DNA from: a virus
Length of the DNA: 64,000 bases
Virus record (IMG/VR): IMGVR_UViG_3300022752_000022
Span: 85,599 to 149,598 of that record
Direction: 5' to 3' (one strand)
How positions within the stretch are numbered: position 1 is the stretch's first letter; each line of letters opens with the position of its first letter. The position numbers and the translations under genes are program-made. The notes beneath the pieces are model-generated. The model made no database searches. It was not told where the DNA came from and saw only the letters and a program-made list of their open reading frames with translations. Below, piece by piece: positions 1-64,000 of the stretch.

Positions 1-1178
1 TGCAAGCCGATGAAATAGGAACGTTGCATAAATTAGACGCATGTAGGGCAATCATTGATCCGTTAATTACTCAATTTAAAGGCCGACTGTTTAATACGGG
101 TGGTGATAGTGTTTTAATTGAATTTCCTAGTGCAGTTGATGCTGTTAAATTTGGTGTTGAAATGCAAGCACAAATTGGTAAATTAAATAATGGTATGCGC
201 TGGAGAATTGGTATACATATGGGTGAAGTCTGGATTTATGGCACTAATTTAATGGGAGATGCTGTGAATCTTGCTGCAAGAACTGAAAGTTTAGCAGACT
301 ATGGTGGTGTGACAATGACTGATACAGTTTATAAAATGATTGTAGGTAAAATGAAAACTTTAGAATTTGTAAGTCGTGGTGTACAAGAATTTAAAAATGT
401 GAATTCAATGGAAATCTGGAGTGTAGTAATTCCCGGCGCAACACCAAATCCATATCTAAACAAAGCACCTAAGCAAGAAACTTCAGCAGATACAATTAAA
501 AGCCATCAAGATTTATTAAAAACTGTAATCAATGATCAAGCTGCAAGAAATAAAACACTTCATGATGCACAAACACTAAAAAGAGATGGCAAATTAGGAC
601 CAGCAACTAGAGTGTTGATGTGGCGCGTGACTAAGCAAGACAAAGCGGCCGTTGATGAATTAATTAGTCTTGGCATCAAAAATTTAATTCCTAATGAACT
701 TAAAGTTTATGCTTCAGCAGTCATTAGAGAGTTTTGTACTAAGTTAGATAGCAATAGATTACTTACTATAGCAGACTTAATGGAAAATTGGAACTATAAT
801 TCAGCAGCACTAGATTTTGTAAAGATAGCAGCAAAAGTCGACGATAAAGCGCAGCAGAGATATGCACTTATGATATTCAATGATCCAACAAGTAGTGATG
901 CTGAGATCAATGCCATTCTTGATGATTTAAAAGAATTAGCTATGAAAAAGAATGTTGATGCTATGATTAAACTGGGCGAATATTATACTAAAATTAATGA
1001 CAAAAAGAATGCGTTCAGATGGCTCTATGCTGCGAGGGCACAACATAACAATCACGCACAAAAATTAATTGAAGAATTAAATAAAACAATCAGTAGAACT
1101 GATTTTCAAAACTTTAAAACGGACGCAGATGCGCTCGTAGATCAAATCAAATTTATAGATGATAATTTGATGAGATGA
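1..1178 (+). CDS. Class III adenylate/guanylate cyclase-domain protein with C-terminal Sel1/TPR-like repeats (5'-truncated by window edge)
   Basis: Motifs GGDSVLIEF, RIGIHMGEV, GDAVNLAAR and G-x-x-x-FKN. The frame is open upstream of 24 (QADEIGTLHKL), so the true start is off-window. C-terminal AMIKLGEYY...AFRWLYAA is Sel1-like. Confidence 0.85.
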   Translation, partial: QADEIGTLHKLDACRAIIDPLITQFKGRLFNTGGDSVLIEFPSAVDAVKFGVEMQAQIGKLNNGMRWRIGIHMGEVWIYGTNLMGDAVNLAARTESLADYGGVTMTDTVYKMIVGKMKTLEFVSRGVQEFKNVNSMEIWSVVIPGATPNPYLNKAPKQETSADTIKSHQDLLKTVINDQAARNKTLHDAQTLKRDGKLGPATRVLMWRVTKQDKAAVDELISLGIKNLIPNELKVYASAVIREFCTKLDSNRLLTIADLMENWNYNSAALDFVKIAAKVDDKAQQRYALMIFNDPTSSDAEINAILDDLKELAMKKNVDAMIKLGEYYTKINDKKNAFRWLYAARAQHNNHAQKLIEELNKTISRTDFQNFKTDADALVDQIKFIDDNLMR

Positions 1179-1179
1179 A

Positions 1180-1353
1180 TCATCTCTCTTTATTCAATTT
1201 GTTTATTTGATCCCAAAGTGCTGTAATTTGTTTATCATAATTTTTTTCCAAATAGTCTAATCGTACTTTGATTGTGACTGCATATGCAGCGATTGCAACA
1301 ACGCCTGCGCCTAAAAACCATAATTTACCTAGTCCATCGGCTAATGTTTCCAC
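1180..1353 (-). CDS. Small membrane protein (57 aa, one TM helix plus coiled coil), not in ORF track
   Basis: Hand-translated from a GTG start with AAAGGA SD: METLADGLGKLWFLGAGVVAIAAYAVTIKVRLDYLEKNYDKQITALWDQINKLNKER*. A late-type ACTAAATA lies upstream on the minus strand (about 1388-1395). Confidence 0.7.
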   Translation of the reverse strand: METLADGLGKLWFLGAGVVAIAAYAVTIKVRLDYLEKNYDKQITALWDQINKLNKER

Positions 1354-1397
1354 TATGAATCCTTTATGGTTGTTGTAGAACTACACTTATTTAGTAA

Positions 1398-1445
1398 TGT
1401 TGCATAAAAACAACATCTTGACAATACCGGATTTCCTCGTATAAT
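1398..1445 (+). promoter_or_regulatory. Early promoter cassette copy 1: TGTTG-N8-CAACA + TTGACA/TATAAT
   Basis: TGTTGCATAAAAACAACA 1398-1415, TTGACA 1418-1423, TATAAT 1440-1445. Confidence 0.85.
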
Positions 1446-1486
1446 GGCTGTGTGGTGATTGATAAACTCTTCTATATAGGTGTAGT

Positions 1487-1663
1487 ATGAAAAACACAAT
1501 TGAGACTTATCTTGAAAACGGTGTCTTGGTAACAATTCTTCCGACATATGCACCGAGAAAGTCTGAAAAGACTTTCACAGCAAAACGCTATTCTATAGCG
1601 AATACGGGTAGAAAACAAGTAACTATGAAAAATATTGGTTTGAAAGGGTATGGTGCGATATGA
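1487..1663 (+). CDS. Small basic hypothetical early protein (58 aa), not in ORF track
   Basis: Hand-translated MKNTIETYLENGVLVTILPTYAPRKSEKTF...GYGAI*. Follows the promoter, and its stop overlaps the next ATG (ATGA). Confidence 0.65.
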   Translation: MKNTIETYLENGVLVTILPTYAPRKSEKTFTAKRYSIANTGRKQVTMKNIGLKGYGAI

Positions 1664-1866
1664 GCGATAAAGTAAAAGGTCTGATGTTAGTCGTTTTTAC
1701 TATATTTTTGATAGCATTGATTGGATCATGGCTAACGATTCTTTCTATCAATATTGTGTTTGATCTAAATATACCGGTAACATTTGAAACAATCATAGCA
1801 GTGACATGGTTGACAATGACGCTTAAAGGGATTTTTTCAGCAAACACTTTAAATACCGGAAAATGA
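1660..1866 (+). CDS. Hypothetical membrane protein (2 TM)
   Basis: Hydrophobic ORF, coupled to neighbours by ATGA overlaps. Confidence 0.7.
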   Translation: MSDKVKGLMLVVFTIFLIALIGSWLTILSINIVFDLNIPVTFETIIAVTWLTMTLKGIFSANTLNTGK

Positions 1867-2198
1867 AACATTTAATTGCAAGTTTTATAGCGGCAACTAC
1901 GCTAACAGCAAATGCTAGTAATTTTCAAGAGATGGCATATGGCCGTGTTTTATCAGTAGAGCCGTTAATTCAAACTATTTACCATCGTGTGCCTCAACAA
2001 TCATGTAGTGTTACGACGGAAGGAAATCGTCAGATTGAGAGGTGTCAGAATTATACTGATAAAGTCTTCAATCAAAGAATTACTGGATATCGTGTTAAAT
2101 TTGAATATCGTGACACAGTACAAACTTTGATTATGGAACGTGATCCTGGAAGTCATGTTACTCTTAAAATTGTAACCACCCTTCATGTATTGGAATAA
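1863..2198 (+). CDS. Secreted protein, YcfJ-like beta-rich domain
   Basis: Signal peptide, then GRVLSVEP...PQQSC...ERC...GYRVKFEY...DPG pattern. Confidence 0.55.
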   Translation: MKHLIASFIAATTLTANASNFQEMAYGRVLSVEPLIQTIYHRVPQQSCSVTTEGNRQIERCQNYTDKVFNQRITGYRVKFEYRDTVQTLIMERDPGSHVTLKIVTTLHVLE

Positions 2199-2481
2199 GC
2201 GTATGTTTTTCGTATACGGAGCAGAGGGTGGCAGAGGCACTGAAAAAGCTGAATATTTATTGACAATGACAGGATTTCCGTATAGACTCTTTCTTTTAGA
2301 TAAGGACTATACAAGAGATCAATTAGAAAGATTAATTCCAGGAACTAGAGTTGTACCACACATATTTCATAATACAAAATATGTAGGAACAGTCAAAGAT
2401 TTATATGATTATCTTTATAATGAAGTAAAGGAGCGTGAATATGGCGAAAACGACGACAAAAACGACAGTGAACCAAAATGA
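2185..2481 (+). CDS. Glutaredoxin-fold protein lacking CxxC
   Basis: F-VYG...KAEYLL...VPHIF...YVG pattern of phage glutaredoxins; no Cys in the protein. Confidence 0.6.
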   Translation: MYWNKRMFFVYGAEGGRGTEKAEYLLTMTGFPYRLFLLDKDYTRDQLERLIPGTRVVPHIFHNTKYVGTVKDLYDYLYNEVKEREYGENDDKNDSEPK

Positions 2482-2782
2482 ATCATCTCAATATTCAACA
2501 TGGGGTGAAGAAGACAGGGCAGCATTTCGGAGTTGGCTCAAATCGTTGCTAAAAAGCGACATTGTAAATTTGACATTCCGAAAGAATGATGGTACAATGA
2601 GAGAAATGAGATGTACTCTACGGGATGAATACTTGATTGAGTCCAAGTCCACCACTGAACCAAAGAAGCCTCGCAAAGTGAGCGAAGACTCTATTGCAGT
2701 GATTGATTTGGATAAAAATGAGTGGCGATCCTTTCGATACGATTCAGTGAAGCGGGTTAATTTTACGATAGCACAGGAGTAA
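2435..2782 (+). CDS. WYL_2/DUF2693-like SH3-barrel protein
   Basis: FRKNDGTMREMRCTL...DLDKNEWRSFRYDSV motif typical of T4-like phages. Confidence 0.75.
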   Translation: MNMAKTTTKTTVNQNESSQYSTWGEEDRAAFRSWLKSLLKSDIVNLTFRKNDGTMREMRCTLRDEYLIESKSTTEPKKPRKVSEDSIAVIDLDKNEWRSFRYDSVKRVNFTIAQE

Positions 2783-2785
2783 ATC

Positions 2786-3886
2786 GTGGCCAATCCAGGC
2801 ATTGATGTGAAGTATATTGGTGATGAACCTACCTTTTCAAATTTTGAGATGTTGAATGAGTTGGATCAGCGGATTGCAATTTCAAAAGCGTTCAACTGGT
2901 ATTCTTATTTCTATAGCAATACTGAAGCAAAAGAATTTATTCTTACATACTCAAAAAGCATTGGTCGAACCAAAGATGAGTTAGCGTCCATCAAGTCATT
3001 GCCTGATAACGCATTCAACAAGCAAGCAGGTTGGATTGCAAGGATGATGATTCGTGGTTTGACACCGACACCACGTTTGAAAAGTCATTTTGTGAATCAC
3101 TACAAGCAATTGCTAACTCTGGTGAAACCACAGCCGATCGCTACGGAAATTGCACCGACAACTTCAGTTGTCAATGTTCAGCAACGAATCCAAGACAAAG
3201 CATCCGAACATGCAGGTGAGATTGAAGGCTTGCTTGACGATTTCATGCTTTGCGGTTGTAAAGAACCGTTTAGTGTGGAAGCGTATTTAAAATCTAATAA
3301 TGTTACAGCAATTGTAGCAAGTAAAATTTGTGAAAAGTTTGTCCCTAAAGCAAAAGAAATTTCTAATGCACTGACGGATAAAGAGTTGGCCGAGGGGTAC
3401 AGCAACTTTACTAAAGTCCAACTGAAGCGATATCGTGACATGCTGGATGCTATTGTTGAGCAGTGCAATACCTTTTCTCAGCAGAATAAGCCTGTGCGGA
3501 AACTTCGCAAGAAAAAAGATAAGTCTCCTGACGTTCTGGTTTCTAAGATGAAATTTCTTAAAGAGGATGGTGCATTCAAGAGTATTGCCCCAGAAAAGGT
3601 GGTTGGTGCAAATCAACTGTGGACATATAACGTGAAGACAAAGGTCCTTGCAGTGTATCATTCCGACAATGCAAAAGGATTGACTGTCAAAGGTAGCACA
3701 CTCCAGAATTTTGACGAGAAAACATCCATCGGCAAACGATTGCGAAAGCCTGAAGTGGTGTTGCCAAACGTGTTGAATTTTGGTAAAGTGAAGTTGAAGA
3801 AGATCATAGAAGAGTTGACAACAATGGAATTGAACTTGACAGGAAGGATGAACGATGATACACTGATCCTTCGTGTGGAGAAATAA
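2786..3886 (+). CDS. Conserved T4-like hypothetical protein
   Basis: 366-aa ORF with AGGAG SD; C-terminal VKGSTLQNFD...KRLRKP...GRMNDDTLIL. Confidence 0.75.
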   Translation: MANPGIDVKYIGDEPTFSNFEMLNELDQRIAISKAFNWYSYFYSNTEAKEFILTYSKSIGRTKDELASIKSLPDNAFNKQAGWIARMMIRGLTPTPRLKSHFVNHYKQLLTLVKPQPIATEIAPTTSVVNVQQRIQDKASEHAGEIEGLLDDFMLCGCKEPFSVEAYLKSNNVTAIVASKICEKFVPKAKEISNALTDKELAEGYSNFTKVQLKRYRDMLDAIVEQCNTFSQQNKPVRKLRKKKDKSPDVLVSKMKFLKEDGAFKSIAPEKVVGANQLWTYNVKTKVLAVYHSDNAKGLTVKGSTLQNFDEKTSIGKRLRKPEVVLPNVLNFGKVKLKKIIEELTTMELNLTGRMNDDTLILRVEK

Positions 3887-4045
3887 ATGTCTATTTTAAA
3901 TGATGAAGATAAAGATTTCGTAGAACAGTGGATTCGGAATTTAGATTCTGAAATTCGATTTGGCGTGAAAAGTGATTATGAAAAAGCACAAATGCAATAT
4001 ATGATTTCCATTTTAAAAAAGATTTTAACAAATGATATTGATTGA
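3887..4045 (+). CDS. Small hypothetical protein (52 aa), not in ORF track
   Basis: MSILNDEDKDFVEQWIRNLD...; fills the gap exactly between flanking genes. Confidence 0.55.
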   Translation: MSILNDEDKDFVEQWIRNLDSEIRFGVKSDYEKAQMQYMISILKKILTNDID

Positions 4046-4892
4046 CTTAAATCAGGTCATGATTTCCAATCTGATGATGCAGATTGGTCAAAATGGCAAT
4101 CAAGTGGACGAGAATCTGATCCGACATATGATTCTCAATAGTCTACGAATGTATAACGTCAAATTCCGTGAGGAGTTTGGTGAGATTGTCATATGCGCTG
4201 ACGATAAGCAATATTGGCGCAGAGACTTGTTTCCCTATTATAAAGCTAGTCGCAAAAAAGCGAGGGAAGCATCTCCTTTAGATTGGAATCTAATCTTTGA
4301 AACGTTGAACAAAGTCCGTGATGAATTGAAAGAAAACTTTCCTTACAAAGTCATTCAGATTCATAAAGCTGAAGCGGATGATGTCATTGGTACATTGTGC
4401 TATAAGTATGGTGTAGAATTGTCGAGTGAGGGTGTGGAGAAAATTTTGATTTTGTCGAGCGATAAAGATTTTCTCCAGTTGCAAAAGTTTGCAAATGTGT
4501 ATCAGTACAGTACAATGGCCAAGAAATTCCTCAAAGAATCTAGCCCATCAAAATTCTTGCAAGAGCATATTATTCGTGGAGATACTGGTGATGGGATTCC
4601 TAATTTTCTTAGCGGTGATGATTGCTTTGTTACTGAAACTCGGCAGAAACCGATAACAGAGAAAAAGCTAAATACATTCATCGGCAAGAATCCAGAAGAT
4701 TTTTGCGATGAAATCATGCTGAAGCGTTATCGAAGAAACGAATCATTGATTGATTTGTCTAAGGTGCCTGAAGATATTCAATCAAAAGTTTATATCGCTT
4801 ATGATGCGCCAAAGCGTGGTAGGGATAAATTGTTAAACTATTTCATTAAGCATCGGATGAAACTGATGATGGAACACATACAGGAATTCTAA
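4032..4892 (+). CDS. rnh: T4-type RNase H / 5'-3' flap exonuclease
   Basis: MILIDLNQ, YWRRDLFPYYKASR, EADD, SSDKDFLQL, GDTGDGIPN motifs. Confidence 0.95.
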   Translation: MILIDLNQVMISNLMMQIGQNGNQVDENLIRHMILNSLRMYNVKFREEFGEIVICADDKQYWRRDLFPYYKASRKKAREASPLDWNLIFETLNKVRDELKENFPYKVIQIHKAEADDVIGTLCYKYGVELSSEGVEKILILSSDKDFLQLQKFANVYQYSTMAKKFLKESSPSKFLQEHIIRGDTGDGIPNFLSGDDCFVTETRQKPITEKKLNTFIGKNPEDFCDEIMLKRYRRNESLIDLSKVPEDIQSKVYIAYDAPKRGRDKLLNYFIKHRMKLMMEHIQEF

Positions 4893-4896
4893 TTTT

Positions 4897-5337
4897 ATGG
4901 ACATTTCAAAATGGACGGTACATGAAACGCTGAAACATATCTCAGAGTTGCCAGCAAAAGACCGTGTCGATGCGATTCAGCAAATTTCAAAGTTGAAGCC
5001 TATACTCAGAGAAGTTTTGGGCTACACTTATCACAAAAATTATAACTTTACTCTACCTGAAGGTGATCCTCCATTCAAAACAATGGAAGTGCCACCAAAC
5101 ATGGGATTAAACAGATTACCCCATGAAATTCGAAAGTTTAAATACTTTGTAAACAACACCGAACTTCATGCGATTAAACGTGAGAAGATTTTCATTGAAA
5201 TGTTAGAAGCATTATCGCCAGAAGAAGCAGTCCTGGTACTCATGATAAAAAACAAAAAACTTATCGGTCCTTACAAAAATATCACACGTAAACTTGTAGA
5301 GGAAGCACTGCCCGATCTTTTCAGAGGAGAAAATTGA
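4897..5337 (+). CDS. Conserved T4-like hypothetical protein
   Basis: LPEGDPPF...KREKIFIEMLEAL..EEA pattern, commonly found downstream of rnh. Confidence 0.75.
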   Translation: MDISKWTVHETLKHISELPAKDRVDAIQQISKLKPILREVLGYTYHKNYNFTLPEGDPPFKTMEVPPNMGLNRLPHEIRKFKYFVNNTELHAIKREKIFIEMLEALSPEEAVLVLMIKNKKLIGPYKNITRKLVEEALPDLFRGEN

Positions 5338-5343
5338 TTTCAA

Positions 5344-5529
5344 ATGTCTAAAACCATTCTTAAATCTAACAATAAGTATAAAAAGTTTAAAGACTTTTAT
5401 GAGGAAGATGAGTCTTCAACAAACAAACGTCAAAAACAAAGATTCAATGAATCCAAGAAGCACAAAGACAGGTTGCGGCACGAGTTGCGAAAAGGAAACT
5501 TCCAGATCGCTGAGGAGTACGATTCCTAA
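5344..5529 (+). CDS. Small charged hypothetical protein
   Basis: ORF with AGGAG upstream. Confidence 0.6.
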   Translation: MSKTILKSNNKYKKFKDFYEEDESSTNKRQKQRFNESKKHKDRLRHELRKGNFQIAEEYDS

Positions 5530-5530
5530 C

Positions 5531-5579
5531 TGTTGTTTTTATGCAACACGCTTGACTTTCTCCGTGATCAGAGTACAAT
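5531..5579 (+). promoter_or_regulatory. Early promoter cassette copy 2 (palindrome in inverted orientation)
   Basis: TGTTGTTTTTATGCAACA 5531-5548, TTGACT 5552-5557, TACAAT 5574-5579. Confidence 0.85.
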
Positions 5580-5585
5580 AGAACT

Positions 5586-5927
5586 ATGTTGAAAGAGAAA
5601 GGAAACGAAATGATTGACGTATTAGATACGTACCTGAACTTCATCAAAGAAAACTTTGCAGCACATTATGCAAATCGGACTGACGATGTTGCCAAGAGCA
5701 TGGTTGAAAATTTCAATAATGGCCTTCGGGTTGAAGAGGGTAGCAAGTATCTTAAGATCGTTACCCATGGCGGTTCAGCACACACTTTCATTTGCAAAAA
5801 AGACACTGGCAAATTTAAGAAAGGTGACATTCTAATGGCTGCAAGTTGGAATGCACCCGCTCGAAATTTTGCACGAGGTAATGTGATTGCGAAAGAGTTT
5901 GGTTCAATCAATTGTTATGGAGCTTAG
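5586..5927 (+). CDS. Conserved phage early protein
   Basis: KYLKIV...FKKGDILMAASWNAPARNFARGNV motif; true start may be the ATG at 5610. Confidence 0.75.
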   Translation: MLKEKGNEMIDVLDTYLNFIKENFAAHYANRTDDVAKSMVENFNNGLRVEEGSKYLKIVTHGGSAHTFICKKDTGKFKKGDILMAASWNAPARNFARGNVIAKEFGSINCYGA

Positions 5928-5934
5928 TGATAAA

Positions 5935-6021
5935 ATGAATGACGGTGATGTTTTTGTTGGTTTGATTGTAGCTTTTATTGTAGTTGTAGCACTAATCATG
6001 GGCGGTATAATTCAACTTTGA
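5935..6021 (+). CDS. Putative 28-aa membrane peptide
   Basis: MNDGDVFVGLIVAFIVVVALIMGGIIQL* fills the intergenic gap. Confidence 0.45.
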   Translation: MNDGDVFVGLIVAFIVVVALIMGGIIQL

Positions 6022-6035
6022 CGGAGTAAAAAATT

Positions 6036-6413
6036 ATGGGATTAGATATGTATGCATTTTCTCTTGATGAGAAAGATGCCATTTCTGACGTTGAATATGC
6101 TGAAGAGCCGGATACTAAAACGGAAATTTTTTACTGGCGAAAGCATCACAATCTTCATGGTTGGATGAAACAACTTTATGAGAAAAAAGGTGGAACGGAA
6201 GAATTCAATTGTGTGCCTGTCCGACTTCGGCAAAGTGATTTGTTTGAACTTCAGTCCGTGATTCTAGCGCATGGTTTGCCTGAGACTACAGGTTTTTTCT
6301 TTGGTATCAGGCCTCCTGATGAGGATTCGGATGAGCAAGATTTGTTGTTCATTGCGAAAGCATTGTCGGAAATCAATCGTGGTCGTGCAGTCTATTACTC
6401 TTCATGGTGGTAA
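6036..6413 (+). CDS. Conserved phage hypothetical protein (MGLDMY...YWRKH family)
   Basis: MGLDMY, YWRKHHNLHGW, LPETTGFFFG, YYSSWW. Confidence 0.8.
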   Translation: MGLDMYAFSLDEKDAISDVEYAEEPDTKTEIFYWRKHHNLHGWMKQLYEKKGGTEEFNCVPVRLRQSDLFELQSVILAHGLPETTGFFFGIRPPDEDSDEQDLLFIAKALSEINRGRAVYYSSWW

Positions 6414-6416
6414 AAT

Positions 6417-6731
6417 ATGGTGAATAAACTGATTCGGGATGGCAGAGTTGCTGTCCTTGTTTCTCACGGCTTCGGTGCTGGTTGGTACTCATGGCATTAC
6501 GATGAACGCCTATTATTTGAACCGACGATTGCTGAAATGTTGGAGAAGAATGTTGATATATATGAAATTGAAAAATACTGTGAAAAAACATACGGTGATG
6601 AAATCTATTACGGTGGCTTAGATGGCCTATCAATTGTCTGGGTGCCAGTAGGAATGCAGTTTCGGATTGAAGAATATGACGGCTCAGAAAGTTTGAAGAT
6701 GGAACAAGAAATGCATTGGATTACTGCGTAG
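6417..6731 (+). CDS. Conserved phage hypothetical protein
   Basis: VAVLVSHGFGAGWYSW...FRIEEYDGSE motif. Confidence 0.8.
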   Translation: MVNKLIRDGRVAVLVSHGFGAGWYSWHYDERLLFEPTIAEMLEKNVDIYEIEKYCEKTYGDEIYYGGLDGLSIVWVPVGMQFRIEEYDGSESLKMEQEMHWITA

Positions 6732-6741
6732 AGAAGTTCTT

Positions 6742-6749
6742 TATAAATA
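6742..6749 (+). promoter_or_regulatory. T4-type late promoter upstream of tRNA cluster
   Basis: TATAAATA immediately before tRNA-Ile. Confidence 0.7.
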
Positions 6750-6752
6750 GTT

Positions 6753-6828
6753 TCCCGGATTAGCTCAGAGGTAGAGCAACGTCTTGATAAGGCGGAGGCG
6801 AATGGATCGTTACCATTATTCGGGACCA
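6753..6828 (+). tRNA. tRNA-Ile(GAT)
   Basis: Acceptor TCCCGGA/TTCGGGA + CCA; D arm AGCTCAGAGGTAGAGC; anticodon loop TTGATAA; atypical T-loop ATCGTTA. Confidence 0.85.
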
Positions 6829-6909
6829 TATTGAAGCACATTTTGATGCCTATAAGCAGTCAGAGTTGATCGCCTGTCTGACGGTGTGAGATGAATGTGC
6901 TTCAATATG
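6827..6909 (+). ncRNA. Stem-bounded structured RNA element A
   Basis: Perfect 16-bp inverted repeat CATATTGAAGCACATT (6827-6842) / AATGTGCTTCAATATG (6894-6909) enclosing hairpin GTCAGA/TCTGAC. Confidence 0.65.
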
Positions 6910-6914
6910 ATAAA

Positions 6915-6973
6915 GGTCGAGGTGCACCAGATCATTTCTAAAGGTCACTGACACATCGGAAAGACGATGGCCA
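6915..6973 (+). ncRNA. Small CCA-terminated structured RNA candidate
   Basis: Hairpin CATCG-GAAAGA-CGATG; stem GATC/GGTC around a TTTCTAA loop; ends in CCA. Confidence 0.4.
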
Positions 6974-7095
6974 TATTGAAGCACATTTAATCGAAAGCAT
7001 CCTCAGAACGGAAGTGACTCGCCGGTGAGTATGCAGGTAGAGAGGTGTAAAAAGCCCCCGCTTGTCACGGTTACCTCAAGTGTGTTTCAATATGG
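6971..7095 (+). ncRNA. Stem-bounded structured RNA element B
   Basis: CCATATTGAAGCACATTT (6971-6988) pairs with AAGTGTGTTTCAATATGG (7078-7095); both deviations are G-U wobbles. Confidence 0.65.
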
Positions 7096-7102
7096 GAATT
7101 AT

Positions 7103-7178
7103 TCCGGTCGAGCAAGCTAGGTGTAGGCAGTGGACTGTTAATCCATGAAGCCTGGTTCGAATCCAGGGACCGGAGCCA
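7103..7178 (+). tRNA. tRNA-Asn(GTT)
   Basis: TCCGGTC/GACCGGA + GCCA; GTGGA-CTGTTAA-TCCAT; T arm CCTGG-TTCGAAT-CCAGG. Confidence 0.93.
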
Positions 7179-7185
7179 GATGTAT

Positions 7186-7263
7186 CTCGGATTAGTTCAG
7201 CCCGGTTAGAATGCCTGCTTTGGGAGCAGGAGGTCGTGAGTTCAAATCCCACATCCGAGACCA
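7186..7263 (+). tRNA. tRNA-Pro(TGG)
   Basis: CTCGGAT/ATCCGAG + ACCA; CCTGC-TTTGGGA-GCAGG. Confidence 0.93.
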
Positions 7264-7268
7264 GTTTT

Positions 7269-7342
7269 GCCCTCTTAGTTAAATGGCATAACGGTTGATT
7301 TGTAATCATCAATTGGCAGTTCGATTCTGTCAGAGGGCACCA
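7269..7342 (+). tRNA. tRNA-Thr(TGT)
   Basis: GCCCTCT/AGAGGGC + ACCA; loop TTTGTAA; GGCAG-TTCGATT-CTGTC. Confidence 0.9.
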
Positions 7343-7349
7343 GTTTTAT

Positions 7350-7424
7350 CTGATCGTGGTGAAATGGAGATCACAGTAGCCTTCTAAGATTCTATTCCGG
7401 GTTCGAATCCTGGCGGTCAGGCCA
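7350..7424 (+). tRNA. tRNA-Arg(TCT)-like with mismatched anticodon stem
   Basis: CTGATCG/CGGTCAG + GCCA; intact D and T arms; anticodon stem GTAGC/GATTC has two mismatches around CTTCTAA. Confidence 0.7.
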
Positions 7425-7438
7425 GTAAGGAGATTAAC

Positions 7439-8002
7439 ATGCCAGCGACATGGCTTATTAGCGATACACATTTCGGGCATGACAAAACCTGTACTGTGTT
7501 CAAAAGAGACGATGGTTACCCTCTTAGGCCCTTTAAAGATGCCGAAGAGATGGACGAGGAAATGATTAAGCGTTGGAACGAACGTGTTGATAAGAATGAC
7601 AAAGTATATCACTTGGGAGACGTAGTCATTGCTCGTAAAAGTCTTGCTACTCTTAGTAGACTTAACGGAGACAAAGTTCTTATTAAAGGTAACCATGATA
7701 TCTTTAAACTTCATGATTACACCGTACACTTTAGAGATATCAGAGGTTATCATGTGATGTCTGGTCTTATTCTTAGTCACGTTCCAGTACATGCTGATTC
7801 CATCGAAAGATTTGGGTGCAATGTTCATGGACATCTTCACCATAGAAGAGTGATGAAAGATAATAAGATTGATCCGAGATACTTTAATGTGAGTGTAGAG
7901 TGTATCGACTTTGCTCCTATTCTTCTTGAAGATCTGAAGAAAAGAATTATGGAGCAGGGTGGGGGTGTCGAGATGAAAAAGTCTCGACACGAAGTAGATT
8001 AG
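7439..8002 (+). CDS. Calcineurin-like metallophosphoesterase
   Basis: SDTHFGH, HLGD, GNHD, SHVP, HGHLH motifs; AAGGAG SD. Confidence 0.9.
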   Translation: MPATWLISDTHFGHDKTCTVFKRDDGYPLRPFKDAEEMDEEMIKRWNERVDKNDKVYHLGDVVIARKSLATLSRLNGDKVLIKGNHDIFKLHDYTVHFRDIRGYHVMSGLILSHVPVHADSIERFGCNVHGHLHHRRVMKDNKIDPRYFNVSVECIDFAPILLEDLKKRIMEQGGGVEMKKSRHEVD

Positions 8003-8077
8003 CTGATGTAGATCAGTGGTAGATCGCTTTCTTGGTAAGAAAGAAGTCATGAGTTCGATTCTGTCAAGAGGTTACCA
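8002..8077 (+). pseudogene. Chimeric pseudo-tRNA-Thr(GGT)
   Basis: Good 5' half (GCTGATG, D arm, CTTTC-TTGGTAA-GAAAG), but the 3' end CTGTCAAGAGGTTACCA pairs with neither its T stem nor its acceptor stem. Confidence 0.7.
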
Positions 8078-8090
8078 AAAAGGAGTTTGT

Positions 8091-8627
8091 ATGAGACTTA
8101 CTGATTTAATTAAAATATATGATAATGTTTTGAGTAAAGACTCTTGCAATAATATCATTGGGGAGTTTGAAGCAAGAAAAGAATTGGTAGATCATCATCA
8201 TAATGATGTTTACAAATTTGATCAATTAAACTTAAATCAGACTGATCTAAAACCTTTAGCGACAATTTTCATAAGGCAAATTATTCCGCTCATTAAATAT
8301 TATTCAGCGGAATTCAATGTTGATCGATTCATTAAAATGAATGCTTTTGAAGATGTTAGAATTAAAAAATACTTGAAGAATTCTGACTATCAATTTAAAA
8401 CACATATCGATAGTGCCGATAAAGAGTCTGCGGTACGATATTTGGTTTTCATTTTGTATTTGAATGATAACAACGGCAACACATTTTTTCCAACACTTGA
8501 TTACTCATGTAGACCAAAACAAGGAAGCATGATTTTGTTTCCACCTTTTTGGATGTATCCACATTCTGGTGTGATACCTACAGATAATGATAAGTATATT
8601 ATGATGAGCGCATTACATCATACATAA
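8091..8627 (+). CDS. 2OG-Fe(II) oxygenase (prolyl-hydroxylase-like)
   Basis: HxD (HID)...ILYLND...G...FPPFWMYPH...KY. Start moved to 8091 because of the AAGGAG SD and because 8016 lies inside the pseudo-tRNA. Confidence 0.88.
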   Translation: MRLTDLIKIYDNVLSKDSCNNIIGEFEARKELVDHHHNDVYKFDQLNLNQTDLKPLATIFIRQIIPLIKYYSAEFNVDRFIKMNAFEDVRIKKYLKNSDYQFKTHIDSADKESAVRYLVFILYLNDNNGNTFFPTLDYSCRPKQGSMILFPPFWMYPHSGVIPTDNDKYIMMSALHHT

Positions 8628-8632
8628 TTCTA

Positions 8633-8826
8633 TAGAATCCCCGGTCCTACGCCGGTTAGCGAGTGGGCGGTTAGACTTCCGTGAGTAGTCTAGGTTAGCC
8701 ATGCAACCTCCCTCCGGGCTTTTCATCCGGCAGGGTAAAAGATAATGGCAAAGTTGACCATCCTAAGATGGTACGGACAGGGTAACAACTCAATTCGGGG
8801 CTTATGGGAATAAGTAGCCGATCCTA
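8633..8826 (+). ncRNA. Multi-stem structured RNA candidate
   Basis: GC-rich, ORF-free; hairpins CCGG/CCGG, TAGACT/AGTCTA, ACCATC/GATGGT, CTTAT/ATAAG; long-range GCCAT/ATGGC. Confidence 0.55.
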
Positions 8827-8831
8827 ATTTT

Positions 8832-8906
8832 ATCACCGTCGTTCAACGGAAAGGACATAGGTCTTCTAAACCTAGAATAGGGGTTCGACTCCTCTCGGTG
8901 GTGCCA
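8832..8906 (+). tRNA. tRNA-Arg(TCT)
   Basis: ATCACCG/CGGTGGT + GCCA; TAGGT-CTTCTAA-ACCTA; AGGGG-TTCGACT-CCTCT. Confidence 0.92.
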
Positions 8907-9017
8907 ATAACTATCAGCGCAATAAAAAAATTTCATTGAAATGCCTATGACAATTGATATACATCTTAGAGGACTTCGGTGATTGATAAATAAGATGATA
9001 TTTACATTGGAGGTATT

Positions 9018-9212
9018 ATGGCGACAAAGAAAAAACTTGACAGAGGTAGTGAAATAAAACCTAAACCTTTAAAAGTGAAGAAGACTGAATCCATCGAAGT
9101 TAAAAATGGTGTCTTTGAAGGCGAATACAGTAAAAGTCTTTATAATAACGGTGAATTAGTCAGTTTTGACATTGACTGGGACAAATTGAAAGAGTACATG
9201 AAGAAAATTTGA
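9018..9212 (+). CDS. Small hypothetical protein
   Basis: GGAGG SD; late-type GATAAATA at 8985-8992. Confidence 0.7.
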   Translation: MATKKKLDRGSEIKPKPLKVKKTESIEVKNGVFEGEYSKSLYNNGELVSFDIDWDKLKEYMKKI

Positions 9213-9270
9213 TGATTCGCCTAAGACAAATCGGATGATCTTGCTTGAAAGAAATCTTAGTCAATTGGCG

Positions 9271-9323
9271 TGTTGCATAAAAACAACAGGGCGCTTGACA
9301 GCGCATCTTTTTTATTGTAGAAT
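9271..9323 (+). promoter_or_regulatory. Early promoter cassette copy 3
   Basis: TGTTGCATAAAAACAACA 9271-9288, TTGACA 9295-9300, TAGAAT 9318-9323. Confidence 0.85.
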
Positions 9324-9349
9324 TAAATCAAATATGAAGGAGATATCTC

Positions 9350-9877
9350 ATGCCCAACTGGTGTTATAATAATATTACGATTCATGGAAGCAGTGCGGAG
9401 ATCGCAAAGATTGAAAAGTTTCTTGAAGAACGAAAAGGTGAAAATTGGTTTGATTATTTTCTTCCGATGCCTGAAGAAATTAAGAAAACAGATGGCGCAT
9501 GGTATGAATGGGCAATTAATAATTGGGGCACTAAGTGGAATTGTAATGCAGTTGATTGGACGGCTTTTGAGGGCGAAATCTCATTTACTTTTGATTCAGC
9601 ATGGGGTCCACCGATTACTTTGTACGAGTATATTTCAAATGAATTTGAAGACTTATCAATTCAAGCAGAATACTTAGAAGAAGGTATGGGTTTTGTTGGT
9701 GAATTTATTGATGGTGAAGATAATTGTTACGAATACGAAGACTTAGAAGATTTAGATTACATTCCAGAACATCTAGTGGAGAATTGGAATCTCCGAGAAA
9801 TGTTAGAGGACAGAGAAAGTGAATACGACGAATATCAAGAAGAGGAATCCGATAGCGAAGGATCTCAAAAGTCCTAA
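9350..9877 (+). CDS. DUF1281/YubB ferredoxin-like domain protein
   Basis: MPNWCYN...WYEWAINNWGTKWN...FDSAWGPP...EEGMGFVG. Confidence 0.8.
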   Translation: MPNWCYNNITIHGSSAEIAKIEKFLEERKGENWFDYFLPMPEEIKKTDGAWYEWAINNWGTKWNCNAVDWTAFEGEISFTFDSAWGPPITLYEYISNEFEDLSIQAEYLEEGMGFVGEFIDGEDNCYEYEDLEDLDYIPEHLVENWNLREMLEDRESEYDEYQEEESDSEGSQKS

Positions 9878-9936
9878 GTATCGGATGCGCGTTGTTGAAA
9901 GCAAATTGAGAAAACCACCTAAGCATAAGGAACGGT

Positions 9937-10242
9937 ATGAGTTTGTATCTTGAAAACATGGGTCCTCGACAAAGCATTGCATCGGAAATTCTAGACACCA
10001 TTCGATTCGGAGATTTGGATAGAATCAAAAGCGCAGGCACTTATGTAAAGAAAAAACTAGACGCAACATCGGATGCTTATGTGTTGCATTTCGGCCGATC
10101 TAAAGATTTTTACGGTGCTGTCCTTGTTCACAAGCCAAATAGCATTGAAGTGAAACTTGTAAATGCTGGCCGAAAAAAGTCTATGAAGTTTAAGCGATTG
10201 GCTGAAGTCAAACAATACTTTTGTAAGACTTTAATTCTATAA
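9937..10242 (+). CDS. Hypothetical protein
   Basis: ORF with AAGGA SD. Confidence 0.65.
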   Translation: MSLYLENMGPRQSIASEILDTIRFGDLDRIKSAGTYVKKKLDATSDAYVLHFGRSKDFYGAVLVHKPNSIEVKLVNAGRKKSMKFKRLAEVKQYFCKTLIL

Positions 10243-10577
10243 TGAATAGCACTGAGAATAATTATTTGGACGAAGATGGCTATCCTACTGAAGAGTTTTT
10301 AACAAGTATTGAAATCTGGCGAGATAGACCTTTTACTGAATTGATGGATATGATTAAGCCATACTGGAGGTTTTCGGACTTCGGTTATTGGACTCAGCAG
10401 GCTGTGCTGGTAAAAGAAGATTGGATAATGGAATACAGATTGAGTACAGGTGGTTGGTCCGGCAATGAGAGTATCATTAGAGCACTAAAGGACAATCATA
10501 TTTTTTGGAGTCTCTGCTGGTACAGTAGCCAACGAGGCGGTCATTATGTGTTTGAGGTGAAACATGAAAAAGCGTAA
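10242..10577 (+). CDS. Conserved phage hypothetical protein
   Basis: DGYPT...STGGWSGNESII...RGGHY motif. Confidence 0.75.
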   Translation: MNSTENNYLDEDGYPTEEFLTSIEIWRDRPFTELMDMIKPYWRFSDFGYWTQQAVLVKEDWIMEYRLSTGGWSGNESIIRALKDNHIFWSLCWYSSQRGGHYVFEVKHEKA

Positions 10578-10887
10578 CCAAAAATCATTGTTAACACAAA
10601 TCGGTGAAAAGATTAAACAACGCCGATCACAAATGCTGATTCATTCTTGTCTTTATTATGAAATGAATGAGAGCATTGTTGACGATCATACATGGCAAAA
10701 ATGGGCCAATGAACTCGCAGAATTGCAAAAAAATCATCCTGATGAATGCAATATGGATTTTTATGATGAACACTTTAAAGATTGGGATGGTTCATCGGGT
10801 TATCATTTGCCTTTGAGAGATCCTTGGGTCTACGGCAAAGCAAAGTACATTCTAGAATTGACGAGGAACGGTTATGGGAATGTTTGA
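10564..10887 (+). CDS. Stand-alone protein resembling NAD-dependent DNA ligase domain Ia
   Basis: IHSCLYYEMNESIVDDHTW...ELAELQKNHP resembles the LigA H..YY..D.P.ISD..YD...EL..LE..HP pattern. Confidence 0.6.
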   Translation: MKKRNQKSLLTQIGEKIKQRRSQMLIHSCLYYEMNESIVDDHTWQKWANELAELQKNHPDECNMDFYDEHFKDWDGSSGYHLPLRDPWVYGKAKYILELTRNGYGNV

Positions 10888-11194
10888 TTACATTACTTAT
10901 AATGGTAATAAATATCAGACAAAGAATACTCCATCACAAAGCATAGATAATTATGAAATTCGTAACAATCAATTGTGGTATGAAGATTATGATGCTGAGT
11001 GGATTGATGCAGAAAGAGGCAGTTTTTTGGGGCACATAGAAAAGAAAAATCTTCGTTGGACATTTTGCGAAAAGTTTATCGGTGAGATTCGGTTCTATAG
11101 ATTATTAAACAGGAAAACTAGCACCTTGGAAGAGTATTCTTCTTACTTTTATAAAGGGCAGTTGAAAGAACTTCATCTGTTAGAAAATGAGTGA
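10874..11194 (+). CDS. Conserved phage hypothetical protein
   Basis: MGMFDYI...YQTK...GEIRFY pattern. Confidence 0.7.
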   Translation: MGMFDYITYNGNKYQTKNTPSQSIDNYEIRNNQLWYEDYDAEWIDAERGSFLGHIEKKNLRWTFCEKFIGEIRFYRLLNRKTSTLEEYSSYFYKGQLKELHLLENE

Positions 11195-11396
11195 TATAGC
11201 AAAGCGTCGGGAACAAATGAAAGTATGGATTGATCCGCCGAGTGGATGGAAATATGGTTTCCCTAAAATCTACGATCCTGATTGTGGCTTGAATGTCATG
11301 GAATGGTTAGTGAAAGAAGGATATCCACAAAAAGAGATAGACTACATAGGGAGATTGTTCTACATCAGAAAGTGGAAAGTCAAGAACGATGAATGA
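11187..11396 (+). CDS. Hypothetical protein (IDPPSGWKYGFPK family)
   Basis: Overlapping, coupled ORF. Confidence 0.7.
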   Translation: MSDIAKRREQMKVWIDPPSGWKYGFPKIYDPDCGLNVMEWLVKEGYPQKEIDYIGRLFYIRKWKVKNDE

Positions 11397-11631
11397 TTGG
11401 AAACACACAAATAGCATGGACTACTTTTATAGAAAAGATGACGGTCGTGTTTTAGGTGCTGTATGGCATAAAGCATTAGATTCTTCAGTATGGACCTCAA
11501 AGATATACACAGAGGACTTTCCATTTACAAACGAAAGCGAAAAGTTTTTAGGCCATTTCATTGACGAGTATTCAGCAAAGAAATCAGTTGAACTTTTCTG
11601 GCTTAAAGAGTATAATACACTTTTAACTTAA
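11389..11631 (+). CDS. Hypothetical protein
   Basis: Coupled ORF. Confidence 0.65.
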   Translation: MNDWKHTNSMDYFYRKDDGRVLGAVWHKALDSSVWTSKIYTEDFPFTNESEKFLGHFIDEYSAKKSVELFWLKEYNTLLT

Positions 11632-11648
11632 AATAAAAAAGGAACGCA

Positions 11649-11849
11649 ATGAAGATACTTAAATCTTATTGGTCAACAAATAGCACAGGTACGATTGGAA
11701 TCGTGCAAGTTGAAACATTAACTAATGAAATTAAATATTATATTGGAGTTGGTTCAGGAAAAAGTGAATCTGAAGACCGTGAACGTATCGCTTACTACGG
11801 CAGTAAATTTTTAAATGAAGCAGGTGATATAATTTTTAAGGATATGTAA
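11649..11849 (+). CDS. Hypothetical protein
   Basis: SD present; IGIVQV...YYIG.G.G..E..D...I..YG.KF. Confidence 0.7.
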   Translation: MKILKSYWSTNSTGTIGIVQVETLTNEIKYYIGVGSGKSESEDRERIAYYGSKFLNEAGDIIFKDM

Positions 11850-11999
11850 ATGTTTTGGGCAATTTTTAACTTTATCGGTGCGTGGTACTTATGGAACGTT
11901 TCGCAGAACGCATTTGAAATGAAAATCGATCATATAGGTTGGTTAGCCCTTTTCTTCAGTGCTGTCAATTTTGCAGCAGGTTTGAATGGTATAATATAA
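11850..11999 (+). CDS. Small membrane protein (49 aa), not in ORF track
   Basis: MFWAIFNFIGAWYLW...GWLALFFSAVNFAAGLNGII*. Confidence 0.55.
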   Translation: MFWAIFNFIGAWYLWNVSQNAFEMKIDHIGWLALFFSAVNFAAGLNGII

Positions 12000-12012
12000 A
12001 GGAGTTTATCTA

Positions 12013-12183
12013 ATGAAAGAAGTGAGGGGTTGGCTAGAGAATCGTGTCACAGCATTGCGTGAAGGTAAAGATTCAATTCCTAAAATTGAAATTGATTATT
12101 ATGATACATTTTTTGAAGTTCATTCAGACATTCTAGAAACGATTTGGGTCCAAGTAATGGAGAATGATTTTGTAAAGGAATAA
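12013..12183 (+). CDS. Small hypothetical protein (56 aa), not in ORF track
   Basis: AAGGAG SD; MKEVRGWLENRV... Confidence 0.6.
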   Translation: MKEVRGWLENRVTALREGKDSIPKIEIDYYDTFFEVHSDILETIWVQVMENDFVKE

Positions 12184-12185
12184 AA

Positions 12186-12392
12186 GTGGAATTTGATAAG
12201 GAAACCGATATAGTATATGCTGATACGATTGACTACATCAACCGAGCACTGTATCAGCATAATCCTTTAGCACTTGCTGCAAGTCTTGTAACTTTAGGAC
12301 TAGCAATGTATAGAACATCATTGTCTGACGAAGATTATGATAAGATGTGCACCGCAATTTATGATACAAGATTTAGAATTAAGAAGATTTAA
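12186..12392 (+). CDS. Hypothetical protein
   Basis: GTG start with AAGGA SD. Confidence 0.65.
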   Translation: MEFDKETDIVYADTIDYINRALYQHNPLALAASLVTLGLAMYRTSLSDEDYDKMCTAIYDTRFRIKKI

Positions 12393-12393
12393 A

Positions 12394-12447
12394 CTGTCAT
12401 CAAATCTTCATGAAAATTTAATGCAAATGTAATCAGTTTTATATCAT
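12394..12447 (+). promoter_or_regulatory. Tandem Pho boxes (PhoB-type direct repeats)
   Basis: Heptamers at exact 11-bp phase: CTGTCAT 12394, TCTTCAT 12405, ATTTAAT 12416, ATGTAAT 12427, with A-rich 4-nt spacers; -10-like TATCAT at 12442-12447. Confidence 0.7.
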
Positions 12448-12457
12448 TTTTATGTTA

Positions 12458-12494
12458 AATACATACGAGAGTATAGGGAACTCTCGTATGTATT
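12458..12494. repeat. Perfect 15-bp inverted repeat (hairpin) in operon leader
   Basis: AATACATACGAGAGT-ataggga-ACTCTCGTATGTATT. Confidence 0.9.
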
Positions 12495-12515
12495 AATCTT
12501 TTTAAGGGGAATGGT

Positions 12516-12761
12516 ATGAAACTAGAGATGCGTGTATGGGATATGGATGTTCGTTTAGAGCTAGAAGATGATGACACTGAAGATCAACTTTCAGTTTTGA
12601 CAACAGTTAGAGACCTTTTGGATATGTTGAGTCGGTTTGAAAAAGTAAATGTTAGCATCACACAAATTGAAGATGCTGATGAAGAAGTTGCAGAAGAAGA
12701 CGAAGAAGAAAATCACACTGAAGTTGTACAAGATCATGCAGAGGAAAATCAAGTAATCTGA
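12516..12761 (+). CDS. Small highly acidic protein, first gene of Pho-box operon
   Basis: AAGGGG SD; Asp/Glu-rich. Confidence 0.7.
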   Translation: MKLEMRVWDMDVRLELEDDDTEDQLSVLTTVRDLLDMLSRFEKVNVSITQIEDADEEVAEEDEEENHTEVVQDHAEENQVI

Positions 12762-12768
12762 TGAGAAA

Positions 12769-13542
12769 ATGGATTACCGTACCATCTTTATATCGGATGT
12801 ACATTTAGGTAGTAAGGGTTGTAAAGCAGAAATATTAAGTAATTTTCTTAAAAACAGCAATGCACATAAATTATATCTTATAGGCGATATAGTAGACGGT
12901 TGGAAAATTCAGCAAAATAAGTGGGCTTGGAGACAAGCCCACTCCAACGTAGTGAGAAGAATTCTAGGTTACGCCAAACGTGGCACTGAAGTTGTTTACA
13001 TAGCAGGGAATCATGATGAGTTTTTAAGACCAATGATACCTTACGGTTTAACCTTCGGTCGCATCCAAGTAGCAAATCAATGTACGCATGTAGGACTAGA
13101 TGGCAAAAAATATCTAGTGATACATGGCGATCTTTTTGACGGTATCACTAGATTAGCACCGTGGATTAGTTTTCTCGGTGATAAATCTTATGACATGCTC
13201 ATTTCAATCAATACTAAATTTAACTGGTGGAGGCACAAACTTGGATTCGGGTATTGGAGTTTATCTAAGTATCTTAAACACAGAGTCAAGCGGGCTATTG
13301 ATTTTATGTTTCAGTTTGAGCGTAATCTTGCTGACTATTGTAGTAAGCGTGGTTTTGACGGAGTTATTTGTGGACACATCCACAAAGCAGAAATCAAAAC
13401 AATAAATGGCGTCATCTACATGAACGACGGTGATTGGGTTGAATCGTGTTCAGCATTAGTTGAGCATTTAGATGGCCGTTGGGAAATTGTGTATTGGGAC
13501 AAGAGTGAAGACGATGTGGATTCTGTTTCTGATAGTCGTTAA
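12769..13542 (+). CDS. plcP: PlcP-like phospholipase C (LpxH-family metallophosphoesterase)
   Basis: FISDVHLG, LIGDIVDGW, GNHD (His, not the Arg of LpxH GNRD), HGD, CGHIH, NDGDWVESCSALVE; adjacent to a GT4 gene. Confidence 0.8.
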   Translation: MDYRTIFISDVHLGSKGCKAEILSNFLKNSNAHKLYLIGDIVDGWKIQQNKWAWRQAHSNVVRRILGYAKRGTEVVYIAGNHDEFLRPMIPYGLTFGRIQVANQCTHVGLDGKKYLVIHGDLFDGITRLAPWISFLGDKSYDMLISINTKFNWWRHKLGFGYWSLSKYLKHRVKRAIDFMFQFERNLADYCSKRGFDGVICGHIHKAEIKTINGVIYMNDGDWVESCSALVEHLDGRWEIVYWDKSEDDVDSVSDSR

Positions 13543-13717
13543 CATATACGATCCATCGGATGTGCCGGGCCGTATACAATTACAATTCAAAGATCAAGCT
13601 AGCTGTGAACTAGCGTTACAAAACACAAACTATTGGGTAAAATTCCCGTGGTTCAAAGTGGAGGGGAAGTGTGAAAAAAATACTGATCATAACAGACAAT
13701 TTACCAGACCAAATTAA
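13514..13717 (+). CDS. Small membrane/secreted protein between plcP and agt
   Basis: MWILFLIVVNI...F...SCE.AL...C pattern; overlaps both neighbours. Confidence 0.55.
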   Translation: MWILFLIVVNIYDPSDVPGRIQLQFKDQASCELALQNTNYWVKFPWFKVEGKCEKNTDHNRQFTRPN

Positions 13718-14672
13718 CGGTGTTGTTACCACATACAAAAATATTGAGGCGTGTGCGGTTCGTGATGATTATAACTTTGTTTACATTACTCCCGATGAGT
13801 TCCGCCACTTTGATTGCCCTGTATACAACGAAGTCAAGATTGCCTATCCAAGGAATATGGGCGAGAAGATTGCGGAGATACGTCCGGATCATATCCATAT
13901 CGCCACAGAGGGTCCTGTTGGTTTGTGGGCTAGAGCATATCTTACAAAACATCATTATCGTTACAATACTGCTTATCATACTAAATTTCCTGAAGGGCTC
14001 AAAACTCTGGTTGGACTTCCTGAGTCTATTACCTGGCGTTACATAAAGTGGTTTCATAAACATACAGGCAAAGTGCTGACAACAACGGAATCAATGAAAG
14101 AACAATTGAAAGCTAAAGGTTTAGTTGCTGACATTGTGCCGTGGACTAGAGGAGTTGATCGGACCATTTTTCATCCAGAGCATAGAACAAAAACAAACGG
14201 GCAACCAACTTTGCTTTGTGTGAGCCGAGTCAGTAAAGAAAAGAACCTGGAAGATTTTTGTAGTCTAGACTATTTTGGTGCAAAGAAAATTATGGTCGGT
14301 GATGGTCCATATCGTGAAGAATTGGAAGAAAAGTATCCTGATGTGGAATTTGTCGGCTTCAAAACCGGTGTAGAATTAGCAACATATTTCGCAAATGCAG
14401 ATGTGTTCGTATTTCCTTCAAGATGGGAAACATTCGGCATTGTTATGATTGAAGCAATTGCATGTGGAACTCCTGTTGCAGCATATCCTTGCCAGGGCCC
14501 AGAGGATATCATTGAAAACGGTAAGACTGGCTACCTTAGAGAAAATCTTAAACAAGCAATTACCGAATGCCTGGTCATGGACCGAAACGTAGTCCATCAG
14601 CATAGTCTGAAGTGGTCATGGGAAGAAGCGTGGGAAATCTTCCGGAACAATCTAGTTCCTCTCAAAAACTGA
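13671..14672 (+). CDS. agt: GT4 glycosyltransferase, Agt-like glycolipid synthase
   Basis: ITD..PDQINGVVTT, PDHIHIATEGPVG, YHTKFPE, WTRGVD, RVSKEKNL, FPSRWETFGIVMIEAIACGTPVAAYP. Confidence 0.8.
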   Translation: MKKILIITDNLPDQINGVVTTYKNIEACAVRDDYNFVYITPDEFRHFDCPVYNEVKIAYPRNMGEKIAEIRPDHIHIATEGPVGLWARAYLTKHHYRYNTAYHTKFPEGLKTLVGLPESITWRYIKWFHKHTGKVLTTTESMKEQLKAKGLVADIVPWTRGVDRTIFHPEHRTKTNGQPTLLCVSRVSKEKNLEDFCSLDYFGAKKIMVGDGPYREELEEKYPDVEFVGFKTGVELATYFANADVFVFPSRWETFGIVMIEAIACGTPVAAYPCQGPEDIIENGKTGYLRENLKQAITECLVMDRNVVHQHSLKWSWEEAWEIFRNNLVPLKN

Positions 14673-14674
14673 TT

Positions 14675-14723
14675 TGTTGTTTTCATACAACACAGTTGAC
14701 AATTATCAGGACCAGCGTATAAT
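14675..14723 (+). promoter_or_regulatory. Early promoter cassette copy 4
   Basis: TGTTGTTTTCATACAACA 14675-14692, TTGACA 14696-14701, TATAAT 14718-14723. Confidence 0.85.
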
Positions 14724-14759
14724 TAATTCTGTAGTGATTAATTAACAAAGGAATCTGAA

Positions 14760-15047
14760 ATGAGAATGAAGCGAATGATTGATGGTCTTGACAACGGTCA
14801 GAAAATCCGTGTTATCGTTGATGGTGTTGGTTTCCACACCACAGTCAAGGGTGCTTTTGATCTGGTTTACTACCACCATCGTGTGGCCGCGGTCCAAGCT
14901 CTCACCAATCTCGCTCTGAAGCGTATTCTAGCCAGGACTGAAAAGCCTACAGGTTTCGCCACCACTTATGATGTCCGTAAACTACCGGATGTGACTGGCG
15001 ATGAAGGCAAGCTGATCCGTGTGGATGTTCAAGTTGACTTGTTGTAA
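14760..15047 (+). CDS. Hypothetical early protein
   Basis: Follows the promoter; its stop lies in orphan palindrome copy 5 (15040-15057). Confidence 0.7.
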   Translation: MRMKRMIDGLDNGQKIRVIVDGVGFHTTVKGAFDLVYYHHRVAAVQALTNLALKRILARTEKPTGFATTYDVRKLPDVTGDEGKLIRVDVQVDLL

Positions 15048-15082
15048 TTAAACAACTTTTTTATTCTTCTGGAGTTTTTATC

Positions 15083-15289
15083 ATGCGTACCACGACAATC
15101 TACCATCTCCTCGGAGTGTCAAAAGCCAAGACTGCTAAAGCAGTCCTATTCCTTGACCCAGAAACCGACCGGCAAGCGTGGATTCCGCTTTCCATTGCTA
15201 CTGTCAAGTTTATCGGTGCTAACTTTCGCGTGAAAGTCTCGATTCCTGACTGGTTTTTCAACAAAATCTCCTGGACTCCTGTTGCGTAA
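15083..15289 (+). CDS. Hypothetical early protein
   Basis: GGAG SD; TAKAVL...WIPLS...IPDW pattern; stop inside palindrome. Confidence 0.7.
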   Translation: MRTTTIYHLLGVSKAKTAKAVLFLDPETDRQAWIPLSIATVKFIGANFRVKVSIPDWFFNKISWTPVA

Positions 15290-15328
15290 ATACAACGGGG
15301 TTGACACCAATCCCGTTTAGTGTATAAT
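15280..15328 (+). promoter_or_regulatory. Early promoter cassette copy 6
   Basis: TGTTGCGTAAATACAACG, TTGACA 15301, TATAAT 15323. Confidence 0.85.
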
Positions 15329-15334
15329 TAAACC

Positions 15335-15535
15335 ATGATGATTCAAAAGGAAACCGAAATGAAAGTAGTAATGATTACCAAAGCCCAGCCCTTCGGCAAC
15401 GAAGTCCTTGCAATCTTCGCAAACCCTGCTGATGCAGCAGCTTTTGCAGCCGATCTTGCTGATCCCGCAGTCAACCTGGTTGAATGCAACCTTGTGGTTG
15501 GTCCGTTCGGCATGAAAATGGTTCCTGTTGTTTAA
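15335..15535 (+). CDS. Hypothetical early protein
   Basis: Likely start 15359 after AAGGA; stop inside palindrome. Confidence 0.65.
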   Translation: MMIQKETEMKVVMITKAQPFGNEVLAIFANPADAAAFAADLADPAVNLVECNLVVGPFGMKMVPVV

Positions 15536-15574
15536 TTACAACAGGGTTGACAAATGGCCAAGGCCTGCTACAAT
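15526..15574 (+). promoter_or_regulatory. Early promoter cassette copy 7
   Basis: TGTTGTTTAATTACAACA, TTGACA 15547, TACAAT 15569. Confidence 0.85.
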
Positions 15575-15613
15575 GAAGTTATGGTGATTGATAAAGAATT
15601 GAAAGGAAAGAAA

Positions 15614-15868
15614 ATGATTGATTTTATCGCTGCTGAGAATGGTTGCATTGAACTCTACGCTAGTGTCGGCAACTTGGTTGTCAAGTCTGCTGATCCTGAG
15701 GTGCTTGCTGATGCAGCCCTTGCAGTCGGCGGTTTTGCTCGGAATTTGATGGCTTCGTCTTCGTGTGATTTTGCTGAAGAATATGGCTTTGAAAGCCAGG
15801 CTGCCTTTGATGCACTTTTGGATGAAATGTTTGATTGTGCTACCGCTGGTACGATGTTGGAAGGATAA
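15614..15868 (+). CDS. Hypothetical acidic early protein
   Basis: Start adjusted to MIDFIAAENG after the AAAGGA SD, because the ORF-track start at 15554 lies inside the promoter. Confidence 0.65.
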   Translation: MIDFIAAENGCIELYASVGNLVVKSADPEVLADAALAVGGFARNLMASSSCDFAEEYGFESQAAFDALLDEMFDCATAGTMLEG

Positions 15869-16035
15869 TATAGAATGAAAGAGGATATCAAAGCCAAGTT
15901 GGAAGAAGTCCGTAGTCTGTTGAAGCAGGCTACAATGAATGGAAACAGTTTAGAGTGTACGGCTGTCCTCGTGGTGATGGAACGCAATTTGAACAAATTG
16001 CTAGAGTACAATGATACATATGTGGATTAGTGTAG

Positions 16036-16251
16036 GTGTGGGCAATGAAACACTGTTGGCCTAAAAAAATGTACTATGTAGCACTAAACAAGCCCCATAC
16101 CTTCCCCGACGGTGGCTGGCGTGATTTTATTTCCACGCCAAGTCTAGGTAGGGCGAGGTACTATGCCAAGAAGCTTAAACGAAAGTATAGGCAAATTGAT
16201 GTTTATGAAAAAGGTAATGAACCGTATGTGCTGTTTGGGAGTTGGTTATAA
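16036..16251 (+). CDS. Hypothetical basic protein
   Basis: ORF abutting the next gene. Confidence 0.55.
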   Translation: MWAMKHCWPKKMYYVALNKPHTFPDGGWRDFISTPSLGRARYYAKKLKRKYRQIDVYEKGNEPYVLFGSWL

Positions 16252-16875
16252 ATGATTACGATTGAGTGCCCGAAGTGTAAAAACATCTATGATGGCACTA
16301 AAACTTATTTTCAAGCCACAAGACTAAATTCCGTTCTTAGAAACAAACGGAAGGTTTGTATATGTCTAAAATGCCTTGAAGACAAACCTTCAAATAAGAA
16401 ATGCCTTGAAGACAAATCTTCAAATAAGTCTAAATCTTTAAAATCTAAGAAATTGAAAACCTCAGATTTTCTTTTATCAGATGGTAATGTTATACAGATG
16501 CCGGATCATAGATTTCATTCAACAAATGTGTATCGACATTTAAATAGTTTTGATAAAGACTATAAAGATAGGGGCTTCATTTATGTCATAGGTCCCGAAG
16601 ACGGACCATTTAAAATAGGTATTACCAAAGATGTCAAAACTAGATTAAGAGAATTGCAGGTTGGATGTTGGTTTAAGATTAAAGTCCATTTTATATTAGA
16701 GTCTATTGACCCCAGACACACCGAAGAAATTGTTCATAGCTTTTTAAGTCAATATAGGCTAAACGGAGAATGGTTTAAATGTCCACTAAATGGAATAATT
16801 CATACAATTGAAATGATATATGAAAAAATGTTAGTTATTTCTAGAAAAGATTTTTTAAGCTGTGTTTATGATTGA
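16252..16875 (+). CDS. T5orf172/MUG113 (GIY-YIG-like) domain protein with N-terminal CxxC motifs
   Basis: GFIYVIG...FKIGIT...RLRELQ...E...H...GEWF; 30-bp tandem duplication at about 16369-16428 (KCLEDKxSNK twice). Confidence 0.8.
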   Translation: MITIECPKCKNIYDGTKTYFQATRLNSVLRNKRKVCICLKCLEDKPSNKKCLEDKSSNKSKSLKSKKLKTSDFLLSDGNVIQMPDHRFHSTNVYRHLNSFDKDYKDRGFIYVIGPEDGPFKIGITKDVKTRLRELQVGCWFKIKVHFILESIDPRHTEEIVHSFLSQYRLNGEWFKCPLNGIIHTIEMIYEKMLVISRKDFLSCVYD

Positions 16876-16901
16876 ATTAACCAACAGATACGGATCTCAA
16901 A

Positions 16902-17087
16902 ATGAACGAACGAATTCGAAAACTTGCTGAACAGGCTAAATTATATAATGGTTGGTTTTGTGGGCAAGGTAATATAGAAAAGTTCGCCGAGTTGATTGTT
17001 AAAGAATGTATTGCTAATTGCGATGACTTGAATAGCATGAAGTATATTGCTGATCACTTTGGCATCAAGATAGAGGGTTTGGAATGA
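16902..17087 (+). CDS. MNERI-family paralog 1
   Basis: MNERIRKLAEQA...EKFAELIVKEC...HFG. Confidence 0.8.
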   Translation: MNERIRKLAEQAKLYNGWFCGQGNIEKFAELIVKECIANCDDLNSMKYIADHFGIKIEGLE

Positions 17088-17302
17088 ACGAACGAATTCA
17101 AGAACTTGCTGAACAATGTTGGGATCAGCGATTAGATGGTCGGCATTTCGATCAGGAAATGTTCGCCGAGTTAGTTGTTCAAGAATGCTTACTATCCCTA
17201 GAACCAGATTTATATAGTAAAGAAATTGATTATGAGTTTGAACAAAGATTCTACAAACGTTGCAGAGACAAAATCATAAAACACTTCGGAGTTGAACAAT
17301 GA
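17084..17302 (+). CDS. MNERI-family paralog 2
   Basis: MNERIQELAEQ...FAELVVQEC...HFGVE. Confidence 0.8.
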   Translation: MNERIQELAEQCWDQRLDGRHFDQEMFAELVVQECLLSLEPDLYSKEIDYEFEQRFYKRCRDKIIKHFGVEQ

Positions 17303-17562
17303 ATAGCCAAGAAATCAGTGATGCTGTGTATAACTACGCAATGAGTCGTAGCGACTTTACAGCACCTTATGGCGTATTACAAGGTGAGCATATCAATCGA
17401 AAAGGCACCAAGTTTAAGAGTGTGACTTTTGGTCGTGCTCGTACACTTGATGCTACAGTGGAAATCTATAATAGGAATTTTATGATTCTTCGGTGTAGTG
17501 GTGTTGCTAACCGAGTATATGAAAATTATGATGATTTAATGGTCGCATTGCGGGAGCTATAA
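17299..17562 (+). CDS. Unrelated hypothetical protein inserted in the paralog array
   Basis: Coupled ORF; lacks the family boxes. Confidence 0.7.
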   Translation: MNSQEISDAVYNYAMSRSDFTAPYGVLQGEHINRKGTKFKSVTFGRARTLDATVEIYNRNFMILRCSGVANRVYENYDDLMVALREL

Positions 17563-17789
17563 TGATGAACGAACGAATTCGAAAACTTGCTGAACAGGCT
17601 AAATTATATAATGGTTGGTTTTGTGGGCAAGGTAATATAGAAAAGTTCGCCGAGTTGATTTTGAAGGATGTATTCGACCGCTTCGGTGATGAAATTTTGA
17701 GCTTACACTATCTTAAACAGGAATGTTGCCAAGATTCGGTGCATTTGCTGAAATCAAAAATACAAGAACATTTCGGAGTTGAAGAATGA
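17562..17789 (+). CDS. MNERI-family paralog 3
   Basis: 17565-17660 is identical to 16902-16997 (96 bp), then diverges. Confidence 0.8.
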   Translation: MMNERIRKLAEQAKLYNGWFCGQGNIEKFAELILKDVFDRFGDEILSLHYLKQECCQDSVHLLKSKIQEHFGVEE

Positions 17790-18025
17790 ACGAACGAATT
17801 CGAGAACTTGCTGAACAGGCTTGGGACGAAACTAAAGAAGAGTTTGGCAGTTTTGTCGATGACAGTGGAGAAATAGATTTTACTTTCCTACATGCTTATA
17901 CGGAGAAGTTCGCCGAGTTGATTGTGTTAGAGGTTTTGGCAGTACAGGAGAATCTCATCAGTAATGGTCATAATGCCTGGCATTTGCACAAACCTACGAA
18001 AAAACATTTCGGAATTAGATTATGA
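17786..18025 (+). CDS. MNERI-family paralog 4
   Basis: MNERIRELAEQA...EKFAELIV...HFG. Confidence 0.8.
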   Translation: MNERIRELAEQAWDETKEEFGSFVDDSGEIDFTFLHAYTEKFAELIVLEVLAVQENLISNGHNAWHLHKPTKKHFGIRL

Positions 18026-18231
18026 ACCAACGTATCCAAAAATTATTCCTTGAGGCACAGAAGTCTGTGCAGTTTCTCGCCAACTCCGAGGAATCCAAAC
18101 AGCGTATTGTAATGGAACGATTCGCCGAGTTGATTGTTGATGAATGTGCCAATTGGATCAACGAAAATGTTGGAATGATAGATGAGGATGCTAGGGCTGA
18201 TTTACATAAACATTTTGGAGTTGAAAAATGA
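18022..18231 (+). CDS. MNERI-family paralog 5
   Basis: MNQRIQKL...ERFAELIVDEC...HFGVE. Confidence 0.8.
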   Translation: MNQRIQKLFLEAQKSVQFLANSEESKQRIVMERFAELIVDECANWINENVGMIDEDARADLHKHFGVEK

Positions 18232-18437
18232 TGTGGAAAGCGAAACCAAATTTACTAAATGAGAATGATTCTCGGACCTTTGAGACTGAACAGGAAGCCA
18301 TTTCATACTTAGAAAAACTGACTGGCCAGATGCTGGAGCGGGACTACCGGCGAGTCCGGAAGGCTGGGAAGATGGTTACCATCAAGGGAAAATCTGATTG
18401 GGAGCTGATTGGAAAACTCCAGCAGGTTGTTGCATAA
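18228..18437 (+). CDS. Hypothetical protein
   Basis: Ends VVA* inside palindrome copy 8. Confidence 0.7.
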   Translation: MMWKAKPNLLNENDSRTFETEQEAISYLEKLTGQMLERDYRRVRKAGKMVTIKGKSDWELIGKLQQVVA

Positions 18438-18476
18438 AAACAACATGGTTGACACCGAGTTTGGTCCTGCTATACT
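18428..18476 (+). promoter_or_regulatory. Early promoter cassette copy 8
   Basis: TGTTGCATAAAAACAACA, TTGACA 18449, TATACT 18471. Confidence 0.85.
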
Positions 18477-18482
18477 AGAGCC

Positions 18483-18671
18483 ATGGTGAACGAAAGGGGA
18501 AAAATGATGAAAGTAGCAGAGCTGATAGCAGTGCTTCAAAAGATGGACCAGGATCTGGACGTGGAAATGGCAATGAACATGGAGTATCAGTGTCCGGTAA
18601 AGGCTGACATGGTGCAGGTTGTAGAGCACGATGGTTACCGTTATGTCTGCATAGACACGGATCATGAATAA
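18483..18671 (+). CDS. Hypothetical early protein
   Basis: MKVAELIAVLQKMDQDLDV phage motif. Confidence 0.7.
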   Translation: MVNERGKMMKVAELIAVLQKMDQDLDVEMAMNMEYQCPVKADMVQVVEHDGYRYVCIDTDHE

Positions 18672-18945
18672 GGACCAGAATATGGATAAGGCAATCTATG
18701 TGATTGATGGTTTCGGTGAGTATGGGCTTGATGTTAATCATAGCCCAGGAGTTGGTGGCTACTATGTTAAATTGTACGATGGCTCTTATGATGCATCAGG
18801 CTTTTACAATGAAAAGGACGCACGAGAGGAGCTGGAATTCCTTGTTTCCATATCAAGCCACAGCGTCTGGCATCATGTAGATCGTAGCATTAAGGGTGAT
18901 CCGCACTTCAATGCCGGCTTTGATAATTATCGAGATGTTGCATAA
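18664..18945 (+). CDS. Hypothetical early protein
   Basis: Ends VA* inside palindrome copy 9. Confidence 0.65.
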   Translation: MNKDQNMDKAIYVIDGFGEYGLDVNHSPGVGGYYVKLYDGSYDASGFYNEKDAREELEFLVSISSHSVWHHVDRSIKGDPHFNAGFDNYRDVA

Positions 18946-18984
18946 AAACAACACGCTTGACATTGGTCCGAGTCCTGTTATTAT
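18936..18984 (+). promoter_or_regulatory. Early promoter cassette copy 9
   Basis: TGTTGCATAAAAACAACA, TTGACA 18957, TATTAT 18979. Confidence 0.85.
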
Positions 18985-18990
18985 ATACCT

Positions 18991-19239
18991 GTGATGAACG
19001 AAAAAAAGGAGCGAATGATGTGGAATCTTGAAGGAATGCATGTTACCGGTACTTATCTTGGTGGTGACTATACCGTTTCCGGCTATGTTGAGTCTAGCCG
19101 TGTTAAGTACGGTGGTGGTGTCCAGCACACCGTAATTCTGGATGAGCCAATCAAGTTTCGCTGGCGAGCTGAGCCTACCAGTCGGTTGTTGATTGACCAT
19201 GAAAACGTGGTTTCCGTTCGGGACCATGCTGTTGCATAA
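18991..19239 (+). CDS. Hypothetical early protein
   Basis: WNLEGM.V.G.Y...G.VESSRVKYGG.VQHTV; ends VA* in palindrome copy 10. Confidence 0.7.
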   Translation: MMNEKKERMMWNLEGMHVTGTYLGGDYTVSGYVESSRVKYGGGVQHTVILDEPIKFRWRAEPTSRLLIDHENVVSVRDHAVA

Positions 19240-19279
19240 AAACAACACGCTTGACTCTGGTCCAGGTCCCTGCTATACT
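19230..19279 (+). promoter_or_regulatory. Early promoter cassette copy 10
   Basis: TGTTGCATAAAAACAACA, TTGACT 19251, TATACT 19274. Confidence 0.85.
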
Positions 19280-19285
19280 GAATTC

Positions 19286-19480
19286 ATGGTGAACGAAATG
19301 GATGATTTTGATATGTTGACACCCGAAGATTTGGCTGACTATGATCGCTGGAATGCTGAAGTTGAACTTGCGTACCGGCACTGGTTGACAGAATCCGATG
19401 ATGGTATTGCTTTGATTAATGAATGGGCCGCTGCTGCTGCACTGGCCGATGCCGCTGACATTGAAATGGAGAATGTATAA
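19286..19480 (+). CDS. Small acidic hypothetical protein (likely leaderless start after promoter)
   Basis: In-frame part of ORF 19193-19480 that lies downstream of the -10 box. Confidence 0.55.
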   Translation: MVNEMDDFDMLTPEDLADYDRWNAEVELAYRHWLTESDDGIALINEWAAAAALADAADIEMENV

Positions 19481-19881
19481 TGGCTTATATGAACCAAGAG
19501 AAAAAAGCGAAGATTGCCGCACTGCTGAAGCCAGTCTTAGCTAAGTATGGTCTGAAAGGCAGCCTTGCAGTCCACAATCATTCCACGATCCGCCTCACGG
19601 TAAAGTCTGGTAAAATTGACTTCATTGAGAATTATCTCGAGGATGGCAAGTGTACGGACGAAGCCTTTGTTCGGAAGTACGGAACCCTTGATGTGAATCC
19701 CTACTGGTTCCAGGATCACTTCACCGGCGATGCTAAAGCATTCCTGACTGAAGCATTCGCAGCACTAAAGGGTGCCGATTACTACGATGAATCCGACATC
19801 CAAACGGACTATTTTAACACCGCTTATTTCTTTGGTTTGCAAGTCGGCAAATGGTCCAAACCGTATGTGTTGACAGCTTGA
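19480..19881 (+). CDS. Conserved phage early protein
   Basis: MAYMNQEKK...YYDESDIQTDYFNTAY...GKWSKPY. Confidence 0.8.
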   Translation: MAYMNQEKKAKIAALLKPVLAKYGLKGSLAVHNHSTIRLTVKSGKIDFIENYLEDGKCTDEAFVRKYGTLDVNPYWFQDHFTGDAKAFLTEAFAALKGADYYDESDIQTDYFNTAYFFGLQVGKWSKPYVLTA

Positions 19882-19920
19882 TTTGGTTATGTTAAATTTT
19901 AATTTGATTAGGAGATAATT

Positions 19921-20457
19921 ATGGCACGTACCGCTACCACTCGCATGTTTCACCGTCTTGTTCGGTTTCTTGCTGATAATCCGGGTATGAAGACTCTACC
20001 GGAGATTTCCGCTGGGTTGAACTATACTTATACTTATGTAATCGCACCAGACCTCTGGAGAGCAAAGCAATTCGGCGCTGATATCGTACCACACAAAAGT
20101 GGCCGGGAAGTGCTTGGATACGAACTCCTGAACGGTCCGGCTATGCTGACAGCACTGGTTGCATTTGATACCAGCACCGTCAAAACACCGAAGGTCAAGA
20201 AAAACGCTAAGGCTGCACTGGTTCCTTTGGCTACTCCAGCGACACCGGCGGCCGCAGTACCGGTCCCGGCACCGGCTAAGCCAAAAGCAGCGAAAGCTAA
20301 ACCTGCTAAGACTAAGCTGCCGAAGCCGGTAGAGATGGAATCCGACGAGATTTCGACGGTTTCAACGAAGCCAGTGGACATCCTGGACGAGATTGACATC
20401 GACTTAGTGACATTTGAAGATCGGTCGTTTGCTGAAGATTATGTAAAGGCTTTGTGA
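19921..20457 (+). CDS. Hypothetical protein with possible N-terminal HTH and Ala/Pro/Lys-rich linker
   Basis: AGGAG SD; low-complexity PAKPKAAKAKPAK. Confidence 0.7.
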   Translation: MARTATTRMFHRLVRFLADNPGMKTLPEISAGLNYTYTYVIAPDLWRAKQFGADIVPHKSGREVLGYELLNGPAMLTALVAFDTSTVKTPKVKKNAKAALVPLATPATPAAAVPVPAPAKPKAAKAKPAKTKLPKPVEMESDEISTVSTKPVDILDEIDIDLVTFEDRSFAEDYVKAL

Positions 20458-20625
20458 CATCATGAACATCTCTGGCCTGATTCCTCTCATTTTAGAAGCA
20501 TGGGGTTTAGGTTTGACGGGCGACAACGTTGTGAATTATGTTTGCGCCCGGTCTGGCTTTTGTAGTAAACTATCAAGAAATGAAATTGAAACCACAGTCC
20601 GCAATTTGATAAAGGAAATGTCTGA

Positions 20626-21027
20626 ATGAAACACTACGAGAGATTGAACTTACTTGAAACTGAAGTGATGCATATGCGAGAAAACTTAGCGATTTTTAAA
20701 TCCGTTATGGAAGCGCACATGAACGATTTCGCAAAATCACAAACCGATGAAGGCTTAGCACTCTGGCGAATTCTCCAATTGATGAAAACAAACACTGAAC
20801 AAACTTATGATCTATTCTATGAATTGTTTGATGATATCAAAAAAGACTCACAAGAGCAAGAAGCTAAACAAACCAATCTTTATCCTGGATGGACTGTAAA
20901 ATTTCCTGAAGAACCATTGAAGCCATTGCCACCAGAGCAAATGGATCTATTTCAAGAAAATAACACAATGGCAGGAGATCATGTATGGAATCATATCGTT
21001 ACTGATATCAGGAATTCTTCGCAATGA
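20626..21027 (+). CDS. Hypothetical coiled-coil protein
   Basis: ORF with SD, coupled to the next gene. Confidence 0.65.
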   Translation: MKHYERLNLLETEVMHMRENLAIFKSVMEAHMNDFAKSQTDEGLALWRILQLMKTNTEQTYDLFYELFDDIKKDSQEQEAKQTNLYPGWTVKFPEEPLKPLPPEQMDLFQENNTMAGDHVWNHIVTDIRNSSQ

Positions 21028-21674
21028 ACATCTTTTATCTTTCCGACAATCCCGAATCTGCTGCTAGGCAGCACTGTGATAAACATATTGTAAAAATGGT
21101 GATTGAATATGCACAGTTGTTGTCTACGGCGCATCGGATGCTCGACGGAAAAGAATATATAGATGTTACTGCTAACAATCGTAAAATCAAACGATGGAGG
21201 ATGGGAGATGACAGAGAAGCGATTCTGTATAAAGCATCTCATATCAATCATCCTTCAGCAGTTTGGGTTCGGCAATCTGTATGGAATTATCGTTGGCTAC
21301 ATGATTTGCTTACTTGTTGTCTTGATGAGTATACATTTCGTTATGAAAAGATCCACGTGATCCGAAGGTCAGGATTAGAAGAAGCATTATTTTTTAATCC
21401 TATGAATGTTCCTAAAAGTGTATCATTCTTTGAACCGCCACCTGCAATGCCCGATGAATATAAAGTAAAAGGTAATGCTATCCAGTCGTATCGGGAGTAC
21501 TATATACATAGCAAGAGCCGATTTGCAAAATGGACTAAACGAATGGTCCCTCAATGGTATACTGAAGGAATTAATTTAAAGGTTAAACATGCCAACATAT
21601 ACGTTTCAACACAAGACAACTGGAGAGATCATAGAACGGTTGATGAAAATCTCCGAGCAGAAGGATTGGCTTGA
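21024..21674 (+). CDS. Pyrimidine-dimer DNA glycosylase / endonuclease V-like protein
   Basis: MNIFYL...HCDKHIVKM..EYAQLLSTAHR...HINHPSAVWVR...AMPDEYK. Confidence 0.8.
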   Translation: MNIFYLSDNPESAARQHCDKHIVKMVIEYAQLLSTAHRMLDGKEYIDVTANNRKIKRWRMGDDREAILYKASHINHPSAVWVRQSVWNYRWLHDLLTCCLDEYTFRYEKIHVIRRSGLEEALFFNPMNVPKSVSFFEPPPAMPDEYKVKGNAIQSYREYYIHSKSRFAKWTKRMVPQWYTEGINLKVKHANIYVSTQDNWRDHRTVDENLRAEGLA

Positions 21675-21822
21675 TGCGAATCCTGATTTTGAAATAGCAC
21701 ACTTGGGAATGACTTTAGGCGATCCTATTCGCTTAGGGTTGAGGAAGCCTGACGCTGGTTTCCGTGAAGTCTTACAGAAAGCAAAGGCTGCACATCCAAG
21801 AGGCAACATCAACACCTTCTAA
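21589..21822 (+). CDS. FmdB-like small regulatory protein (T4-like conserved)
   Basis: MPTYTF...TGE...GFREVL.K.K..HP. Confidence 0.65.
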   Translation: MPTYTFQHKTTGEIIERLMKISEQKDWLDANPDFEIAHLGMTLGDPIRLGLRKPDAGFREVLQKAKAAHPRGNINTF

Positions 21823-22502
21823 TGCGTAGCATCTATTTTGATCATGTAGGCGTTGACATTGATTACGAACTACAAACAAGACAAGTAGACGGGCGAAGAT
21901 TTTATCTTACGCCTGAGGGCTATGCTTATCCGTCTGTTACAACAATTACATCGTTACATGGAAAAGAAGGGATTCTTGAATGGCGAAAACGTGTAGGTGA
22001 AGAAGAAGCAAATCGGATATCTACTCAAGCAGCAAGAAGAGGAACTCGCATTCATACCATATGTGAGAATTATCTGAAAAATGAAGAAGATTATATCAAA
22101 GGCCATATGCCATCATCTGTTGCATTGTTTAAGACTGTGCAACCAATTCTTGATGAACGGATCAATAATATTCATGCGATTGAAGTCCCACTATATTCTC
22201 ACCATCTAGAAGTTGCGGGCCGTGTAGACTGCATCGGTGAATTTGATGGTAAGTTATCTGTGATAGATTTCAAAACTTCAAGCAAACCAAAACAAGAAGA
22301 TTGGATTGTCAACTATTTCATGCAATGCGCTGCATATGCTGTGATGTATGAAGAGCGTACCAAAATACCAGTTTCAAGACTTGCGGTTGTGATAGCAGTT
22401 GAAAATGATGAACCGCAAGTCTTTGTCAAAAAGCGGAATGATTACATCGAATTGTTTAGAGAATACAGGAAAAAATTTGAAGAGGCGACTCATACTTTTT
22501 AG
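21822..22502 (+). CDS. PD-(D/E)XK exonuclease (Cas4/RecB-like)
   Basis: YPSVTTI, RGTRIH, E..L, AGRVDC, IDFKTS, Q..AYA. Confidence 0.9.
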   Translation: MRSIYFDHVGVDIDYELQTRQVDGRRFYLTPEGYAYPSVTTITSLHGKEGILEWRKRVGEEEANRISTQAARRGTRIHTICENYLKNEEDYIKGHMPSSVALFKTVQPILDERINNIHAIEVPLYSHHLEVAGRVDCIGEFDGKLSVIDFKTSSKPKQEDWIVNYFMQCAAYAVMYEERTKIPVSRLAVVIAVENDEPQVFVKKRNDYIELFREYRKKFEEATHTF

Positions 22503-23145
22503 TGGCGGTGTTGAAAGCACAGCACTTCTCACGATAGCAGATAAAAAAGATTTGTTATTGATATGTGGTGTACCTAGAAAAAATTACACATACGGGCTAG
22601 ATTATGCTAAGTGTAAAAAAATAGCATCTGTATACGGAAATGAAATTATGGAATTTGATTTTCCCAATCAAATTGATGGATCTAAATGGACGAATCAATT
22701 GATGTGGTTTGTATTTACATCATATCTAATTGTAGCATCAAGAGATGATATCAATGAAGTTTGGTGGGGAATGCATTATAACGAATCCCATAGAAATTTT
22801 AATCATCCGATAGAAAGAAAAAAAAATTTTGAAAGAATCATGACAGCATGGTATACACTTCATCCAACAATTAAGTTTTGGGCGCCATTAGAATTTGAAA
22901 CAAAGACGCAACAATGGCAAAGAATACCAGACGATGTGAAAAAGTATGTGAGCTGGTGCAATACAAATAACGATTGTGGTGTATGTAGAAAGTGCTTAGA
23001 ATTTAAGAAATATTGTGGCGATATACCAAAGAACCGACCTATCTTTGTACCGCCAAAAAAAGAATTGAAAGAAGTCCAACAATATAGTGATAGTAACGGA
23101 AAGAAATTTCTTTCAAATTTTTTAAACATAAAGGGGAATGCATGA
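22399..23145 (+). CDS. QueC-like PP-loop ATPase (probable start near 22477)
   Basis: LILFSGGVEST PP-loop; C-terminal SWC...CGVCRKC Zn motif. Confidence 0.7.
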   Translation: MKMMNRKSLSKSGMITSNCLENTGKNLKRRLILFSGGVESTALLTIADKKDLLLICGVPRKNYTYGLDYAKCKKIASVYGNEIMEFDFPNQIDGSKWTNQLMWFVFTSYLIVASRDDINEVWWGMHYNESHRNFNHPIERKKNFERIMTAWYTLHPTIKFWAPLEFETKTQQWQRIPDDVKKYVSWCNTNNDCGVCRKCLEFKKYCGDIPKNRPIFVPPKKELKEVQQYSDSNGKKFLSNFLNIKGNA

Positions 23146-23495
23146 GTCAACAAATGGTTCACGATGTAGTAAGGTTTATTCAAGCGTGTGAGCAACTTCG
23201 CACACCTAAAAATATAGAATTGTATGATAAACTAATTCATGAGGAATTTGAAGAATACATAGATGCAAAGAATGACGCAGAGAAATTGGATGCATGTATG
23301 GACATGATTTGGGTGATTATTGGTTATTGTCATATGAAAGGTTGGAATGTAGAACGTGCATGGGAAGAAGTTGCAAGAAGTAATTTAGATAAGATTGATC
23401 CTGATACAGGATATGTTCTAAAAAATTCTGATGGTAAAGTGATGAAACCTAAGCATTGGAAAGCACCTGCACTTGAACAATTTGTTGAAGCATGA
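23142..23495 (+). CDS. MazG-like/PRA-PH nucleotide pyrophosphohydrolase
   Basis: LIHEEFEE...LDACMD...EVARSN..K...DGKVMKP..W. Confidence 0.85.
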   Translation: MSQQMVHDVVRFIQACEQLRTPKNIELYDKLIHEEFEEYIDAKNDAEKLDACMDMIWVIIGYCHMKGWNVERAWEEVARSNLDKIDPDTGYVLKNSDGKVMKPKHWKAPALEQFVEA

Positions 23496-23514
23496 TATAA
23501 TCACTAAATAAAAT

Positions 23515-23864
23515 ATTGTTGTATGAAGTTGAAGGAAACATGTTGCGGACGGCGGTTCAAATCCGCCCAGGTCCACCAAAAGCATGGCAGCGAAAGACGC
23601 CTAACCAGCGACCCTACCTACAAGGGAGAATACGGTGAATGATCAATTGTTGTGGTGACGATTGTATGTGTTCACGCCGCAGTAGGATGCTTTTGATGGG
23701 CCTGTACTGGTTTCGACGGAGCAAAGAGTACGGAAATGGACAACACGACAGGCGAAGGACGTAATCCTAGCAAAACGTTAAACGCAAACGACGAAAGATT
23801 TGCATTAGCCGCCTAAACACGGCTTAGGGTTTCGGTGAGTTTCCTCGTAACAGAATAACTCACC
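23515..23864 (+). ncRNA. ssrA: Circularly permuted (two-piece) tmRNA, tag (A)ANDERFALAA
   Basis: Acceptor piece first: T arm GGCGG-TTCAAAT-CCGCC, then CAGGTCC-ACCA ending 23578. Coding piece starts GGGCCTG..TTTCGAC at 23698 (G3-U pair). Tag ORF 23784-23816. Late-type ACTAAATA at 23503-23510. Confidence 0.92.
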
Positions 23865-23895
23865 ACACACTCACACACATTTAAAGGAGACTATT

Positions 23896-24132
23896 ATGAG
23901 TGATACGGCGTTTGGTATACGATTAGAAATTCTCAAAATGGCAAAAGATATAGTTGATCATGACTATTTTACAATGAGAGATTTTGAACAACAAATTTGG
24001 AATACTAAAGCAGATGATGCTAGAGCAAAAGGCAAAGAAATACCACCATTTACTTTTACACCATATCCATCTGTTGATACTATCATAGCAAAAGCAAAAG
24101 AACTTAATCGTTTTATTAGTGAAAGACAGTGA
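23896..24132 (+). CDS. Conserved T4-like small protein
   Basis: [11 protein letters not shown]...YPS...II.KA..L..F; AAGGAG SD. Confidence 0.8.
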
Positions 24133-25136
24133 ATTTGATGAAAGCATTTATTACTGGTATCACGGGGCAAGATGGCTCTTACTTAGCGGAACTTCTTTTG
24201 TCTAAAGGTTACGATGTGCATGGGCTTGTTAGACGCACTAGTACATATAATCTTCAAAACATTGAACATATTAAATCACAATTAAATCTTCATTACGGAG
24301 ATTTATCAGACGCATCAAATGTACACAATATCATTATGGACATTAAACCAAATGAAGTGTATAATCTCGGTGCACAATCACATGTTTCGGTTAGTTTTAA
24401 ATCACCTGCATATACTGCTGACGCAAATGGTGTTGGTGTTCTTCATATGCTTGAAGCTGTTAGAAAACTATCTGAACATCAAATCTGCAAATTCTATCAA
24501 GCATCAACAAGTGAACTCTTTGGCAAAGTTCAACAAGTTCCACAAACAGAAAGCACACCGTTTTATCCACGAAGCCCTTATGCTGTAGCGAAACTATACG
24601 GCTACTGGATCACAGTCAACTATCGTGAAAGTTATAATTTATTTGCTTGTAACGGTATTCTATTCAATCACGAAAGTCCACGAAGAGGTGTAGATTTTGT
24701 TACGAGAAAAATCACACATGGTTTAGTGAGAGCAATTCGTGGTGAAGGCCCAGTTCAATTAGGCAATCTAGATGCGAGACGAGATTGGGGCCATGCAAAA
24801 GATTTTGTAAAAGCAATGTGGCTTATGCTTCAACAAACAAGAGCGGATGATTATGTGATTGCAACCGGTGTTCAACAAAGTGTCCGTGATTTCTGTGAAG
24901 TTGCCGCTAAGATTTTAGGAAAAGAAATTATTTGGACTGGCGTTGGATCATCCGAAAAAGGCATAGATAGATTAACTGGCAATGTTCTTATTGAAGTATC
25001 AGAAAAATTCTATAGACCAGCTGAAGTGAATACTTTATTAGGCAATTCAATGAAAGCAAGATCAGTTTTACAATGGAAACCTGAATATACATTTTATGAT
25101 TTAGTGAAAGAAATGGTCATGGAGGACATGAAATGA
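24129..25136 (+). CDS. gmd: GDP-mannose 4,6-dehydratase
   Basis: [52 protein letters not shown]. Confidence 0.96.
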
Positions 25137-25612
25137 ATTATGTATATGAAAGTCCGGATAAAGGCAAAACAATTTATCAAAGAGAATTTGGTTCAAATGA
25201 AAAAATTTTAATATCAAAGGAAAAATCTTCAATGATTTATGTGCCGATTAGCTTAGGGGAATTGATTGACAAACTCACCATTCTTCAGATAAAATTACAG
25301 CAGATTGATGATTCTGAAAAATTGAAGAATGTAAAGAATGAATGGGATCTTTTATCTAAACTTCCTGAGTACAGAGATGTTGCATATGAAATTGCACCAT
25401 ATTTTACTGAGCTTTATAACATTAATATGGAACTTTGGGAGATTGAAGATGAAATTCGTGAGCATGAACTAAATCATGTTTTTGATTTCAAATTTATTCG
25501 TTTGGCTAGAAAAGTATATACGACAAATGATAAACGTGCAGCAATTAAAAAAGAAATCAATCTAAAATATGGATCAAAAATTATAGAAGAAAAATCTTAT
25601 AAGGAATATTGA
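25133..25612 (+). CDS. DUF6165-like protein
   Basis: [16 protein letters not shown]...LWEIEDEIR...AR.VY..ND.RA.IK..IN...S.I.EEKSY. Confidence 0.75.
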
Positions 25613-25613
25613 T

Positions 25614-26837
25614 ATGGCAAAATTAGTAAGTATGGGCGAACACTACGTAAGTGATTTCGTAAAGAGCGAAGAAGATACAAAAAATCGTTCCAGATACAGT
25701 TTAGATTTATGGTTAGATGGTACGCTAGGCGCCGTACGACTGCATGATTTAGCGCCGCACGATTCTATGTGGGGTCAGTATTGGTATAGAAGTGGTATCA
25801 ATTCTAGTATGAAAGCTGAACTGAATAGAATCGTCGGTGAAATTCTTCAGCGAATGAATCTTGAAAAAGATGATATTTGGTTAGATATTGCATGTAATGA
25901 CGGCACACTTTTGAGTTATGTGCCACCTTATGTGAAACGAGTCGGCATTGATCCTTGCAATGATGAATATCTAAAAGAATCGAAACTACATGGTGAAATT
26001 GTTCAAGATTACTTTTCAAAAAATGCGTGGAATAAAACGACTGTCGCACATAAGAAAGCAAAAGTCATTACGTGTATTGCAATGTTTTATGATTTAGATG
26101 ATCCGAAACCATTCGTACAAGATATGTACGATATTTTGGATGATGATGGTGTTATCGTTCTTCAGATGAGTTACACACCATTGATGCTCAAACAAATGGC
26201 TTTTGATAATATTTGCCACGAGCATGTATATTATTATGATCTTACATCATTGCTTGGTTTGTTTGGCAGAGTTGGATTTAGATGTGTTGATTGTTCTTTG
26301 AACGACACTAACGGCGGTAGTTTTAGAATTTATTTCAGAAAAGAGAAAGCAAATCCAGCGAAGTTTGGTTCAGCACCTTTGCGTGACGTATGTGAAACAC
26401 GAGTCGCAAGTATTTTAGCATATGAGGGTAACGTTCTGAATATTCGCAAAGCAAGTGTATGGGATAACTTTGAAAAGCGCCTTAAGATTATGAAGCGTGA
26501 TTTAACTAAACTCATTAAAGACATCAAAGCAGAAGGCAAAACAATCTACGGCTACGGCGCAAGTACAAAGGGTAATACATTACTTCAATACTTTGGATTG
26601 ACTGCAAACGAAATTACGGCCATTGCTGAACGAAGCCCATATAAGTTTGGATTGAAAACGATTGGCACACATATTCCTATTGTGAGTGAAGAAGAAATGC
26701 GGGCAGCAAAGCCTGATTATCTTTTGGTGCTACCCTGGCATTTCATTGACGAATTTTTAAATCGTGAACAAGAATATCTCAATGCTGGAGGAAAAATGAT
26801 TGTTCCGTGTCCGGAAGTTAAAATATATGGAAATTAA
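25614..26837 (+). CDS. NDP-sugar C-methyltransferase
   Basis: YWYRSG, DIACNDGTLL, FDNICHEH, YGASTKGNTLL, PDYLLVLPWHF. Confidence 0.88.
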   Translation: MAKLVSMGEHYVSDFVKSEEDTKNRSRYSLDLWLDGTLGAVRLHDLAPHDSMWGQYWYRSGINSSMKAELNRIVGEILQRMNLEKDDIWLDIACNDGTLLSYVPPYVKRVGIDPCNDEYLKESKLHGEIVQDYFSKNAWNKTTVAHKKAKVITCIAMFYDLDDPKPFVQDMYDILDDDGVIVLQMSYTPLMLKQMAFDNICHEHVYYYDLTSLLGLFGRVGFRCVDCSLNDTNGGSFRIYFRKEKANPAKFGSAPLRDVCETRVASILAYEGNVLNIRKASVWDNFEKRLKIMKRDLTKLIKDIKAEGKTIYGYGASTKGNTLLQYFGLTANEITAIAERSPYKFGLKTIGTHIPIVSEEEMRAAKPDYLLVLPWHFIDEFLNREQEYLNAGGKMIVPCPEVKIYGN

Positions 26838-27759
26838 TAAATTAATTTTCTTCAATCACTGGAGAAACGGTGATGTTTTTATCAATCGTGAGTATGTAAA
26901 ATATTTTATCAATAAAATTGATGCGCCAGCTTACTACGCCCACAACAACCATTTTTCTACAACTCAAGATTTACCGTGTGAATTAATTAAAATGGAGCAA
27001 CTTCCTTATGCATGTATGAATACATTCATGAAAAAAGGATATGATGCTGAGAAAAAAACTTTGTATATCAATACTTGGGTTGGTGCATGGATTGGTCAGT
27101 ATTTAAATCATGGTGAACACGCAAATTTCATGACACTGCGTAGAATTTGGAATGATCTTCATCAGTCTGTTTTTAAAACTGATATCGTAGGAAATCATTT
27201 TGATTTTCTTCCTACGATAACATATAAATCTACCGATGCAAATTATATCATCGCAAATGCTTGGTGTGATAAACATAAAAATCATAAAATTGTAATGTTT
27301 TGTAATGGTAAGCAACACAGTGAACAAAGTGATATGGGTGATATGAAAAGAATTATAGATATCATCACATCAGACTATAGTGAAATTCTTTTTGTTGTTT
27401 GTGATAAATTAAATCTTAAAAAGAACAACATTGTTTATACTGATGACATTTTTGGCTCTTCAGTTGGTAATTTACCACACATATCTTATATCAGTACATT
27501 TGCTGATAAGATCATTGGTAAAAATAGTGGACCATTTAGTTATGCTCACACCAGAGCAAACAATCAAGATGCACAGAAAACCTTTTTTTGCTTTAGTAAA
27601 GAAATGAAATCTTGTTTGACTGGTGAAGGAAAATACTACGCAAAACACTGTTTTAGTGATACAATAGATGATGATGTTGCGATCCAATTATTAATCAATG
27701 AATTGGAAACTTACGAGTATAATCCAAATCTAAAACCTATAAGGCATGTACATTTATGA
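26800..27759 (+). CDS. Hypothetical protein, possibly glycosyltransferase-related (likely start 26827)
   Basis: GD...IIGKNSGP GT-B-like end; sugar-cluster context. Confidence 0.55.
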   Translation: MFRVRKLKYMEINKLIFFNHWRNGDVFINREYVKYFINKIDAPAYYAHNNHFSTTQDLPCELIKMEQLPYACMNTFMKKGYDAEKKTLYINTWVGAWIGQYLNHGEHANFMTLRRIWNDLHQSVFKTDIVGNHFDFLPTITYKSTDANYIIANAWCDKHKNHKIVMFCNGKQHSEQSDMGDMKRIIDIITSDYSEILFVVCDKLNLKKNNIVYTDDIFGSSVGNLPHISYISTFADKIIGKNSGPFSYAHTRANNQDAQKTFFCFSKEMKSCLTGEGKYYAKHCFSDTIDDDVAIQLLINELETYEYNPNLKPIRHVHL

Positions 27760-28688
27760 AAGTTCTTATCATCAATGGACCAAAAGAAAAGTGTGGAATT
27801 TATCAATACTCACAATCATTATATGATGCATTATCATCTGTAAAATCAAAATATCAGTATGAATTTTTTCCAACAGGAAGTAGAGATGAAGCTAAAAATA
27901 GAATTGCTGCGGAAGATATTCATGCTGTAATATACAACCATCATCCAATGGCACTCGAATGGTTAGACTCAGGATTTACGAGACCGATTAAAAACGATTT
28001 CGGTATAAAACAAATTATGATCACAGGCCATGAACACGAAACACGATACATTGGCGTTGATCAATACGTTTACACTGATCCAAATCATCCAACAAAAGAT
28101 AATGTACATTCTGGAATGCCACCATTACTTTATTATGATGACATTCAATACACTGCGCCGCAATCTGATGTTATTAAGATTGGAACAAGTGGTATCGGCA
28201 ATTCAACTAAAAATTTACATGAACTTGTTGAAAAAGTAAATAAAGATTTCGCTAATGAAAATGTGTTATTAAATGTCCATATTACAGATGGAGCTTATGT
28301 AGATTCTACAGGCAAATTTTCAAATATGTTAGGTAACATATGTAAAGAAATCGCCGCTGAAAATGTCGAAGTGAATATTGTGCGTGAATTCTTTACAAAA
28401 AGAAATCTTGTTCAATGGCTTAATATCAACGATATCAACATTTATTACCATACTGTAGGTCCTCCGCTCGGTGTGAGTAGTTCTATAGACAGGGCAATTG
28501 AATCAAAAAAACCTTTTGGTATAAACGAATCAAACTTTTTTAAACATGTAATTAGAGATTACAATAATTTAAACAAAACAAGCATCAAAGAAATTCTTGC
28601 GATTGGCATTGATCCGTACAAAGAATTTTATGACGCATGGAATCCAGTAAAATTGGTAGAATTATACGAGAAAATTATTGGCGAATAA
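27756..28688 (+). CDS. Glycosyltransferase-like protein
   Basis: KCGIYQY N-terminus; GVSSSIDRAI..KKP; sugar-cluster context. Confidence 0.6.
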   Translation: MKVLIINGPKEKCGIYQYSQSLYDALSSVKSKYQYEFFPTGSRDEAKNRIAAEDIHAVIYNHHPMALEWLDSGFTRPIKNDFGIKQIMITGHEHETRYIGVDQYVYTDPNHPTKDNVHSGMPPLLYYDDIQYTAPQSDVIKIGTSGIGNSTKNLHELVEKVNKDFANENVLLNVHITDGAYVDSTGKFSNMLGNICKEIAAENVEVNIVREFFTKRNLVQWLNINDINIYYHTVGPPLGVSSSIDRAIESKKPFGINESNFFKHVIRDYNNLNKTSIKEILAIGIDPYKEFYDAWNPVKLVELYEKIIGE

Positions 28689-29367
28689 AATGTTACCTAG
28701 TGATAGATTCTATACTAAAATTCAAAATAAAACTTTTAGATATCCTTTTTCAAGATGTGATGTTATCAATCGAAGCTATTCTCAAGCAATGCAAGATATA
28801 ATGATTCTTTCTTTAACAAAAGGTAAAACTAATGGCACATATCTTGAAATAGGATGTAACGTGCCTGACCATACAAATAACACTTATGTTATTGCTGAAC
28901 TTTATGGATGGAAAGGTATAAGTTTAGACTATTTGCAAGAAATGAAATTTCCATGGAAGGTTTTACGCCCAGAGAGCTACTTTGTGTGCGAAAATGCATT
29001 AACTGTAAATTACAATAAACTTTTAGGTGATTACTTTAAAGAAAATAAAACAATAGATTATCTTCAATTAGATGTTGATCCAAGTATCAATACATTAAAA
29101 ACTTTAGAAAGACTTCCAATGAAAGATTACAGATTTGGTTTTATTTCTTATGAAACAGACGTATACTTAGGAAATCAAAAAATTCGTGAGAAAAGCAGAA
29201 AAATCTTTAGTGATTTAGGCTATACTCTACTTGTCGGTGATGTGATTGTTGAAGGTGATAAACCGTATGAAGATTGGTGGGTTGATATAAATTTGGTTGA
29301 TTCTGAAATCGCAAATGATATTATTCATAGAAAAACTTCGCTGCCAGAAGAAATTTTGTTCGTCTAA
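28678..29367 (+). CDS. FkbM-like methyltransferase
   Basis: SQAMQD, GTYLEIG, NNTY, WKGIS, IDYLQLDVD, EDWW. Confidence 0.75.
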   Translation: MANKMLPSDRFYTKIQNKTFRYPFSRCDVINRSYSQAMQDIMILSLTKGKTNGTYLEIGCNVPDHTNNTYVIAELYGWKGISLDYLQEMKFPWKVLRPESYFVCENALTVNYNKLLGDYFKENKTIDYLQLDVDPSINTLKTLERLPMKDYRFGFISYETDVYLGNQKIREKSRKIFSDLGYTLLVGDVIVEGDKPYEDWWVDINLVDSEIANDIIHRKTSLPEEILFV

Positions 29368-29399
29368 ATAAAAAATGTTTCACGTTACGGAGAGCAAAT

Positions 29400-29924
29400 A
29401 TGAAAACCTTACAGAAGGTTGTAGTTTTACTCTTTTCTCTAACTTTTTGTAAAGCGGTGTATGCGATTGATCCACAAACACTCTTGAAGAGCAAAGACGC
29501 AAGCAAAACAGACTTATACTGGATGGCACTCAATATATATCACGAAGCAGGAAATCAGCCATCAGTTGGTAAGATTGCTGTTGGTATGGTAGTTCTTAAT
29601 CGTTTAAGTGACAAGGAAAACAGATTTCCTAAAACAATCAAAGGAATTGTAACACAAAATTGTCAGTTCTCTTGGTATTGCATTGTAAAAGATCATAAAC
29701 CTAAGAACGATGACATGTGGAAACAATCATACAAAGTTGCAGAATTTCTCTTGACAAAATACAAAAAAGATGTTATGATAGACGTTGTAGAAGGTGCAAC
29801 ACACTTTCATGCGATATATGTGAAACCGCCGTGGATTAATACTGCGACAAAAGTTGTACAAATTGGTGATCACATTTTCTATCGTTGGGAAAAAGATGTC
29901 CAAAAAATCAAAATGCGAATCTAA
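29400..29924 (+). CDS. SleB/Hydrolase_2 cell-wall hydrolase
   Basis: ALNIYHEA, VVLNR, FP.TI, QFSW, GATHFHA..V.P.W, IGDHIFY; signal peptide; late-type CTAAATA upstream. Confidence 0.9.
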   Translation: MKTLQKVVVLLFSLTFCKAVYAIDPQTLLKSKDASKTDLYWMALNIYHEAGNQPSVGKIAVGMVVLNRLSDKENRFPKTIKGIVTQNCQFSWYCIVKDHKPKNDDMWKQSYKVAEFLLTKYKKDVMIDVVEGATHFHAIYVKPPWINTATKVVQIGDHIFYRWEKDVQKIKMRI

Positions 29925-30174
29925 AGAAATGAATTTAAATATATTAACTGCTAAAGAATTTGAACGAAGCATTATTACCATTATGCGTGATAAAAAACCA
30001 ATCAGCATGATTGATGCCATTGTTTTATATTGTGAAGAGAGAAAAATTGAAGTTGAAACCGCAGCAGCACTAGTTTCTCCTCGTATGAAAAGCCGAATTG
30101 AAACTGAAGCGATTGATCTAAACATGATTGCAAGAAAAGCGAGATTACCAATTGACGAAGATGGAAGCTATTGA
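29854..30174 (+). CDS. gp33: Late transcription co-activator gp33 (likely start 29896 or 29929)
   Basis: IDAIVLYCEE..IEVE......K..I..EA..LN; synteny with gp59-gp32. Confidence 0.85.
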   Translation: MYKLVITFSIVGKKMSKKSKCESKEMNLNILTAKEFERSIITIMRDKKPISMIDAIVLYCEERKIEVETAAALVSPRMKSRIETEAIDLNMIARKARLPIDEDGSY

Positions 30175-30751
30175 AGCATACAGAATTTATTTAGCACTTA
30201 AACATCACTTTACACTTGACAATTACGATTATTTCAAGTACAATAAGAAGACTAAAGTTACACTGGATAGTTTTCTAAAACGAAAAGACAGAATATTTTT
30301 TGCTAAACTTGGTAATCGCAAAGACAAATATCTTGAAGACTTTCTTGTTGCAAACTTTCTATATCAGACAAATATCTGGGTTGGTGAACTTTTGTCTGAT
30401 GAATGTGAAGAGCGGTATAAAGAATGGAAAAGAAAACAAGAATCACTTTCTTACCATTTCAAATCAGAAATGGAGTTTATTTCTGAGTTAGATATTGATG
30501 AATTCAATAAATTATTTCAAACTATTAACGGAAATCATCCACGAATCATTCAAAAATATTTACACAAAGAAATCAGTATTGAATCGTTATGTATTTTAGA
30601 TTCAATACTAAAGTTTACACACAAATCTGACAAACTTTTATTTGATCCAATTTATACCGATATTAGTAAATTATGCAAAAAATACCAGCCATTCTTAAAA
30701 GTAGACATAGTGAAGCAAAAGCAGACGTTAAAGCAGTTAGTACAGAAATAA
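30161..30751 (+). CDS. gp59: Helicase loader gp59
   Basis: AYRIYLALKHHFT...YDYFKY...KRKD..FF.KL; synteny. Confidence 0.9.
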   Translation: MEAIEAYRIYLALKHHFTLDNYDYFKYNKKTKVTLDSFLKRKDRIFFAKLGNRKDKYLEDFLVANFLYQTNIWVGELLSDECEERYKEWKRKQESLSYHFKSEMEFISELDIDEFNKLFQTINGNHPRIIQKYLHKEISIESLCILDSILKFTHKSDKLLFDPIYTDISKLCKKYQPFLKVDIVKQKQTLKQLVQK

Positions 30752-30903
30752 AAAAAGTTGTAAAAAGAAAAATTTGTGCTTTACTTATGCCAAAAAAGCA
30801 TGTAGAATTGCTATATACACATGTAGATAATGAAATATGTGGATAACAGTAATACACAAAGTAATATATTTTTTAATACATTTTAAATACGAGGTAATAC
30901 AAC

Positions 30904-31788
30904 ATGGCAAATTCATTCGCTGATCTTAAAAAATCACGCACCCAAGCACTGGAAAAACTTTCAGGCGAACTCTCAAAGTTGACTGACAAAGAGAGTAGCA
31001 AAAAATCATATGAAGATGATCGATTCTGGAAACCAACTGTTGACAAAGCAGGCAACGGCATGGCGACGATTCGATTTCTGCCTTCACCTGAGGGTGAAGA
31101 TATGCCCTGGATTCAAATCTTTTCTCATTCCATTCAGGGACCCACGGGTCAATGGTTGATCGATAATTGTTTGACAACAATTAACAAAAAGTGTCCTGTG
31201 TGCGAACACAACACCGTTCTCTGGAATTCAGGTATTGAAGCAAATAAAGAGATTGTTCGCAAACAAAAGCGGAAACTTCAGTATATCTCTAACATCTATG
31301 TTGTTAAAGATCCGAGCAATCCTGACAATGATGGTAAAGTTTTTCTCTTCAAATTCGGAAAGAAAATTTTTGATAAATTGAATGACTTGATGAATCCTGA
31401 ATTTGAAGATGAAACACCCGTCAATCCTTTTGACTTGTGGGAAGGCGCAAACTTCAAATTGAAGATTCGTAAAGTTGAAGGTTATCAAAATTATGATAAA
31501 TCAGAATTTGATAGCCCAAGCCCGCTTTCAAAAGATGATGATGATCTTGAACGCATTTGGAAATCCGAATACAAACTCGGTGAGTTTCTAGATCATACAA
31601 ACTTCAAATCGTATGATCAAATCAAAGAACGTTTAAATGTTGTCTTGGGAATTGCTGGTGCAACTGTTGCTGTTGCTGCTACATCAATTGAAAGGCCTGT
31701 TACAAAATCTGCACCAATCGCAAAGATTGCCGAAGACGATGATGATGAAGACTTGAGCTATTTTGAAAAATTAGCTGAAGATGATTGA
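30904..31788 (+). CDS. gp32: Single-stranded DNA-binding protein gp32
   Basis: DDRFWKP..DKAGNG.A.IRFLP, NCLTT...CPVCE, GKKIFDK, GANFKLKIRKV, acidic tail. Confidence 0.97.
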   Translation: MANSFADLKKSRTQALEKLSGELSKLTDKESSKKSYEDDRFWKPTVDKAGNGMATIRFLPSPEGEDMPWIQIFSHSIQGPTGQWLIDNCLTTINKKCPVCEHNTVLWNSGIEANKEIVRKQKRKLQYISNIYVVKDPSNPDNDGKVFLFKFGKKIFDKLNDLMNPEFEDETPVNPFDLWEGANFKLKIRKVEGYQNYDKSEFDSPSPLSKDDDDLERIWKSEYKLGEFLDHTNFKSYDQIKERLNVVLGIAGATVAVAATSIERPVTKSAPIAKIAEDDDDEDLSYFEKLAEDD

Positions 31789-31821
31789 TTAATTTCTCCT
31801 TGGTTCCCATAGTGGTACTTT

Positions 31822-31847
31822 AGGTGACAGAAATGTCACCTTTTTTT
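31822..31847 (+). terminator. Rho-independent terminator after gp32
   Basis: AGGTGACA-GAAA-TGTCACCT followed by a T-tract. Confidence 0.9.
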
Positions 31848-31895
31848 ATCTATTTGTCGTTGCACACGGCTTGTTATCTGATTTGCGTTATTCCG

Positions 31896-34800
31896 TCACG
31901 GAATCATTTCATAAGCTGTTCTACCATATCTTTGAGATTCGTCTACTGAATTATTATTAATTATTGTCGTGTTGTTATTAACATTTCCGCTATTTACGAC
32001 AGCAGAATTATTATTTATTGCCGCACCTTGTGCTAAAACTGAACTAACAGTTTCTAATGCATACCCCTTTGCTGCTGAAATTTCCTCGGCTGAAACGCTA
32101 AATGTTGGAGCATTTTTCGCCACATCTACACCATATTCGTTTTGATATCTTTTAACATCATCTATTGTAAAACCACTACCCCTTTGTAAATTTAAAGTTG
32201 GTAATATTTTAGGTGTTGGTAAACCGGCACCCTCCATCAACTGTTTATATTTGACTGGATCTCCCGATGCTCTTAAAACATTTTCTGCATCCTGTTGCGT
32301 TATCTTATAGCCATTTTTTGATAAAAGAATTATGTCTGAAAGAGGAAATTTATCCAGTAACATGCTTGGTGTAATACTATTATCATTAAACCACTGAGCT
32401 TTTTCACGCAGAGTCATTTTTTTCCAGTCAAGTCCTCCAGGAACATAATTTCCCGTAGAATCACGAGTAACGCCATTCGGAACTGATATTATTCTACCAT
32501 CACCCGGCATAATATAAAATCCCCAAGATTTATTAATATCCAATACTTCTTGCTCACTCCAGTTGTTTTTGGTTAGAGGATTAAAAAACTTGACGGGCCC
32601 ACTTACTTCCATCAGTGCGCTATCTAACTGATCAACATCATATTGACTAAAACCAAGAGATTGTCTAAGATCGTCTCCGGTAAATCCATTACTTGAATAC
32701 CATAGAGCCCGCTGCGACAAATCCATAGTATTCCAATTTATAGGAAGTTCAAAAGTTTTTTTGAGTCTCTTATTTTCTATCGTTCCGCGTTTTAATGTGC
32801 TGCTATTCTGTGCAACTGACGTTGTTGGTGCAACTGACGTTGTTGGTACAACTGACGTTGTTGGTGCTGCTGATTTCGATAATCCACCGTCTGTTACACC
32901 AACACCGTCAGTTGCACCGAAGAAATACATTTTTATCTCCGGCGGAGTACCGGGCAGCGGTTTATAGGTAGCCGATAACGCTCTTTTTCTTGTGGATGGA
33001 TCTTGCAGTTCAACAAACTCTTCTGTATTCTCTTGAATTTTGGAAAGAGGCTGCGTATTGTCTGCTATTTTTTGAATATTTTCTGTTATACTTTTACCGA
33101 AACTAACAGGTATTGTTTTTCCATCAGGCAGCGGAACGACAGCTTCAGTGCCATGAAGAATCGCTGGATAACCGGAATCTGGGCCAGAAAGAATTCCTCC
33201 AGTTTTTCCTTGTGGCACTTTTGGTCCACTAATGCTTGAAACTTTACCTTCTTTATCTATACTAATTTGAAAAATATCATTACTAAGCCTTGTGAGTACA
33301 GTTCCTTGTGTTGACTGATATTCAGGATTATACATAAAGTCGCCAATTTTTAGCGATGAACCATAATTGGTCCACCATTCATTGGCAATCTGTGCGGTGT
33401 CCTTGCCGGTAGTATTGCCGGTAGAATTGCGATTAATTTGATAATTCATTAAAGCACTATAAGCGCCGCTCGGCTGATTCGCCCGCGCATAATCCCTCGC
33501 ATTTCTATCCTCTTCCTCAGACCAATTATAAGTTCCATATAAATTTTGCTGCTGGCTTGTTTTAGCATTATTTCCTGTTGGCGTCACCGGAGATGATGAT
33601 GTTACTTGCACTTGTAACTGCTTATTAAGAAAACCTTTTGTATATTTTTCAATGTTCGCTAGACTATCAACTATTTTAACTATTGGATCTTCAGGATCAG
33701 CGTCAGAAGATGTCGTAGATGACGCCCGTGCGGGACCAGAAGAAACGCTTCCTGGTTCACCCTTCATAATTTTTAATATATCAGATAGTGAAGAGAGGAA
33801 TTTTGAATTTTTTTCAATAGATTTTAATAACTTAGCTGATTTTTCAATATTTTCAGAATCATCTTTAGTTGTATCATCAATAATTGATTTGCCACTGAAT
33901 TTAACGGGTATTGTTTTTCCATCAGGAAGTGGAACGACAGCTTCAGTGCCATGGAGAACCGCTGGATAACCTTTTTCTGATCCCGAAAATACACCACCAC
34001 TCTTAGCTTTAATAACTGCGTTACCTTCTCTATCATAACCAACAATTTTTAAATTCTCTTCTTCTTGATATTTTCCTGTTTTTACATTGAAAACTTTTCG
34101 TGCGTAGTAATTTGTGCCACCGGCGTCTTCGCCACTTCCTATGTAATCTTCTTTATACGCTTCTTTAACTGCTGTTGATCCAGTAAATCCAGCAGCAGTA
34201 GCATACTTACTAAAATCTACTACATTACCTTGTAGATCAACTGCTTGGCCCTCTTTATTATATCCAAAGATTAATGGACTTTCTTCATCAACCATTGAAT
34301 CCAGCGCAGCATTGTAAACTTGTCTAGGAACATACATACCAGGCATAGAACCGCCTTCAGGATCGTAACCGCCACCATCATAACCGGCTTCTCTAAACTT
34401 TGCTTGGAACTTATTTGCAAACGTTTGGCCAGTAACTGTTTTAACTTCTTCACCTGTGCCAATAACATTGCCAGTTTCAAGTTCAGGTTTCGTTAATTTA
34501 CTTACAGACGCTTTTGCTGTTTTTGCTTTGTCTGCTGCTGTCTGTTCAGTCATTGCAGTCAATAGAGCATCTGCCATTGAATTAAATACTTCTTTTTTAC
34601 TTATATCTTCAATTGGCGCTTTCCATATTTCTTTATCACCGTGTTTTCTAACAGTACCGTTACCAACAAACAGATATGCTGTTTTAGCTTTCCCATGCAA
34701 TTCAAGAACAAAATAATCGTATGCTAAAGGACCACCACCAAGAGTAAGTTGAACTCTTTTGACCATTGCAAAAAGCATAATACCTATTTTTTGAGCGCCA

Positions 34801-37800
34801 GTATACATCTCATCTGGTGTTTTATTGCCAGAATCAATAGCACCGCCCGCAGTGGGATCACTATTACCGTTTACATAAATTGCCCAAGTAACTCTTGGAT
34901 CTGCTTTACTACCACCTATGAAGCTTCCTAAGAAACTTCCTACAATTGGTCCAAGTGGTCCTAGCCACGGAGTTAAGAATGTTCCTAGATATCCACCGAG
35001 TGCTGAACCCGCAGCACCTAAAATGTCGCCTTGGAAAAGTTTAATGATTGCGCCAGCATAAGGAAGAATCCCACCTGCGCTAGCTGCTAAATCTCCAAAA
35101 ACGCTTGATCCTGCTGATGCTATAGCATCACCGCCAATATCATATGCAACGCCAGCAACGGTACTAGCATCTATAGCTGCTGCACTTAAAATCGCAGATT
35201 CTGCCGCTGTGCCAATATACGAATCTAGTGCTTCTACTGCATTGAAAGTTGCATCATCGGCTATATCATATACTGCACTAGAGGCCGCCGCGCCCGTATT
35301 TCCAAATATTGACGTTGTTCCAGGTTCTATATAACCCGTTAAATCAGTCGTCGCTGTTGTGGTTCCAAAATCATTGTACGGAGTTAAAATGCCAGTTGAA
35401 GTCGGCATCGTTATATTCGTCCCTGGACCAGCTAATCCGACTTCGCCTGGACCATAGCCGGATGGACCACCAGTCTTAAATGGATTAAGATTACTAAAAT
35501 CTCCAGTTTTGAGTGCTGTAGTAAGCCCTGTATCTTTTCCTAAAAATTTACTTGCAACATCACCGTAACCTAATGCGCCCGCACCAAATTGTAAACCACT
35601 CTTTATGAGGTAATTTGCGCCCTGTTGTGCTGCAAGTTTAACATAAGGATTCTTTATATTTTTTGTAAGTGCATATGCTGCATAATTTGTAGCTAAATTT
35701 CCACCAACTTTCATTCCTGTGTTCAGAATAGCGTCACCCCACGACATTTCTCCTGACCATGCTTTTCCTAAATCTTCAAAGAAACCGCCACCACCAAACA
35801 TACCTCCACCAGTTCCACCACCCATACCGCTGAATAAACTTGCAAGTAAATTAAATCCCCATTGCAGTATTCCACCTAAGCCACCGCCGCCCATCAAACT
35901 ACCCATCACATTCGCTAATCCACCACCAACTGAGTTGAAAACATTACTTAAACCGGTTCCTAGTTGGTTAAAAAATCCTTCTTGTTGATTTGTTGCTGTT
36001 TCAGAAAAGTTTTCATGAGCTTTTAAAACGTTTGCATCACGGCGCGTCATCGGAAGACCGTCGTAAGTCGTAACTTTGTTTAAATTGTTTGCGCCAACGG
36101 GAGCATATCCATAAATATTTGTATCTTGAGATGATTTAGAGCCAAAAAGAAAATCTAATATACCGCCGCGGCCCTGTGCTTGCGAAGCGGAGCCTGGAAT
36201 CATGCCCATTGCACCGCCTAAAATTCCACTAAAATATTTTCCTGGATCAATTCGCCCAGTTATGAAATTTGTCAACTCTGCAATTTGATTAGTTGGTGAA
36301 GCACCAGGACCCAATGTACCAAATAAACTTGGAAATTCTTTTTGTAGGAATGCTAATCCTGAGGTTGCGCCTGTAGGAATTCCAAGCATTGAATAGATTG
36401 CTTGTTCACGACCAAGTTTTCTTTGCGCTTTTGCTTCTTTACCCCTACCTTTTGTAAGGATGTTTCCTAAAACTTGCTGAAAGCTATAAGGCTTACTATC
36501 ATCAAAACCTAACATTGAACCAAGTGCATTTGCACCTTTATCCAAAATTAAACTGCCAGCTTGAGAAAATATGTTTGCGTATTGACCACCAAACTGCTTA
36601 CCGAAAATTTTATTCGCCGTTGGTGTTATTTTTTTCTGAAGATCAATGTATTGAGAGATTCTATTTCCTAAGAATCCTGGGCGCCTATCTCTTTCTGTTT
36701 CCCTTGCTATACCACTTGGTATACCTCTTGGAAATATCGCTTTAGTGATGGTTGTTTTAATTAAGTCGTTAGTTGTTTTTTCAAACTGCTCTGTTAAACT
36801 TTTTTGTCTTTTCTGATAGTATTCTGAAAATTGATCTTGTTTTGGTGGAATTTCTTTTCCAAGCACTGCCAATTTAAAACTACGGGAGTTAGTTTCTAAA
36901 TTTTTGTTTTGATTTTCAATACCTTTAGCAGTTATTTTAGTATTTACTGCAATTTCTTTTGAAAATTTTACAATATCTAACAGCGGATCTTCTAAAAGAA
37001 GTGTTCCTCTTCCGATCGGAGCCACTGGATATCTTGCTGAAAGTCTAGATGTCTCATCTCCAGTATCTATTGATGCGCCTGGATATCTTGCTGAAAGTCT
37101 AGATGTCTCATCTCCAGTATCTATTGATGCGCCTGGATATCTTGCTGAAAGTCTAGATGTCTCATCTCCAGTATCTAAAACTCTTGATGTTGGCCCATCT
37201 GATCCACCACCGCCAGGTGGTGGAGGTGGTCCTGAACCATATCGCTGTGCTGAGCCTCTATTATCACCGTAAAAATATTGAACCGCTTTTTTACCGCCTT
37301 CCATTTCTGTGATTGCTCTTGCAATCGCAGGTATATCTTTTGGCGTTAATTTTTTATCAGGAGGAATACCAGTTTTTTCTGAAACAAAATTAATATAACT
37401 TTTAACGTCATTTTTATCACTTTTAGGTGCATATACAGGTATTATTTTTTCAATGGTATCAAGTTTTTTATATCCAGCTGCCTGTGATTTTCCTGTTAAA
37501 TAAAGATACAACTGCCTCTCTAATGCGCTTACACCCTCTTGTGGTGTTTTATATGTTTGAAATCCTGTGTTTGCGCCGGGAGATCTCATAGCACCAGGAT
37601 TATTTTGACGTACATTCAGAGGAACTTTTTCTCCTGACTTAAACATCGATTTTGTGTCATGTTCACCAGAACCTGAACCATATCGCTGTGCTGAGCCTTT
37701 ATCTGAAGAAGGCGGCTCATCCCAACCACCCCACTTGGGACTTTTCCACCAATCTTTAATATCTTTTATAAATTCAGGAACTTCTAATATCGCACCTATT

Positions 37801-38615
37801 GCTAGTCCTGCCCAACCCAAAACTCTTGCTATACTTCCTAAACCTTTTAAAATTCCACCGCCTCCACTAGGTAAATCGGGTGGCGATGGAATTTTCTGAT
37901 TTGGAAATTGTATTACTTTACCAGGCGGCTTTGGTGGTTGTTGTGGTTTTGGTTGAGTTGATGGCGCAGGCTGAGGTATTGGTGATGTTGTTGGAGCAGG
38001 CGCTCTAGGCTGCGATGGAGGTGTTGGAGGTGTTCTTCCTGATGGACCACCTGGTAAAGGAATTCTGTTTAATACGGATCTACCGAGACCGTAAGCTGCG
38101 GCAGCTTCCGCTACTCTTTTAAGAACATCAGGTGTTATAACATTTGATAATAATTTTCCAAAAAATCCGGAGTCTTTATCACCATCAACACCAAATTGCC
38201 CACCCATTGATCTGCCCTGCAACTTTTTAATTGCATCAATCAGTTCTTTATCACGAAGTGCTTTTTCTCTTTCGTTCTCTTCAGTAAATGCTGCTGCTGC
38301 ATTTGCTCTTTGTTCCGCTTTTGCAGCAAATCTTATTTGATTTGATAAATTTGCATTCACAGCACGAAGCTGTTTTACCATTTCAAGACTTATAACATTA
38401 TTAGTTCTCTGTTCTCTGACGGATTCAACTTCCGCTATTGCTTCTTTATCTTTTGATCCAGCATATTTTTTAAGGGTTGAAGCAAATCCAACAGCACCAG
38501 TTAATGCTGGCATTTCTGAAAGGACTGCCTGTTTAGCACCTCTAGCAAATCCTGAAACAGTTTCTGAACTTTTTTCGGCAGCGAGTTTACCTAATGCTGC
38601 TGCGTAATTAGCCAT
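31896..38615 (-). CDS. Giant tail tape-measure/baseplate-hub protein (gp29-like position) with lysozyme-like domain
   Basis: 2239 aa; Gly/Ala-rich helical stretches; RQNNPG...F.T...G..AL...YAP..D.ND...Y muramidase-like motif; two LHGTEAVVPL modules; adjacent to gp51/gp26. Confidence 0.75.
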   Translation of the reverse strand: MANYAAALGKLAAEKSSETVSGFARGAKQAVLSEMPALTGAVGFASTLKKYAGSKDKEAIAEVESVREQRTNNVISLEMVKQLRAVNANLSNQIRFAAKAEQRANAAAAFTEENEREKALRDKELIDAIKKLQGRSMGGQFGVDGDKDSGFFGKLLSNVITPDVLKRVAEAAAAYGLGRSVLNRIPLPGGPSGRTPPTPPSQPRAPAPTTSPIPQPAPSTQPKPQQPPKPPGKVIQFPNQKIPSPPDLPSGGGGILKGLGSIARVLGWAGLAIGAILEVPEFIKDIKDWWKSPKWGGWDEPPSSDKGSAQRYGSGSGEHDTKSMFKSGEKVPLNVRQNNPGAMRSPGANTGFQTYKTPQEGVSALERQLYLYLTGKSQAAGYKKLDTIEKIIPVYAPKSDKNDVKSYINFVSEKTGIPPDKKLTPKDIPAIARAITEMEGGKKAVQYFYGDNRGSAQRYGSGPPPPPGGGGSDGPTSRVLDTGDETSRLSARYPGASIDTGDETSRLSARYPGASIDTGDETSRLSARYPVAPIGRGTLLLEDPLLDIVKFSKEIAVNTKITAKGIENQNKNLETNSRSFKLAVLGKEIPPKQDQFSEYYQKRQKSLTEQFEKTTNDLIKTTITKAIFPRGIPSGIARETERDRRPGFLGNRISQYIDLQKKITPTANKIFGKQFGGQYANIFSQAGSLILDKGANALGSMLGFDDSKPYSFQQVLGNILTKGRGKEAKAQRKLGREQAIYSMLGIPTGATSGLAFLQKEFPSLFGTLGPGASPTNQIAELTNFITGRIDPGKYFSGILGGAMGMIPGSASQAQGRGGILDFLFGSKSSQDTNIYGYAPVGANNLNKVTTYDGLPMTRRDANVLKAHENFSETATNQQEGFFNQLGTGLSNVFNSVGGGLANVMGSLMGGGGLGGILQWGFNLLASLFSGMGGGTGGGMFGGGGFFEDLGKAWSGEMSWGDAILNTGMKVGGNLATNYAAYALTKNIKNPYVKLAAQQGANYLIKSGLQFGAGALGYGDVASKFLGKDTGLTTALKTGDFSNLNPFKTGGPSGYGPGEVGLAGPGTNITMPTSTGILTPYNDFGTTTATTDLTGYIEPGTTSIFGNTGAAASSAVYDIADDATFNAVEALDSYIGTAAESAILSAAAIDASTVAGVAYDIGGDAIASAGSSVFGDLAASAGGILPYAGAIIKLFQGDILGAAGSALGGYLGTFLTPWLGPLGPIVGSFLGSFIGGSKADPRVTWAIYVNGNSDPTAGGAIDSGNKTPDEMYTGAQKIGIMLFAMVKRVQLTLGGGPLAYDYFVLELHGKAKTAYLFVGNGTVRKHGDKEIWKAPIEDISKKEVFNSMADALLTAMTEQTAADKAKTAKASVSKLTKPELETGNVIGTGEEVKTVTGQTFANKFQAKFREAGYDGGGYDPEGGSMPGMYVPRQVYNAALDSMVDEESPLIFGYNKEGQAVDLQGNVVDFSKYATAAGFTGSTAVKEAYKEDYIGSGEDAGGTNYYARKVFNVKTGKYQEEENLKIVGYDREGNAVIKAKSGGVFSGSEKGYPAVLHGTEAVVPLPDGKTIPVKFSGKSIIDDTTKDDSENIEKSAKLLKSIEKNSKFLSSLSDILKIMKGEPGSVSSGPARASSTTSSDADPEDPIVKIVDSLANIEKYTKGFLNKQLQVQVTSSSPVTPTGNNAKTSQQQNLYGTYNWSEEEDRNARDYARANQPSGAYSALMNYQINRNSTGNTTGKDTAQIANEWWTNYGSSLKIGDFMYNPEYQSTQGTVLTRLSNDIFQISIDKEGKVSSISGPKVPQGKTGGILSGPDSGYPAILHGTEAVVPLPDGKTIPVSFGKSITENIQKIADNTQPLSKIQENTEEFVELQDPSTRKRALSATYKPLPGTPPEIKMYFFGATDGVGVTDGGLSKSAAPTTSVVPTTSVAPTTSVAQNSSTLKRGTIENKRLKKTFELPINWNTMDLSQRALWYSSNGFTGDDLRQSLGFSQYDVDQLDSALMEVSGPVKFFNPLTKNNWSEQEVLDINKSWGFYIMPGDGRIISVPNGVTRDSTGNYVPGGLDWKKMTLREKAQWFNDNSITPSMLLDKFPLSDIILLSKNGYKITQQDAENVLRASGDPVKYKQLMEGAGLPTPKILPTLNLQRGSGFTIDDVKRYQNEYGVDVAKNAPTFSVSAEEISAAKGYALETVSSVLAQGAAINNNSAVVNSGNVNNNTTIINNNSVDESQRYGRTAYEMIP
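37027..37177. repeat. 54-bp tandem repeat, about 2.8 copies (DTGDETSRLSARYPGASI)
   Basis: Units start at 37027, 37081 and 37135. Confidence 0.95.
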
Positions 38616-38620
38616 GAGTA

Positions 38621-39166
38621 TTATCCGCGGTCAAGTACGTTATCTGGATCCGCTTGTCTCATTCTTTCTAAATTTGGTACACCAGTTGCTGACACGGAAG
38701 ATTGTCTCGGTGATGACGGTGCATATGAAGACTGCGAAGACACAATTGGTGTAACGGTATCGTATGTTCTAGTCATTGATACGTTAGACGATGTTGAATT
38801 TGACATCATTCCACTTATAGCACTACCGCCAATTCCACCGCCAACATTAACCCCCACGCTACTTGAAGATGAATTTACACCAGCCATTTTTTCTTGGCCT
38901 CGTGACCACGCTGTAATACCAAGAACAGCGCCCATCGCTAAATGATATAATCCGCCGTTACTGAGTGTGAGTGGAACCCATTGTCTGAAAGCATCATTTG
39001 CGGCTTGTGTTTCCCAAAACTGAACAATTGTAAACATGATAGGAAACACAACAAAGTCAAAAACACAAACAAACATATATTGCCAACCCATCATAGGACG
39101 CCATTTCTTTTGCATCCAATCTTCAGCTGGTTTTTCTCCTTCTGCAAGTTTTTTTTCTTCAGCCAT
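38621..39166 (-). CDS. Holin-like membrane protein (3TM GTA-holin type)
   Basis: WMQKKWRPMMGW.Y...C.FDF...W.PLTL...H.AMGAVLG..AW.RGQEK. Confidence 0.7.
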   Translation of the reverse strand: MAEEKKLAEGEKPAEDWMQKKWRPMMGWQYMFVCVFDFVVFPIMFTIVQFWETQAANDAFRQWVPLTLSNGGLYHLAMGAVLGITAWSRGQEKMAGVNSSSSSVGVNVGGGIGGSAISGMMSNSTSSNVSMTRTYDTVTPIVSSQSSYAPSSPRQSSVSATGVPNLERMRQADPDNVLDRG

Positions 39167-39369
39167 TAACTTCCCCCTCTCATTTTCATTTTTTGATTTT
39201 GATCTTGTATTTTTTTATTTTCTTCTTCTATGAATTGAGAAAGTAACATAATATAAATATCACGTTCAAACGGAATCATTTCTTCCAATTCTCGTATACT
39301 ATATTTATGATGTTGCATGAGAGAGAAATTTATCTTGTAGTGATTCAGAAGTGTCTCATGCCCCATCAA
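39166..39369 (-). CDS. gp51: Baseplate hub assembly catalyst gp51
   Basis: NFSLMQHHKYS..ELE.MIPFERDIY. Confidence 0.88.
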   Translation of the reverse strand: MMGHETLLNHYKINFSLMQHHKYSIRELEEMIPFERDIYIMLLSQFIEEENKKIQDQNQKMKMRGGS

Positions 39370-40112
39370 AAGGCGAAAAAATTTGACATACCTTCAACTT
39401 CAACGGTGTCTTTTTCACCACATTTTTTACATGTCCAACTTACACTATGTTTTAATTTTGGCATTGTTTCAAAAAATTCAGCTAATTTTTCAAATTGTTT
39501 TTGTGAAAGATTATCAATAAAGTCCATAATTTCTTCTTCGGTTTGATCTTCTTTTTTATAGATTTCTTCTTTATCAAAAATATAGTCAATCGAATTCATA
39601 ATTGAAATTGTTGCTAAATCCAAATCAGTTTTAGCATCTGTCTTATTCAATGGATTCATGGTAAGATATTTCATTTTTACACCGATGCCAGTTTCTTCAT
39701 CAAGAATAATTTTATCTGTATGATTATCTTTTTTCGAAACCTCAATTTCCATCAGATTTACACTTATTTTCGTTTCACCATTACATTCTTTTCCACTTTT
39801 GTTTTTGAGGTTTTTATGTCTCATGATTAAATCAACAGTTTCTCCGATTGATTTAGCCCTTAATCTTGTAAAAAAGTATTCAACATCAAATGTAGGAAGT
39901 TTATCAACGTCTATATCATCAACTGAACAATTATTAATGATTTGTTTTATTGCATTATTAATGTCATTTTCTTCACCACTTTCTAAAGCGATCATCAGAA
40001 TTTTTTGTTCTTTGACAAGAAATGGTCGATATTTAATTGATTTACTTGTTGATGGTAAAATCAATTCAAAAATTGGTGCACTAATTTTAGGTAAAGGCAT
40101 AATATTCTCCAA
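39366..40112 (-). CDS. gp26: Baseplate hub subunit gp26
   Basis: MPLPKI..P, YRPFLVKEQKIL, FDVEY.F..LRAKSIGE, FFETMPKL, EG...FF. Confidence 0.92.
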   Translation of the reverse strand: MENIMPLPKISAPIFELILPSTSKSIKYRPFLVKEQKILMIALESGEENDINNAIKQIINNCSVDDIDVDKLPTFDVEYFFTRLRAKSIGETVDLIMRHKNLKNKSGKECNGETKISVNLMEIEVSKKDNHTDKIILDEETGIGVKMKYLTMNPLNKTDAKTDLDLATISIMNSIDYIFDKEEIYKKEDQTEEEIMDFIDNLSQKQFEKLAEFFETMPKLKHSVSWTCKKCGEKDTVEVEGMSNFFAF

Positions 40113-40129
40113 AAATAATTAAAAATTTA

Positions 40130-40690
40130 CTACTTTTTTGCTATATTTGATCCTGATAAATCAACATCATAATATCTGTAATTAAGTGTTACACTAAATC
40201 GCTGATAAGTATTTATCTCTTCCCAAGAAAGATTCATCGAACTAATAGATACAGGATATATATCATTGAGTTTATAAGTTATGAGAGACTCTCCTGAATC
40301 ATTAATTTGTTCTAATGTAAGTACATTACCTTTAGCATAATCATTATAATATCGTAAAAGACCGGAATTACTGTCATCGGTTTTTGTTTTTACGATGCTT
40401 TCAATCCAATTTTCAAAATATATTCTTTCAGCAAAATCATTTCCGCAAATAATTGTGATTTCAATGTCATTGTAATTTACATCATAGGGTATTTTTAATG
40501 GCGGACCTGATCCTATGTCATCAACGGTCGCAATTGTTCTTCCTGGTAACTCGGCTTTTTCACATCTAAAAGTAAAATTTGACGGTACTGGTGTATTCAA
40601 ACTGCTGGTTGTAAGAGTTGCTTTCCATAAATTTGGCCTTGCTACACCACTCGGAAATGCTGCTCTAAATTCTGATATTTTAAAAGCCAT
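40130..40690 (-). CDS. Tail-tube-like baseplate/tail tube initiator (gp54-like)
   Basis: ARPNL, CEKAELPGR, YP......LSW...N....F.V...YR. Confidence 0.75.
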   Translation of the reverse strand: MAFKISEFRAAFPSGVARPNLWKATLTTSSLNTPVPSNFTFRCEKAELPGRTIATVDDIGSGPPLKIPYDVNYNDIEITIICGNDFAERIYFENWIESIVKTKTDDSNSGLLRYYNDYAKGNVLTLEQINDSGESLITYKLNDIYPVSISSMNLSWEEINTYQRFSVTLNYRYYDVDLSGSNIAKK

Positions 40691-40693
40691 TGA

Positions 40694-41284
40694 TTATCCT
40701 ATCATATTTCTTGAGTCGTTCCATACACGATCTTTGGTTGCTTTTTTGAAATTTTCTGTTGGTAAAAACAACGCTATGTCCCATTCTTTAGATGATATCT
40801 GTAAAAAGTTTGATTTTATATGACTTCTCAAGTATCTTTTTAAAGTTGGTTTAAACATTTTGAATTTTGTTATACTTTTAAGTACATCGTAAGAAATTCT
40901 AACTTTTGTCGTATCATCATATTTTCTATTTGAAATCGTTGTGTATAAAGCATCCATTAATTTTGCTCTAAGTACAAGTGGCAAATAGTGAAAATTAATT
41001 CCTAAAAATCCATCGTTCAACATTTCTACTGGAAAAATTAATGGAAACTGATCATAATACGGAAGTTCATTTTTAAATTTTGGGTCATAAACAAACCCAT
41101 ACATGTATCCAAAAACAATATTATTTACCAGGCGTGTTTCATCTTTAAGCAAATTTTCTGAAGAAACTCTTCTTTTATATAAACTTTCTGCTGCTGAACG
41201 ATACCACTCCCTAGCAAATTTAGTTCTTGCAGGAGTAATGCCTTGTTTTATACCTTGTTTTAGAACGTTATCGAATATGGCCAT
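40694..41284 (-). CDS. gp2: DNA end protector protein gp2
   Basis: YDPK.K..LPYYDQFPL, GINFHYLP...RA.L, WDIALFLPT..F; GATAAATA late promoter at 41289-41296 (-). Confidence 0.92.
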   Translation of the reverse strand: MAIFDNVLKQGIKQGITPARTKFAREWYRSAAESLYKRRVSSENLLKDETRLVNNIVFGYMYGFVYDPKFKNELPYYDQFPLIFPVEMLNDGFLGINFHYLPLVLRAKLMDALYTTISNRKYDDTTKVRISYDVLKSITKFKMFKPTLKRYLRSHIKSNFLQISSKEWDIALFLPTENFKKATKDRVWNDSRNMIG

Positions 41285-41291
41285 TATCTAT

Positions 41292-41738
41292 TTATCTCAA
41301 TTCTTTCTCTGTTATGATTTTAAATTCCCAATTTCGATCTAAACAATATTCTTGTGCTGCTTTCCACTTCGCTTGATTGACTTCCCACGTGATTGCTTCA
41401 CGTAAAAATATTCTTGTTGGCTTACCTTCAGAAGATACTTTAGCTTTTGGCGGTGAAGTCTGAATTTTTGGTTTGATTTCAATCAGATTTTCACGAATTT
41501 TCCCATTTTTATCACAAAATTTGATATAAAAATCAGGAAAATATCTGTGCCATCTTTTGTCCACCGGAGAAATATAAGGCACAATGATTTCTTCCGAACT
41601 CCATTGAAGTACAGAACTTGTATCATCACAGTATTTCATAAATTTTCTTTCCAATAAACTTCTAAAAATGATCTTCGTTGGATCACCTTTATATTTTTGA
41701 TAATTTTTTGGTTTAAAATAACCCTTAAATGATGGCAT
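41292..41738 (-). CDS. gp4: Head completion nuclease gp4
   Basis: KYKGDP, RS.LE..FM..CD, WSSEE, HRYFPDF, EIKP, NQAKW.AA. Confidence 0.95.
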   Translation of the reverse strand: MPSFKGYFKPKNYQKYKGDPTKIIFRSLLERKFMKYCDDTSSVLQWSSEEIIVPYISPVDKRWHRYFPDFYIKFCDKNGKIRENLIEIKPKIQTSPPKAKVSSEGKPTRIFLREAITWEVNQAKWKAAQEYCLDRNWEFKIITEKELR

Positions 41739-41745
41739 ATAAATA
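41738..41745 (+). promoter_or_regulatory. T4-type late promoter
   Basis: TATAAATA upstream of the gp48-like gene. Confidence 0.75.
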
Positions 41746-41773
41746 CTTTAAAATATAAAAATAAGGAATTACA

Positions 41774-42760
41774 ATGGCAGTTTTCAGACCAAATATAGGA
41801 AATAGTGATACAATTTCTTCTCTGATTGGAGAAAATAATAGATTAGAATTTGGAACAAAAGAAGCACACGCCGATTTTACTATGCCTGTTGCTGCATTCA
41901 CATTTTATAACGCATTCGGTGAAGAATCTTCTGGATCAAAAGTATATATTCGCATGACAAGTTCTTTTGAAACATCGGCTAGAAATCAATATGCTGAAGC
42001 TGATGGCATATTTGGTCAACCATCGTCGTCTGGTACATCAACAATAACAGATGCTCTCGGCGTTCTTGCAGGAAGTGGTCTTGAAGCACTGCAAAGACAG
42101 GTTATCGGAGCACTCGCCGGAGGTGCTGGTTTTTTCGCATCTGGAGGACTTTCAGGCAAAAGTCAAATTGAATTTTTAACAAGAGAGGCAATAAATAATT
42201 TTACACAATTAGTTTACAGAGGACCGCAATTCAGGCCACATCAACTGTCATTTTTAATGAGGCCGACATCTAAAGATGAAGCAGAACAGATGATAAAAAT
42301 TATTGGTACATTTAAAGCTGCTTCTGGTGTTAGAAAGGGTCAACAAAATGATTATGCAGATATTTTAAGTTCTGCGTTAAGTGGTAGAGATGAAATAGAT
42401 GCTAGTGAAAAAGATAAAGAGGGAAATTTTTTAGTTTCATCGTCAGAAAACATAGACAGAGTTAATTTGAGTGGGGCGCTTCCAGGAGAAACAAACTTTA
42501 CATTTGGTTATCCTAATTTGTGTAGTTTCACACTAATTATGTATAAGAAGGAACTAATTGCTACTTTATTTGAATCTAAAAAATGTGTAATTGAAAGTGT
42601 CAATGTGACTTATGGTTCACAAAATAAACTTACATTTTTTGAAAATTCAAATGGAAAATATTTTCCTAGTGAAGTAAATCTACAACTTTCATTAAAAGAA
42701 ATTGTTTATCATACACATTCGGATTCCGTTGAGGAATTCAGTTCTAAAACAATTTTATAA
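41774..42760 (+). CDS. gp48: Baseplate tail-tube cap gp48-like
   Basis: N...QLVYRGP.FR...F...P.S..EA..I..F; CVIESV.V.Y; L.L.LKE; synteny. Confidence 0.8.
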   Translation: MAVFRPNIGNSDTISSLIGENNRLEFGTKEAHADFTMPVAAFTFYNAFGEESSGSKVYIRMTSSFETSARNQYAEADGIFGQPSSSGTSTITDALGVLAGSGLEALQRQVIGALAGGAGFFASGGLSGKSQIEFLTREAINNFTQLVYRGPQFRPHQLSFLMRPTSKDEAEQMIKIIGTFKAASGVRKGQQNDYADILSSALSGRDEIDASEKDKEGNFLVSSSENIDRVNLSGALPGETNFTFGYPNLCSFTLIMYKKELIATLFESKKCVIESVNVTYGSQNKLTFFENSNGKYFPSEVNLQLSLKEIVYHTHSDSVEEFSSKTIL

Positions 42761-42763
42761 AAA

Positions 42764-43300
42764 ATGTCTATTTTTAATTTATATCCAAAAATAGATTATA
42801 ATGTTTCCGATTACGATTTAATTGGTGCTATTGATATAACAACTTCACTTAGAATAAAATCTATTATAAAAAATTATTCATTAATTGCATCTGTTCCTTA
42901 TATTGTGTCTGATGGTGAAAGACCTGATCAAGTGTCAACAAACGTTTATGGAAATCCAAACTACGATTGGATTATTTTGATGACAAATGATGTGTATAGC
43001 ATTTACGATGAATGGCCAAAAAGTTCAGCCGTTTTAGAAAGATACATAAGAACAAAATATGGCAGTATATTAAAAGCTCAAGAAGTTGTAAAATACTACA
43101 ATACAAATGGAGATATTATAGACTTTACAACATATAATTCTTTATCAAGTTCAGAAAAATCTGCAATAACTATTGAAAGTGATTATGAACGTGAGTTGAG
43201 AATGAACGTTAATAAATCAAAAATTAAAGTTTTAAGACCGAATTTTATTTCAAAAATTGACTCCGATCTTAAATCTTCAATTAATTTACTCATAGAATAA
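42764..43300 (+). CDS. gp53: Baseplate wedge subunit gp53
   Basis: F..YPKIDY, DGERPD.VS...YG...YDWIIL..N...EWP. Confidence 0.9.
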   Translation: MSIFNLYPKIDYNVSDYDLIGAIDITTSLRIKSIIKNYSLIASVPYIVSDGERPDQVSTNVYGNPNYDWIILMTNDVYSIYDEWPKSSAVLERYIRTKYGSILKAQEVVKYYNTNGDIIDFTTYNSLSSSEKSAITIESDYERELRMNVNKSKIKVLRPNFISKIDSDLKSSINLLIE

Positions 43301-43301
43301 A

Positions 43302-45017
43302 ATGGCAATTATTGGACCAAATAATTTTGATTCAAATATCGGCACTCATTTGACCGGTAAAGTAAATATTGACATTTTAAATTTGAAAACGATTTATGGC
43401 GAAGTTGTTTCTCTTTTATCAGACTTTAATGGTATAGTTATTTCAGAAAATATGTTTTCCACTTCAATATTTGGAACGATTTCTGTTGTGGATAGAAAAG
43501 GTATTCTTGAAAAATTTTTACTTACTGGCGGTGAAGAAATTGAACTCAAAATATCAAAACAAATAACAAATGATCTTTTATTGTGGAGAAGAGATTTAGT
43601 TGTTTATAAAATTTCTAAATCAACATTAAATAATATCGATTTAAGCACGACATTTACACTTTTTTTTACAACACGATTTTTTGTAAAATCATCTAAAAGA
43701 AAAATTTTTAGATCATTTAAAAATACAACAGTTAAAAATGCGGTTAATAGTATATATTCCGAAATAACATCTAACGGCATATTAATTGAAGATGTTAATT
43801 TAAATTTTGAAAATCCTTATATTTGCCCGGGTCTTACTCCACATGATACTATAGATCAAATGGCAAAAATGTCTTGCTCAGACAAAAAATTTTATGTATT
43901 TTTTGAAAGGGCGTCTCCATTTGTATTTAAAAATAATGATGACAGAGATGCATCATCTCACTATTTTGGTAGTGTAGAAAATTTAATTAGTTCTCAGGGT
44001 AATCAAGTATTTAATATTGTGTATAAAGAGAACGAAAATTATGGAGTGGAAATAAATCTAGGATCAAATATAATTAAAACAAATAGTTTTTCAAGACTTT
44101 CTAATTTTAATCACATGGATTCAATGCTTAGTGGTGCGTATAACATTAAAGTTACATCAATTGATCCTATACAAAGAACATGGAATATTGTCAAAAAATC
44201 TTACGTCACCGAAGATGTAAATGGAGATTTTTATACAAATCCAATTATATCAAAAAATATATCTTTTTCTCAATTTGATGATCTCAATTATGAGTTTCCA
44301 GGAGAAAGACTTGTTGTATCAACAAAATTTGTAAGACATTCGAAAAATAATTGGTTATCTGAATATATGTATGGTTTTATTACAAAAAATATATTTAAAG
44401 TTGAAGTTGTAATTGAAGGTGGAACAAACAATATAGGAACAGGAACAGTTATAAATTTAAATGTTCCTTCACATTACAAAAAAATAATAAATTCAGAAAA
44501 TTCAAACATAGAAAATGATATTGTGTATTCTGGAAAATATATTGTTACTGCCGTTAAACATGAAATTACGCTTGAAAATTATAAAAAAACTTTAGAATTA
44601 AGCAGAGGATCAACTCCAATAAATCTCGGTAGAGTTACTCCGTCAACAACATCAAAATCAATTACAGACATCACCAATAAAACTGAAAAAACTTATACAC
44701 TTTTTGAAAAGAGAAAATATCCAAGTGTCGTAAATAAAACAATATCTGTTTCAATCTTAAAATCATCAATTGAAATTGTTCGAGAAGAAACAGGATTTCC
44801 AAATCAACAATCGCTTTCAATACTTTATGCGTTAGGAATTCAATTGTCTGGAAATCTTTTATCTGATAGATCATATAGAGTTTTAGCACAATCAATTAAA
44901 AATGGTGAATTCGTTAATATAGATGACGCAATTTATGTTACATATCCGGGTAATGTAAATAGATTATCTTCAACTGATGCAAGCACAATCAGAAACAAAA
45001 TACAGGAACTATTATGA
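43302..45017 (+). CDS. Baseplate hub protein gp27-like
   Basis: ISENMFS..I.G.I...D...GGEEI; YSGKYIVTAVKH; position between gp53 and gp5. Confidence 0.7.
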   Translation: MAIIGPNNFDSNIGTHLTGKVNIDILNLKTIYGEVVSLLSDFNGIVISENMFSTSIFGTISVVDRKGILEKFLLTGGEEIELKISKQITNDLLLWRRDLVVYKISKSTLNNIDLSTTFTLFFTTRFFVKSSKRKIFRSFKNTTVKNAVNSIYSEITSNGILIEDVNLNFENPYICPGLTPHDTIDQMAKMSCSDKKFYVFFERASPFVFKNNDDRDASSHYFGSVENLISSQGNQVFNIVYKENENYGVEINLGSNIIKTNSFSRLSNFNHMDSMLSGAYNIKVTSIDPIQRTWNIVKKSYVTEDVNGDFYTNPIISKNISFSQFDDLNYEFPGERLVVSTKFVRHSKNNWLSEYMYGFITKNIFKVEVVIEGGTNNIGTGTVINLNVPSHYKKIINSENSNIENDIVYSGKYIVTAVKHEITLENYKKTLELSRGSTPINLGRVTPSTTSKSITDITNKTEKTYTLFEKRKYPSVVNKTISVSILKSSIEIVREETGFPNQQSLSILYALGIQLSGNLLSDRSYRVLAQSIKNGEFVNIDDAIYVTYPGNVNRLSSTDASTIRNKIQELL

Positions 45018-45973
45018 AATTCTCAGAATTTTTCCATAAAAAAGAATATGAATATGTAGACCAACTTCAAGAAAAGCAGATTGTCTATAACGGTGGCAAA
45101 GCATATGGTCAAGTTGTTTTTCTTGCAGGTGGAGCTGGTAGTGGCAAAGGCTTTGCAATTTCCAATTTCATGGAAGGTCCTAAGTTTAAAGTCATCGATG
45201 TTGACGAATTGAAAATGGCATTCCAGAAACTAGACTATTTGAATAAGTTTACGATGAAGCAACTATTAGCCAAATACGGCAATAAAATTAAGCCTCATGA
45301 AATGGAGATTGTTCAAAAGCAAGTCTTAGACAGAGACTACAGCATGAAAAATCTAAATCTTAGAATACCTGAGCATGTGTTTGCACTTCATGTATTGGTT
45401 CGTGCAACAGGCGCTAAAGATAAACTGATTGACATGATGCTTGACGGCGCAAAGCAAAGCAAGTTGCCGAACATTATATTTGATACGACGTTCAAAGATA
45501 TGGATGATTTGAACACTTACGTTCCGAAACTCATCAAAATGGGCTACGATCCAAAGAGTATACATATCAGTTGGGTGCTCACAAATTACCAAGTCGCTAT
45601 GAAAAATAACAGTGAAAGATCAAGAGTTGTGCCTGATGACATTCTTCTTCAGACGCATCAGGGTGCAGCAAGAACAGTCTTTGATCTAACAAAAACTGGA
45701 TTGCCTAAAGATGTAGACGGTGGTTTTTACGTCATTCTCAACAACCGTGAAAACACAATTGTCTGGATTGATCCAAAGACAAACAAACCTTACAAGAACA
45801 TGGGCAAGTACGATAAGAATGATTTAATTGTAAAAGATTTTAAATATCTGACACTCAAGAAACCCGGTAAACCAATGAATACGTCAGTTGAGATCAAAAA
45901 AGAATTGTTCAGTTGGATTAAGAATAATGTGCCGCCAGGATCCCTAGACACAGCAGAATTGGACAAACTATGA
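45014..45973 (+). CDS. P-loop kinase (zeta-toxin-like), probable internal head protein
   Basis: FLAGGAGSGKG, VIDVDE, IIFDTT, R.R.VP...L..H. Confidence 0.75.
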   Translation: MKFSEFFHKKEYEYVDQLQEKQIVYNGGKAYGQVVFLAGGAGSGKGFAISNFMEGPKFKVIDVDELKMAFQKLDYLNKFTMKQLLAKYGNKIKPHEMEIVQKQVLDRDYSMKNLNLRIPEHVFALHVLVRATGAKDKLIDMMLDGAKQSKLPNIIFDTTFKDMDDLNTYVPKLIKMGYDPKSIHISWVLTNYQVAMKNNSERSRVVPDDILLQTHQGAARTVFDLTKTGLPKDVDGGFYVILNNRENTIVWIDPKTNKPYKNMGKYDKNDLIVKDFKYLTLKKPGKPMNTSVEIKKELFSWIKNNVPPGSLDTAELDKL

Positions 45974-46206
45974 AACGGTTCAAAGATTATATCAATAATG
46001 CTGCGCCGCTATCTCAAGAAGACTGGGAAGAAGCCGTGTTTGGTGTAGAAATTTCAGAGGTGCTCAAACAAGTGAATGGCAAATGGGCCATTGTTTCAAA
46101 GAAAACCGGCAAGCCGTTAGCATACTACGACGGTGAGGGAAAGCCATCAGATGAATGGGTCGCAAAACAAGAACGAAGAATTCAATTTTTTAAACACAGA
46201 GGTTAA
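45970..46206 (+). CDS. Small hypothetical protein, probable internal head protein
   Basis: MKRFKDYI N-terminus; KW.IVSKKTGK...ERRIQFFKH. Confidence 0.65.
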   Translation: MKRFKDYINNAAPLSQEDWEEAVFGVEISEVLKQVNGKWAIVSKKTGKPLAYYDGEGKPSDEWVAKQERRIQFFKHRG

Positions 46207-47262
46207 ATGAGAAATTTTTTAGGGCGAGATGGATTCATTTGGTGGTTTGGCATTGTTGAGGATGCTAATGATCCACTCAAACTTGGTAGATGTCGAGTGA
46301 GAATATTTGGATATAATCCACCAATTTCAGATAATGCAGTCGTAACGGAAGATTTGCCGTGGGCGACAGCAATTCATTCTCCAAATACATGGGGCGTTTA
46401 TAACACTCCTGAAATTGGTGATTGGGTTTTAGGATTTTTTCTAGACGCAATGAACGCACAAGAGCCGGCTATTATTGGAATTATACCAGGCATACCTAAA
46501 AAGTCTAATCAATACTTCGGCAAAGAGCCAAGAGTATTTAAAGATACAAAACTTCCTGTTCGTTCATTCTCTTCTATCGTAAATTTTGTTGAGTCCTTAG
46601 ACTTAAATTGGAATTTAGCAAATACCATCATATGGGAATCTAAATCTGATAACAAGTCGAAAACTAAACACGGCAATTTTTTAATGTTTTATGATCAAGA
46701 GAATAATGAACAGGTTATATTAGCATCATCAAATAATCACATTATTCGAATGAGTGATAAAGAAAATGATAAATTTATTTCCATAATTTCAACAGCAAAT
46801 AATGTATTTAAAATTGATGATAATAATAACGCTATTAGTTTATTGCATAATAAAGGTAGTTATATTAATATTAATAATATTGGAATTACTTTATCAACAA
46901 ATACTGCTGCAAATGTAATTGTTTCAAATGAAAAAATAAGTCTTTATAGTAAAACTGGGCATACAATTGATTTGGATGAAACATCAAATAAGTTGACAAT
47001 TAAACATAAAGGCGGCACACAAATAGTAATAGATTCTACTGGAAAAATTATGATGACTGCTATTGATGATATTGAAATCAATTCAAAAGATATTGTAATT
47101 AATTCTGATAATTTTACAATAAATGCTGATAATGTTGATATAAATTCCACAGGAACTTTAGATTTATCTGGTGCCTCAGGATCAATTACAGCTACAGGCG
47201 GATTTAATGTTCATGCATCCGGTGTGCTTGATCTTCAGGGTTCAACGATTAATCTTAATTGA
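46207..47262 (+). CDS. gp5: Baseplate spike gp5 (OB-fold + beta-helix, no lysozyme domain)
   Basis: F.WWFGIVED.NDPL.LGRCRVRIFG...LPWA...G.WV.GFFLD...QEP.I.G. Confidence 0.92.
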   Translation: MRNFLGRDGFIWWFGIVEDANDPLKLGRCRVRIFGYNPPISDNAVVTEDLPWATAIHSPNTWGVYNTPEIGDWVLGFFLDAMNAQEPAIIGIIPGIPKKSNQYFGKEPRVFKDTKLPVRSFSSIVNFVESLDLNWNLANTIIWESKSDNKSKTKHGNFLMFYDQENNEQVILASSNNHIIRMSDKENDKFISIISTANNVFKIDDNNNAISLLHNKGSYININNIGITLSTNTAANVIVSNEKISLYSKTGHTIDLDETSNKLTIKHKGGTQIVIDSTGKIMMTAIDDIEINSKDIVINSDNFTINADNVDINSTGTLDLSGASGSITATGGFNVHASGVLDLQGSTINLN

Positions 47263-47271
47263 AGAAAACAC

Positions 47272-47616
47272 ATGGCCATAATTGCGTTTAACGAAGCATC
47301 ATTTAATACTGGACATCCATGTACAGTGACAGATACGCTACAAAATCCAATATCGACAAATGTTTTTATTCAAGGAAATCAACCACTTTTATCTGGCGCA
47401 GGAACATCGCACATTTATCAAACGCCAAAAACAATTTATGTTGGCGATCCTCCGGTGGCTGTGGTTGTACAAGTCTGTGAAGAAAGTCATGATATTGTAT
47501 ATAGTGGTGGCAGTTCCACTGTTTTTGTAAATGGACATCCTATAGGTTTTGTTGGAGATCCAGTTGAGGGTGGAACAATTAGTGGTCCTGGAGCAACAAC
47601 TGTTTTTTGTGGTTAA
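47272..47616 (+). CDS. PAAR-like spike tip protein (gp5.4)
   Basis: TGH.C...H....GSSTVFVNG.P.G.VGD...G..TVF.G. Confidence 0.8.
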   Translation: MAIIAFNEASFNTGHPCTVTDTLQNPISTNVFIQGNQPLLSGAGTSHIYQTPKTIYVGDPPVAVVVQVCEESHDIVYSGGSSTVFVNGHPIGFVGDPVEGGTISGPGATTVFCG

Positions 47617-47635
47617 CATATAAAAGGAGAATAAA

Positions 47636-47812
47636 ATGACAAATCACGAAAATTTAGTAAGTCTTTTTGAAACATATCTCACTGAAAATACAAAATTTGA
47701 AGAAAAATGTAATAAAGCTGCAGGAACAAGAGCGAGAAAAGCATTGTCTGAGATAGCAAAAGTTATAAAAGAAAGAAGAAAAGAAATTCAAGATACCAAA
47801 ACCGCATCATAA
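47636..47812 (+). CDS. Histone H1-like (Hc1-type) small basic protein, not in ORF track
   Basis: AAAAGGAG SD; MTNHENLVSLFETYLTENTKFEEKCNKAAGTRARKALSEIAKVIKERRKEIQDTKTAS*. Confidence 0.75.
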   Translation: MTNHENLVSLFETYLTENTKFEEKCNKAAGTRARKALSEIAKVIKERRKEIQDTKTAS

Positions 47813-47819
47813 ATAAAAC

Positions 47820-48200
47820 ATGGCAAAGACAATTTTTTATAAAGATTTACCATTAGATTTTACACCGCATCCTGTTTCAGGAGATGTTCGTCCAATAACA
47901 GATGAAGTGGCCATTCGGAGATCGCTATCAAATTTGATTCGCACAAGAAAAGGCACTAGACCATTTAGACCAGACTACGGTTCTAATATTCACAAATATC
48001 TTTTTGATTCCGGCGTTTTTGCTGAAGATGAATTAAATAGAAGTCTTTATGATACAATAGTACGACATGAACCTAGAGTTTTAGTCACAAAAATAGAATC
48101 TAAAATAGAAGGTGGTGGTATAGATATCACAATAGATTACATTTTGAAAAATGTGAATACACCAGGGAATATACAAACAACAATTAGAAGGGCCTCATAA
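47820..48200 (+). CDS. gp25: Baseplate wedge subunit gp25
   Basis: DL.LDF..HP, AI.RS..NLI.T..G.RPF.P.YG, EPRV; CATAAATA upstream. Confidence 0.93.
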   Translation: MAKTIFYKDLPLDFTPHPVSGDVRPITDEVAIRRSLSNLIRTRKGTRPFRPDYGSNIHKYLFDSGVFAEDELNRSLYDTIVRHEPRVLVTKIESKIEGGGIDITIDYILKNVNTPGNIQTTIRRAS

Positions 48201-50017
48201 TGGCACTGACAAAAGATTTAAAAGTTGATGGATTAGATTTTGAAAGCATAAAATCAAATTTTATTAATTATTTAAAAACTCAGGATCAATTCAGAGATTA
48301 TAATTTTGATGCTTCAGGAATGCAAGTTCTTTTGGATCTGCTCGCTTATAATACTTATTATAATTCATTTTATTTAAATATGATTGCTAATGAAAATTTT
48401 TTGGCCACAGCACAGAAAAGAAATTCTGTGGTTAATTTAGCAAGATCATTAAACTACACTCCACGATCAACGTCTTCCGCAAAAATTATAGGTCTTGCTG
48501 TGTTATCCGTTACTGGATCTCCAGCATTCATTACGATACCGGCATTTACAAAATTTCAAGGCGTTGTTGATGGCAAAACATATGTATTTAATACAACTGA
48601 AGCGATAACCGTTGTTTCTACAGATGGAATTTATTCTAAAGAAATAACTCTTACTGAGGGTCAGTACATAACGGAACGATTCACTGTAAACACGAACGAT
48701 CCTGATCAAAGATTTTTGATATCAAATAAAAAAATGGATACAACTACTATATCAGTTAGAGTTCAAAATTCATCTGTTGACCTTACAACAAGACTTTTTA
48801 CTAAACCCGATAATTTAGTTGAAATAGATGGAAATTCTCGAATATTTTTTATTGAAGAAGTTGAAGATGGTTATTATGAACTATTTTTTGGTGATGATGC
48901 TTTGGGTGTAGCTCTAGATAATAATAATGTTATTATTGTTGAATATCTAATATCAAACGGAAGTAATGGAAATGACGTTAAAAATTTAACTTATACCGAT
49001 TCAATAAACGGTGTTACAAATATAATTTTCATTGAAAATGAGTCTGCGAGTGGCGGCGCTGAAATAGAAACAACAAATAAAATTAAATTTAATGCTCCAA
49101 AATCATATGAAGCACAAAATCGTGCAGTTACAGTTGAAGACTACAAAGCACTTATTTTAAAGCAACCAAACGTGCAAAGTGTATCTATATGGGGCGGAGA
49201 AGATAATGTGCCGGCAACATATGGAACTGTTTATATTTCTGTAAAGCCTATTGTTGGTGAATTTTTATCATCATCCGAAAAAGATGTTATTATACAGAAC
49301 GTTTTAAAGCCCAAAAAAATTCTAACTGTAAGAAATGTCATTGTTGATCCTGAATACATTTATTTGATCGTAAATAGTACAGTTAAATACGATTCTAGAT
49401 TTTTGATCATTACAGAAAGCGCATTAAAATCTAAAATTATTCAAACAATTAAAAATTATAACGATGATGACATCAACGAGTTCTCAAAATATTTCAGATT
49501 CTCTAAACTATCTAGATTAATCGACACATCTGATCGTGCTATCATTAATAGTACAACGACGATTCAGTTAAGAAAAGAAACAGAAATAACACTCGGCCAA
49601 TCTAAAAAATATGAATTGTCTTTTTCAAACCCCATTAATAATACAACACTAGGTAGACCAAGCACACATCCTTATGGAATAGGCAATCAATTAACATCTA
49701 ATGAATTCAGTTATGCTGGATTTGAACGGTGTTTTTTGGAAGATAATAACGGAATCATCAGAGTTTATCGTTTATCAGGAACAACACGGGTTGGCGTGAA
49801 TAATGATACAGGAACAATTGATTATAACACAGGTAATGTTATATTAAATAGTTTTATGCCGACGGCTTTTGTAGATGGAGGTGTTACACTTAAACTTACA
49901 GCAAATTCTAGCGGTCTTGATATTTTACCATTGAGAAATCAGATTATTTCCATACGTGATGCAGATATAACCGTGAACGCTGTTGATGATAGAACAATTA
50001 GTTTAGTTAATAGATAA
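48200..50017 (+). CDS. gp6: Baseplate wedge subunit gp6
   Basis: LDF..IK, F.DYNF..SG...LLD.LAYNT, QNRAVT..DY, WGGE. Confidence 0.95.
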   Translation: MALTKDLKVDGLDFESIKSNFINYLKTQDQFRDYNFDASGMQVLLDLLAYNTYYNSFYLNMIANENFLATAQKRNSVVNLARSLNYTPRSTSSAKIIGLAVLSVTGSPAFITIPAFTKFQGVVDGKTYVFNTTEAITVVSTDGIYSKEITLTEGQYITERFTVNTNDPDQRFLISNKKMDTTTISVRVQNSSVDLTTRLFTKPDNLVEIDGNSRIFFIEEVEDGYYELFFGDDALGVALDNNNVIIVEYLISNGSNGNDVKNLTYTDSINGVTNIIFIENESASGGAEIETTNKIKFNAPKSYEAQNRAVTVEDYKALILKQPNVQSVSIWGGEDNVPATYGTVYISVKPIVGEFLSSSEKDVIIQNVLKPKKILTVRNVIVDPEYIYLIVNSTVKYDSRFLIITESALKSKIIQTIKNYNDDDINEFSKYFRFSKLSRLIDTSDRAIINSTTTIQLRKETEITLGQSKKYELSFSNPINNTTLGRPSTHPYGIGNQLTSNEFSYAGFERCFLEDNNGIIRVYRLSGTTRVGVNNDTGTIDYNTGNVILNSFMPTAFVDGGVTLKLTANSSGLDILPLRNQIISIRDADITVNAVDDRTISLVNR

Positions 50018-53000
50018 TGTCTGATTTAGGTTCATTTAAGCCTTCAATTCATCTTGAAGAACTTCTTTCTGAGGAGTTAAGGGACGGCTCAGAAAATTTT
50101 CTTCAGTTTTTAACTGCATATTATGAATGGCTTCAAACAACAAACATAACATATGAATCAGCAATTGGAAGTTTTACTAAAGATGAAATCATTATAGGAA
50201 CTTCAACTTTAGCACAAGCAACAATCAATCAAGTAGACACAACAAACAATCAATTAGTTGTCACAATGACAACTAATAAAGTATTTGATAATCAAGAAGT
50301 TTTTGCACAATCCATTCCAGAAGTTAGATTTAATGTAGAAAAAAACAGTAATACAATATTTTATTCATCTGCATATTCAAATACAGTTATATCAAATATA
50401 TCAATTGATGATGTCATTAGAATAAATGGCGAGAATCACGTTGTTGATACCGTTAACACAATAGCTATTGTCACACTTGAAAATCATGCAACTGGAGCAA
50501 GTTCCGCACCTATAGTTAAGTTGTCGCCGTATGTATCGATAACAAATATTGCCGATACTGAAACTAATCGTGCGACAATTCAAGATATATCTGATAATGT
50601 AATTCGAAAATCAGGAAAACTTTTAGAATATCGTGACCCAGAAAAAACTGTTGACAAATATGTAGATTTTTTGAAACAAGAACTCTACAGCACTTATCCT
50701 AAAGATTCTGTAGCAGATGAAAGAAAAATCGCAAGACGCCTTCGAGAATTTTATAAAACAAAAGGAAACGAGGAATCTTATCGATTTTTATTTAAAATGT
50801 TATTTGATGAGGAAATTGAACTTAAATTTCCAGGCGAAGATTTACTTCGTGTATCTGATGGTAAATTTGAAAAAACAAATATACTTCGAATTGAAGCAAC
50901 ACCAACAGTTTTTAATTTTTTAAATAGAACAGTTGTTGGAGCGAATAGTGTCGCTCTCGGAACAGTAGTTGATATTCGAAAAATCATTGTATCTGAAACA
51001 GAAATTGCACAAGCTGAATTGGGTATTGTTATTGGAACTTTTGAAGCAGGCGAATCTATTTTTGATGTTACTAACTCTGAATTGTCTGCAAATCTTTATG
51101 GTATAGTCTCAGGATTTCAAATTGTAGATGGTGGTTCAGGATATGAAGTTGGTGATGAGATTATAATTTCAGGTGATGGTAGCGATGCTTCCGCGAAAGT
51201 ATCTTCTATTCGAAGATCGCCAGTTTACAAATTAAAAATAAACAAAAAAGGTTATGGTTATCGTGAAGGCGTTGTTGCAACTGTAGACAATACAGCAACT
51301 GGTGGTGAAGGATTAATTGTCGGTGTTGGTGATATTGCAAACACATATGTCGTTGAAGAGCCGGCCGGAACTTTTTATGAAGTTGGTGAAATATCAGAAA
51401 TTTTCATTCTTGACAGAGGTTCAGGATACGCTAAAAAACCAACAATAACACTTATAGATCCTATCATTGAACCTTTAGGAATGCTTCACACTGATCTCAT
51501 AACAATTGATAATGGAGGTGGTGGATATGCAATTGGTGACGCACTTACATTCGCTGGAGGCGCAGCACCAACGACGGCCGCGGTGGGTCAAGTTGCTTCC
51601 GTAACTGGTTCAAATAATATCATCTTTGAAGATAGCACAAATATTTTATTTGATAATAGTTATCTTAGAACAGACTTTAGAATATTTTTTCAGCAATATC
51701 CATTAAACTTTTATATTTCCGGTTTAGGAGATATTGTACGCTGGGTATATTATCCAGGAATTATACCAACATATAGAGTGATAGGTCTAAATGAAAGAGA
51801 TGTTCTAAAAGAAGAAGGAACTTTACCGACTGGCGCAATTGTGCGTATTGAATTAACAAATGACGGCCGCGGATATGATCATGAAGACTTGCCAACAATA
51901 GGAGTTACAAGTTCAGGTGGAGCAGGTGCAGCATTTACTCTTGAAGGCATTCAAGGTAGAAGTGCCAATGTTGAAGTCGATACAGCAAACGTTGAACCAA
52001 AATATGGTATAGGTTCTATACGTGACGTTGAGATTTTGAATTATGGTTTAGATTATTCAACAGCAACGGCTGATCTTACGGGATCAGGTGATGGAAACGC
52101 TAACTTAATACCAATCGTTACAGGATCAGGCACATCAAAAGGTTTCTTTAGAAACGATGATGGTAAAGTTGATTATAAAGTTATTCAAGATTCTGAATAT
52201 TGGCAAGATTTTTCATATGTTATAAAGAGTGGTCTTGTCATTGAGAGATATTCAGACATTGTTAAAGAAATTCTTCATCCAGCTGGAACAGTTTTCTTTG
52301 GTGAAATTCTAATTTACAATGTCATTAGCGTTACTCCGAAATTTACTGGCATTGTTGATGTCATTAATGCAATTGAAAATTATTTTATTTACATCACATC
52401 ATTGGTACAAACATTAACTGGATCAGATCCACAAAAAATTGAAAAAGAAATACCTCTTGAAGCACTAGATCCGGCACCTCTAGTAAATGATAATAATATT
52501 GATCCTGTTGTTATCATAGAAAAATCAATTGATGTCACCGGTCAAGAACACACATCAGAATACGTTATAGATATTTCTTTAGATGTTGATACCATTACGA
52601 ATTCAGATCCACAAAAAATTGAAAAAGAAATACTTCTTGAAGCACTAGATCCGGCACCTTTAGTAAATGATAATAATATTGATCCTGTTGTCATTATAGA
52701 AAAATTAACAGATGCTAGCGGCAACGAACGGACACCAGAATATGAATTAAATCTAGAAATACCCATAGATGTTACCGGTCAAGAACACACCGAATATGAA
52801 TTAAATCTAGAAATACCTGTAGATGTCGCTATTGAAAAACATACCGAATACAATATTGAATATCAAACTTATGGTGATGTTTCTGCGGTTGGTCCTGACC
52901 AACAAAGTTTAGAAAAAGAAATTCAAATTATTATCAATTCAATTGGAGATGAACACACCGAATATGAATTAAATCTAGAAATACCTGTAGATGTCGCTAT

Positions 53001-53526
53001 TGAAAAACATACCGAATACAATATTGAATATCAAACTTATGGTGATGTTTCTGCGGTTGGTCCTGACCAACAAAGTTTAGAAAAAGAAATTCAAATTAAT
53101 ATTGATGCTATTACAGAAAAAGCAGCAGAATATATAGTTGTGACGGAAATAGATGTAGTAAATTCTGAAGTAACTGTACCACAAGGTCCCATTACATCCA
53201 CATACGGAAGACAACAAATCATAGTTTTTGCGGTGGATCAAATTTCATCTATACAAGATAGAACATTCGACACTGAATATTTAACAACTGTTGATATATG
53301 GAGAAGAATAACAGGAACAGTCAATGTTTTATCTTATCCACTTTCATCTGTATCAAATATAGTTTTTGGTACAGGAGGAACAACGTTTTTATCGGAATTT
53401 ATTGAAGATTCACCAATTACAATTGAAAATGAAAAATTCTTGGTTAAAAGCGTTGCGAATAACGAGTACATGGAGCTTAAAGTTCCTGCTCAAACTAATT
53501 ATGTTAATGTTTACGCATATCGTTAA
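50017..53526 (+). CDS. Baseplate wedge protein gp7-like
   Basis: FL.AYYEWL, FY.TKG.E.S..FLF..LF, IQDS.YWQDFSYVIKS, HPAG; lies between gp6 and gp8. Confidence 0.8.
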   Translation: MSDLGSFKPSIHLEELLSEELRDGSENFLQFLTAYYEWLQTTNITYESAIGSFTKDEIIIGTSTLAQATINQVDTTNNQLVVTMTTNKVFDNQEVFAQSIPEVRFNVEKNSNTIFYSSAYSNTVISNISIDDVIRINGENHVVDTVNTIAIVTLENHATGASSAPIVKLSPYVSITNIADTETNRATIQDISDNVIRKSGKLLEYRDPEKTVDKYVDFLKQELYSTYPKDSVADERKIARRLREFYKTKGNEESYRFLFKMLFDEEIELKFPGEDLLRVSDGKFEKTNILRIEATPTVFNFLNRTVVGANSVALGTVVDIRKIIVSETEIAQAELGIVIGTFEAGESIFDVTNSELSANLYGIVSGFQIVDGGSGYEVGDEIIISGDGSDASAKVSSIRRSPVYKLKINKKGYGYREGVVATVDNTATGGEGLIVGVGDIANTYVVEEPAGTFYEVGEISEIFILDRGSGYAKKPTITLIDPIIEPLGMLHTDLITIDNGGGGYAIGDALTFAGGAAPTTAAVGQVASVTGSNNIIFEDSTNILFDNSYLRTDFRIFFQQYPLNFYISGLGDIVRWVYYPGIIPTYRVIGLNERDVLKEEGTLPTGAIVRIELTNDGRGYDHEDLPTIGVTSSGGAGAAFTLEGIQGRSANVEVDTANVEPKYGIGSIRDVEILNYGLDYSTATADLTGSGDGNANLIPIVTGSGTSKGFFRNDDGKVDYKVIQDSEYWQDFSYVIKSGLVIERYSDIVKEILHPAGTVFFGEILIYNVISVTPKFTGIVDVINAIENYFIYITSLVQTLTGSDPQKIEKEIPLEALDPAPLVNDNNIDPVVIIEKSIDVTGQEHTSEYVIDISLDVDTITNSDPQKIEKEILLEALDPAPLVNDNNIDPVVIIEKLTDASGNERTPEYELNLEIPIDVTGQEHTEYELNLEIPVDVAIEKHTEYNIEYQTYGDVSAVGPDQQSLEKEIQIIINSIGDEHTEYELNLEIPVDVAIEKHTEYNIEYQTYGDVSAVGPDQQSLEKEIQINIDAITEKAAEYIVVTEIDVVNSEVTVPQGPITSTYGRQQIIVFAVDQISSIQDRTFDTEYLTTVDIWRRITGTVNVLSYPLSSVSNIVFGTGGTTFLSEFIEDSPITIENEKFLVKSVANNEYMELKVPAQTNYVNVYAYR
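52422..53098. repeat. Internal duplications in the gp7 acidic C-terminal region
   Basis: About 100-bp repeat at a 180-bp offset (52422/52602) and about 148-bp repeat at a 168-bp offset (52783/52951). Confidence 0.9.
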
Positions 53527-53536
53527 ACAATTTGAT

Positions 53537-53544
53537 TATAAATA
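53537..53544 (+). promoter_or_regulatory. T4-type late promoter
   Basis: TATAAATA upstream of gp8. Confidence 0.8.
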
Positions 53545-53572
53545 ACCAACGAAGTATTTTAGGGAGATTATA

Positions 53573-54898
53573 ATGCCTGCAATCGTAACACACAAATTTA
53601 GAATTCACAATGCACAGCAATTCACTGAAGCATTTGATGAGACAGCAAACACCGTCGTATATCTTTATGTTGGTGGACCATCAGCATTCGGCGCATCAAA
53701 TGACGGCGGTACTGATCCTAGCCCACCAACACCAACAAATTCTACAGCAAACGTTGAATATTTGCCATGGAATGATATGATTGGTGCTAAACGTGCAACA
53801 GCGGCAGATGTTTCATTAGCCATTCCACGATATAACTGGACTTCAGGAACAACATACAAAATGTATGATGATGCTGACACTAATTTGATCGAAAGTGATG
53901 ATTTTTATGTCATGACAGATGAATATAATGTTTATAAATGTTTGAGAAATTCTGCTAACGGCGTCACAGCAGTACCGTCAACAACAAAACCAACAGGTGT
54001 CAGCACAGACTTTTTTGAAACTGCTGATAACTATGTATGGAAGTTTATGTACAAAGTGACAACTTCCGATGCTCTAAAGTTTTTAACCAATGATTACATT
54101 CCAGTTAAACTTCTCACATCGGATGATGGAAGCGATCAATGGGATGTGCAGTCATCAGCAACTGATGGCGGTATTCAAGCCATTAAAGTTACTGCGGGAG
54201 GAAGTGGATATACTAACGGTAACGGTTTAAGTATTGTGACAATTACTGGCGACGGAACTGGTGCAACTGCAACAGCAAACGTAACATCAGGAATTCTTCG
54301 TAGTATTACTGTTACAAATAAAGGAACAGGATATAATAATGCAACTATATCTATTACAGGTGCAAATACTGGAACAGCGACAGCTACAGCAGTCATTTCG
54401 CCTAGAGGCGGACATGGATCAAATCCTGTTGAAGAACTTGGCGGCAAATATGCTATGGTCAATGTGCGTTTAGATGGTAATGAAGCAAATACAATTTCTA
54501 CAGCAAATGACTTTAGAAAGGTTGGTTTGATTCGTGATCCATATGACTATGGTACAACAACTAGAGCACTTGCAACTAATAAACGTCAAACATTTAGATA
54601 TACTGTAACGAGTACATCAAACATTGTCGTTGATGATACAATGACAGTTGGCGCAAACACTGCCAAAGTTATTGAAGTTGATACTGTAAACAGCTATGTA
54701 TTTACGACAAAACCTCTACCAAGAAATTTTACGGCAGCAGCGTTTACAACTTCAAGTGGTGGATCAGGTACAATTTCTTCAATCAGTACACCAGGTCTAC
54801 AACCATACTCAGGTGATGTAATGTATACGGAATATAGAAGTCCAATTTCTAGAGCGGAAGATCAGATTGAAGATGTTAAGTTAATTATTGAGTTTTAA
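53573..54898 (+). CDS. gp8: Baseplate wedge subunit gp8
   Basis: FRIHNA..F, PRYNW.SG..Y, FYVM...YNVYKCL.N, D.Y.WKFMY, EDVKLIIEF. Confidence 0.92.
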   Translation: MPAIVTHKFRIHNAQQFTEAFDETANTVVYLYVGGPSAFGASNDGGTDPSPPTPTNSTANVEYLPWNDMIGAKRATAADVSLAIPRYNWTSGTTYKMYDDADTNLIESDDFYVMTDEYNVYKCLRNSANGVTAVPSTTKPTGVSTDFFETADNYVWKFMYKVTTSDALKFLTNDYIPVKLLTSDDGSDQWDVQSSATDGGIQAIKVTAGGSGYTNGNGLSIVTITGDGTGATATANVTSGILRSITVTNKGTGYNNATISITGANTGTATATAVISPRGGHGSNPVEELGGKYAMVNVRLDGNEANTISTANDFRKVGLIRDPYDYGTTTRALATNKRQTFRYTVTSTSNIVVDDTMTVGANTAKVIEVDTVNSYVFTTKPLPRNFTAAAFTTSSGGSGTISSISTPGLQPYSGDVMYTEYRSPISRAEDQIEDVKLIIEF

Positions 54899-54918
54899 TT
54901 TAATCGGAATATCAACAT

Positions 54919-57900
54919 ATGGCTAACACAAATCCAGGCGGGCTTGATCTAAACAATAGCCCGTACTATGATGATTTTGACGAAGAAAAAAAGTTTGCGA
55001 GAGTTCTTTTTGTTCCTGGTCGTGCTGTTCAGGCCCGTGAATTAACGCAAGCACAAACTTTAAGTCAAAAGCAAGTTGAAAGATTTGCAAATTACTTTTT
55101 CAAGCCGGGATCTATTTTAGATGGTTGTGAACAAAATTTAGATTATTCGATGCCTTATTTGAAACTTCAACAAAATTATGATGGCGATGAAGTAAATGTT
55201 TCTAATTTCTTGTATGGAGAAATTACAGGCGCAAATACGGGCATCAAGGCTTATGTTGGTATTGTCAGTGACATTGAAGATAATGATCCGAAGACGCTAT
55301 TCATAAATTATACGTCTTCGGGATCATATATTCTATCAGTTAATGTCGCATCAACACTTTTAACTGTAGGAAATACAATCACATTTTCTACAGGAAACAC
55401 AGCGGTTATCCGATCATTTTATACTGATCCTATCACATCCAATAGTTATGTTCACATTGGTGAAGTAAATGGTACGCCTAGTGTAACAACTGCAAATACT
55501 ATTCTATCAAGCGGTGCACAGAATACATTTAATATAACTTTAGTGACTGATAAAAGAACTTCATTAGAATTTGAAAATAGTGAATTAGTCTATACTTCAA
55601 ATGTTTATTCTAGGTTTTACGCACTCAGTGCTACAACAAATGCAACAAGATATATTGAAGCAGAAGGCACCGAAAATGAAATTATCTTTACACGAGGTTC
55701 AAAAATAAATGTAGGCGACGGCATCATTTACATCGCAGACCATTTCATAAAAAATTCAAGTCAAACACTTATACTTGACAAGTATACAAATAGACCATCT
55801 TATAAAATTGGTTTAGTTCCAGAAAAATCTTTTGTTGATTATCTAGATGATACATCACTTCTAGACAATGCTGCTGGTACACCAAATTTTCAAGCACCAG
55901 GAGCAGATCGATTAAAAATTGATGTTGTTCTTACAAAAATTCCTTTTGGTACATCAACCGATGAAAATGAATTCGTCAGTTTAATTGAAGTTGAAGATGG
56001 TATTGTAAAGAAAAGAAAAGATATCAGTTTAGAAAGTAAACTTGGTCAAGTTGTGGCAAAAAGAACGTTTGAAGAATCTGGTAATTATACGCTATCGGAT
56101 CCTAAATTAAATATACGTGAGCATCTACTTTTAAATAATAACGGCGGAAGATACGAAGCAGTTGATGGAGGAAATACAAATTTACTTTTGATTGAAGTTG
56201 ATCCATTCACGGCATATGTTTCAGGATTTAGAACTGAATTTATAGTGAAACAAGAAGTTTCTTTAACTAAGGGTCTTGATACACAGTATGTCGAACAAGT
56301 GAGAACTCAAATTAACTCAGGAAGTTACATTGAAGTTAATGAAGTTATGGGTGACTGGGACATCATGGAAGCAACTGAAGTTGATCTGTATAATACGCCA
56401 CAAAAAATTATAACAAGAGGTGCTAATACAAATTCAACTTTACTTGGAACAAAAATTGGAACAGCGAGAGTAAAAGGTGTTGATTGGGTTTCTGGAAATC
56501 CTGGAACATCGAGCGCATCTTTTTATCTTTATCTTACTGATGTTACAATTAATAGTTTAAATACTTTTTCGCAAGTTAGATCAATTTATGATTCCGCTAC
56601 ACCAAAAAGATTTGGTGATATTGTTTTAGATGCAAATGGTAATGCCGTTTTACAAGAACAATCTTTTGGTAAACTCATATTTAATTTACCTTACAGCGCA
56701 ATTAAGACACTTCGAGACACACAAGGTGAATTAGAAACAGGATTCAGATTTAGAAAAGTTTTTAATGTTAACTTTTCTAGTGGCCAAGCTGTCATTTCTT
56801 CAACAGACACTTCAGAAACTTTTGTTGGAACCGGAGCACTATCATCAGCACAAAAAGATGAAAACTATTTTGTTGTCATCACAAATGGCGGCGCAAACGT
56901 TCAATCGTCAACGATTGGTACAGGATCAATTCACATTGGATCAAATACCATTTTGAGTGTTTCAGTTGATCCTAGAACAAGATTCAATATCGGTGATGTT
57001 ATACGAATTGCAAGTGAAAATCATGCCGTCAAAAGTTTACCAAATAGTTCATCAATTGTTTTAAGTACAAGTCACGTTGCTGGAGCAACGACACAAAACA
57101 TAACAAAAATTTTTCCAACTGGAACATTTATTGATCTTTCAGGTAACGGAGGAAACGGATCTACAAGAGGAGTTACTGTTAGTGCTCCAGATTCCGTAAC
57201 TATCAATATTCAAGAATCACACGCATCAACGTTTAGCGCGAAAATTTATGCTACAATGGATCGATCTAACGCTAGAGAGATGCGTAAGATTTTAAATTAT
57301 CAAGCAACAGCAAATGTAAATCCAAGTACACATTCAACAAGTTTAACAGGACCATACGGTTTAGGTCATGCTGATGTTTATAGAATTCATGAAATTTATC
57401 AGTCAAATGATACAACATTCGCAACAGCAGCAAACACAAATACAACATTCAACACAGTAGTTACATCAAATTATATTTTTGATAATGGTCAACGTGATAA
57501 TAGTTATGAACATGCTACAGTCACACCAAAAGTTGGATATAAACCAACTGGCAGATTGTTGATTGTTTATGATCATTTTACACATGATACAACACAAGGT
57601 ATTGGATATCTTTCAGTTGATTCTTATCCAATTAACGATGTAGTATCATCAAACACAACAATTACAACATCAAATATTCCTGTTTATACGAGTACAAAAA
57701 CAGGAGCAATTTATGATTTAAGAAATTGTATAGATTTTAGACCAATCAAAACTGCTAACACATCATTGAATCCTGCTGATACTGGAGTTTATCAAATAGC
57801 ATCCGGTGGTTTACATACACCTCTCGCCGGATCAGATTTCGACGCTGATTTGATTTTTTATAAAGGTCGTGTAGCGAAACTATATCTCAATTCAAAAGGT

Positions 57901-60900
57901 GAACTTGGATTTAATAATGGTTCTCCAGGTTATCCAATTCAGCAAACACCTCCTCCTCTTCCAGACACAATGGAAATTGCTGAATTATTTGTTCCACCTT
58001 ATCCATCAAAGCCAATAATTGTTCCAGTAAAACTTTTGAAAAACAAAAGATATACAATGGCTGACATAGGTAAGATTGAAAGTCGTGTGAATAAACTTGA
58101 ATATTATACAGCACTTAATTTATTAGAACGTCAAGCGTCAGAAAAAGTTGTGATTGATGATACTGGAATTGATAGATTTAAGAACGGTGTCCTTGTTGAT
58201 CCATTCGCAGGTTCTGCTGTTGCAGACGTATCTTCTAGTTTGTATAATGCATCAATAAATCGTAATGAAAGATATGCGACTGCTTACACTTTAAATACAA
58301 ATCAAGTCAAACTCAATTATAACGAAACATCTTCTACCGGCTTAACTAAGCTACCGGGTAGAAAATTATTTTTAAATTATACAACAGAGAATTTTATTTC
58401 TCAAGTATATGCGTCAAACTTTATAAATCTTGCACAAGAATTGACATGGTCTTGGATTGGAGACATGGATGTTTTTCCGCCGTCTGATACATGGCTTTCA
58501 ACAGAAAGAAATCCAGCGCAAGATTTAGTTATTGATACTTCAGCAGACGCAGATAACTGGAGAGCACTTGCGAATGCATGGAACACCGAAGTTGCACCAC
58601 AAAATACTTATTGGATTGGTCAACCTGCGGTAGTTACCTCACAAACAACAAGGGAAAATATAAATTTAGGATCTACTCAAAGTGGCGTCTCATGGCAATA
58701 CGCTGGCGGTAATTGGTGGAATCTTGTTCAAACAACTACTACAACAACTGGAGCAGATGTAGTAACAAGACAAACGACAACAAATAGATCATCAGAATTT
58801 ATAAATGTTGCTGATGTTAGAGTTGGCCAAGCAACATCACAGACAGTTGATCGTGTTATAGATGTTTCAGTTTCTCATGTCATGAGGTCGAGAGATTTTA
58901 TTTTTTATGCAGCGGGAATTAAACCAGGCGCAAGCATGTCAGCATTTTTTGATGAAGAAAATGTAACAACACATTGCAAACAAATTAAACTTATAGGATC
59001 TACAACAATTCAAGAACTTGCTGATTTATGTAATAATAATGGATTTTTGCCAGCAAATGCATTAGGAGTAAAATATTCTATAATATCTAACGGATCATTG
59101 ACTGTAAATGAAAGTAATGATATTTATGGAATATTCAGAGTTCCAGCAAATTCTTTTTATATTGGAACAAGAGAATTTAAATTAACAGATAGTCCAACAA
59201 ATAATCCGTCAAGTACGACAACTTATGCTAGAACATCAATTCAATCTTCAGGATTGACGCAGACTAAAAGTTCTATAACGTATAACACAAGACCATCAAC
59301 AATTTCTTTTGGCAATAAAACCGCAACAGGAAAAACAAGGACAGATAGCGTCACTACAGTTGAAACTTCCAGACAAAGAGTTTCTCAAACAACGACATCA
59401 AGTACGGTGGTTGTCTCACAAGTATATGATCCAGTTGCTCAAAGTTTTTATGTTGATGAAATTACTTATCCAGACGGTGTATTTGTAACATCAATTGATC
59501 TTTATTTTAAAAAGAAATCTTCAAATAACAATTTGAAAGTTTCAGTTGAAATTCGTGAGATGGAAAATGGACTGCCAACAAGAAAAACCATCGGCGGGGA
59601 AATTGTGCGCAAACCTTCCAGTGAAATAACAACTAGCACAACAGCACAAACAGCAACAACATTCACTTTTGCGAATCCTGTATTTTTATTGCCAGGTAAT
59701 GAATATTGTTTTGTGGCAAAACCTGAAGCAAATTCAACAGACTTTGAGATTTGGACCGCTGAACTCGGTCAATTGGATATTACAAACGCAAACTTAAATA
59801 CAAGAATTGACAAAAATAATGCGCTGATAGGCGGTGTTGTATTTACAAGTTCAAATGACAGCACATGGACACCCAGACAAAACATAGATGTAAAATTTAA
59901 TATGAAAATTGCTGTATTTTCTACAACATCATCGGCTACAGCAATTTTTGAAAATGTGCCAATAAATAATAATTTTACGTATAGCGTTATTCAATCTAAT
60001 ATTGAAGATTTAGTTCCATCTCAAACATCAATTAATTATGAAATTAGGACAGCAACACCAACATTTACATTAGATACATACATATCGATTAAAAATTTAG
60101 AACGTGTTCGATTAACATCACAAAAACAAATATCGAACACAGCAAATGAAACTGCATATTCCATTAAGTCGCTTTCAATTAGAGCAACAATGTCAACAAG
60201 AAGTCGATATATTTCACCATATATCGATCTCACTAGAGGCAATGCGATTTTTGAAGATTTTGAAATAAATAATTTTACTTCAAATACAGATATTTCCGGA
60301 ACAGTATTATATACTTCAGGAAGCAATATTGTAACTGGAGTAGGAACAGATTTTGTAAATCAAATTTCTTCTGGTCAATATGTGAAATTTGGAGATGAGC
60401 AGTATAGAATTGCTGGAGATGTTGTTAATGCAACTCACATGGTAATTGTTGGAACGTTTAGTGAAAATAATACAGCAAGTCAAACGATATCAATTCAAAA
60501 CGAAGAAAATCCTGAAGGGCCGTACATATCAGACACGAGATATATATCTAGAAGAGTTGCGCTTAATGACGGCTTTGAAGCGACAGATTTGGTTGTTTTT
60601 GTTGACGTAAACAGACCATCAGGAACAGATATTAAAGTTTACTATAAAATCTTAAATGAAAACGATGCTGACTCGTTTGACAGTAAATTTTATCAAGAAA
60701 TGGACTTAGTTACAACAAAAACATCTAATCAAAATGAATTTTTATATTCCGAAGAAAAGTATGTTGTTCCAACAGAAATAAAAATCGGTGGAAGTAGATT
60801 GTTGAACGGTGATGTTTTAATTTCAACAACAAATAATATTGTTCAAGGTTTCGGTACAACATTTACTGAAGATTTAAGACTTGGTGACACAGTTGCAGTT

Positions 60901-61152
60901 GGCACAGCAAGAGTTCAAAGAGTTGTAACAAATGTTGTGAATAACTCATACATGACTGTTGAAAGTGCATTTACAACAACAGCAAACACTCAAGACATTT
61001 TCAAAGTGTTAAACAATGAAGTTCAATATGAAACTCCTGATGGAAGAATTTTTGAAGGATTTAAATATTATGCAGTTAAAGTTGTATTTTTGTCTAATAA
61101 TAAAGCGTATGCACCAAGAATTAAAAATCTAAGGGCGTTAGCATTAGCATGA
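54919..61152 (+). CDS. Large virion structural protein, VrlC/DUF4815-like
   Basis: PYYDDFD, PGRAVQARELTQ.Q, APGADR.K, RTFEESGNY, RFKNG.LVD.F, DPVAQSF, PRIKNLRALAL. Confidence 0.88.
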   Translation: MANTNPGGLDLNNSPYYDDFDEEKKFARVLFVPGRAVQARELTQAQTLSQKQVERFANYFFKPGSILDGCEQNLDYSMPYLKLQQNYDGDEVNVSNFLYGEITGANTGIKAYVGIVSDIEDNDPKTLFINYTSSGSYILSVNVASTLLTVGNTITFSTGNTAVIRSFYTDPITSNSYVHIGEVNGTPSVTTANTILSSGAQNTFNITLVTDKRTSLEFENSELVYTSNVYSRFYALSATTNATRYIEAEGTENEIIFTRGSKINVGDGIIYIADHFIKNSSQTLILDKYTNRPSYKIGLVPEKSFVDYLDDTSLLDNAAGTPNFQAPGADRLKIDVVLTKIPFGTSTDENEFVSLIEVEDGIVKKRKDISLESKLGQVVAKRTFEESGNYTLSDPKLNIREHLLLNNNGGRYEAVDGGNTNLLLIEVDPFTAYVSGFRTEFIVKQEVSLTKGLDTQYVEQVRTQINSGSYIEVNEVMGDWDIMEATEVDLYNTPQKIITRGANTNSTLLGTKIGTARVKGVDWVSGNPGTSSASFYLYLTDVTINSLNTFSQVRSIYDSATPKRFGDIVLDANGNAVLQEQSFGKLIFNLPYSAIKTLRDTQGELETGFRFRKVFNVNFSSGQAVISSTDTSETFVGTGALSSAQKDENYFVVITNGGANVQSSTIGTGSIHIGSNTILSVSVDPRTRFNIGDVIRIASENHAVKSLPNSSSIVLSTSHVAGATTQNITKIFPTGTFIDLSGNGGNGSTRGVTVSAPDSVTINIQESHASTFSAKIYATMDRSNAREMRKILNYQATANVNPSTHSTSLTGPYGLGHADVYRIHEIYQSNDTTFATAANTNTTFNTVVTSNYIFDNGQRDNSYEHATVTPKVGYKPTGRLLIVYDHFTHDTTQGIGYLSVDSYPINDVVSSNTTITTSNIPVYTSTKTGAIYDLRNCIDFRPIKTANTSLNPADTGVYQIASGGLHTPLAGSDFDADLIFYKGRVAKLYLNSKGELGFNNGSPGYPIQQTPPPLPDTMEIAELFVPPYPSKPIIVPVKLLKNKRYTMADIGKIESRVNKLEYYTALNLLERQASEKVVIDDTGIDRFKNGVLVDPFAGSAVADVSSSLYNASINRNERYATAYTLNTNQVKLNYNETSSTGLTKLPGRKLFLNYTTENFISQVYASNFINLAQELTWSWIGDMDVFPPSDTWLSTERNPAQDLVIDTSADADNWRALANAWNTEVAPQNTYWIGQPAVVTSQTTRENINLGSTQSGVSWQYAGGNWWNLVQTTTTTTGADVVTRQTTTNRSSEFINVADVRVGQATSQTVDRVIDVSVSHVMRSRDFIFYAAGIKPGASMSAFFDEENVTTHCKQIKLIGSTTIQELADLCNNNGFLPANALGVKYSIISNGSLTVNESNDIYGIFRVPANSFYIGTREFKLTDSPTNNPSSTTTYARTSIQSSGLTQTKSSITYNTRPSTISFGNKTATGKTRTDSVTTVETSRQRVSQTTTSSTVVVSQVYDPVAQSFYVDEITYPDGVFVTSIDLYFKKKSSNNNLKVSVEIREMENGLPTRKTIGGEIVRKPSSEITTSTTAQTATTFTFANPVFLLPGNEYCFVAKPEANSTDFEIWTAELGQLDITNANLNTRIDKNNALIGGVVFTSSNDSTWTPRQNIDVKFNMKIAVFSTTSSATAIFENVPINNNFTYSVIQSNIEDLVPSQTSINYEIRTATPTFTLDTYISIKNLERVRLTSQKQISNTANETAYSIKSLSIRATMSTRSRYISPYIDLTRGNAIFEDFEINNFTSNTDISGTVLYTSGSNIVTGVGTDFVNQISSGQYVKFGDEQYRIAGDVVNATHMVIVGTFSENNTASQTISIQNEENPEGPYISDTRYISRRVALNDGFEATDLVVFVDVNRPSGTDIKVYYKILNENDADSFDSKFYQEMDLVTTKTSNQNEFLYSEEKYVVPTEIKIGGSRLLNGDVLISTTNNIVQGFGTTFTEDLRLGDTVAVGTARVQRVVTNVVNNSYMTVESAFTTTANTQDIFKVLNNEVQYETPDGRIFEGFKYYAVKVVFLSNNKAYAPRIKNLRALALA

Positions 61153-61394
61153 AATATCAAACAGAAAAAATACAAATGAAAGAAGTTGTATCCGGTTTAG
61201 GTGAAAGAGATATAAACTCTAAAGCGTTGCTAAATACAGATTATGATTCTTTATTGAAATACAGAATTCAAAGAAGGCGAATGAGTCAAAATAATGGTGA
61301 GATAGATAGTGTTAGAAATGAAGTTGCACAAATGAAATCCGAACTAAAAGAAATTAAAGAATTGTTACTAATCATAACTCAGAGTAAAGAATAA
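61149..61394 (+). CDS. Small coiled-coil protein typically downstream of VrlC-like gene
   Basis: RD.NSKA.LNTD...EIKELL. Confidence 0.75.
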   Translation: MKYQTEKIQMKEVVSGLGERDINSKALLNTDYDSLLKYRIQRRRMSQNNGEIDSVRNEVAQMKSELKEIKELLLIITQSKE

Positions 61395-64000
61395 TGGCAA
61401 TTGCAAATGTAGTTACATCAAATACATTTAACGAATTTAGAATTCGCACTAATGATGTCATTCAAGAGGTAAATAAACTCAGTGATGGAACAGCAGTTCT
61501 AGTCGTTAATACGATTACAGCGAATAGTATTTCTGGTGACGCAGGTCTGCTAAGAATTTCAGCTAACACCGGTTCGGATAATGTTGCGACATCTTCAGAA
61601 ACTTTTGTCATCGGTGGTACAAATGGAATATCCACAAGTGTTGCTACAGGCTCAAATAATTTAATTATAAACTTAAATGATAGCGGCGTAACCGCGAGTG
61701 GTTACGGTAATGCGACTCAAGTTCCTCAGTTTGTTGTTAATAAACAAGGTAGAATTACAAGCGTATCAAATACTACAATTGATATATCAGTATCAGCAAA
61801 TACCGGTACAGATACAATATCTTTAAGCGAAACATTTAGAATAGGTGGAACGAACGGCATATCAACAAGCATTGCTTCAGGCAGTAATAATTTTGTTGTA
61901 AATTTAAATGATAGCGGTGTTACTGCTGGTGTTTATGGGAGCACGACACAAATTCCTCAAATCACGATTAACGCACAGGGTCGTGTAACAAGTTCATCAA
62001 ATGTTAATGTCGCTTCAGTCTCAGATTTCAACTATCACTCTGGAAATTCAAATTTTGAAATTATAACAACTTCAGGCAGTTCATTCACTGCTGGAATTGG
62101 ACAAGATTTAGGAACTTCAGCAAACGTCACGTTTCAAGATTTGACTGTAACCGGAAATGTAACATTTACTGGTAATGTTGTTTCCGTCACAGCGAACAAT
62201 CTTGTTGTTGAAGATAATCTGATTCAGATAGCAAAAAATAATATCACCGATGCTGTAGATGTTGGAATTATAGGCCACTATCAAAGATTATCAGATAGCG
62301 CGAACGTTCATACCGGTGTGTTCAGAGATGCTACAGATGGCGTCTGGAAATTTTTTGAAAATTATCCAATTGAACCGGGCACAAATACAAATATTGATAC
62401 AGCAAATGCTCAATACAGATTGGCGAATCTTACCGCACAAAATATTACATCAAATGGTATATTTTATGGTGTTGGTTCAGGTTTATCGACATTAAATGCT
62501 TCAAATGTTTCTTCAGGAACACTTAATTCAGCAAGACTTCCAACATCAGGAGTTACATCTGGAACATACGGTAGTGCTTCAGCCGTTTCTCAAATTGTTT
62601 TTGATACTTATGGTAGAGCGACATCTGCTGCAAATGTTAGTATATCTATTACATCTGGACAAGTAACGGGTTTAGCAACATCAGCAACAACGGATACAAC
62701 AAACGCTTCTAATATTACAACAGGAACTTTAGCAAATGCTAGAACAACAGCATCAAGTTCAAACGGTGCTTCAACCATTGTTGCTAGAGATGCTTCAGGA
62801 TCTTTTAGTGCTAATCTTATAACTGCTACAACATTTTCTGGTTCTGGAGCAGATTTAACAGCACTCAATGCTTCTAATGTTTCATCAGGAACTTTAGCAA
62901 ATGCTAGAACAACAGCAGCATCAGCAAACGGTGCTTCAACCATTGTTGCTAGAGATGCTTCAGGATCTTTTAGTGCAAATGTCGTTACCGCTTCAGTATT
63001 TTCAGGTTCAGGTATTGATGCTTTAAAAAATATAGATGCTTCTAATGTTGTTAGCGGAACACTTTCAGGTGATCGTGGTGTCACTGCTGGATCTGCTTTA
63101 TCGTCATTCGTTGAATACAATGGCACGACAGCGACATCTGGCCAATTTGATGGTGGAACAACAAATCCATCCGCAACAACAAGACTTAACTATGGTGGAT
63201 ACTTATATGCAACAAGATTCTATGGAGATGGATCTAATTTAACAAGTATTCCTAATTCAGCAACAACAGCAGCATCAGCAAATGGAGCTTCAACCATTGT
63301 TGCTAGAGATGCTTCAGGATCTTTTAGTGCTAATCTTATAACAGCAACAACATTTTCTGGTTCTGGAGCAGCTTTAACATCACTTGATGGATCTCAAGTC
63401 ACAACTGGAACTGTTGCAAATGCTAGAACAACAGCAGCATCAGCAAATGGAGCTTCAACCATTGTTGCTAGAGATGCTTCAGGATCTTTTAGTGCTAATC
63501 TTATAACAGCAACAACATTTTCTGGTTCTGGAGCATCTTTAACAAGTATTCCTAATTCAGCAACAACAGCAGCATCAGCAAATGGAGCTTCAACCATTGT
63601 TGCTAGAGATGCTTCAGGATCTTTTAGTGCTAATCTTATAACAGCAACAACATTTTCTGGTTCTGGAGCAGCTTTAACATCACTTGATGGATCTCAAGTC
63701 ACAACTGGAACTGTTGCAAATGCTAGAACAACAGCAGCATCAGCAAATGGAGCTTCAACCATTGTTGCTAGAGATGCTTCAGGATCTTTTAGTGCTAATC
63801 TTATAACAGCAACAACATTTTCTGGTTCTGGAGCAGCTTTAACATCACTTGATGGATCTCAAGTCACAACTGGAACTGTTGCAAATGCTAGAACAACAGC
63901 AGCATCAGCAAATGGAGCTTCAACCATTGTTGCTAGAGATGCTTCAGGATCTTTTAGTGCTAATCTTATAACAGCAACAACATTTTCTGGTTCTGGAGCA
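61394..64000 (+). CDS. Tail fibre protein (3'-truncated; absent from ORF track)
   Basis: Starts MAIANVVTSNTFNEFRIRTN; GVTAG.YG...IP...VN..GR.T repeats; STIVARDASGSFSA repeats run to the window end. Confidence 0.88.
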   Translation, partial: MAIANVVTSNTFNEFRIRTNDVIQEVNKLSDGTAVLVVNTITANSISGDAGLLRISANTGSDNVATSSETFVIGGTNGISTSVATGSNNLIINLNDSGVTASGYGNATQVPQFVVNKQGRITSVSNTTIDISVSANTGTDTISLSETFRIGGTNGISTSIASGSNNFVVNLNDSGVTAGVYGSTTQIPQITINAQGRVTSSSNVNVASVSDFNYHSGNSNFEIITTSGSSFTAGIGQDLGTSANVTFQDLTVTGNVTFTGNVVSVTANNLVVEDNLIQIAKNNITDAVDVGIIGHYQRLSDSANVHTGVFRDATDGVWKFFENYPIEPGTNTNIDTANAQYRLANLTAQNITSNGIFYGVGSGLSTLNASNVSSGTLNSARLPTSGVTSGTYGSASAVSQIVFDTYGRATSAANVSISITSGQVTGLATSATTDTTNASNITTGTLANARTTASSSNGASTIVARDASGSFSANLITATTFSGSGADLTALNASNVSSGTLANARTTAASANGASTIVARDASGSFSANVVTASVFSGSGIDALKNIDASNVVSGTLSGDRGVTAGSALSSFVEYNGTTATSGQFDGGTTNPSATTRLNYGGYLYATRFYGDGSNLTSIPNSATTAASANGASTIVARDASGSFSANLITATTFSGSGAALTSLDGSQVTTGTVANARTTAASANGASTIVARDASGSFSANLITATTFSGSGASLTSIPNSATTAASANGASTIVARDASGSFSANLITATTFSGSGAALTSLDGSQVTTGTVANARTTAASANGASTIVARDASGSFSANLITATTFSGSGAALTSLDGSQVTTGTVANARTTAASANGASTIVARDASGSFSANLITATTFSGSGA
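62720..64000. repeat. Tail-fibre tandem repeats with a higher-order 300-bp duplication
   Basis: 63241-63540 and 63541-63840 differ at one base; core unit ANGASTIVARDASGSFSAN occurs 7 times. Confidence 0.95.

What the first reader, a model, noticed from the sequence alone, without database searches (positions are those of the whole stretch)
6827..7095. Two small RNAs sharing one long terminal stem but different cargo, each starting at a CCA end
Seen: elements A (6827-6909) and B (6971-7095) both open with CATATTGAAGCACATT and close with its complement, but enclose unrelated structured interiors of about 51 and 89 nt. In B both departures from perfect complementarity are G-U wobbles on the + strand, which argues for selection on RNA rather than a DNA palindrome. 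Each 5' arm overlaps the CCA of the preceding RNA. Inference: a cassette format in which a conserved dsRNA stem (a processing or protein-loading handle) releases variable small RNAs from the late tRNA transcript.
Basis: partly seen in the sequence, partly recalled or inferred. Interest (0 to 1): 0.78.

Follow-up and report, generated by a model that had tools for sequence, protein, structure and literature searches.

The report
Stalk-and-cargo RNA cassettes in phage tRNA operon
Two small RNA genes between the tRNA genes of this uncultured T4-like phage share one long closing helix that starts on the CCA end of the RNA before it; they belong to a large, phage-only, uncatalogued family in which the same helix holds well over a hundred different folded RNAs whose job is unknown.

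Summary
Elements A (6827-6909) and B (6971-7095) share a 16-18 nt arm and its complement, and enclose unrelated interiors of 51 and 91 nt. No Rfam family matches.

They are members of a large family. In fetched IMG/VR DNA I found 338 elements in 144 loci, giving 243 distinct sequences and about 165 cargo types.

- **RNA-level helix:** it is 19-20 bp long. 14 of 19 pairs show compensatory changes, and wobbles recur at two fixed positions.
- **Strand:** the G-U strand matches the neighbouring tRNA strand 228:13.
- **Anchor:** about 80% begin on an R-CCA end.
- **Not a MITE:** there are no target-site duplications.
- **Phage-only:** the family is absent from GenBank phages and from 185,579 bacterial and archaeal genomes, apart from one mis-binned tRNA-array contig.
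- **Cargo:** cargos A and B have relatives with compensated helices. A close relative lacks exactly "A + the next RNA" (145 nt).

The mechanism is inferred, not shown. I read the stalk as a double-strand processing and stability module read by a host enzyme, most likely RNase III. T5 stable RNAs RNAIII and RNAIV share the architecture.

This scan has already found the same family on other phage DNA at least ten times.

The parts
6754..6828 (+). tRNA-Ile(GAU); its discriminator A6825 and C6826-C6827-A6828 form the foot of cassette A
   Evidence: ARAGORN; Rfam RF00005, 47.9 bits
6827..6843 (+). 5' arm of cassette A stalk
   Evidence: Inverted repeat I3; RNAalifold pairs columns 1-17 with 67-83; model R1, 53.7 bits
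6844..6892 (+). Cargo A: two nested helices ending in a 7-nt loop
   Evidence: Relatives L155:299-381(-) and L163:1152-1234(+) keep the fold, with 3 pairs changed on both sides
6893..6909 (+). 3' arm of cassette A stalk
6910..6973 (+). Inter-cassette RNA ('mid'): not a tRNA; ends in a 5-bp hairpin, then G, then CCA; the CCA is the foot of cassette B
   Evidence: Fold z = -2.2. Relative at L135:5430-5498. It is one of 76 distinct non-tRNA units found between adjacent cassettes; most of those listed end hairpin-N-CCA.
6971..6988 (+). 5' arm of cassette B stalk
   Evidence: R1, 52.6 bits
6989..7077 (+). Cargo B: two-hairpin structured interior
   Evidence: Relative L123:5537-5659 differs in cargo by paired changes that keep one helix (CGG/CCG becomes CAAA/UUUG)
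7078..7095 (+). 3' arm of cassette B stalk, with G-U partners at 7080 and 7085
7103..7178 (+). tRNA-Asn(GUU), starting 8 nt after cassette B; its RNase P site would set the 3' side of B
   Evidence: ARAGORN and Rfam. Family-wide, the next tRNA starts at -1 or +5 to +9 from the stalk end.

Best explanation
SHOWN. A and B are two members of a large, phage-only family of RNA cassettes that sit inside tRNA operons of uncultured T4-like phages. Each cassette is a 19-20 bp RNA helix. Its 5' strand begins with the discriminator and CCA of the RNA just upstream, and its 3' strand ends in the complementary UGG(U). The helix encloses one of many unrelated, independently conserved structured cargos. Cassettes alternate with tRNAs or with other small RNAs that end in hairpin-N-CCA. 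They are gained, lost and re-sorted as modules. INFERRED. The whole array is one precursor transcript. The two-turn stalk is read as double-stranded RNA by a host enzyme, most likely RNase III. That enzyme cuts inside the stalk and separates the upstream CCA-ended RNA, the cargo and the downstream RNA. Host 3' trimming back to CCA and RNase P at the next tRNA then finish the neighbours. The cargo is left as a small stable RNA closed by the upper stalk. By analogy with the annotated ends of T5 RNAIII, that would be about 6832-6906 for A and 6977-7091 for B. What the cargos do is not known. The confidence given is for the whole statement. The shown part alone I would put near 0.9, and the RNase III step alone near 0.45.
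For: Helix under RNA-level selection: 95.9% of cells are paired, 14 of 19 pairs changed on both sides, and 0 of 500 shuffles reach this; slid controls give 30-48% (pair table). Strand: the G-U-defined strand equals the strand of the nearest tRNA in 228 cases against 13. Model R1 scores the + strand above the - strand, 52.6 against 30.3 bits for B. CCA anchor: 107 elements overlap an ARAGORN tRNA end by exactly 2 nt. About 80% are preceded by R-C and followed by G-U. Stalks with diverged sequence still start on RCCA. The arms close round the cargo rather than round the neighbouring RNA, 63:3. Cargo is functional RNA: there are 165 clusters; A and B relatives have compensated helices; GNRA loops number 17 against 3-6 in shuffles. 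Modularity: a 145-nt indel of A+mid is bounded by the 18-nt repeat, and 24 of 38 cargo clusters occur in more than one flank context. For a double-strand reader: helix length is sharply bounded at about 19-20 bp. The CC/GG foot flanked by A-U pairs fits the WSSW preference between E. coli RNase III cuts (PMC6212723). A U-G next to U-A at positions 14-15 resembles the UA/UG distal box (PMC1540722). Three cargo-less stalks exist. Precedent: T5 RNAIII (L126:4285-4390) lies in a stalk that starts on the CCA of RNAI and ends at tRNA-His, and its annotated ends leave a 2-nt 3' overhang. T5 RNAIV lies inside a stalk of about 21 bp.
Against: The host is unknown. The match to E. coli RNase III rules is only partial in every register I tried: a G-C pair falls on a proximal-box position where A-U is preferred (my reading). 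The T5 RNAIII 3' end coincides with the tRNA-His RNase P site, so its overhang need not come from RNase III. RNase P plus RNase E and exonucleases could release the cassettes without RNase III (PMC5291269). Stalk conservation is partly imposed by the search patterns I used. The R1 model does not detect the T5 RNAs.
Confidence: 0.55

Rival explanations
1. Terminal clamp only. The stalk is not cut. The cassette is released whole by the ordinary tRNA enzymes: RNase E or exonucleases at or just after the upstream CCA, and RNase P at the downstream tRNA. The stalk only protects both ends from exonucleases.
For: Exact phasing on the CCA. The next tRNA starts at -1 (30 cases) or +5 to +9 (53 cases). 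The A/U-rich sequence right after CCA fits the RNase E (A/G)N|AU rule one nt after CCA, and E. coli RNase E cuts at or 1-3 nt after CCA ahead of a hairpin (PMC5291269).
Against: Six to ten bp would suffice as a clamp, yet the helix is held at 19-20 bp. Pairing of the upstream RNA's own R-C-C is under selection, with compensatory changes at positions -1 and 0; this serves only the precursor. The putative RNase E site is base-paired. T5 RNAIII and RNAIV ends lie inside their stalks.
Confidence: 0.22
2. Protein-loading handle. The constant stalk, with its two fixed wobbles, is the binding site of one specific phage or host protein. The cargos are its variable working parts (guides, decoys or sponges).
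For: The commonest stalk allele is nearly invariant in sequence across more than 140 loci. Wobbles are preferred at positions 9 (54%) and 14 (79%) over the Watson-Crick alternatives. There are many cargos on one handle.
Against: Stalks with strongly diverged sequence occur in the same arrays and keep only the helix, the RCCA foot and an A/U-rich start. The complete 149.6-kb genome has no dsRBD, Ro/TROVE, RNase III, PF04308 or RNA ligase. No neighbour gene is shared by more than 26 of 143 loci. Complementarity of the cargos to the phage genome does not exceed chance.
Confidence: 0.1
3. DNA-level element: a MITE-like transposon or a recombination hairpin whose inverted repeats act in DNA. On this reading the RNA features are incidental.
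For: Terminal inverted repeats. Presence/absence polymorphism between near-identical phages. The same cargo occurs in different contexts. HNH homing endonuclease genes lie in 14 of 143 arrays.
Against: Flanks show direct repeats no more often than shuffled flank pairings at any offset or length tested. The orientation bias with tRNAs is 228:13. G-U wobbles fall on one strand only. The interiors are unrelated. The indel is explained by recombination between the 18-nt direct repeats.
Confidence: 0.04
4. Pure spacer. The stalk is a processing signal for the tRNAs and the interiors are functionless filler.
For: Three cargo-less stalks exist. There is great cargo diversity.
Against: Cargo helices are kept by compensatory changes in A, B and other clusters. 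GNRA loops are enriched. Identical cargos are kept across different contexts.
Confidence: 0.06

Closest known systems
Phage T5 stable RNAs RNAIII and RNAIV (GenBank NC_005859, annotated 'stable RNA with unknown functions')
   Same: Small RNAs inside a phage tRNA cluster, closed by a long terminal helix. The RNAIII stalk (L126:4379-4396 with 4281-4298, - strand) begins on the CCA of the preceding CCA-ended RNAI and ends at the next tRNA, exactly as here. It even shares a six-base core with the stalk here.
   Different: No detectable sequence or model homology (R1 gives no hit). Each T5 stalk has its own sequence. T5 RNAs were never described as a constant-stalk, swappable-cargo family. T5 is a siphovirus of E. 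coli.
RNase III processing stalks: leader-trailer helices round 16S/23S rRNA and phage T7 early-transcript sites (R1.1 and others)
   Same: Two-turn double-stranded RNA helices in a polycistronic precursor that are repeated with a similar sequence within one phage. The WSSW-like foot and a UA/UG-like pair are present.
   Different: T7 sites carry no cargo. rRNA stalks enclose the product RNA but are not anchored on a CCA end. Cleavage here is not shown, and the fit to E. coli rules is partial.
Phage T4 species 1 and 2 RNAs (rnaC, rnaD)
   Same: Stable RNAs of unknown function encoded after a tRNA in a T4-type tRNA cluster. They resemble the 'mid' class (tRNA-like T arm or CC end) rather than the cassettes.
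   Different: No long closing stalk and no sequence similarity.
Bacterial Y RNAs (YrlA) bound by Ro
   Same: A terminal helix formed by the 5' and 3' ends plus a variable, sometimes tRNA-like module. 28 of 243 cargos carry a T-loop-like motif.
   Different: No Rfam match. There is no Ro/TROVE gene in the complete genome. The stalk has no Ro-type bulged helix.
tRNA-punctuated release of neighbours (mitochondrial transcripts; MHV68 tRNA-miRNA units)
   Same: A non-tRNA RNA directly abuts tRNA ends, so tRNA processing enzymes define its termini.
   Different: Those systems are eukaryotic or organellar, with no constant stalk pairing the CCA. The resemblance is recalled from general knowledge and was not tested.

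Membership tests
Any Rfam 15 family | Covariance-model match at or near the gathering score | tested here: not met
   No hit over 6827-7095 at E <= 10. In 14 + 6 related loci only tRNA, tmRNA, GOLLD and a group I intron were found.
tRNA | Cloverleaf recognised by ARAGORN or RF00005 | tested here: not met
   A, mid and B are not called.
MITE / small transposon | Terminal inverted repeats | tested here: met
   16-18 nt arms
MITE / small transposon | Target-site duplication | tested here: not met
   In 254 elements, direct-repeat flanks are no more frequent than in shuffled flank pairings at every offset and length tested.
MITE / small transposon | Copies share one interior; insertion orientation is neutral | tested here: not met
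   165 unrelated cargo clusters; 228:13 co-orientation with tRNAs.
RNase III processing stalk | Regular double-stranded RNA helix of about two turns | tested here: met
   Positions -2 to 16 are paired in 84-100% of 243 sequences, falling to 56% and 41% beyond that.
RNase III processing stalk | Sequence preferences of the E. coli enzyme (WSSW between cuts; proximal and distal boxes) | tested here: inconclusive
   The A-C-C-A foot and the U-G/U-A pair at positions 14-15 fit. A G-C pair sits at a disfavoured proximal-box position in the best register. The scoring matrix was not available.
RNase III processing stalk | Staggered cleavage leaving 2-nt 3' overhangs, dependent on rnc | not testable with these tools
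The only indirect evidence is the annotated ends of T5 RNAIII.
T5 RNAIII-type stable RNA | Stalk-closed RNA between a CCA-ended RNA and a tRNA, with the stalk starting on that CCA | tested here: met
   for the window; for T5.
T5 RNAIII-type stable RNA | Sequence or model homology | tested here: not met
   R1 with filters off gives no hit on RNAIII or RNAIV at E <= 10.
Y RNA / Ro RNP | Ro (TROVE) partner and a YrlA-type model match | tested here: not met

The most novel reading that the evidence does not exclude
The stalk is a universal expression and loading socket, and the more than 160 cargos are a phage 'toolbox' of trans-acting RNAs that phages trade by recombination at the arms. Candidate roles are decoys or sponges for host RNA-binding defence or RNA-processing proteins, tRNA-elbow mimics, or small self-assembling RNAs. 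On this reading it would be an RNA counterpart of integron-like cassette exchange.
Probability: 0.12. Interest if true: 0.9.

Novelty: new variant of a known kind. Interest (0 to 1): 0.7.

Why it matters
Phage tRNA clusters have been known for about fifty years to encode 'stable RNAs of unknown function' (T4 species 1 and 2; T5 RNAI-IV).

This family shows that, in a large group of uncultured T4-like phages, such RNAs follow one modular grammar. A CCA-ended RNA is followed by a constant two-turn stalk holding a swappable structured cargo.

That grammar gives three things:

- **A handle for discovery.** The stalk alone finds hundreds of new structured RNAs.
- **A testable processing model.**
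- **A tractable laboratory stand-in.** T5 RNAIII and RNAIV in E. coli could serve for asking what these RNAs do.

If the cargos prove to act on host defence or RNA metabolism, the family would be a new layer of phage-host conflict.

Tried and rejected
- **GenBank phages:** BLAST with cassette A gave only chance hits. The wider tRNA region matched only through its tRNAs.
- **Bacterial and archaeal genomes:** a scan of 185,579 species genomes gave 2 hits. One is a mis-binned phage tRNA-array contig (L236). The other is an unrelated perfect-palindrome hairpin with no tRNA nearby in the 8-kb locus (L237).
- **Antisense targets:** the longest complementarity of cargo A, mid and cargo B to the phage genome is 11-12 nt, the same as for shuffles.
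- **Anticodon-loop decoy idea:** 7-nt U33/R37 loops in cargos are mostly T-loops, so there is no general signal.
- **Phage-encoded partner:** the complete genome has no RNase III, dsRBD, TROVE, Rnl1, Rnl2, CCA-adding enzyme or PF04308. The Rnl1 search rang in no control genome, so that one negative is weak.
- **Neighbour-gene association:** the best families (PF04308 RNase H-like, metallophosphoesterase) occur in only 26 of 143 loci.
- **Alternative pairing:** the 3' arm of A with the 5' arm of B, enclosing 'mid', is possible in this window. Family-wide it is disfavoured 63:3.
- **Coding potential:** there is no plausible + strand ORF.
- **Hammerhead or kink-turn reading** of the commonest 65-nt cargo was considered by eye and dropped, because the core positions do not fit.
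- **Promoter/terminator scan:** nothing above shuffled expectation.
- **Literature:** no paper prints the stalk sequence. The supplements of the IMG/VR structured-RNA catalogue (PMC10690425) are not held, so overlap with its 8,495 unnamed candidates cannot be excluded.

Full report
**Setting**

The window is the last 64 kb of a complete 149.6-kb IMG/VR virus record with direct terminal repeats. It encodes T4-type baseplate proteins. It carries a tRNA block: Ile 6754, Asn 7103, Pro 7186, Thr 7269, Arg 7350, a weak tRNA at 8002 and Arg 8832. It also carries a two-piece beta-type tmRNA at about 23471-23907.

**Observation**

- A pairs 16/16.
- B has two G-U pairs on the + strand, at 6981-7085 and 6986-7080.
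- Both elements fold far better than shuffles, with z about -5.
- A begins on C75-A76 of tRNA-Ile.
- B begins on the CCA that ends a 64-nt non-tRNA segment, called 'mid' here.
- Nothing in Rfam 15 matches at E <= 10.

**A large family**

A two-arm pattern for one length class finds 117 stretches. In the 230 loci fetched (2.08 Mb) I found 338 elements in 144 loci. These give 243 distinct sequences of 55-155 nt, with a median of 91 nt.

The carriers appear to be T4-like. The gp23 capsid family is present in 3 of 5 large records, and the two without it are 30-50% complete. The stalk is absent from 50,697 GenBank phage records at BLAST sensitivity. Among 185,579 species genomes it occurs only in a 1.5-kb, 9-tRNA contig binned with a freshwater Planktophila MAG. 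It is therefore not a copy of a host element.

**It is an RNA helix**

- On a 56-sequence alignment, 95.9% of cells pair. 14 of 19 pairs show changes on both sides, and 0 of 500 shuffles reach any measure. Sliding the partner drops pairing to 30-48%.
- On 243 sequences the helix runs from the discriminator (position -2) to position 16, then decays.
- Two positions prefer wobbles. Position 9 is G-U 54%, G-C 25% and A-U 20%. Position 14 is U-G 79%, C-G 13% and U-A 7%.
- The strand on which these are G-U, not A-C, is the strand of the nearest tRNA in 228 cases against 13.
- The arms close round the cargo rather than round the neighbouring RNA, 63:3 with 16 ties.
- Flanks show direct repeats no more often than shuffled flank pairings, so there is no sign of target-site duplication.
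- A caveat: my detection patterns constrain positions 0-14, so sequence invariance there is partly imposed.
- A structure-only scan downstream of every tRNA end found 81 canonical stalks. It also found about 20 clearly diverged stalks, for example L054:4304-4372, L235:1812-1882 and L164:3047-3174. These keep the RCCA foot, an A/U-rich start and a helix of 16-23 bp.
- What is conserved is therefore the helix and its anchor. The window's arm is simply the commonest allele.

**Anchoring**

In 107 elements the stalk overlaps an ARAGORN tRNA end by exactly two bases. About 80% of all elements are preceded by R-C and followed by G-U, so the discriminator and CCA of the upstream RNA pair with UGG(U). 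The next tRNA starts at -1 (30 cases) or at +5 to +9 (53 cases).

Between adjacent cassettes lie 76 distinct non-tRNA units, most of which end in hairpin-N-CCA. The window's 'mid' is one of these, with a relative in L135.

**Cargo**

- The 243 elements fall into 165 BLAST-level cargo clusters.
- Cargo A has relatives in L155 and L163, with three compensated pairs.
- Cargo B's relative in L123 differs by paired changes in one helix, plus one wobble-to-Watson-Crick change in the arm.
- GNRA tetraloops are enriched, 17 against 3-6 in shuffles.
- 28 cargos carry a T-loop-like motif.

**Modularity**

L123 comes from a phage whose neighbouring protein is 99% identical. It has tRNA-Ile followed directly by B. 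The window has an extra 145 nt (A + mid) bounded by the 18-nt direct repeat. In addition, 24 of 38 cargo clusters with at least 3 instances occur in more than one flank context.

**Mechanism (inferred)**

The complete phage genome has no RNase III, dsRBD, Ro, RNA ligase, CCA-adding enzyme or PF04308. No neighbour gene is common to the family. A host enzyme is therefore the likely reader.

Several points favour a double-strand reader such as RNase III:
- The helix is held at about two turns, far more than an end-clamp needs.
- Pairing of the upstream RNA's own CCA is selected, which matters only in the precursor.
- The A-CC-A foot fits the WSSW preference between in vivo E. coli RNase III cuts (PMC6212723).
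- A U-G/U-A pair at positions 14-15 resembles the UA/UG distal box, and lies 10-11 bp above the point that corresponds to the 5' end of T5 RNAIII (PMC1540722).
- Three bare stalks without cargo exist.

Three points weigh against it:
- The fit to E. coli rules is partial.
- The host is unknown.
- RNase E cuts at or 1-3 nt after CCA ahead of hairpins in E. coli (PMC5291269). The sequence right after the CCA matches its (A/G)N|AU rule, although that site is base-paired here.

**T5 precedent**

GenBank annotates T5 RNAIII and RNAIV as stable RNAs of unknown function. The RNAIII stalk begins on the CCA of RNAI and ends at tRNA-His. Its annotated ends lie six rungs up the stalk and leave a 2-nt 3' overhang. 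RNAIV is excised from the middle of a stalk of about 21 bp. This is the same architecture, with experimental standing. However, model R1 does not detect these RNAs, and the RNAIII 3' end coincides with an RNase P site.

**Relation to earlier notes of this scan**

The same family has been reported on other phage DNA at least ten times, with similar conclusions. I re-derived the main claims independently. The parts of this work that those summaries do not spell out are:
- the own-versus-alternative closure test;
- the test for target-site duplications;
- the structure-only scan showing sequence-diverged stalks;
- the precise indel against L123;
- the end geometry of T5 RNAIII and RNAIV;
- the negative partner-protein and antisense searches.

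Noticed in passing
window 23471-23907: Phage-encoded two-piece (permuted) beta-type tmRNA. Its intervening segment (about 23580-23695) is closed by a 7-bp stem that starts directly after the acceptor-piece CCA. This is the same layout as the cassettes but with a different sequence. L167 carries a similar tmRNA next to cassettes.
   Followed up: partly
window 8002-8072: Weak tRNA match (RF00005, 32.8 bits) that ARAGORN does not call, overlapped by ORFs 7439-8002 and 8016-8627. There are also two tRNA-Arg(UCU) genes, at 7350 and 8832.
   Followed up: no
window 6866-6872: The 7-nt loop of cargo A shares its first five bases, including the GAU triplet, with the anticodon loop of the adjacent tRNA-Ile(GAU). 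No family-wide anticodon-mimic signal was found, so this is probably chance.
   Followed up: partly
window 6742-6749: A T4 late-promoter-like TATAAATA box ends 4 nt before tRNA-Ile. It is not conserved in the close relative L123.
   Followed up: partly
L020:7275-7745 and 25 other loci: A PF04308 'RNase H-like' gene of about 156 aa sits inside the tRNA arrays of 26 of 143 cassette-bearing loci. It is absent from the window's complete genome.
   Followed up: partly
window 7439-8002: A metallophosphoesterase (PHROG 547) lies directly after the tRNA block. The same family flanks the arrays in 26 of 143 loci.
   Followed up: no
L191:9154-9615; L063:13185-13378: A GOLLD RNA (207 bits) and a group I intron lie in the same tRNA arrays as the cassettes.
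   Followed up: no
L124:4660-4860: In an 84%-related phage without canonical cassettes, a 200-nt G+C-rich, apparently structured segment follows tRNA-Gly. It was not identified.
   Followed up: no
144 cassette-bearing loci: The tRNAs next to cassettes are not a random sample. Upstream they are mostly Glu, Leu, Ile, Lys and Thr, and never Met, Arg, Ser or Ala. Downstream they are mostly Ala and Asp. This may be shared synteny rather than specificity.
   Followed up: partly
L023, L027, L038, L082, L098, L106 (records up to 345 kb): One 83-nt cassette in very large T4-like phages is not preceded by CCA and is followed by a T-run. It is a variant without the CCA anchor.
   Followed up: no

Follow-up and report, generated by a model that had tools for sequence, protein, structure and literature searches.

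A four-gene cassette in the genome of a T4-like phage probably moves bacterial phosphate-starvation lipid remodelling into the infected cell, driven by PhoB. In the mechanism we propose, a PlcP-type Mn-dependent phosphoesterase would split host glycerophospholipids into diacylglycerol and a phosphorylated head group, and an Agt-type GT4 glycosyltransferase would combine the diacylglycerol with a UDP-sugar to give a phosphorus-free glycolipid. The membrane would stay intact, refilled with glycolipid, while its lipid phosphorus would be freed for phage nucleotide and DNA synthesis. The promoter is most likely activator-dependent and read by host PhoB through a set of phased heptamers, and the unit would therefore fire mainly in phosphate-starved hosts. 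The cassette is found in hundreds of uncultured phages, where it is usually mislabelled as a cell-wall gene.

The window analysed here, a 64,000-nucleotide stretch (positions 85,599 to 149,598 of IMG/VR record IMGVR_UViG_3300022752_000022), is part of a complete T4-like phage genome of 149,598 bp with direct terminal repeats. Its T4-like genes include gp6-, gp5- and gp48-like baseplate genes, gp32 and gp59; these and the terminal repeats support the initial annotation's view that the cassette is phage-encoded. The host is probably betaproteobacterial, because the phage carries a beta-type tmRNA gene. No pstS, phoH or phoX was found in this phage genome, and a GDP-mannose 4,6-dehydratase and a sugar C-methyltransferase are encoded at 24129-26837. 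From about 9350 to 14672 all genes lie on one strand with short gaps, and the cassette forms the end of this run, on the + strand. Its first gene, an open reading frame at 12516..12761, encodes an acidic small protein of 81 residues. The second (12769..13542) encodes the PlcP-type metallophosphoesterase, 257 residues long and a predicted phospholipase C releasing diacylglycerol. A tiny gene of 67 codons follows in another frame (13514..13717), and last comes the Agt-type GT4 (13671..14672; 333 residues), a predicted diacylglycerol glycosyltransferase with a GTG start behind GGAGGGG. Further downstream, a perfect sigma-70 promoter, TTGACA-16-TATAAT (14696..14723, + strand, 12/12 match), begins the following transcription unit and delimits the cassette on its 3' side. 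The acidic gene, the tiny gene, a conserved TAAATA with a leader hairpin, and a Trp-Glu pair at the Agt catalytic site were all absent from the initial annotation.

The esterase matches Pfam Metallophos (E 2.9e-14) and carries the motifs SDVHLG at residue 9, GDIVD at 39, GNHDEF at 80, HGDLFD at 119 and GHIHKA at 202. A 23-sequence alignment shows no variation at D10, H12, D40, N81, H82, H119, H203 or H205, or in any of the metal-binding motifs, with GNHD where LpxH has GNRD. It was on this GNHD, in an otherwise LpxH-like phosphoesterase, that the initial annotation had based its assignment to PlcP, and the distinction is borne out. In a PDB sequence search the sole match was LpxH (E 7e-4), with 'iagnhd' aligned to 'ihgnrd'; two genomic LpxH proteins also bear GNRD; and GNHD is present in 112 of 115 compared sequences, the exceptions being the two LpxH outgroups and the protein of phage S-SRM01. 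Against the LpxH equivalog models the esterase scored 47.2 bits (NF003743, cut-off 134) and 40.2 bits (TIGR01854, cut-off 190). A Photobacterium genome contains both a true LpxH (344 bits) and a separate PlcP-like paralogue (37 bits), and in an alphaproteobacterial genome that we searched the PlcP-type family was present, with no LpxH above cut-off. A quick tree, built on sequences that do not include an experimentally characterised PlcP, split off the LpxH outgroup on a long branch with 100% SH-aLRT support and placed the window esterase among plcP genes, in a clade whose cellular members have agt next downstream. In activity, a PlcP is marked by the Mn-dependent hydrolysis of PE, PG or PC to diacylglycerol. 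A published screen defined PlcP by BLASTP at E < 1e-40 against MED193_17359 (PMC4796936). By motif, model score and tree position, the window esterase is a member of the PlcP family and not an LpxH.

The glycosyltransferase gene starts 128 nt past the end of plcP, and its product matches Pfam Glycos_transf_1 and Glyco_transf_4. The GT4 motifs reported initially are all in place, with HIATEGP at residue 76, YHTKF(PE) at 102 and WTRGVD at 158, followed by SRVSKEKN at 185. Directly 3' of plcP there is a GT4 gene in 40 of the 80 viral loci, and most cellular loci fetched show the same arrangement. In all five cellular genomes compared, the plcP-adjacent gene gave the best match to the window GT4, at 202-264 bits, while the next GT4 paralogues did not exceed 93 bits, and the proposed assignment to Agt over other GT4s stands. 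Judged by sequence, the window GT4 is an orthologue of the plcP-adjacent, Agt-type transferase, a class marked by the synthesis of monoglucosyl- and glucuronosyl-diacylglycerol.

The characterised transferase GTcp provides a map of the active site, with the UDP-sugar motifs GRVAXEKN and FPSXTDTFG, a Gly-rich motif, His104, and the diacylglycerol-contacting residues Thr162, Arg163 and Trp320 (PMC8231724). Window equivalents were found for GTcp Gly16, Gly82, Gly85, His104, Thr162, Arg163, Arg190, Lys195, Thr257, Phe258, Gly259, Glu264 and the C-terminal Trp; the window residues include G17, G81, G84, H103, T159-R160, T254-F255-G256, E261 and the tryptophans at 315, 317 and 321. The second UDP-sugar motif reads FPSRWETFG, in which the catalytic aspartate (Asp256 of GTcp, itself a departure from the glutamate usual in GT4 enzymes) is absent and Glu253, preceded by a tryptophan, stands in its place. 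This replacement of Thr-Asp by Trp-Glu is virus-specific. Of the 120 closest metagenome homologues listed, 114 have WETFG and six gave no detectable motif; most viral loci have WETFG as well. Among the 24 plcP-adjacent GT4s of genome-collection loci with a readable motif, 23 have TDT[FY]G; the lone exception, L084, is a contig that groups with the viral clade. In GTcp the D256E mutation abolishes more than 90% of activity (PMC8231724), so the viral Agt may use another sugar donor or make another product. The window protein is therefore better seen as an orthologue forming a distinct viral subtype than as a typical GTcp.

Two small genes accompany the enzymes. The acidic protein has a conserved N-terminus, MKLEMR.WD.DV, and an acidic tail; it gave no significant Pfam or PHROG match, and its atlas neighbours are viral hypothetical proteins. 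Ten of the 80 viral loci, and L086 too, have a homologue immediately 5' of plcP. The tiny gene shares 29 nt with the end of plcP and 47 nt with the start of the GT4 gene; it follows plcP in 42 of the 80 viral loci, and no clearly cellular locus has it there. Its product has a conserved core of about 53 residues with two invariant cysteines. In the non-overlapping part, variable columns at codon positions 1, 2 and 3 number 22, 16 and 41. AlphaFold predicts a strand-strand-helix-strand fold (pLDDT 92), for which neither a structural match nor a Pfam family was found.

Contrary to what the initial annotation had implied, the module is not singular among phages. The esterase occurs in at least 600 IMG/VR contigs, and the isolated phages Mosig and S-SRM01 carry homologues annotated as LpxH. 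Viral sequences form a large clade of their own, with 70-95% mutual identity and at most 59% identity to any cellular genome sampled. We found no published account of a viral plcP; in virome surveys such genes appear as "lpxH". Sibling phages show the gene order phoX-pstS-acidic-plcP-tiny-agt and a strong direct repeat, TTGTAAT-N4-CTGTAAT, before plcP, pstS and phoX. The strict form of this repeat, [CT]TGT[AC]A[TC]-N4-[CT]TGT[AC]A[TC], was found 29 times in 1.98 Mb covering 102 loci: 13 copies at most 450 nt upstream of plcP (a 34-fold enrichment), eight before phoX, five before pstS, two before one unknown gene and one elsewhere. The placement is good comparative evidence that the sibling repeat is a Pho box, although an operator before Pho-regulon genes is a feature of the siblings and not of this genome.

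At the corresponding place in the window are four heptamers in exact 11-bp phase on the + strand, as first described: CTGTCAT (12394-12400; 7/7 to CTGTCAT), TCTTCAT (12405-12411; 4/7), ATTTAAT (12416-12422; 4/7) and ATGTAAT (12427-12433; 5/7). They begin 2 nt past the stop codon of the upstream open reading frame and, like the sibling boxes, precede TAAATA, the hairpin and the ribosome-binding site. The tandem matches CTGTCAT at 20 of 28 positions, with heptamers 1 and 4 good and 2 and 3 degenerate. In a scan of the whole phage genome, about 299,000 positions counting both strands, two sites reach 20, one reaches 19 and five reach 18; the joint-top score puts 12394-12433 at the extreme of the genomic tail. 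The tandem also sits in the one 123-bp gap where a cassette promoter would be expected, a coincidence of about 1e-3 by position on a post hoc estimate. Weak-plus-strong dimers of the same type, ATTTAAT-N4-[AC]TGTAAT, precede plcP in three other loci (L027, L011 and L014).

Scoring with a position weight matrix built from the pstS and phoX sites of sibling phages gave a divided answer. The summed tandem score is the highest in the phage genome, but absolute scores are low: the two window dimers score 7.9 and -0.05 bits where the training sites score 20-26, and no strong Pho box was detected anywhere in the genome, where the best site scores 13 bits. The description of the unit as Pho-box-controlled draws support from position, which matches that of the sibling boxes, and from the occurrence of those boxes before pstS and phoX, neither of which the initial annotation could draw on; it falters on two poor heptamers of four. 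PhoB control of the window cassette is plausible, and unproven because the site is degenerate. No sigma-70 promoter with a -35 element was found upstream of the cassette. Canonically the Pho box takes the place of the -35 element and lies 10-11 nt from the -10 hexamer. Candidate -10 hexamers here are TATATC/TATCAT, 6-8 nt after heptamer 4, and the conserved TAAATA, 23 nt after it; in sibling pstS promoters TAAATA lies 11 nt past the box.

TAAATA (12457..12462, + strand), a possible -10 element or the first transcribed bases, directly precedes a hairpin and makes up six invariant columns in an alignment of nine sibling loci. The hairpin, a stem-loop of 15 bp, separates the heptamers from the first gene (12458..12494, + strand); it was identified by folding (-21.2 kcal/mol, z = -4.8) and by covariation, with 11 of 12 consensus pairs preserved through two-sided changes in the same alignment. 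Together, the conserved hexamer and the covarying hairpin span 12457-12494. A simple scan marks the hairpin as terminator-like, with a T-run after the stem in the window that is missing in most siblings. The structure is a candidate 5'-UTR element or an insulating terminator against upstream early transcription; lying between the heptamers and the genes, it could also terminate transcripts started at the box.

If the database labels were correct, the esterase would be LpxH (UDP-2,3-diacylglucosamine hydrolase), the GT4 a lipopolysaccharide or cell-wall transferase, and the pair an auxiliary module for lipopolysaccharide biosynthesis. Homologues are indeed annotated at source as LpxH and as 'glycosyltransferase involved in cell wall biosynthesis', virome papers place viral 'lpxH' under LPS biosynthesis, and the phage carries the dehydratase and C-methyltransferase genes noted above. 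The nearest solved fold is likewise LpxH, which accounts for all of the top 23 structural matches to the predicted esterase (E 2e-10 to 2e-8), helical insertion included; the two families share a calcineurin-like fold, a helical lipid-binding insertion and the motifs DxH, GD, GN.D, H and GHxH. Yet the window esterase departs from LpxH in having GNHD for GNRD, in scoring far under both equivalog cut-offs, in the fully supported long branch between them, and in having agt as its genomic partner along with Pho-type operators. Its family is a paralogue distinct from true LpxH in the same genomes, and one alphaproteobacterial genome had this family with no LpxH above cut-off. The GT4, for its part, pairs as reciprocal best hit with the plcP-adjacent Agt and not with LPS transferases. 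We regard the lipopolysaccharide label as very improbable and retain the assignment to PlcP and Agt.

How the pair is expressed, and to what end, allows more latitude. The same enzymes might be made outside PhoB control, from a constitutive, early-programme or weak phage promoter, with the heptamers left as the decayed counterpart of the strong sibling box; transcripts would then arrive by read-through from an upstream early promoter or start at the conserved TAAATA. The low matrix scores of the window site relative to functional-looking boxes, the loss of the adjoining pstS and phoX that siblings keep, and the co-oriented, closely spaced genes from about 9350 all point that way, as do TGTAAATA-like hexamers that look like T4-type late promoters. 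Moreover, predicted phage Pho boxes often do not bind PhoB in binding assays (PMC10976474). Against this stand the four-heptamer tandem, which is the genome's best such site and lies exactly at the position of the siblings' box, the same-type dimers before plcP in other phages, the strong T-run hairpin that divides the cassette from upstream transcription, and the lack of a promoter with a -35 element. Expression without PhoB is a possibility we hold to be unlikely. Less likely still is that remodelling serves ends other than phosphorus supply, such as superinfection exclusion, a change of receptors or envelope proteins, altered grazer susceptibility or preparation for lysis, with the two virus-specific small proteins perhaps tuning the membrane effect. 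Bacterial lipid remodelling does alter membrane proteomes, phage receptors and grazing susceptibility (PMC9804370, PMC9457565). The gain of two small genes in the viral clade and the alteration of the Agt catalytic pair to Trp-Glu suggest that function has diverged from the cellular pathway, and this phage retains the cassette despite lacking pstS and phoX. In siblings, however, the cassette is joined to phoX and pstS with a common operator motif, which ties it to phosphorus stress, and it has no link to any known exclusion or lysis gene. We favour PhoB-driven remodelling for phosphorus.

Bacterial plcP-agt operons with Pho boxes are established (PMC4796936, PMC8528852, PMC9239053), and characterised examples of the genes include Pelagibacter HTCC7211 PB7211_983/PB7211_960 (GTcp), Phaeobacter MED193, P. 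aeruginosa PA3219-PA3218, S. meliloti SMc00171, A. tumefaciens Atu2297 and M. trichosporium OB3b. The phage unit resembles them in the order plcP then agt, in its LpxH-like metallophosphoesterase with GNHD, in a GT4 of about 333 residues with HIATEGP, YHT.FP, WTRGVD and [GS]RV..EKN that keeps nearly all GTcp-essential residues, and in a candidate Pho-box-type direct repeat upstream. Identity of the window proteins to cellular pairs (50-59% for PlcP, 36-44% for Agt) falls in the same range as that between the characterised members OB3b and HTCC7211 (51% and 43%). Unlike the bacterial operons, the window copy sits on a lytic T4-like phage. It has FPSxWETFG for FPSxTDTFG, with Glu for the catalytic Asp, adds two virus-specific small genes, one overlapping both enzyme genes, and has a phage leader with the conserved TAAATA and hairpin.

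Among phages, a close parallel is in cyanophages, where host PhoBR controls pstS and phoA in P-SSM2 and promoters of S-PM2d are bound by PhoB (PMC10976474). The two cases share a T4-like phage genome in which a host gene for phosphate starvation stands behind a host-type PhoB operator, here a candidate one, and the window's siblings bear pstS and phoX behind the same operator. The cargo differs, being lipid remodelling and not phosphate uptake or ester hydrolysis, as does the operator type, proteobacterial CTGTCAT/TTGTAAT here versus cyanobacterial PyTTAAPyPy. Two isolated T4-like phages carry homologues of the esterase: Pelagibacter phage Mosig EXVC030M (Mosig_00120, 'putative UDP-2,3-diacylglucosamine hydrolase', 50% identical), whose gene lies divergent beside pstS, and Synechococcus phage S-SRM01 (QPX48289, 36% identical, annotated LpxH). 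Unlike the window plcP, neither has an adjoining Agt, acidic or tiny gene, and both fall outside the large viral clade in the tree. We found no paper that treats either gene as PlcP.

Phosphorus is the element that phages need most relative to their hosts, and phages are known to meet this need by phosphate uptake (pstS) and by ester hydrolysis (phoA, phoX). A phage PlcP-Agt pair would constitute a third route, in which the host membrane is mined and yet kept intact. We see about an even chance that T4-like phages of 146-356 kb, probably infecting freshwater and marine Proteobacteria, have domesticated plcP-agt as a virus-specific four-gene cassette, with two new small proteins, a Trp-Glu Agt and, in many phages, PhoB wiring shared with pstS and phoX. 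In that case the 'lpxH' genes of viromes, now counted as lipopolysaccharide genes in surveys, are really plcP and their annotation would need correction. Viral replacement of phospholipid by glycolipid would be a widespread and so far unrecognised phosphorus route for phages. The cassette's virus-specific features (both small proteins, the Trp-Glu pair of Agt and the hairpin in the leader) offer concrete handles for experiment. On the same view, phages would alter the lipid chemistry of infected plankton, tying viral infection to the phospholipid-to-glycolipid shifts that mark phosphorus stress in natural waters.

The virus record is 149,598 bp long with direct terminal repeats, and the window covers its bases 85599-149598. 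The T4-type genes of this phage comprise gp6-, gp5- and gp48-like baseplate genes, gp32 and gp59, and its tRNA/tmRNA genes number seven. A tmRNA gene at window positions 23471-23873 (+ strand), with a tag end reading ANDERFALAA, matches the Rfam beta_tmRNA model at 132 bits as well as the permuted-tmRNA model, a type that hints at a betaproteobacterial host. Further downstream (24129-26837, + strand), a GDP-mannose 4,6-dehydratase gene (463 bits) adjoins a sugar C-methyltransferase gene. The two resemble an auxiliary pair for a deoxysugar or a surface glycan, apart from the lipid cassette.

The cassette is surrounded by small genes, all on the same strand. An upstream 68-aa ORF (+) ends at 12392, followed by the heptamers CTGTCAT, TCTTCAT, ATTTAAT and ATGTAAT, which start at 12394, 12405, 12416 and 12427 in exact 11-bp phase. 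The leader continues with a TAAATA hexamer (12457-12462) and a 15-bp stem-loop (12458-12494), then a ribosome-binding site. The genes themselves, all on the + strand, encode an acidic 81-aa protein (12516-12761), a 257-aa phosphoesterase (12769-13542), a 67-aa protein in another frame that spans the 128-nt gap between plcP and agt (13514-13717), and a 333-aa GT4 glycosyltransferase (13671-14672). The unit that follows begins with a perfect TTGACA-16-TATAAT promoter (14696-14723). Every sequence feature quoted in the initial annotation, which had proposed a Pho-box-controlled PlcP and Agt operon at 12394-14672, was found in the window. A DNA search of the cassette region against isolated phages gave no match.

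Against two NCBIfam LpxH equivalogs, the window esterase scored 47 and 40 bits, where the cut-offs are 134 and 190. LpxH was its sole sequence match among solved structures (E 7e-4), with GNHD opposite GNRD. The metal ligands are all invariant in the alignment, and GNHD occurs in 112 of the 115 sequences compared; it is missing from both LpxH outgroup sequences and from the protein of phage S-SRM01. A Photobacterium genome encodes both a true LpxH (344 bits) and a separate PlcP-family protein (37 bits); in the alphaproteobacterial genome searched, a PlcP-family protein was found with no LpxH above the cut-off alongside. A maximum-likelihood tree with 84 sequences, a comparison with LpxH that the initial annotation had proposed, puts LpxH on a long branch (split support 100%) and the window esterase inside the family whose cellular members precede a GT4 gene, PlcP and Agt membership being defined here by synteny-based cellular orthologues rather than by characterised sequences. 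The AlphaFold model of the esterase has a pLDDT of 76, low in a helical insertion; in a fold search with it, 23 LpxH structures rank first, well ahead of other metallophosphoesterases. The predicted fold thus fits a lipid-acting enzyme of LpxH architecture. Taken with the low equivalog scores, the GNHD motif, the tree split and the separate Photobacterium paralogue, the claim of a PlcP rather than an LpxH stands, and we assign the window esterase to the PlcP type.

Of the 80 viral loci fetched, 40 have a GT4 gene downstream of plcP, as do most of the fetched cellular loci. In five of five cellular genomes, the best match of the window GT4 was the plcP-adjacent gene (202-264 bits), with the next GT4 paralogue at no more than 93 bits. 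As a reference for Agt residues we used the mutational map of GTcp, the characterised Pelagibacter Agt (PMC8231724). The window GT4 keeps the Gly-rich motif, His104, Thr162/Arg163, Arg190/Lys195, Thr257-Phe258-Gly259, Glu264 and the C-terminal Trp of that enzyme. With most key residues kept and the best match always beside plcP, the earlier identification of this gene as Agt is upheld: it is the Agt orthologue, a predicted diacylglycerol glycosyltransferase. The catalytic Asp256 of GTcp, however, is not kept, and the window protein reads FPSRWETFG. Of the 120 metagenome homologues listed as closest, 114 carry WETFG and the other six have no detectable motif; most viral loci carry WETFG too. 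Among plcP-adjacent GT4s from genome-collection loci with a readable motif, 23 of 24 carry TDT[FY]G; the exception is L084, a contig grouping with the viral clade. These alignments mark WETFG as a signature of the viral clade. Glutamate is the usual nucleophile of GT4 enzymes, and for this reason the viral Agt is probably active, despite the loss that the same replacement causes in GTcp. There, D256E lowers activity by more than 90% (PMC8231724); the donor or product of the viral enzyme is possibly altered.

The 128 nt that separate plcP from agt are coding. Downstream of plcP, 42 of the 80 viral loci encode a conserved protein of about 55 aa starting MW.L.LI.V, which no clearly cellular locus has. 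In the window, this tiny gene encodes 67 aa, with a core of about 53 aa; it overlaps plcP at its 3' end and agt at its 5' end, and its conserved VEG codons double as the agt Shine-Dalgarno sequence. Variable columns in the non-overlapping part number 22, 16 and 41 at codon positions 1, 2 and 3, and the gene is under clear purifying selection. The model of the protein is a strand-strand-helix-strand (pLDDT 92) for which a fold search returned no significant structural match, and the predicted fold is new. We had considered its hydrophobic start as a signal peptide or membrane anchor and rejected this reading, as the confident model places a β-strand there. Likewise, no extra domain underlies the long C-termini seen in certain PlcP homologues (276-297 aa); these tails arise from out-of-frame read-through across the tiny gene. 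The acidic 81-aa protein has a conserved N-terminal half, and its tail is rich in Asp and Glu. Its gene opens the unit, upstream of plcP, in 10 of the 80 viral loci and is found again on the MAG contig L086, where it lies between pstS and plcP (1113-1379). Atlas and Pfam searches with both small proteins returned viral hypothetical proteins only and no family.

Relatives of the esterase are encoded on at least 600 IMG/VR contigs, the 80 best of which are 69-80% identical, and similar metagenome proteins number in the thousands. The records checked encode gp23, two of them being 335 and 356 kb long. These two (L074 and L035, respectively) are jumbo T4-like phages that carry plcP-tiny-agt, at about 95% completeness by CheckV. 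Cellular genomes reach at most 59% identity to the window esterase, besides three short MAG contigs at 71-74%. Two of these were open to tree placement or searching; they either fall with the viral clade or have the tiny gene, so the contigs are probably phage DNA. Viral-clade plcP or agt was seen on MAG-binned contigs L084, L085 and L116 and in proteins P0003, P0007, P0034 and P0193, the bins being Haliscomenobacter, Alpha-, Beta- and Gammaproteobacteria and Caulobacteraceae; such contigs are probably mis-binned phage DNA. GTDB Gammaproteobacteria take in the former Betaproteobacteria, and 112 of the 401 sampled encode an esterase homologue, the best 55% identical. This tally takes in four unpublished genomes (G301, G044, G313, G146), which contributed none of the loci analysed; leaving them out gives 108 of 397 and the same conclusion. 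The identity gap to cellular genomes indicates that the viral genes are an old clade carried by viruses, not a recent acquisition. Related genes in isolates are annotated LpxH, both in Pelagibacter phage Mosig (50% identical, beside a divergent pstS) and in Synechococcus phage S-SRM01 (36%), and two virome papers file viral 'lpxH' under lipopolysaccharide biosynthesis. A full-text literature search found no description of viral plcP or agt; its coverage leaves out most subscription journals, so this is not proof.

The decisive evidence on a Pho box came from related loci. Across 102 non-redundant loci (1.98 Mb) there are 29 copies of the strict repeat [CT]TGT[AC]A[TC]-N4-[CT]TGT[AC]A[TC]. Thirteen of these are found in the 450 nt before plcP, every one on the coding strand, a density of 0.28 per kb versus 0.008 per kb elsewhere. 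Eight of the remaining 16 precede a Tat-signal PhoX-like phosphatase, five PstS and two a 215-aa protein of unknown function, leaving one unexplained. At pstS promoters the box is followed after 11 nt by TAAATA, the classical PhoB geometry. The closest siblings (L006, L009, L011, L013, L014, L016, L019, L024) share the order phoX-pstS-acidic-plcP-tiny-agt, and their boxes, the strong form being TTGTAATAATTCTGTAAT, occupy the exact slot of the window heptamers. Cellular plcP loci likewise show CTGTCAT-type dimers, and Pho boxes there have been published (PMC4796936, PMC8528852). Given its place before plcP, phoX and pstS in the siblings, the PhoB geometry and the cellular parallels, the repeat is very probably a Pho operator.

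The siblings also place a PhoX-like phosphatase of about 735 aa and PstS behind TTGTAAT-N4-CTGTAAT, forming with the plcP cassette a 'Pho island' that we recorded in these eight loci (L006 at 2177-4384) and in L036 (2507-3514), L040, L074 and L076. The 215-aa protein, rich in Ala, Val and Glu, adjoins plcP and lies behind a three-heptamer Pho-type box in seven viral loci (L045 at 5189-5836, L005, L007, L018, L047, L058, L074), and is a candidate for addition to the phage Pho set. In phage Mosig (L001, 4897-4977), the intergenic region between pstS and the divergent plcP-like gene contains five TTAAC cores, with TATAAT downstream; two cores 11 bp apart (TTTAACA-N4-CTTAACA) resemble the PyTTAAPyPy Pho box of cyanobacteria.

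The window's own site is less clear-cut. The phased heptamers of the proposed Pho box are present, in the slot of the sibling boxes, yet this copy is degenerate: with a matrix built from sibling pstS and phoX sites, its dimers score 7.9 and -0.05 bits versus 20-26 bits for the training sites. In the genome-wide scan with this matrix, the dimers rank 29th and 805th of 299,162 positions, and only the summed tandem tops the genome. By heptamer matches alone, the site is the best run of four in the genome, yet on a smooth tail of scores. Weak-plus-strong dimers of this kind recur before plcP in other phages. A -10 element cannot be assigned, and neither pstS nor phoH was found in the phage as a second Pho-controlled gene. 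In experiments with one cyanophage, predicted Pho boxes proved unreliable (PMC10976474). We give PhoB control of the window copy, through this candidate site, roughly even chances, and regard it as far more probable that the cassette family as a whole is linked to the Pho regulon.

The leader carries a second conserved signal. Upstream of the acidic gene in nine aligned loci, TAAATA is invariant and is followed by a hairpin whose sequence varies, 11 of 12 pairs being kept through double, compensatory changes. The hexamer may be part of a T4-type late promoter; the genome has just 21 copies of TATAAATA, which the sequence around TAAATA matches at 6 of 8 positions. The window hairpin (-21.2 kcal/mol, z = -4.8) has a T-run and lies downstream of the heptamers, as a plain terminator might; sibling hairpins lack the T-run. 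The hairpin may be such a terminator, a 5' stabiliser or an insulator.

Three rival explanations bear on the cassette as a whole. Constitutive expression would accord with the degenerate window site and less well with the boxes of the siblings; a non-nutritional membrane function would keep the lipid chemistry and leave the company of phoX and pstS to be explained; and true LpxH activity, which the fold would accommodate, runs against the tree and the equivalog scores. The initial annotation had the genes right and probably the biology, while being overconfident about the operator and incomplete in its anatomy of the locus. On balance, we think it likely that the cassette serves a phage-driven swap of phospholipid for glycolipid, tied to phosphorus stress.
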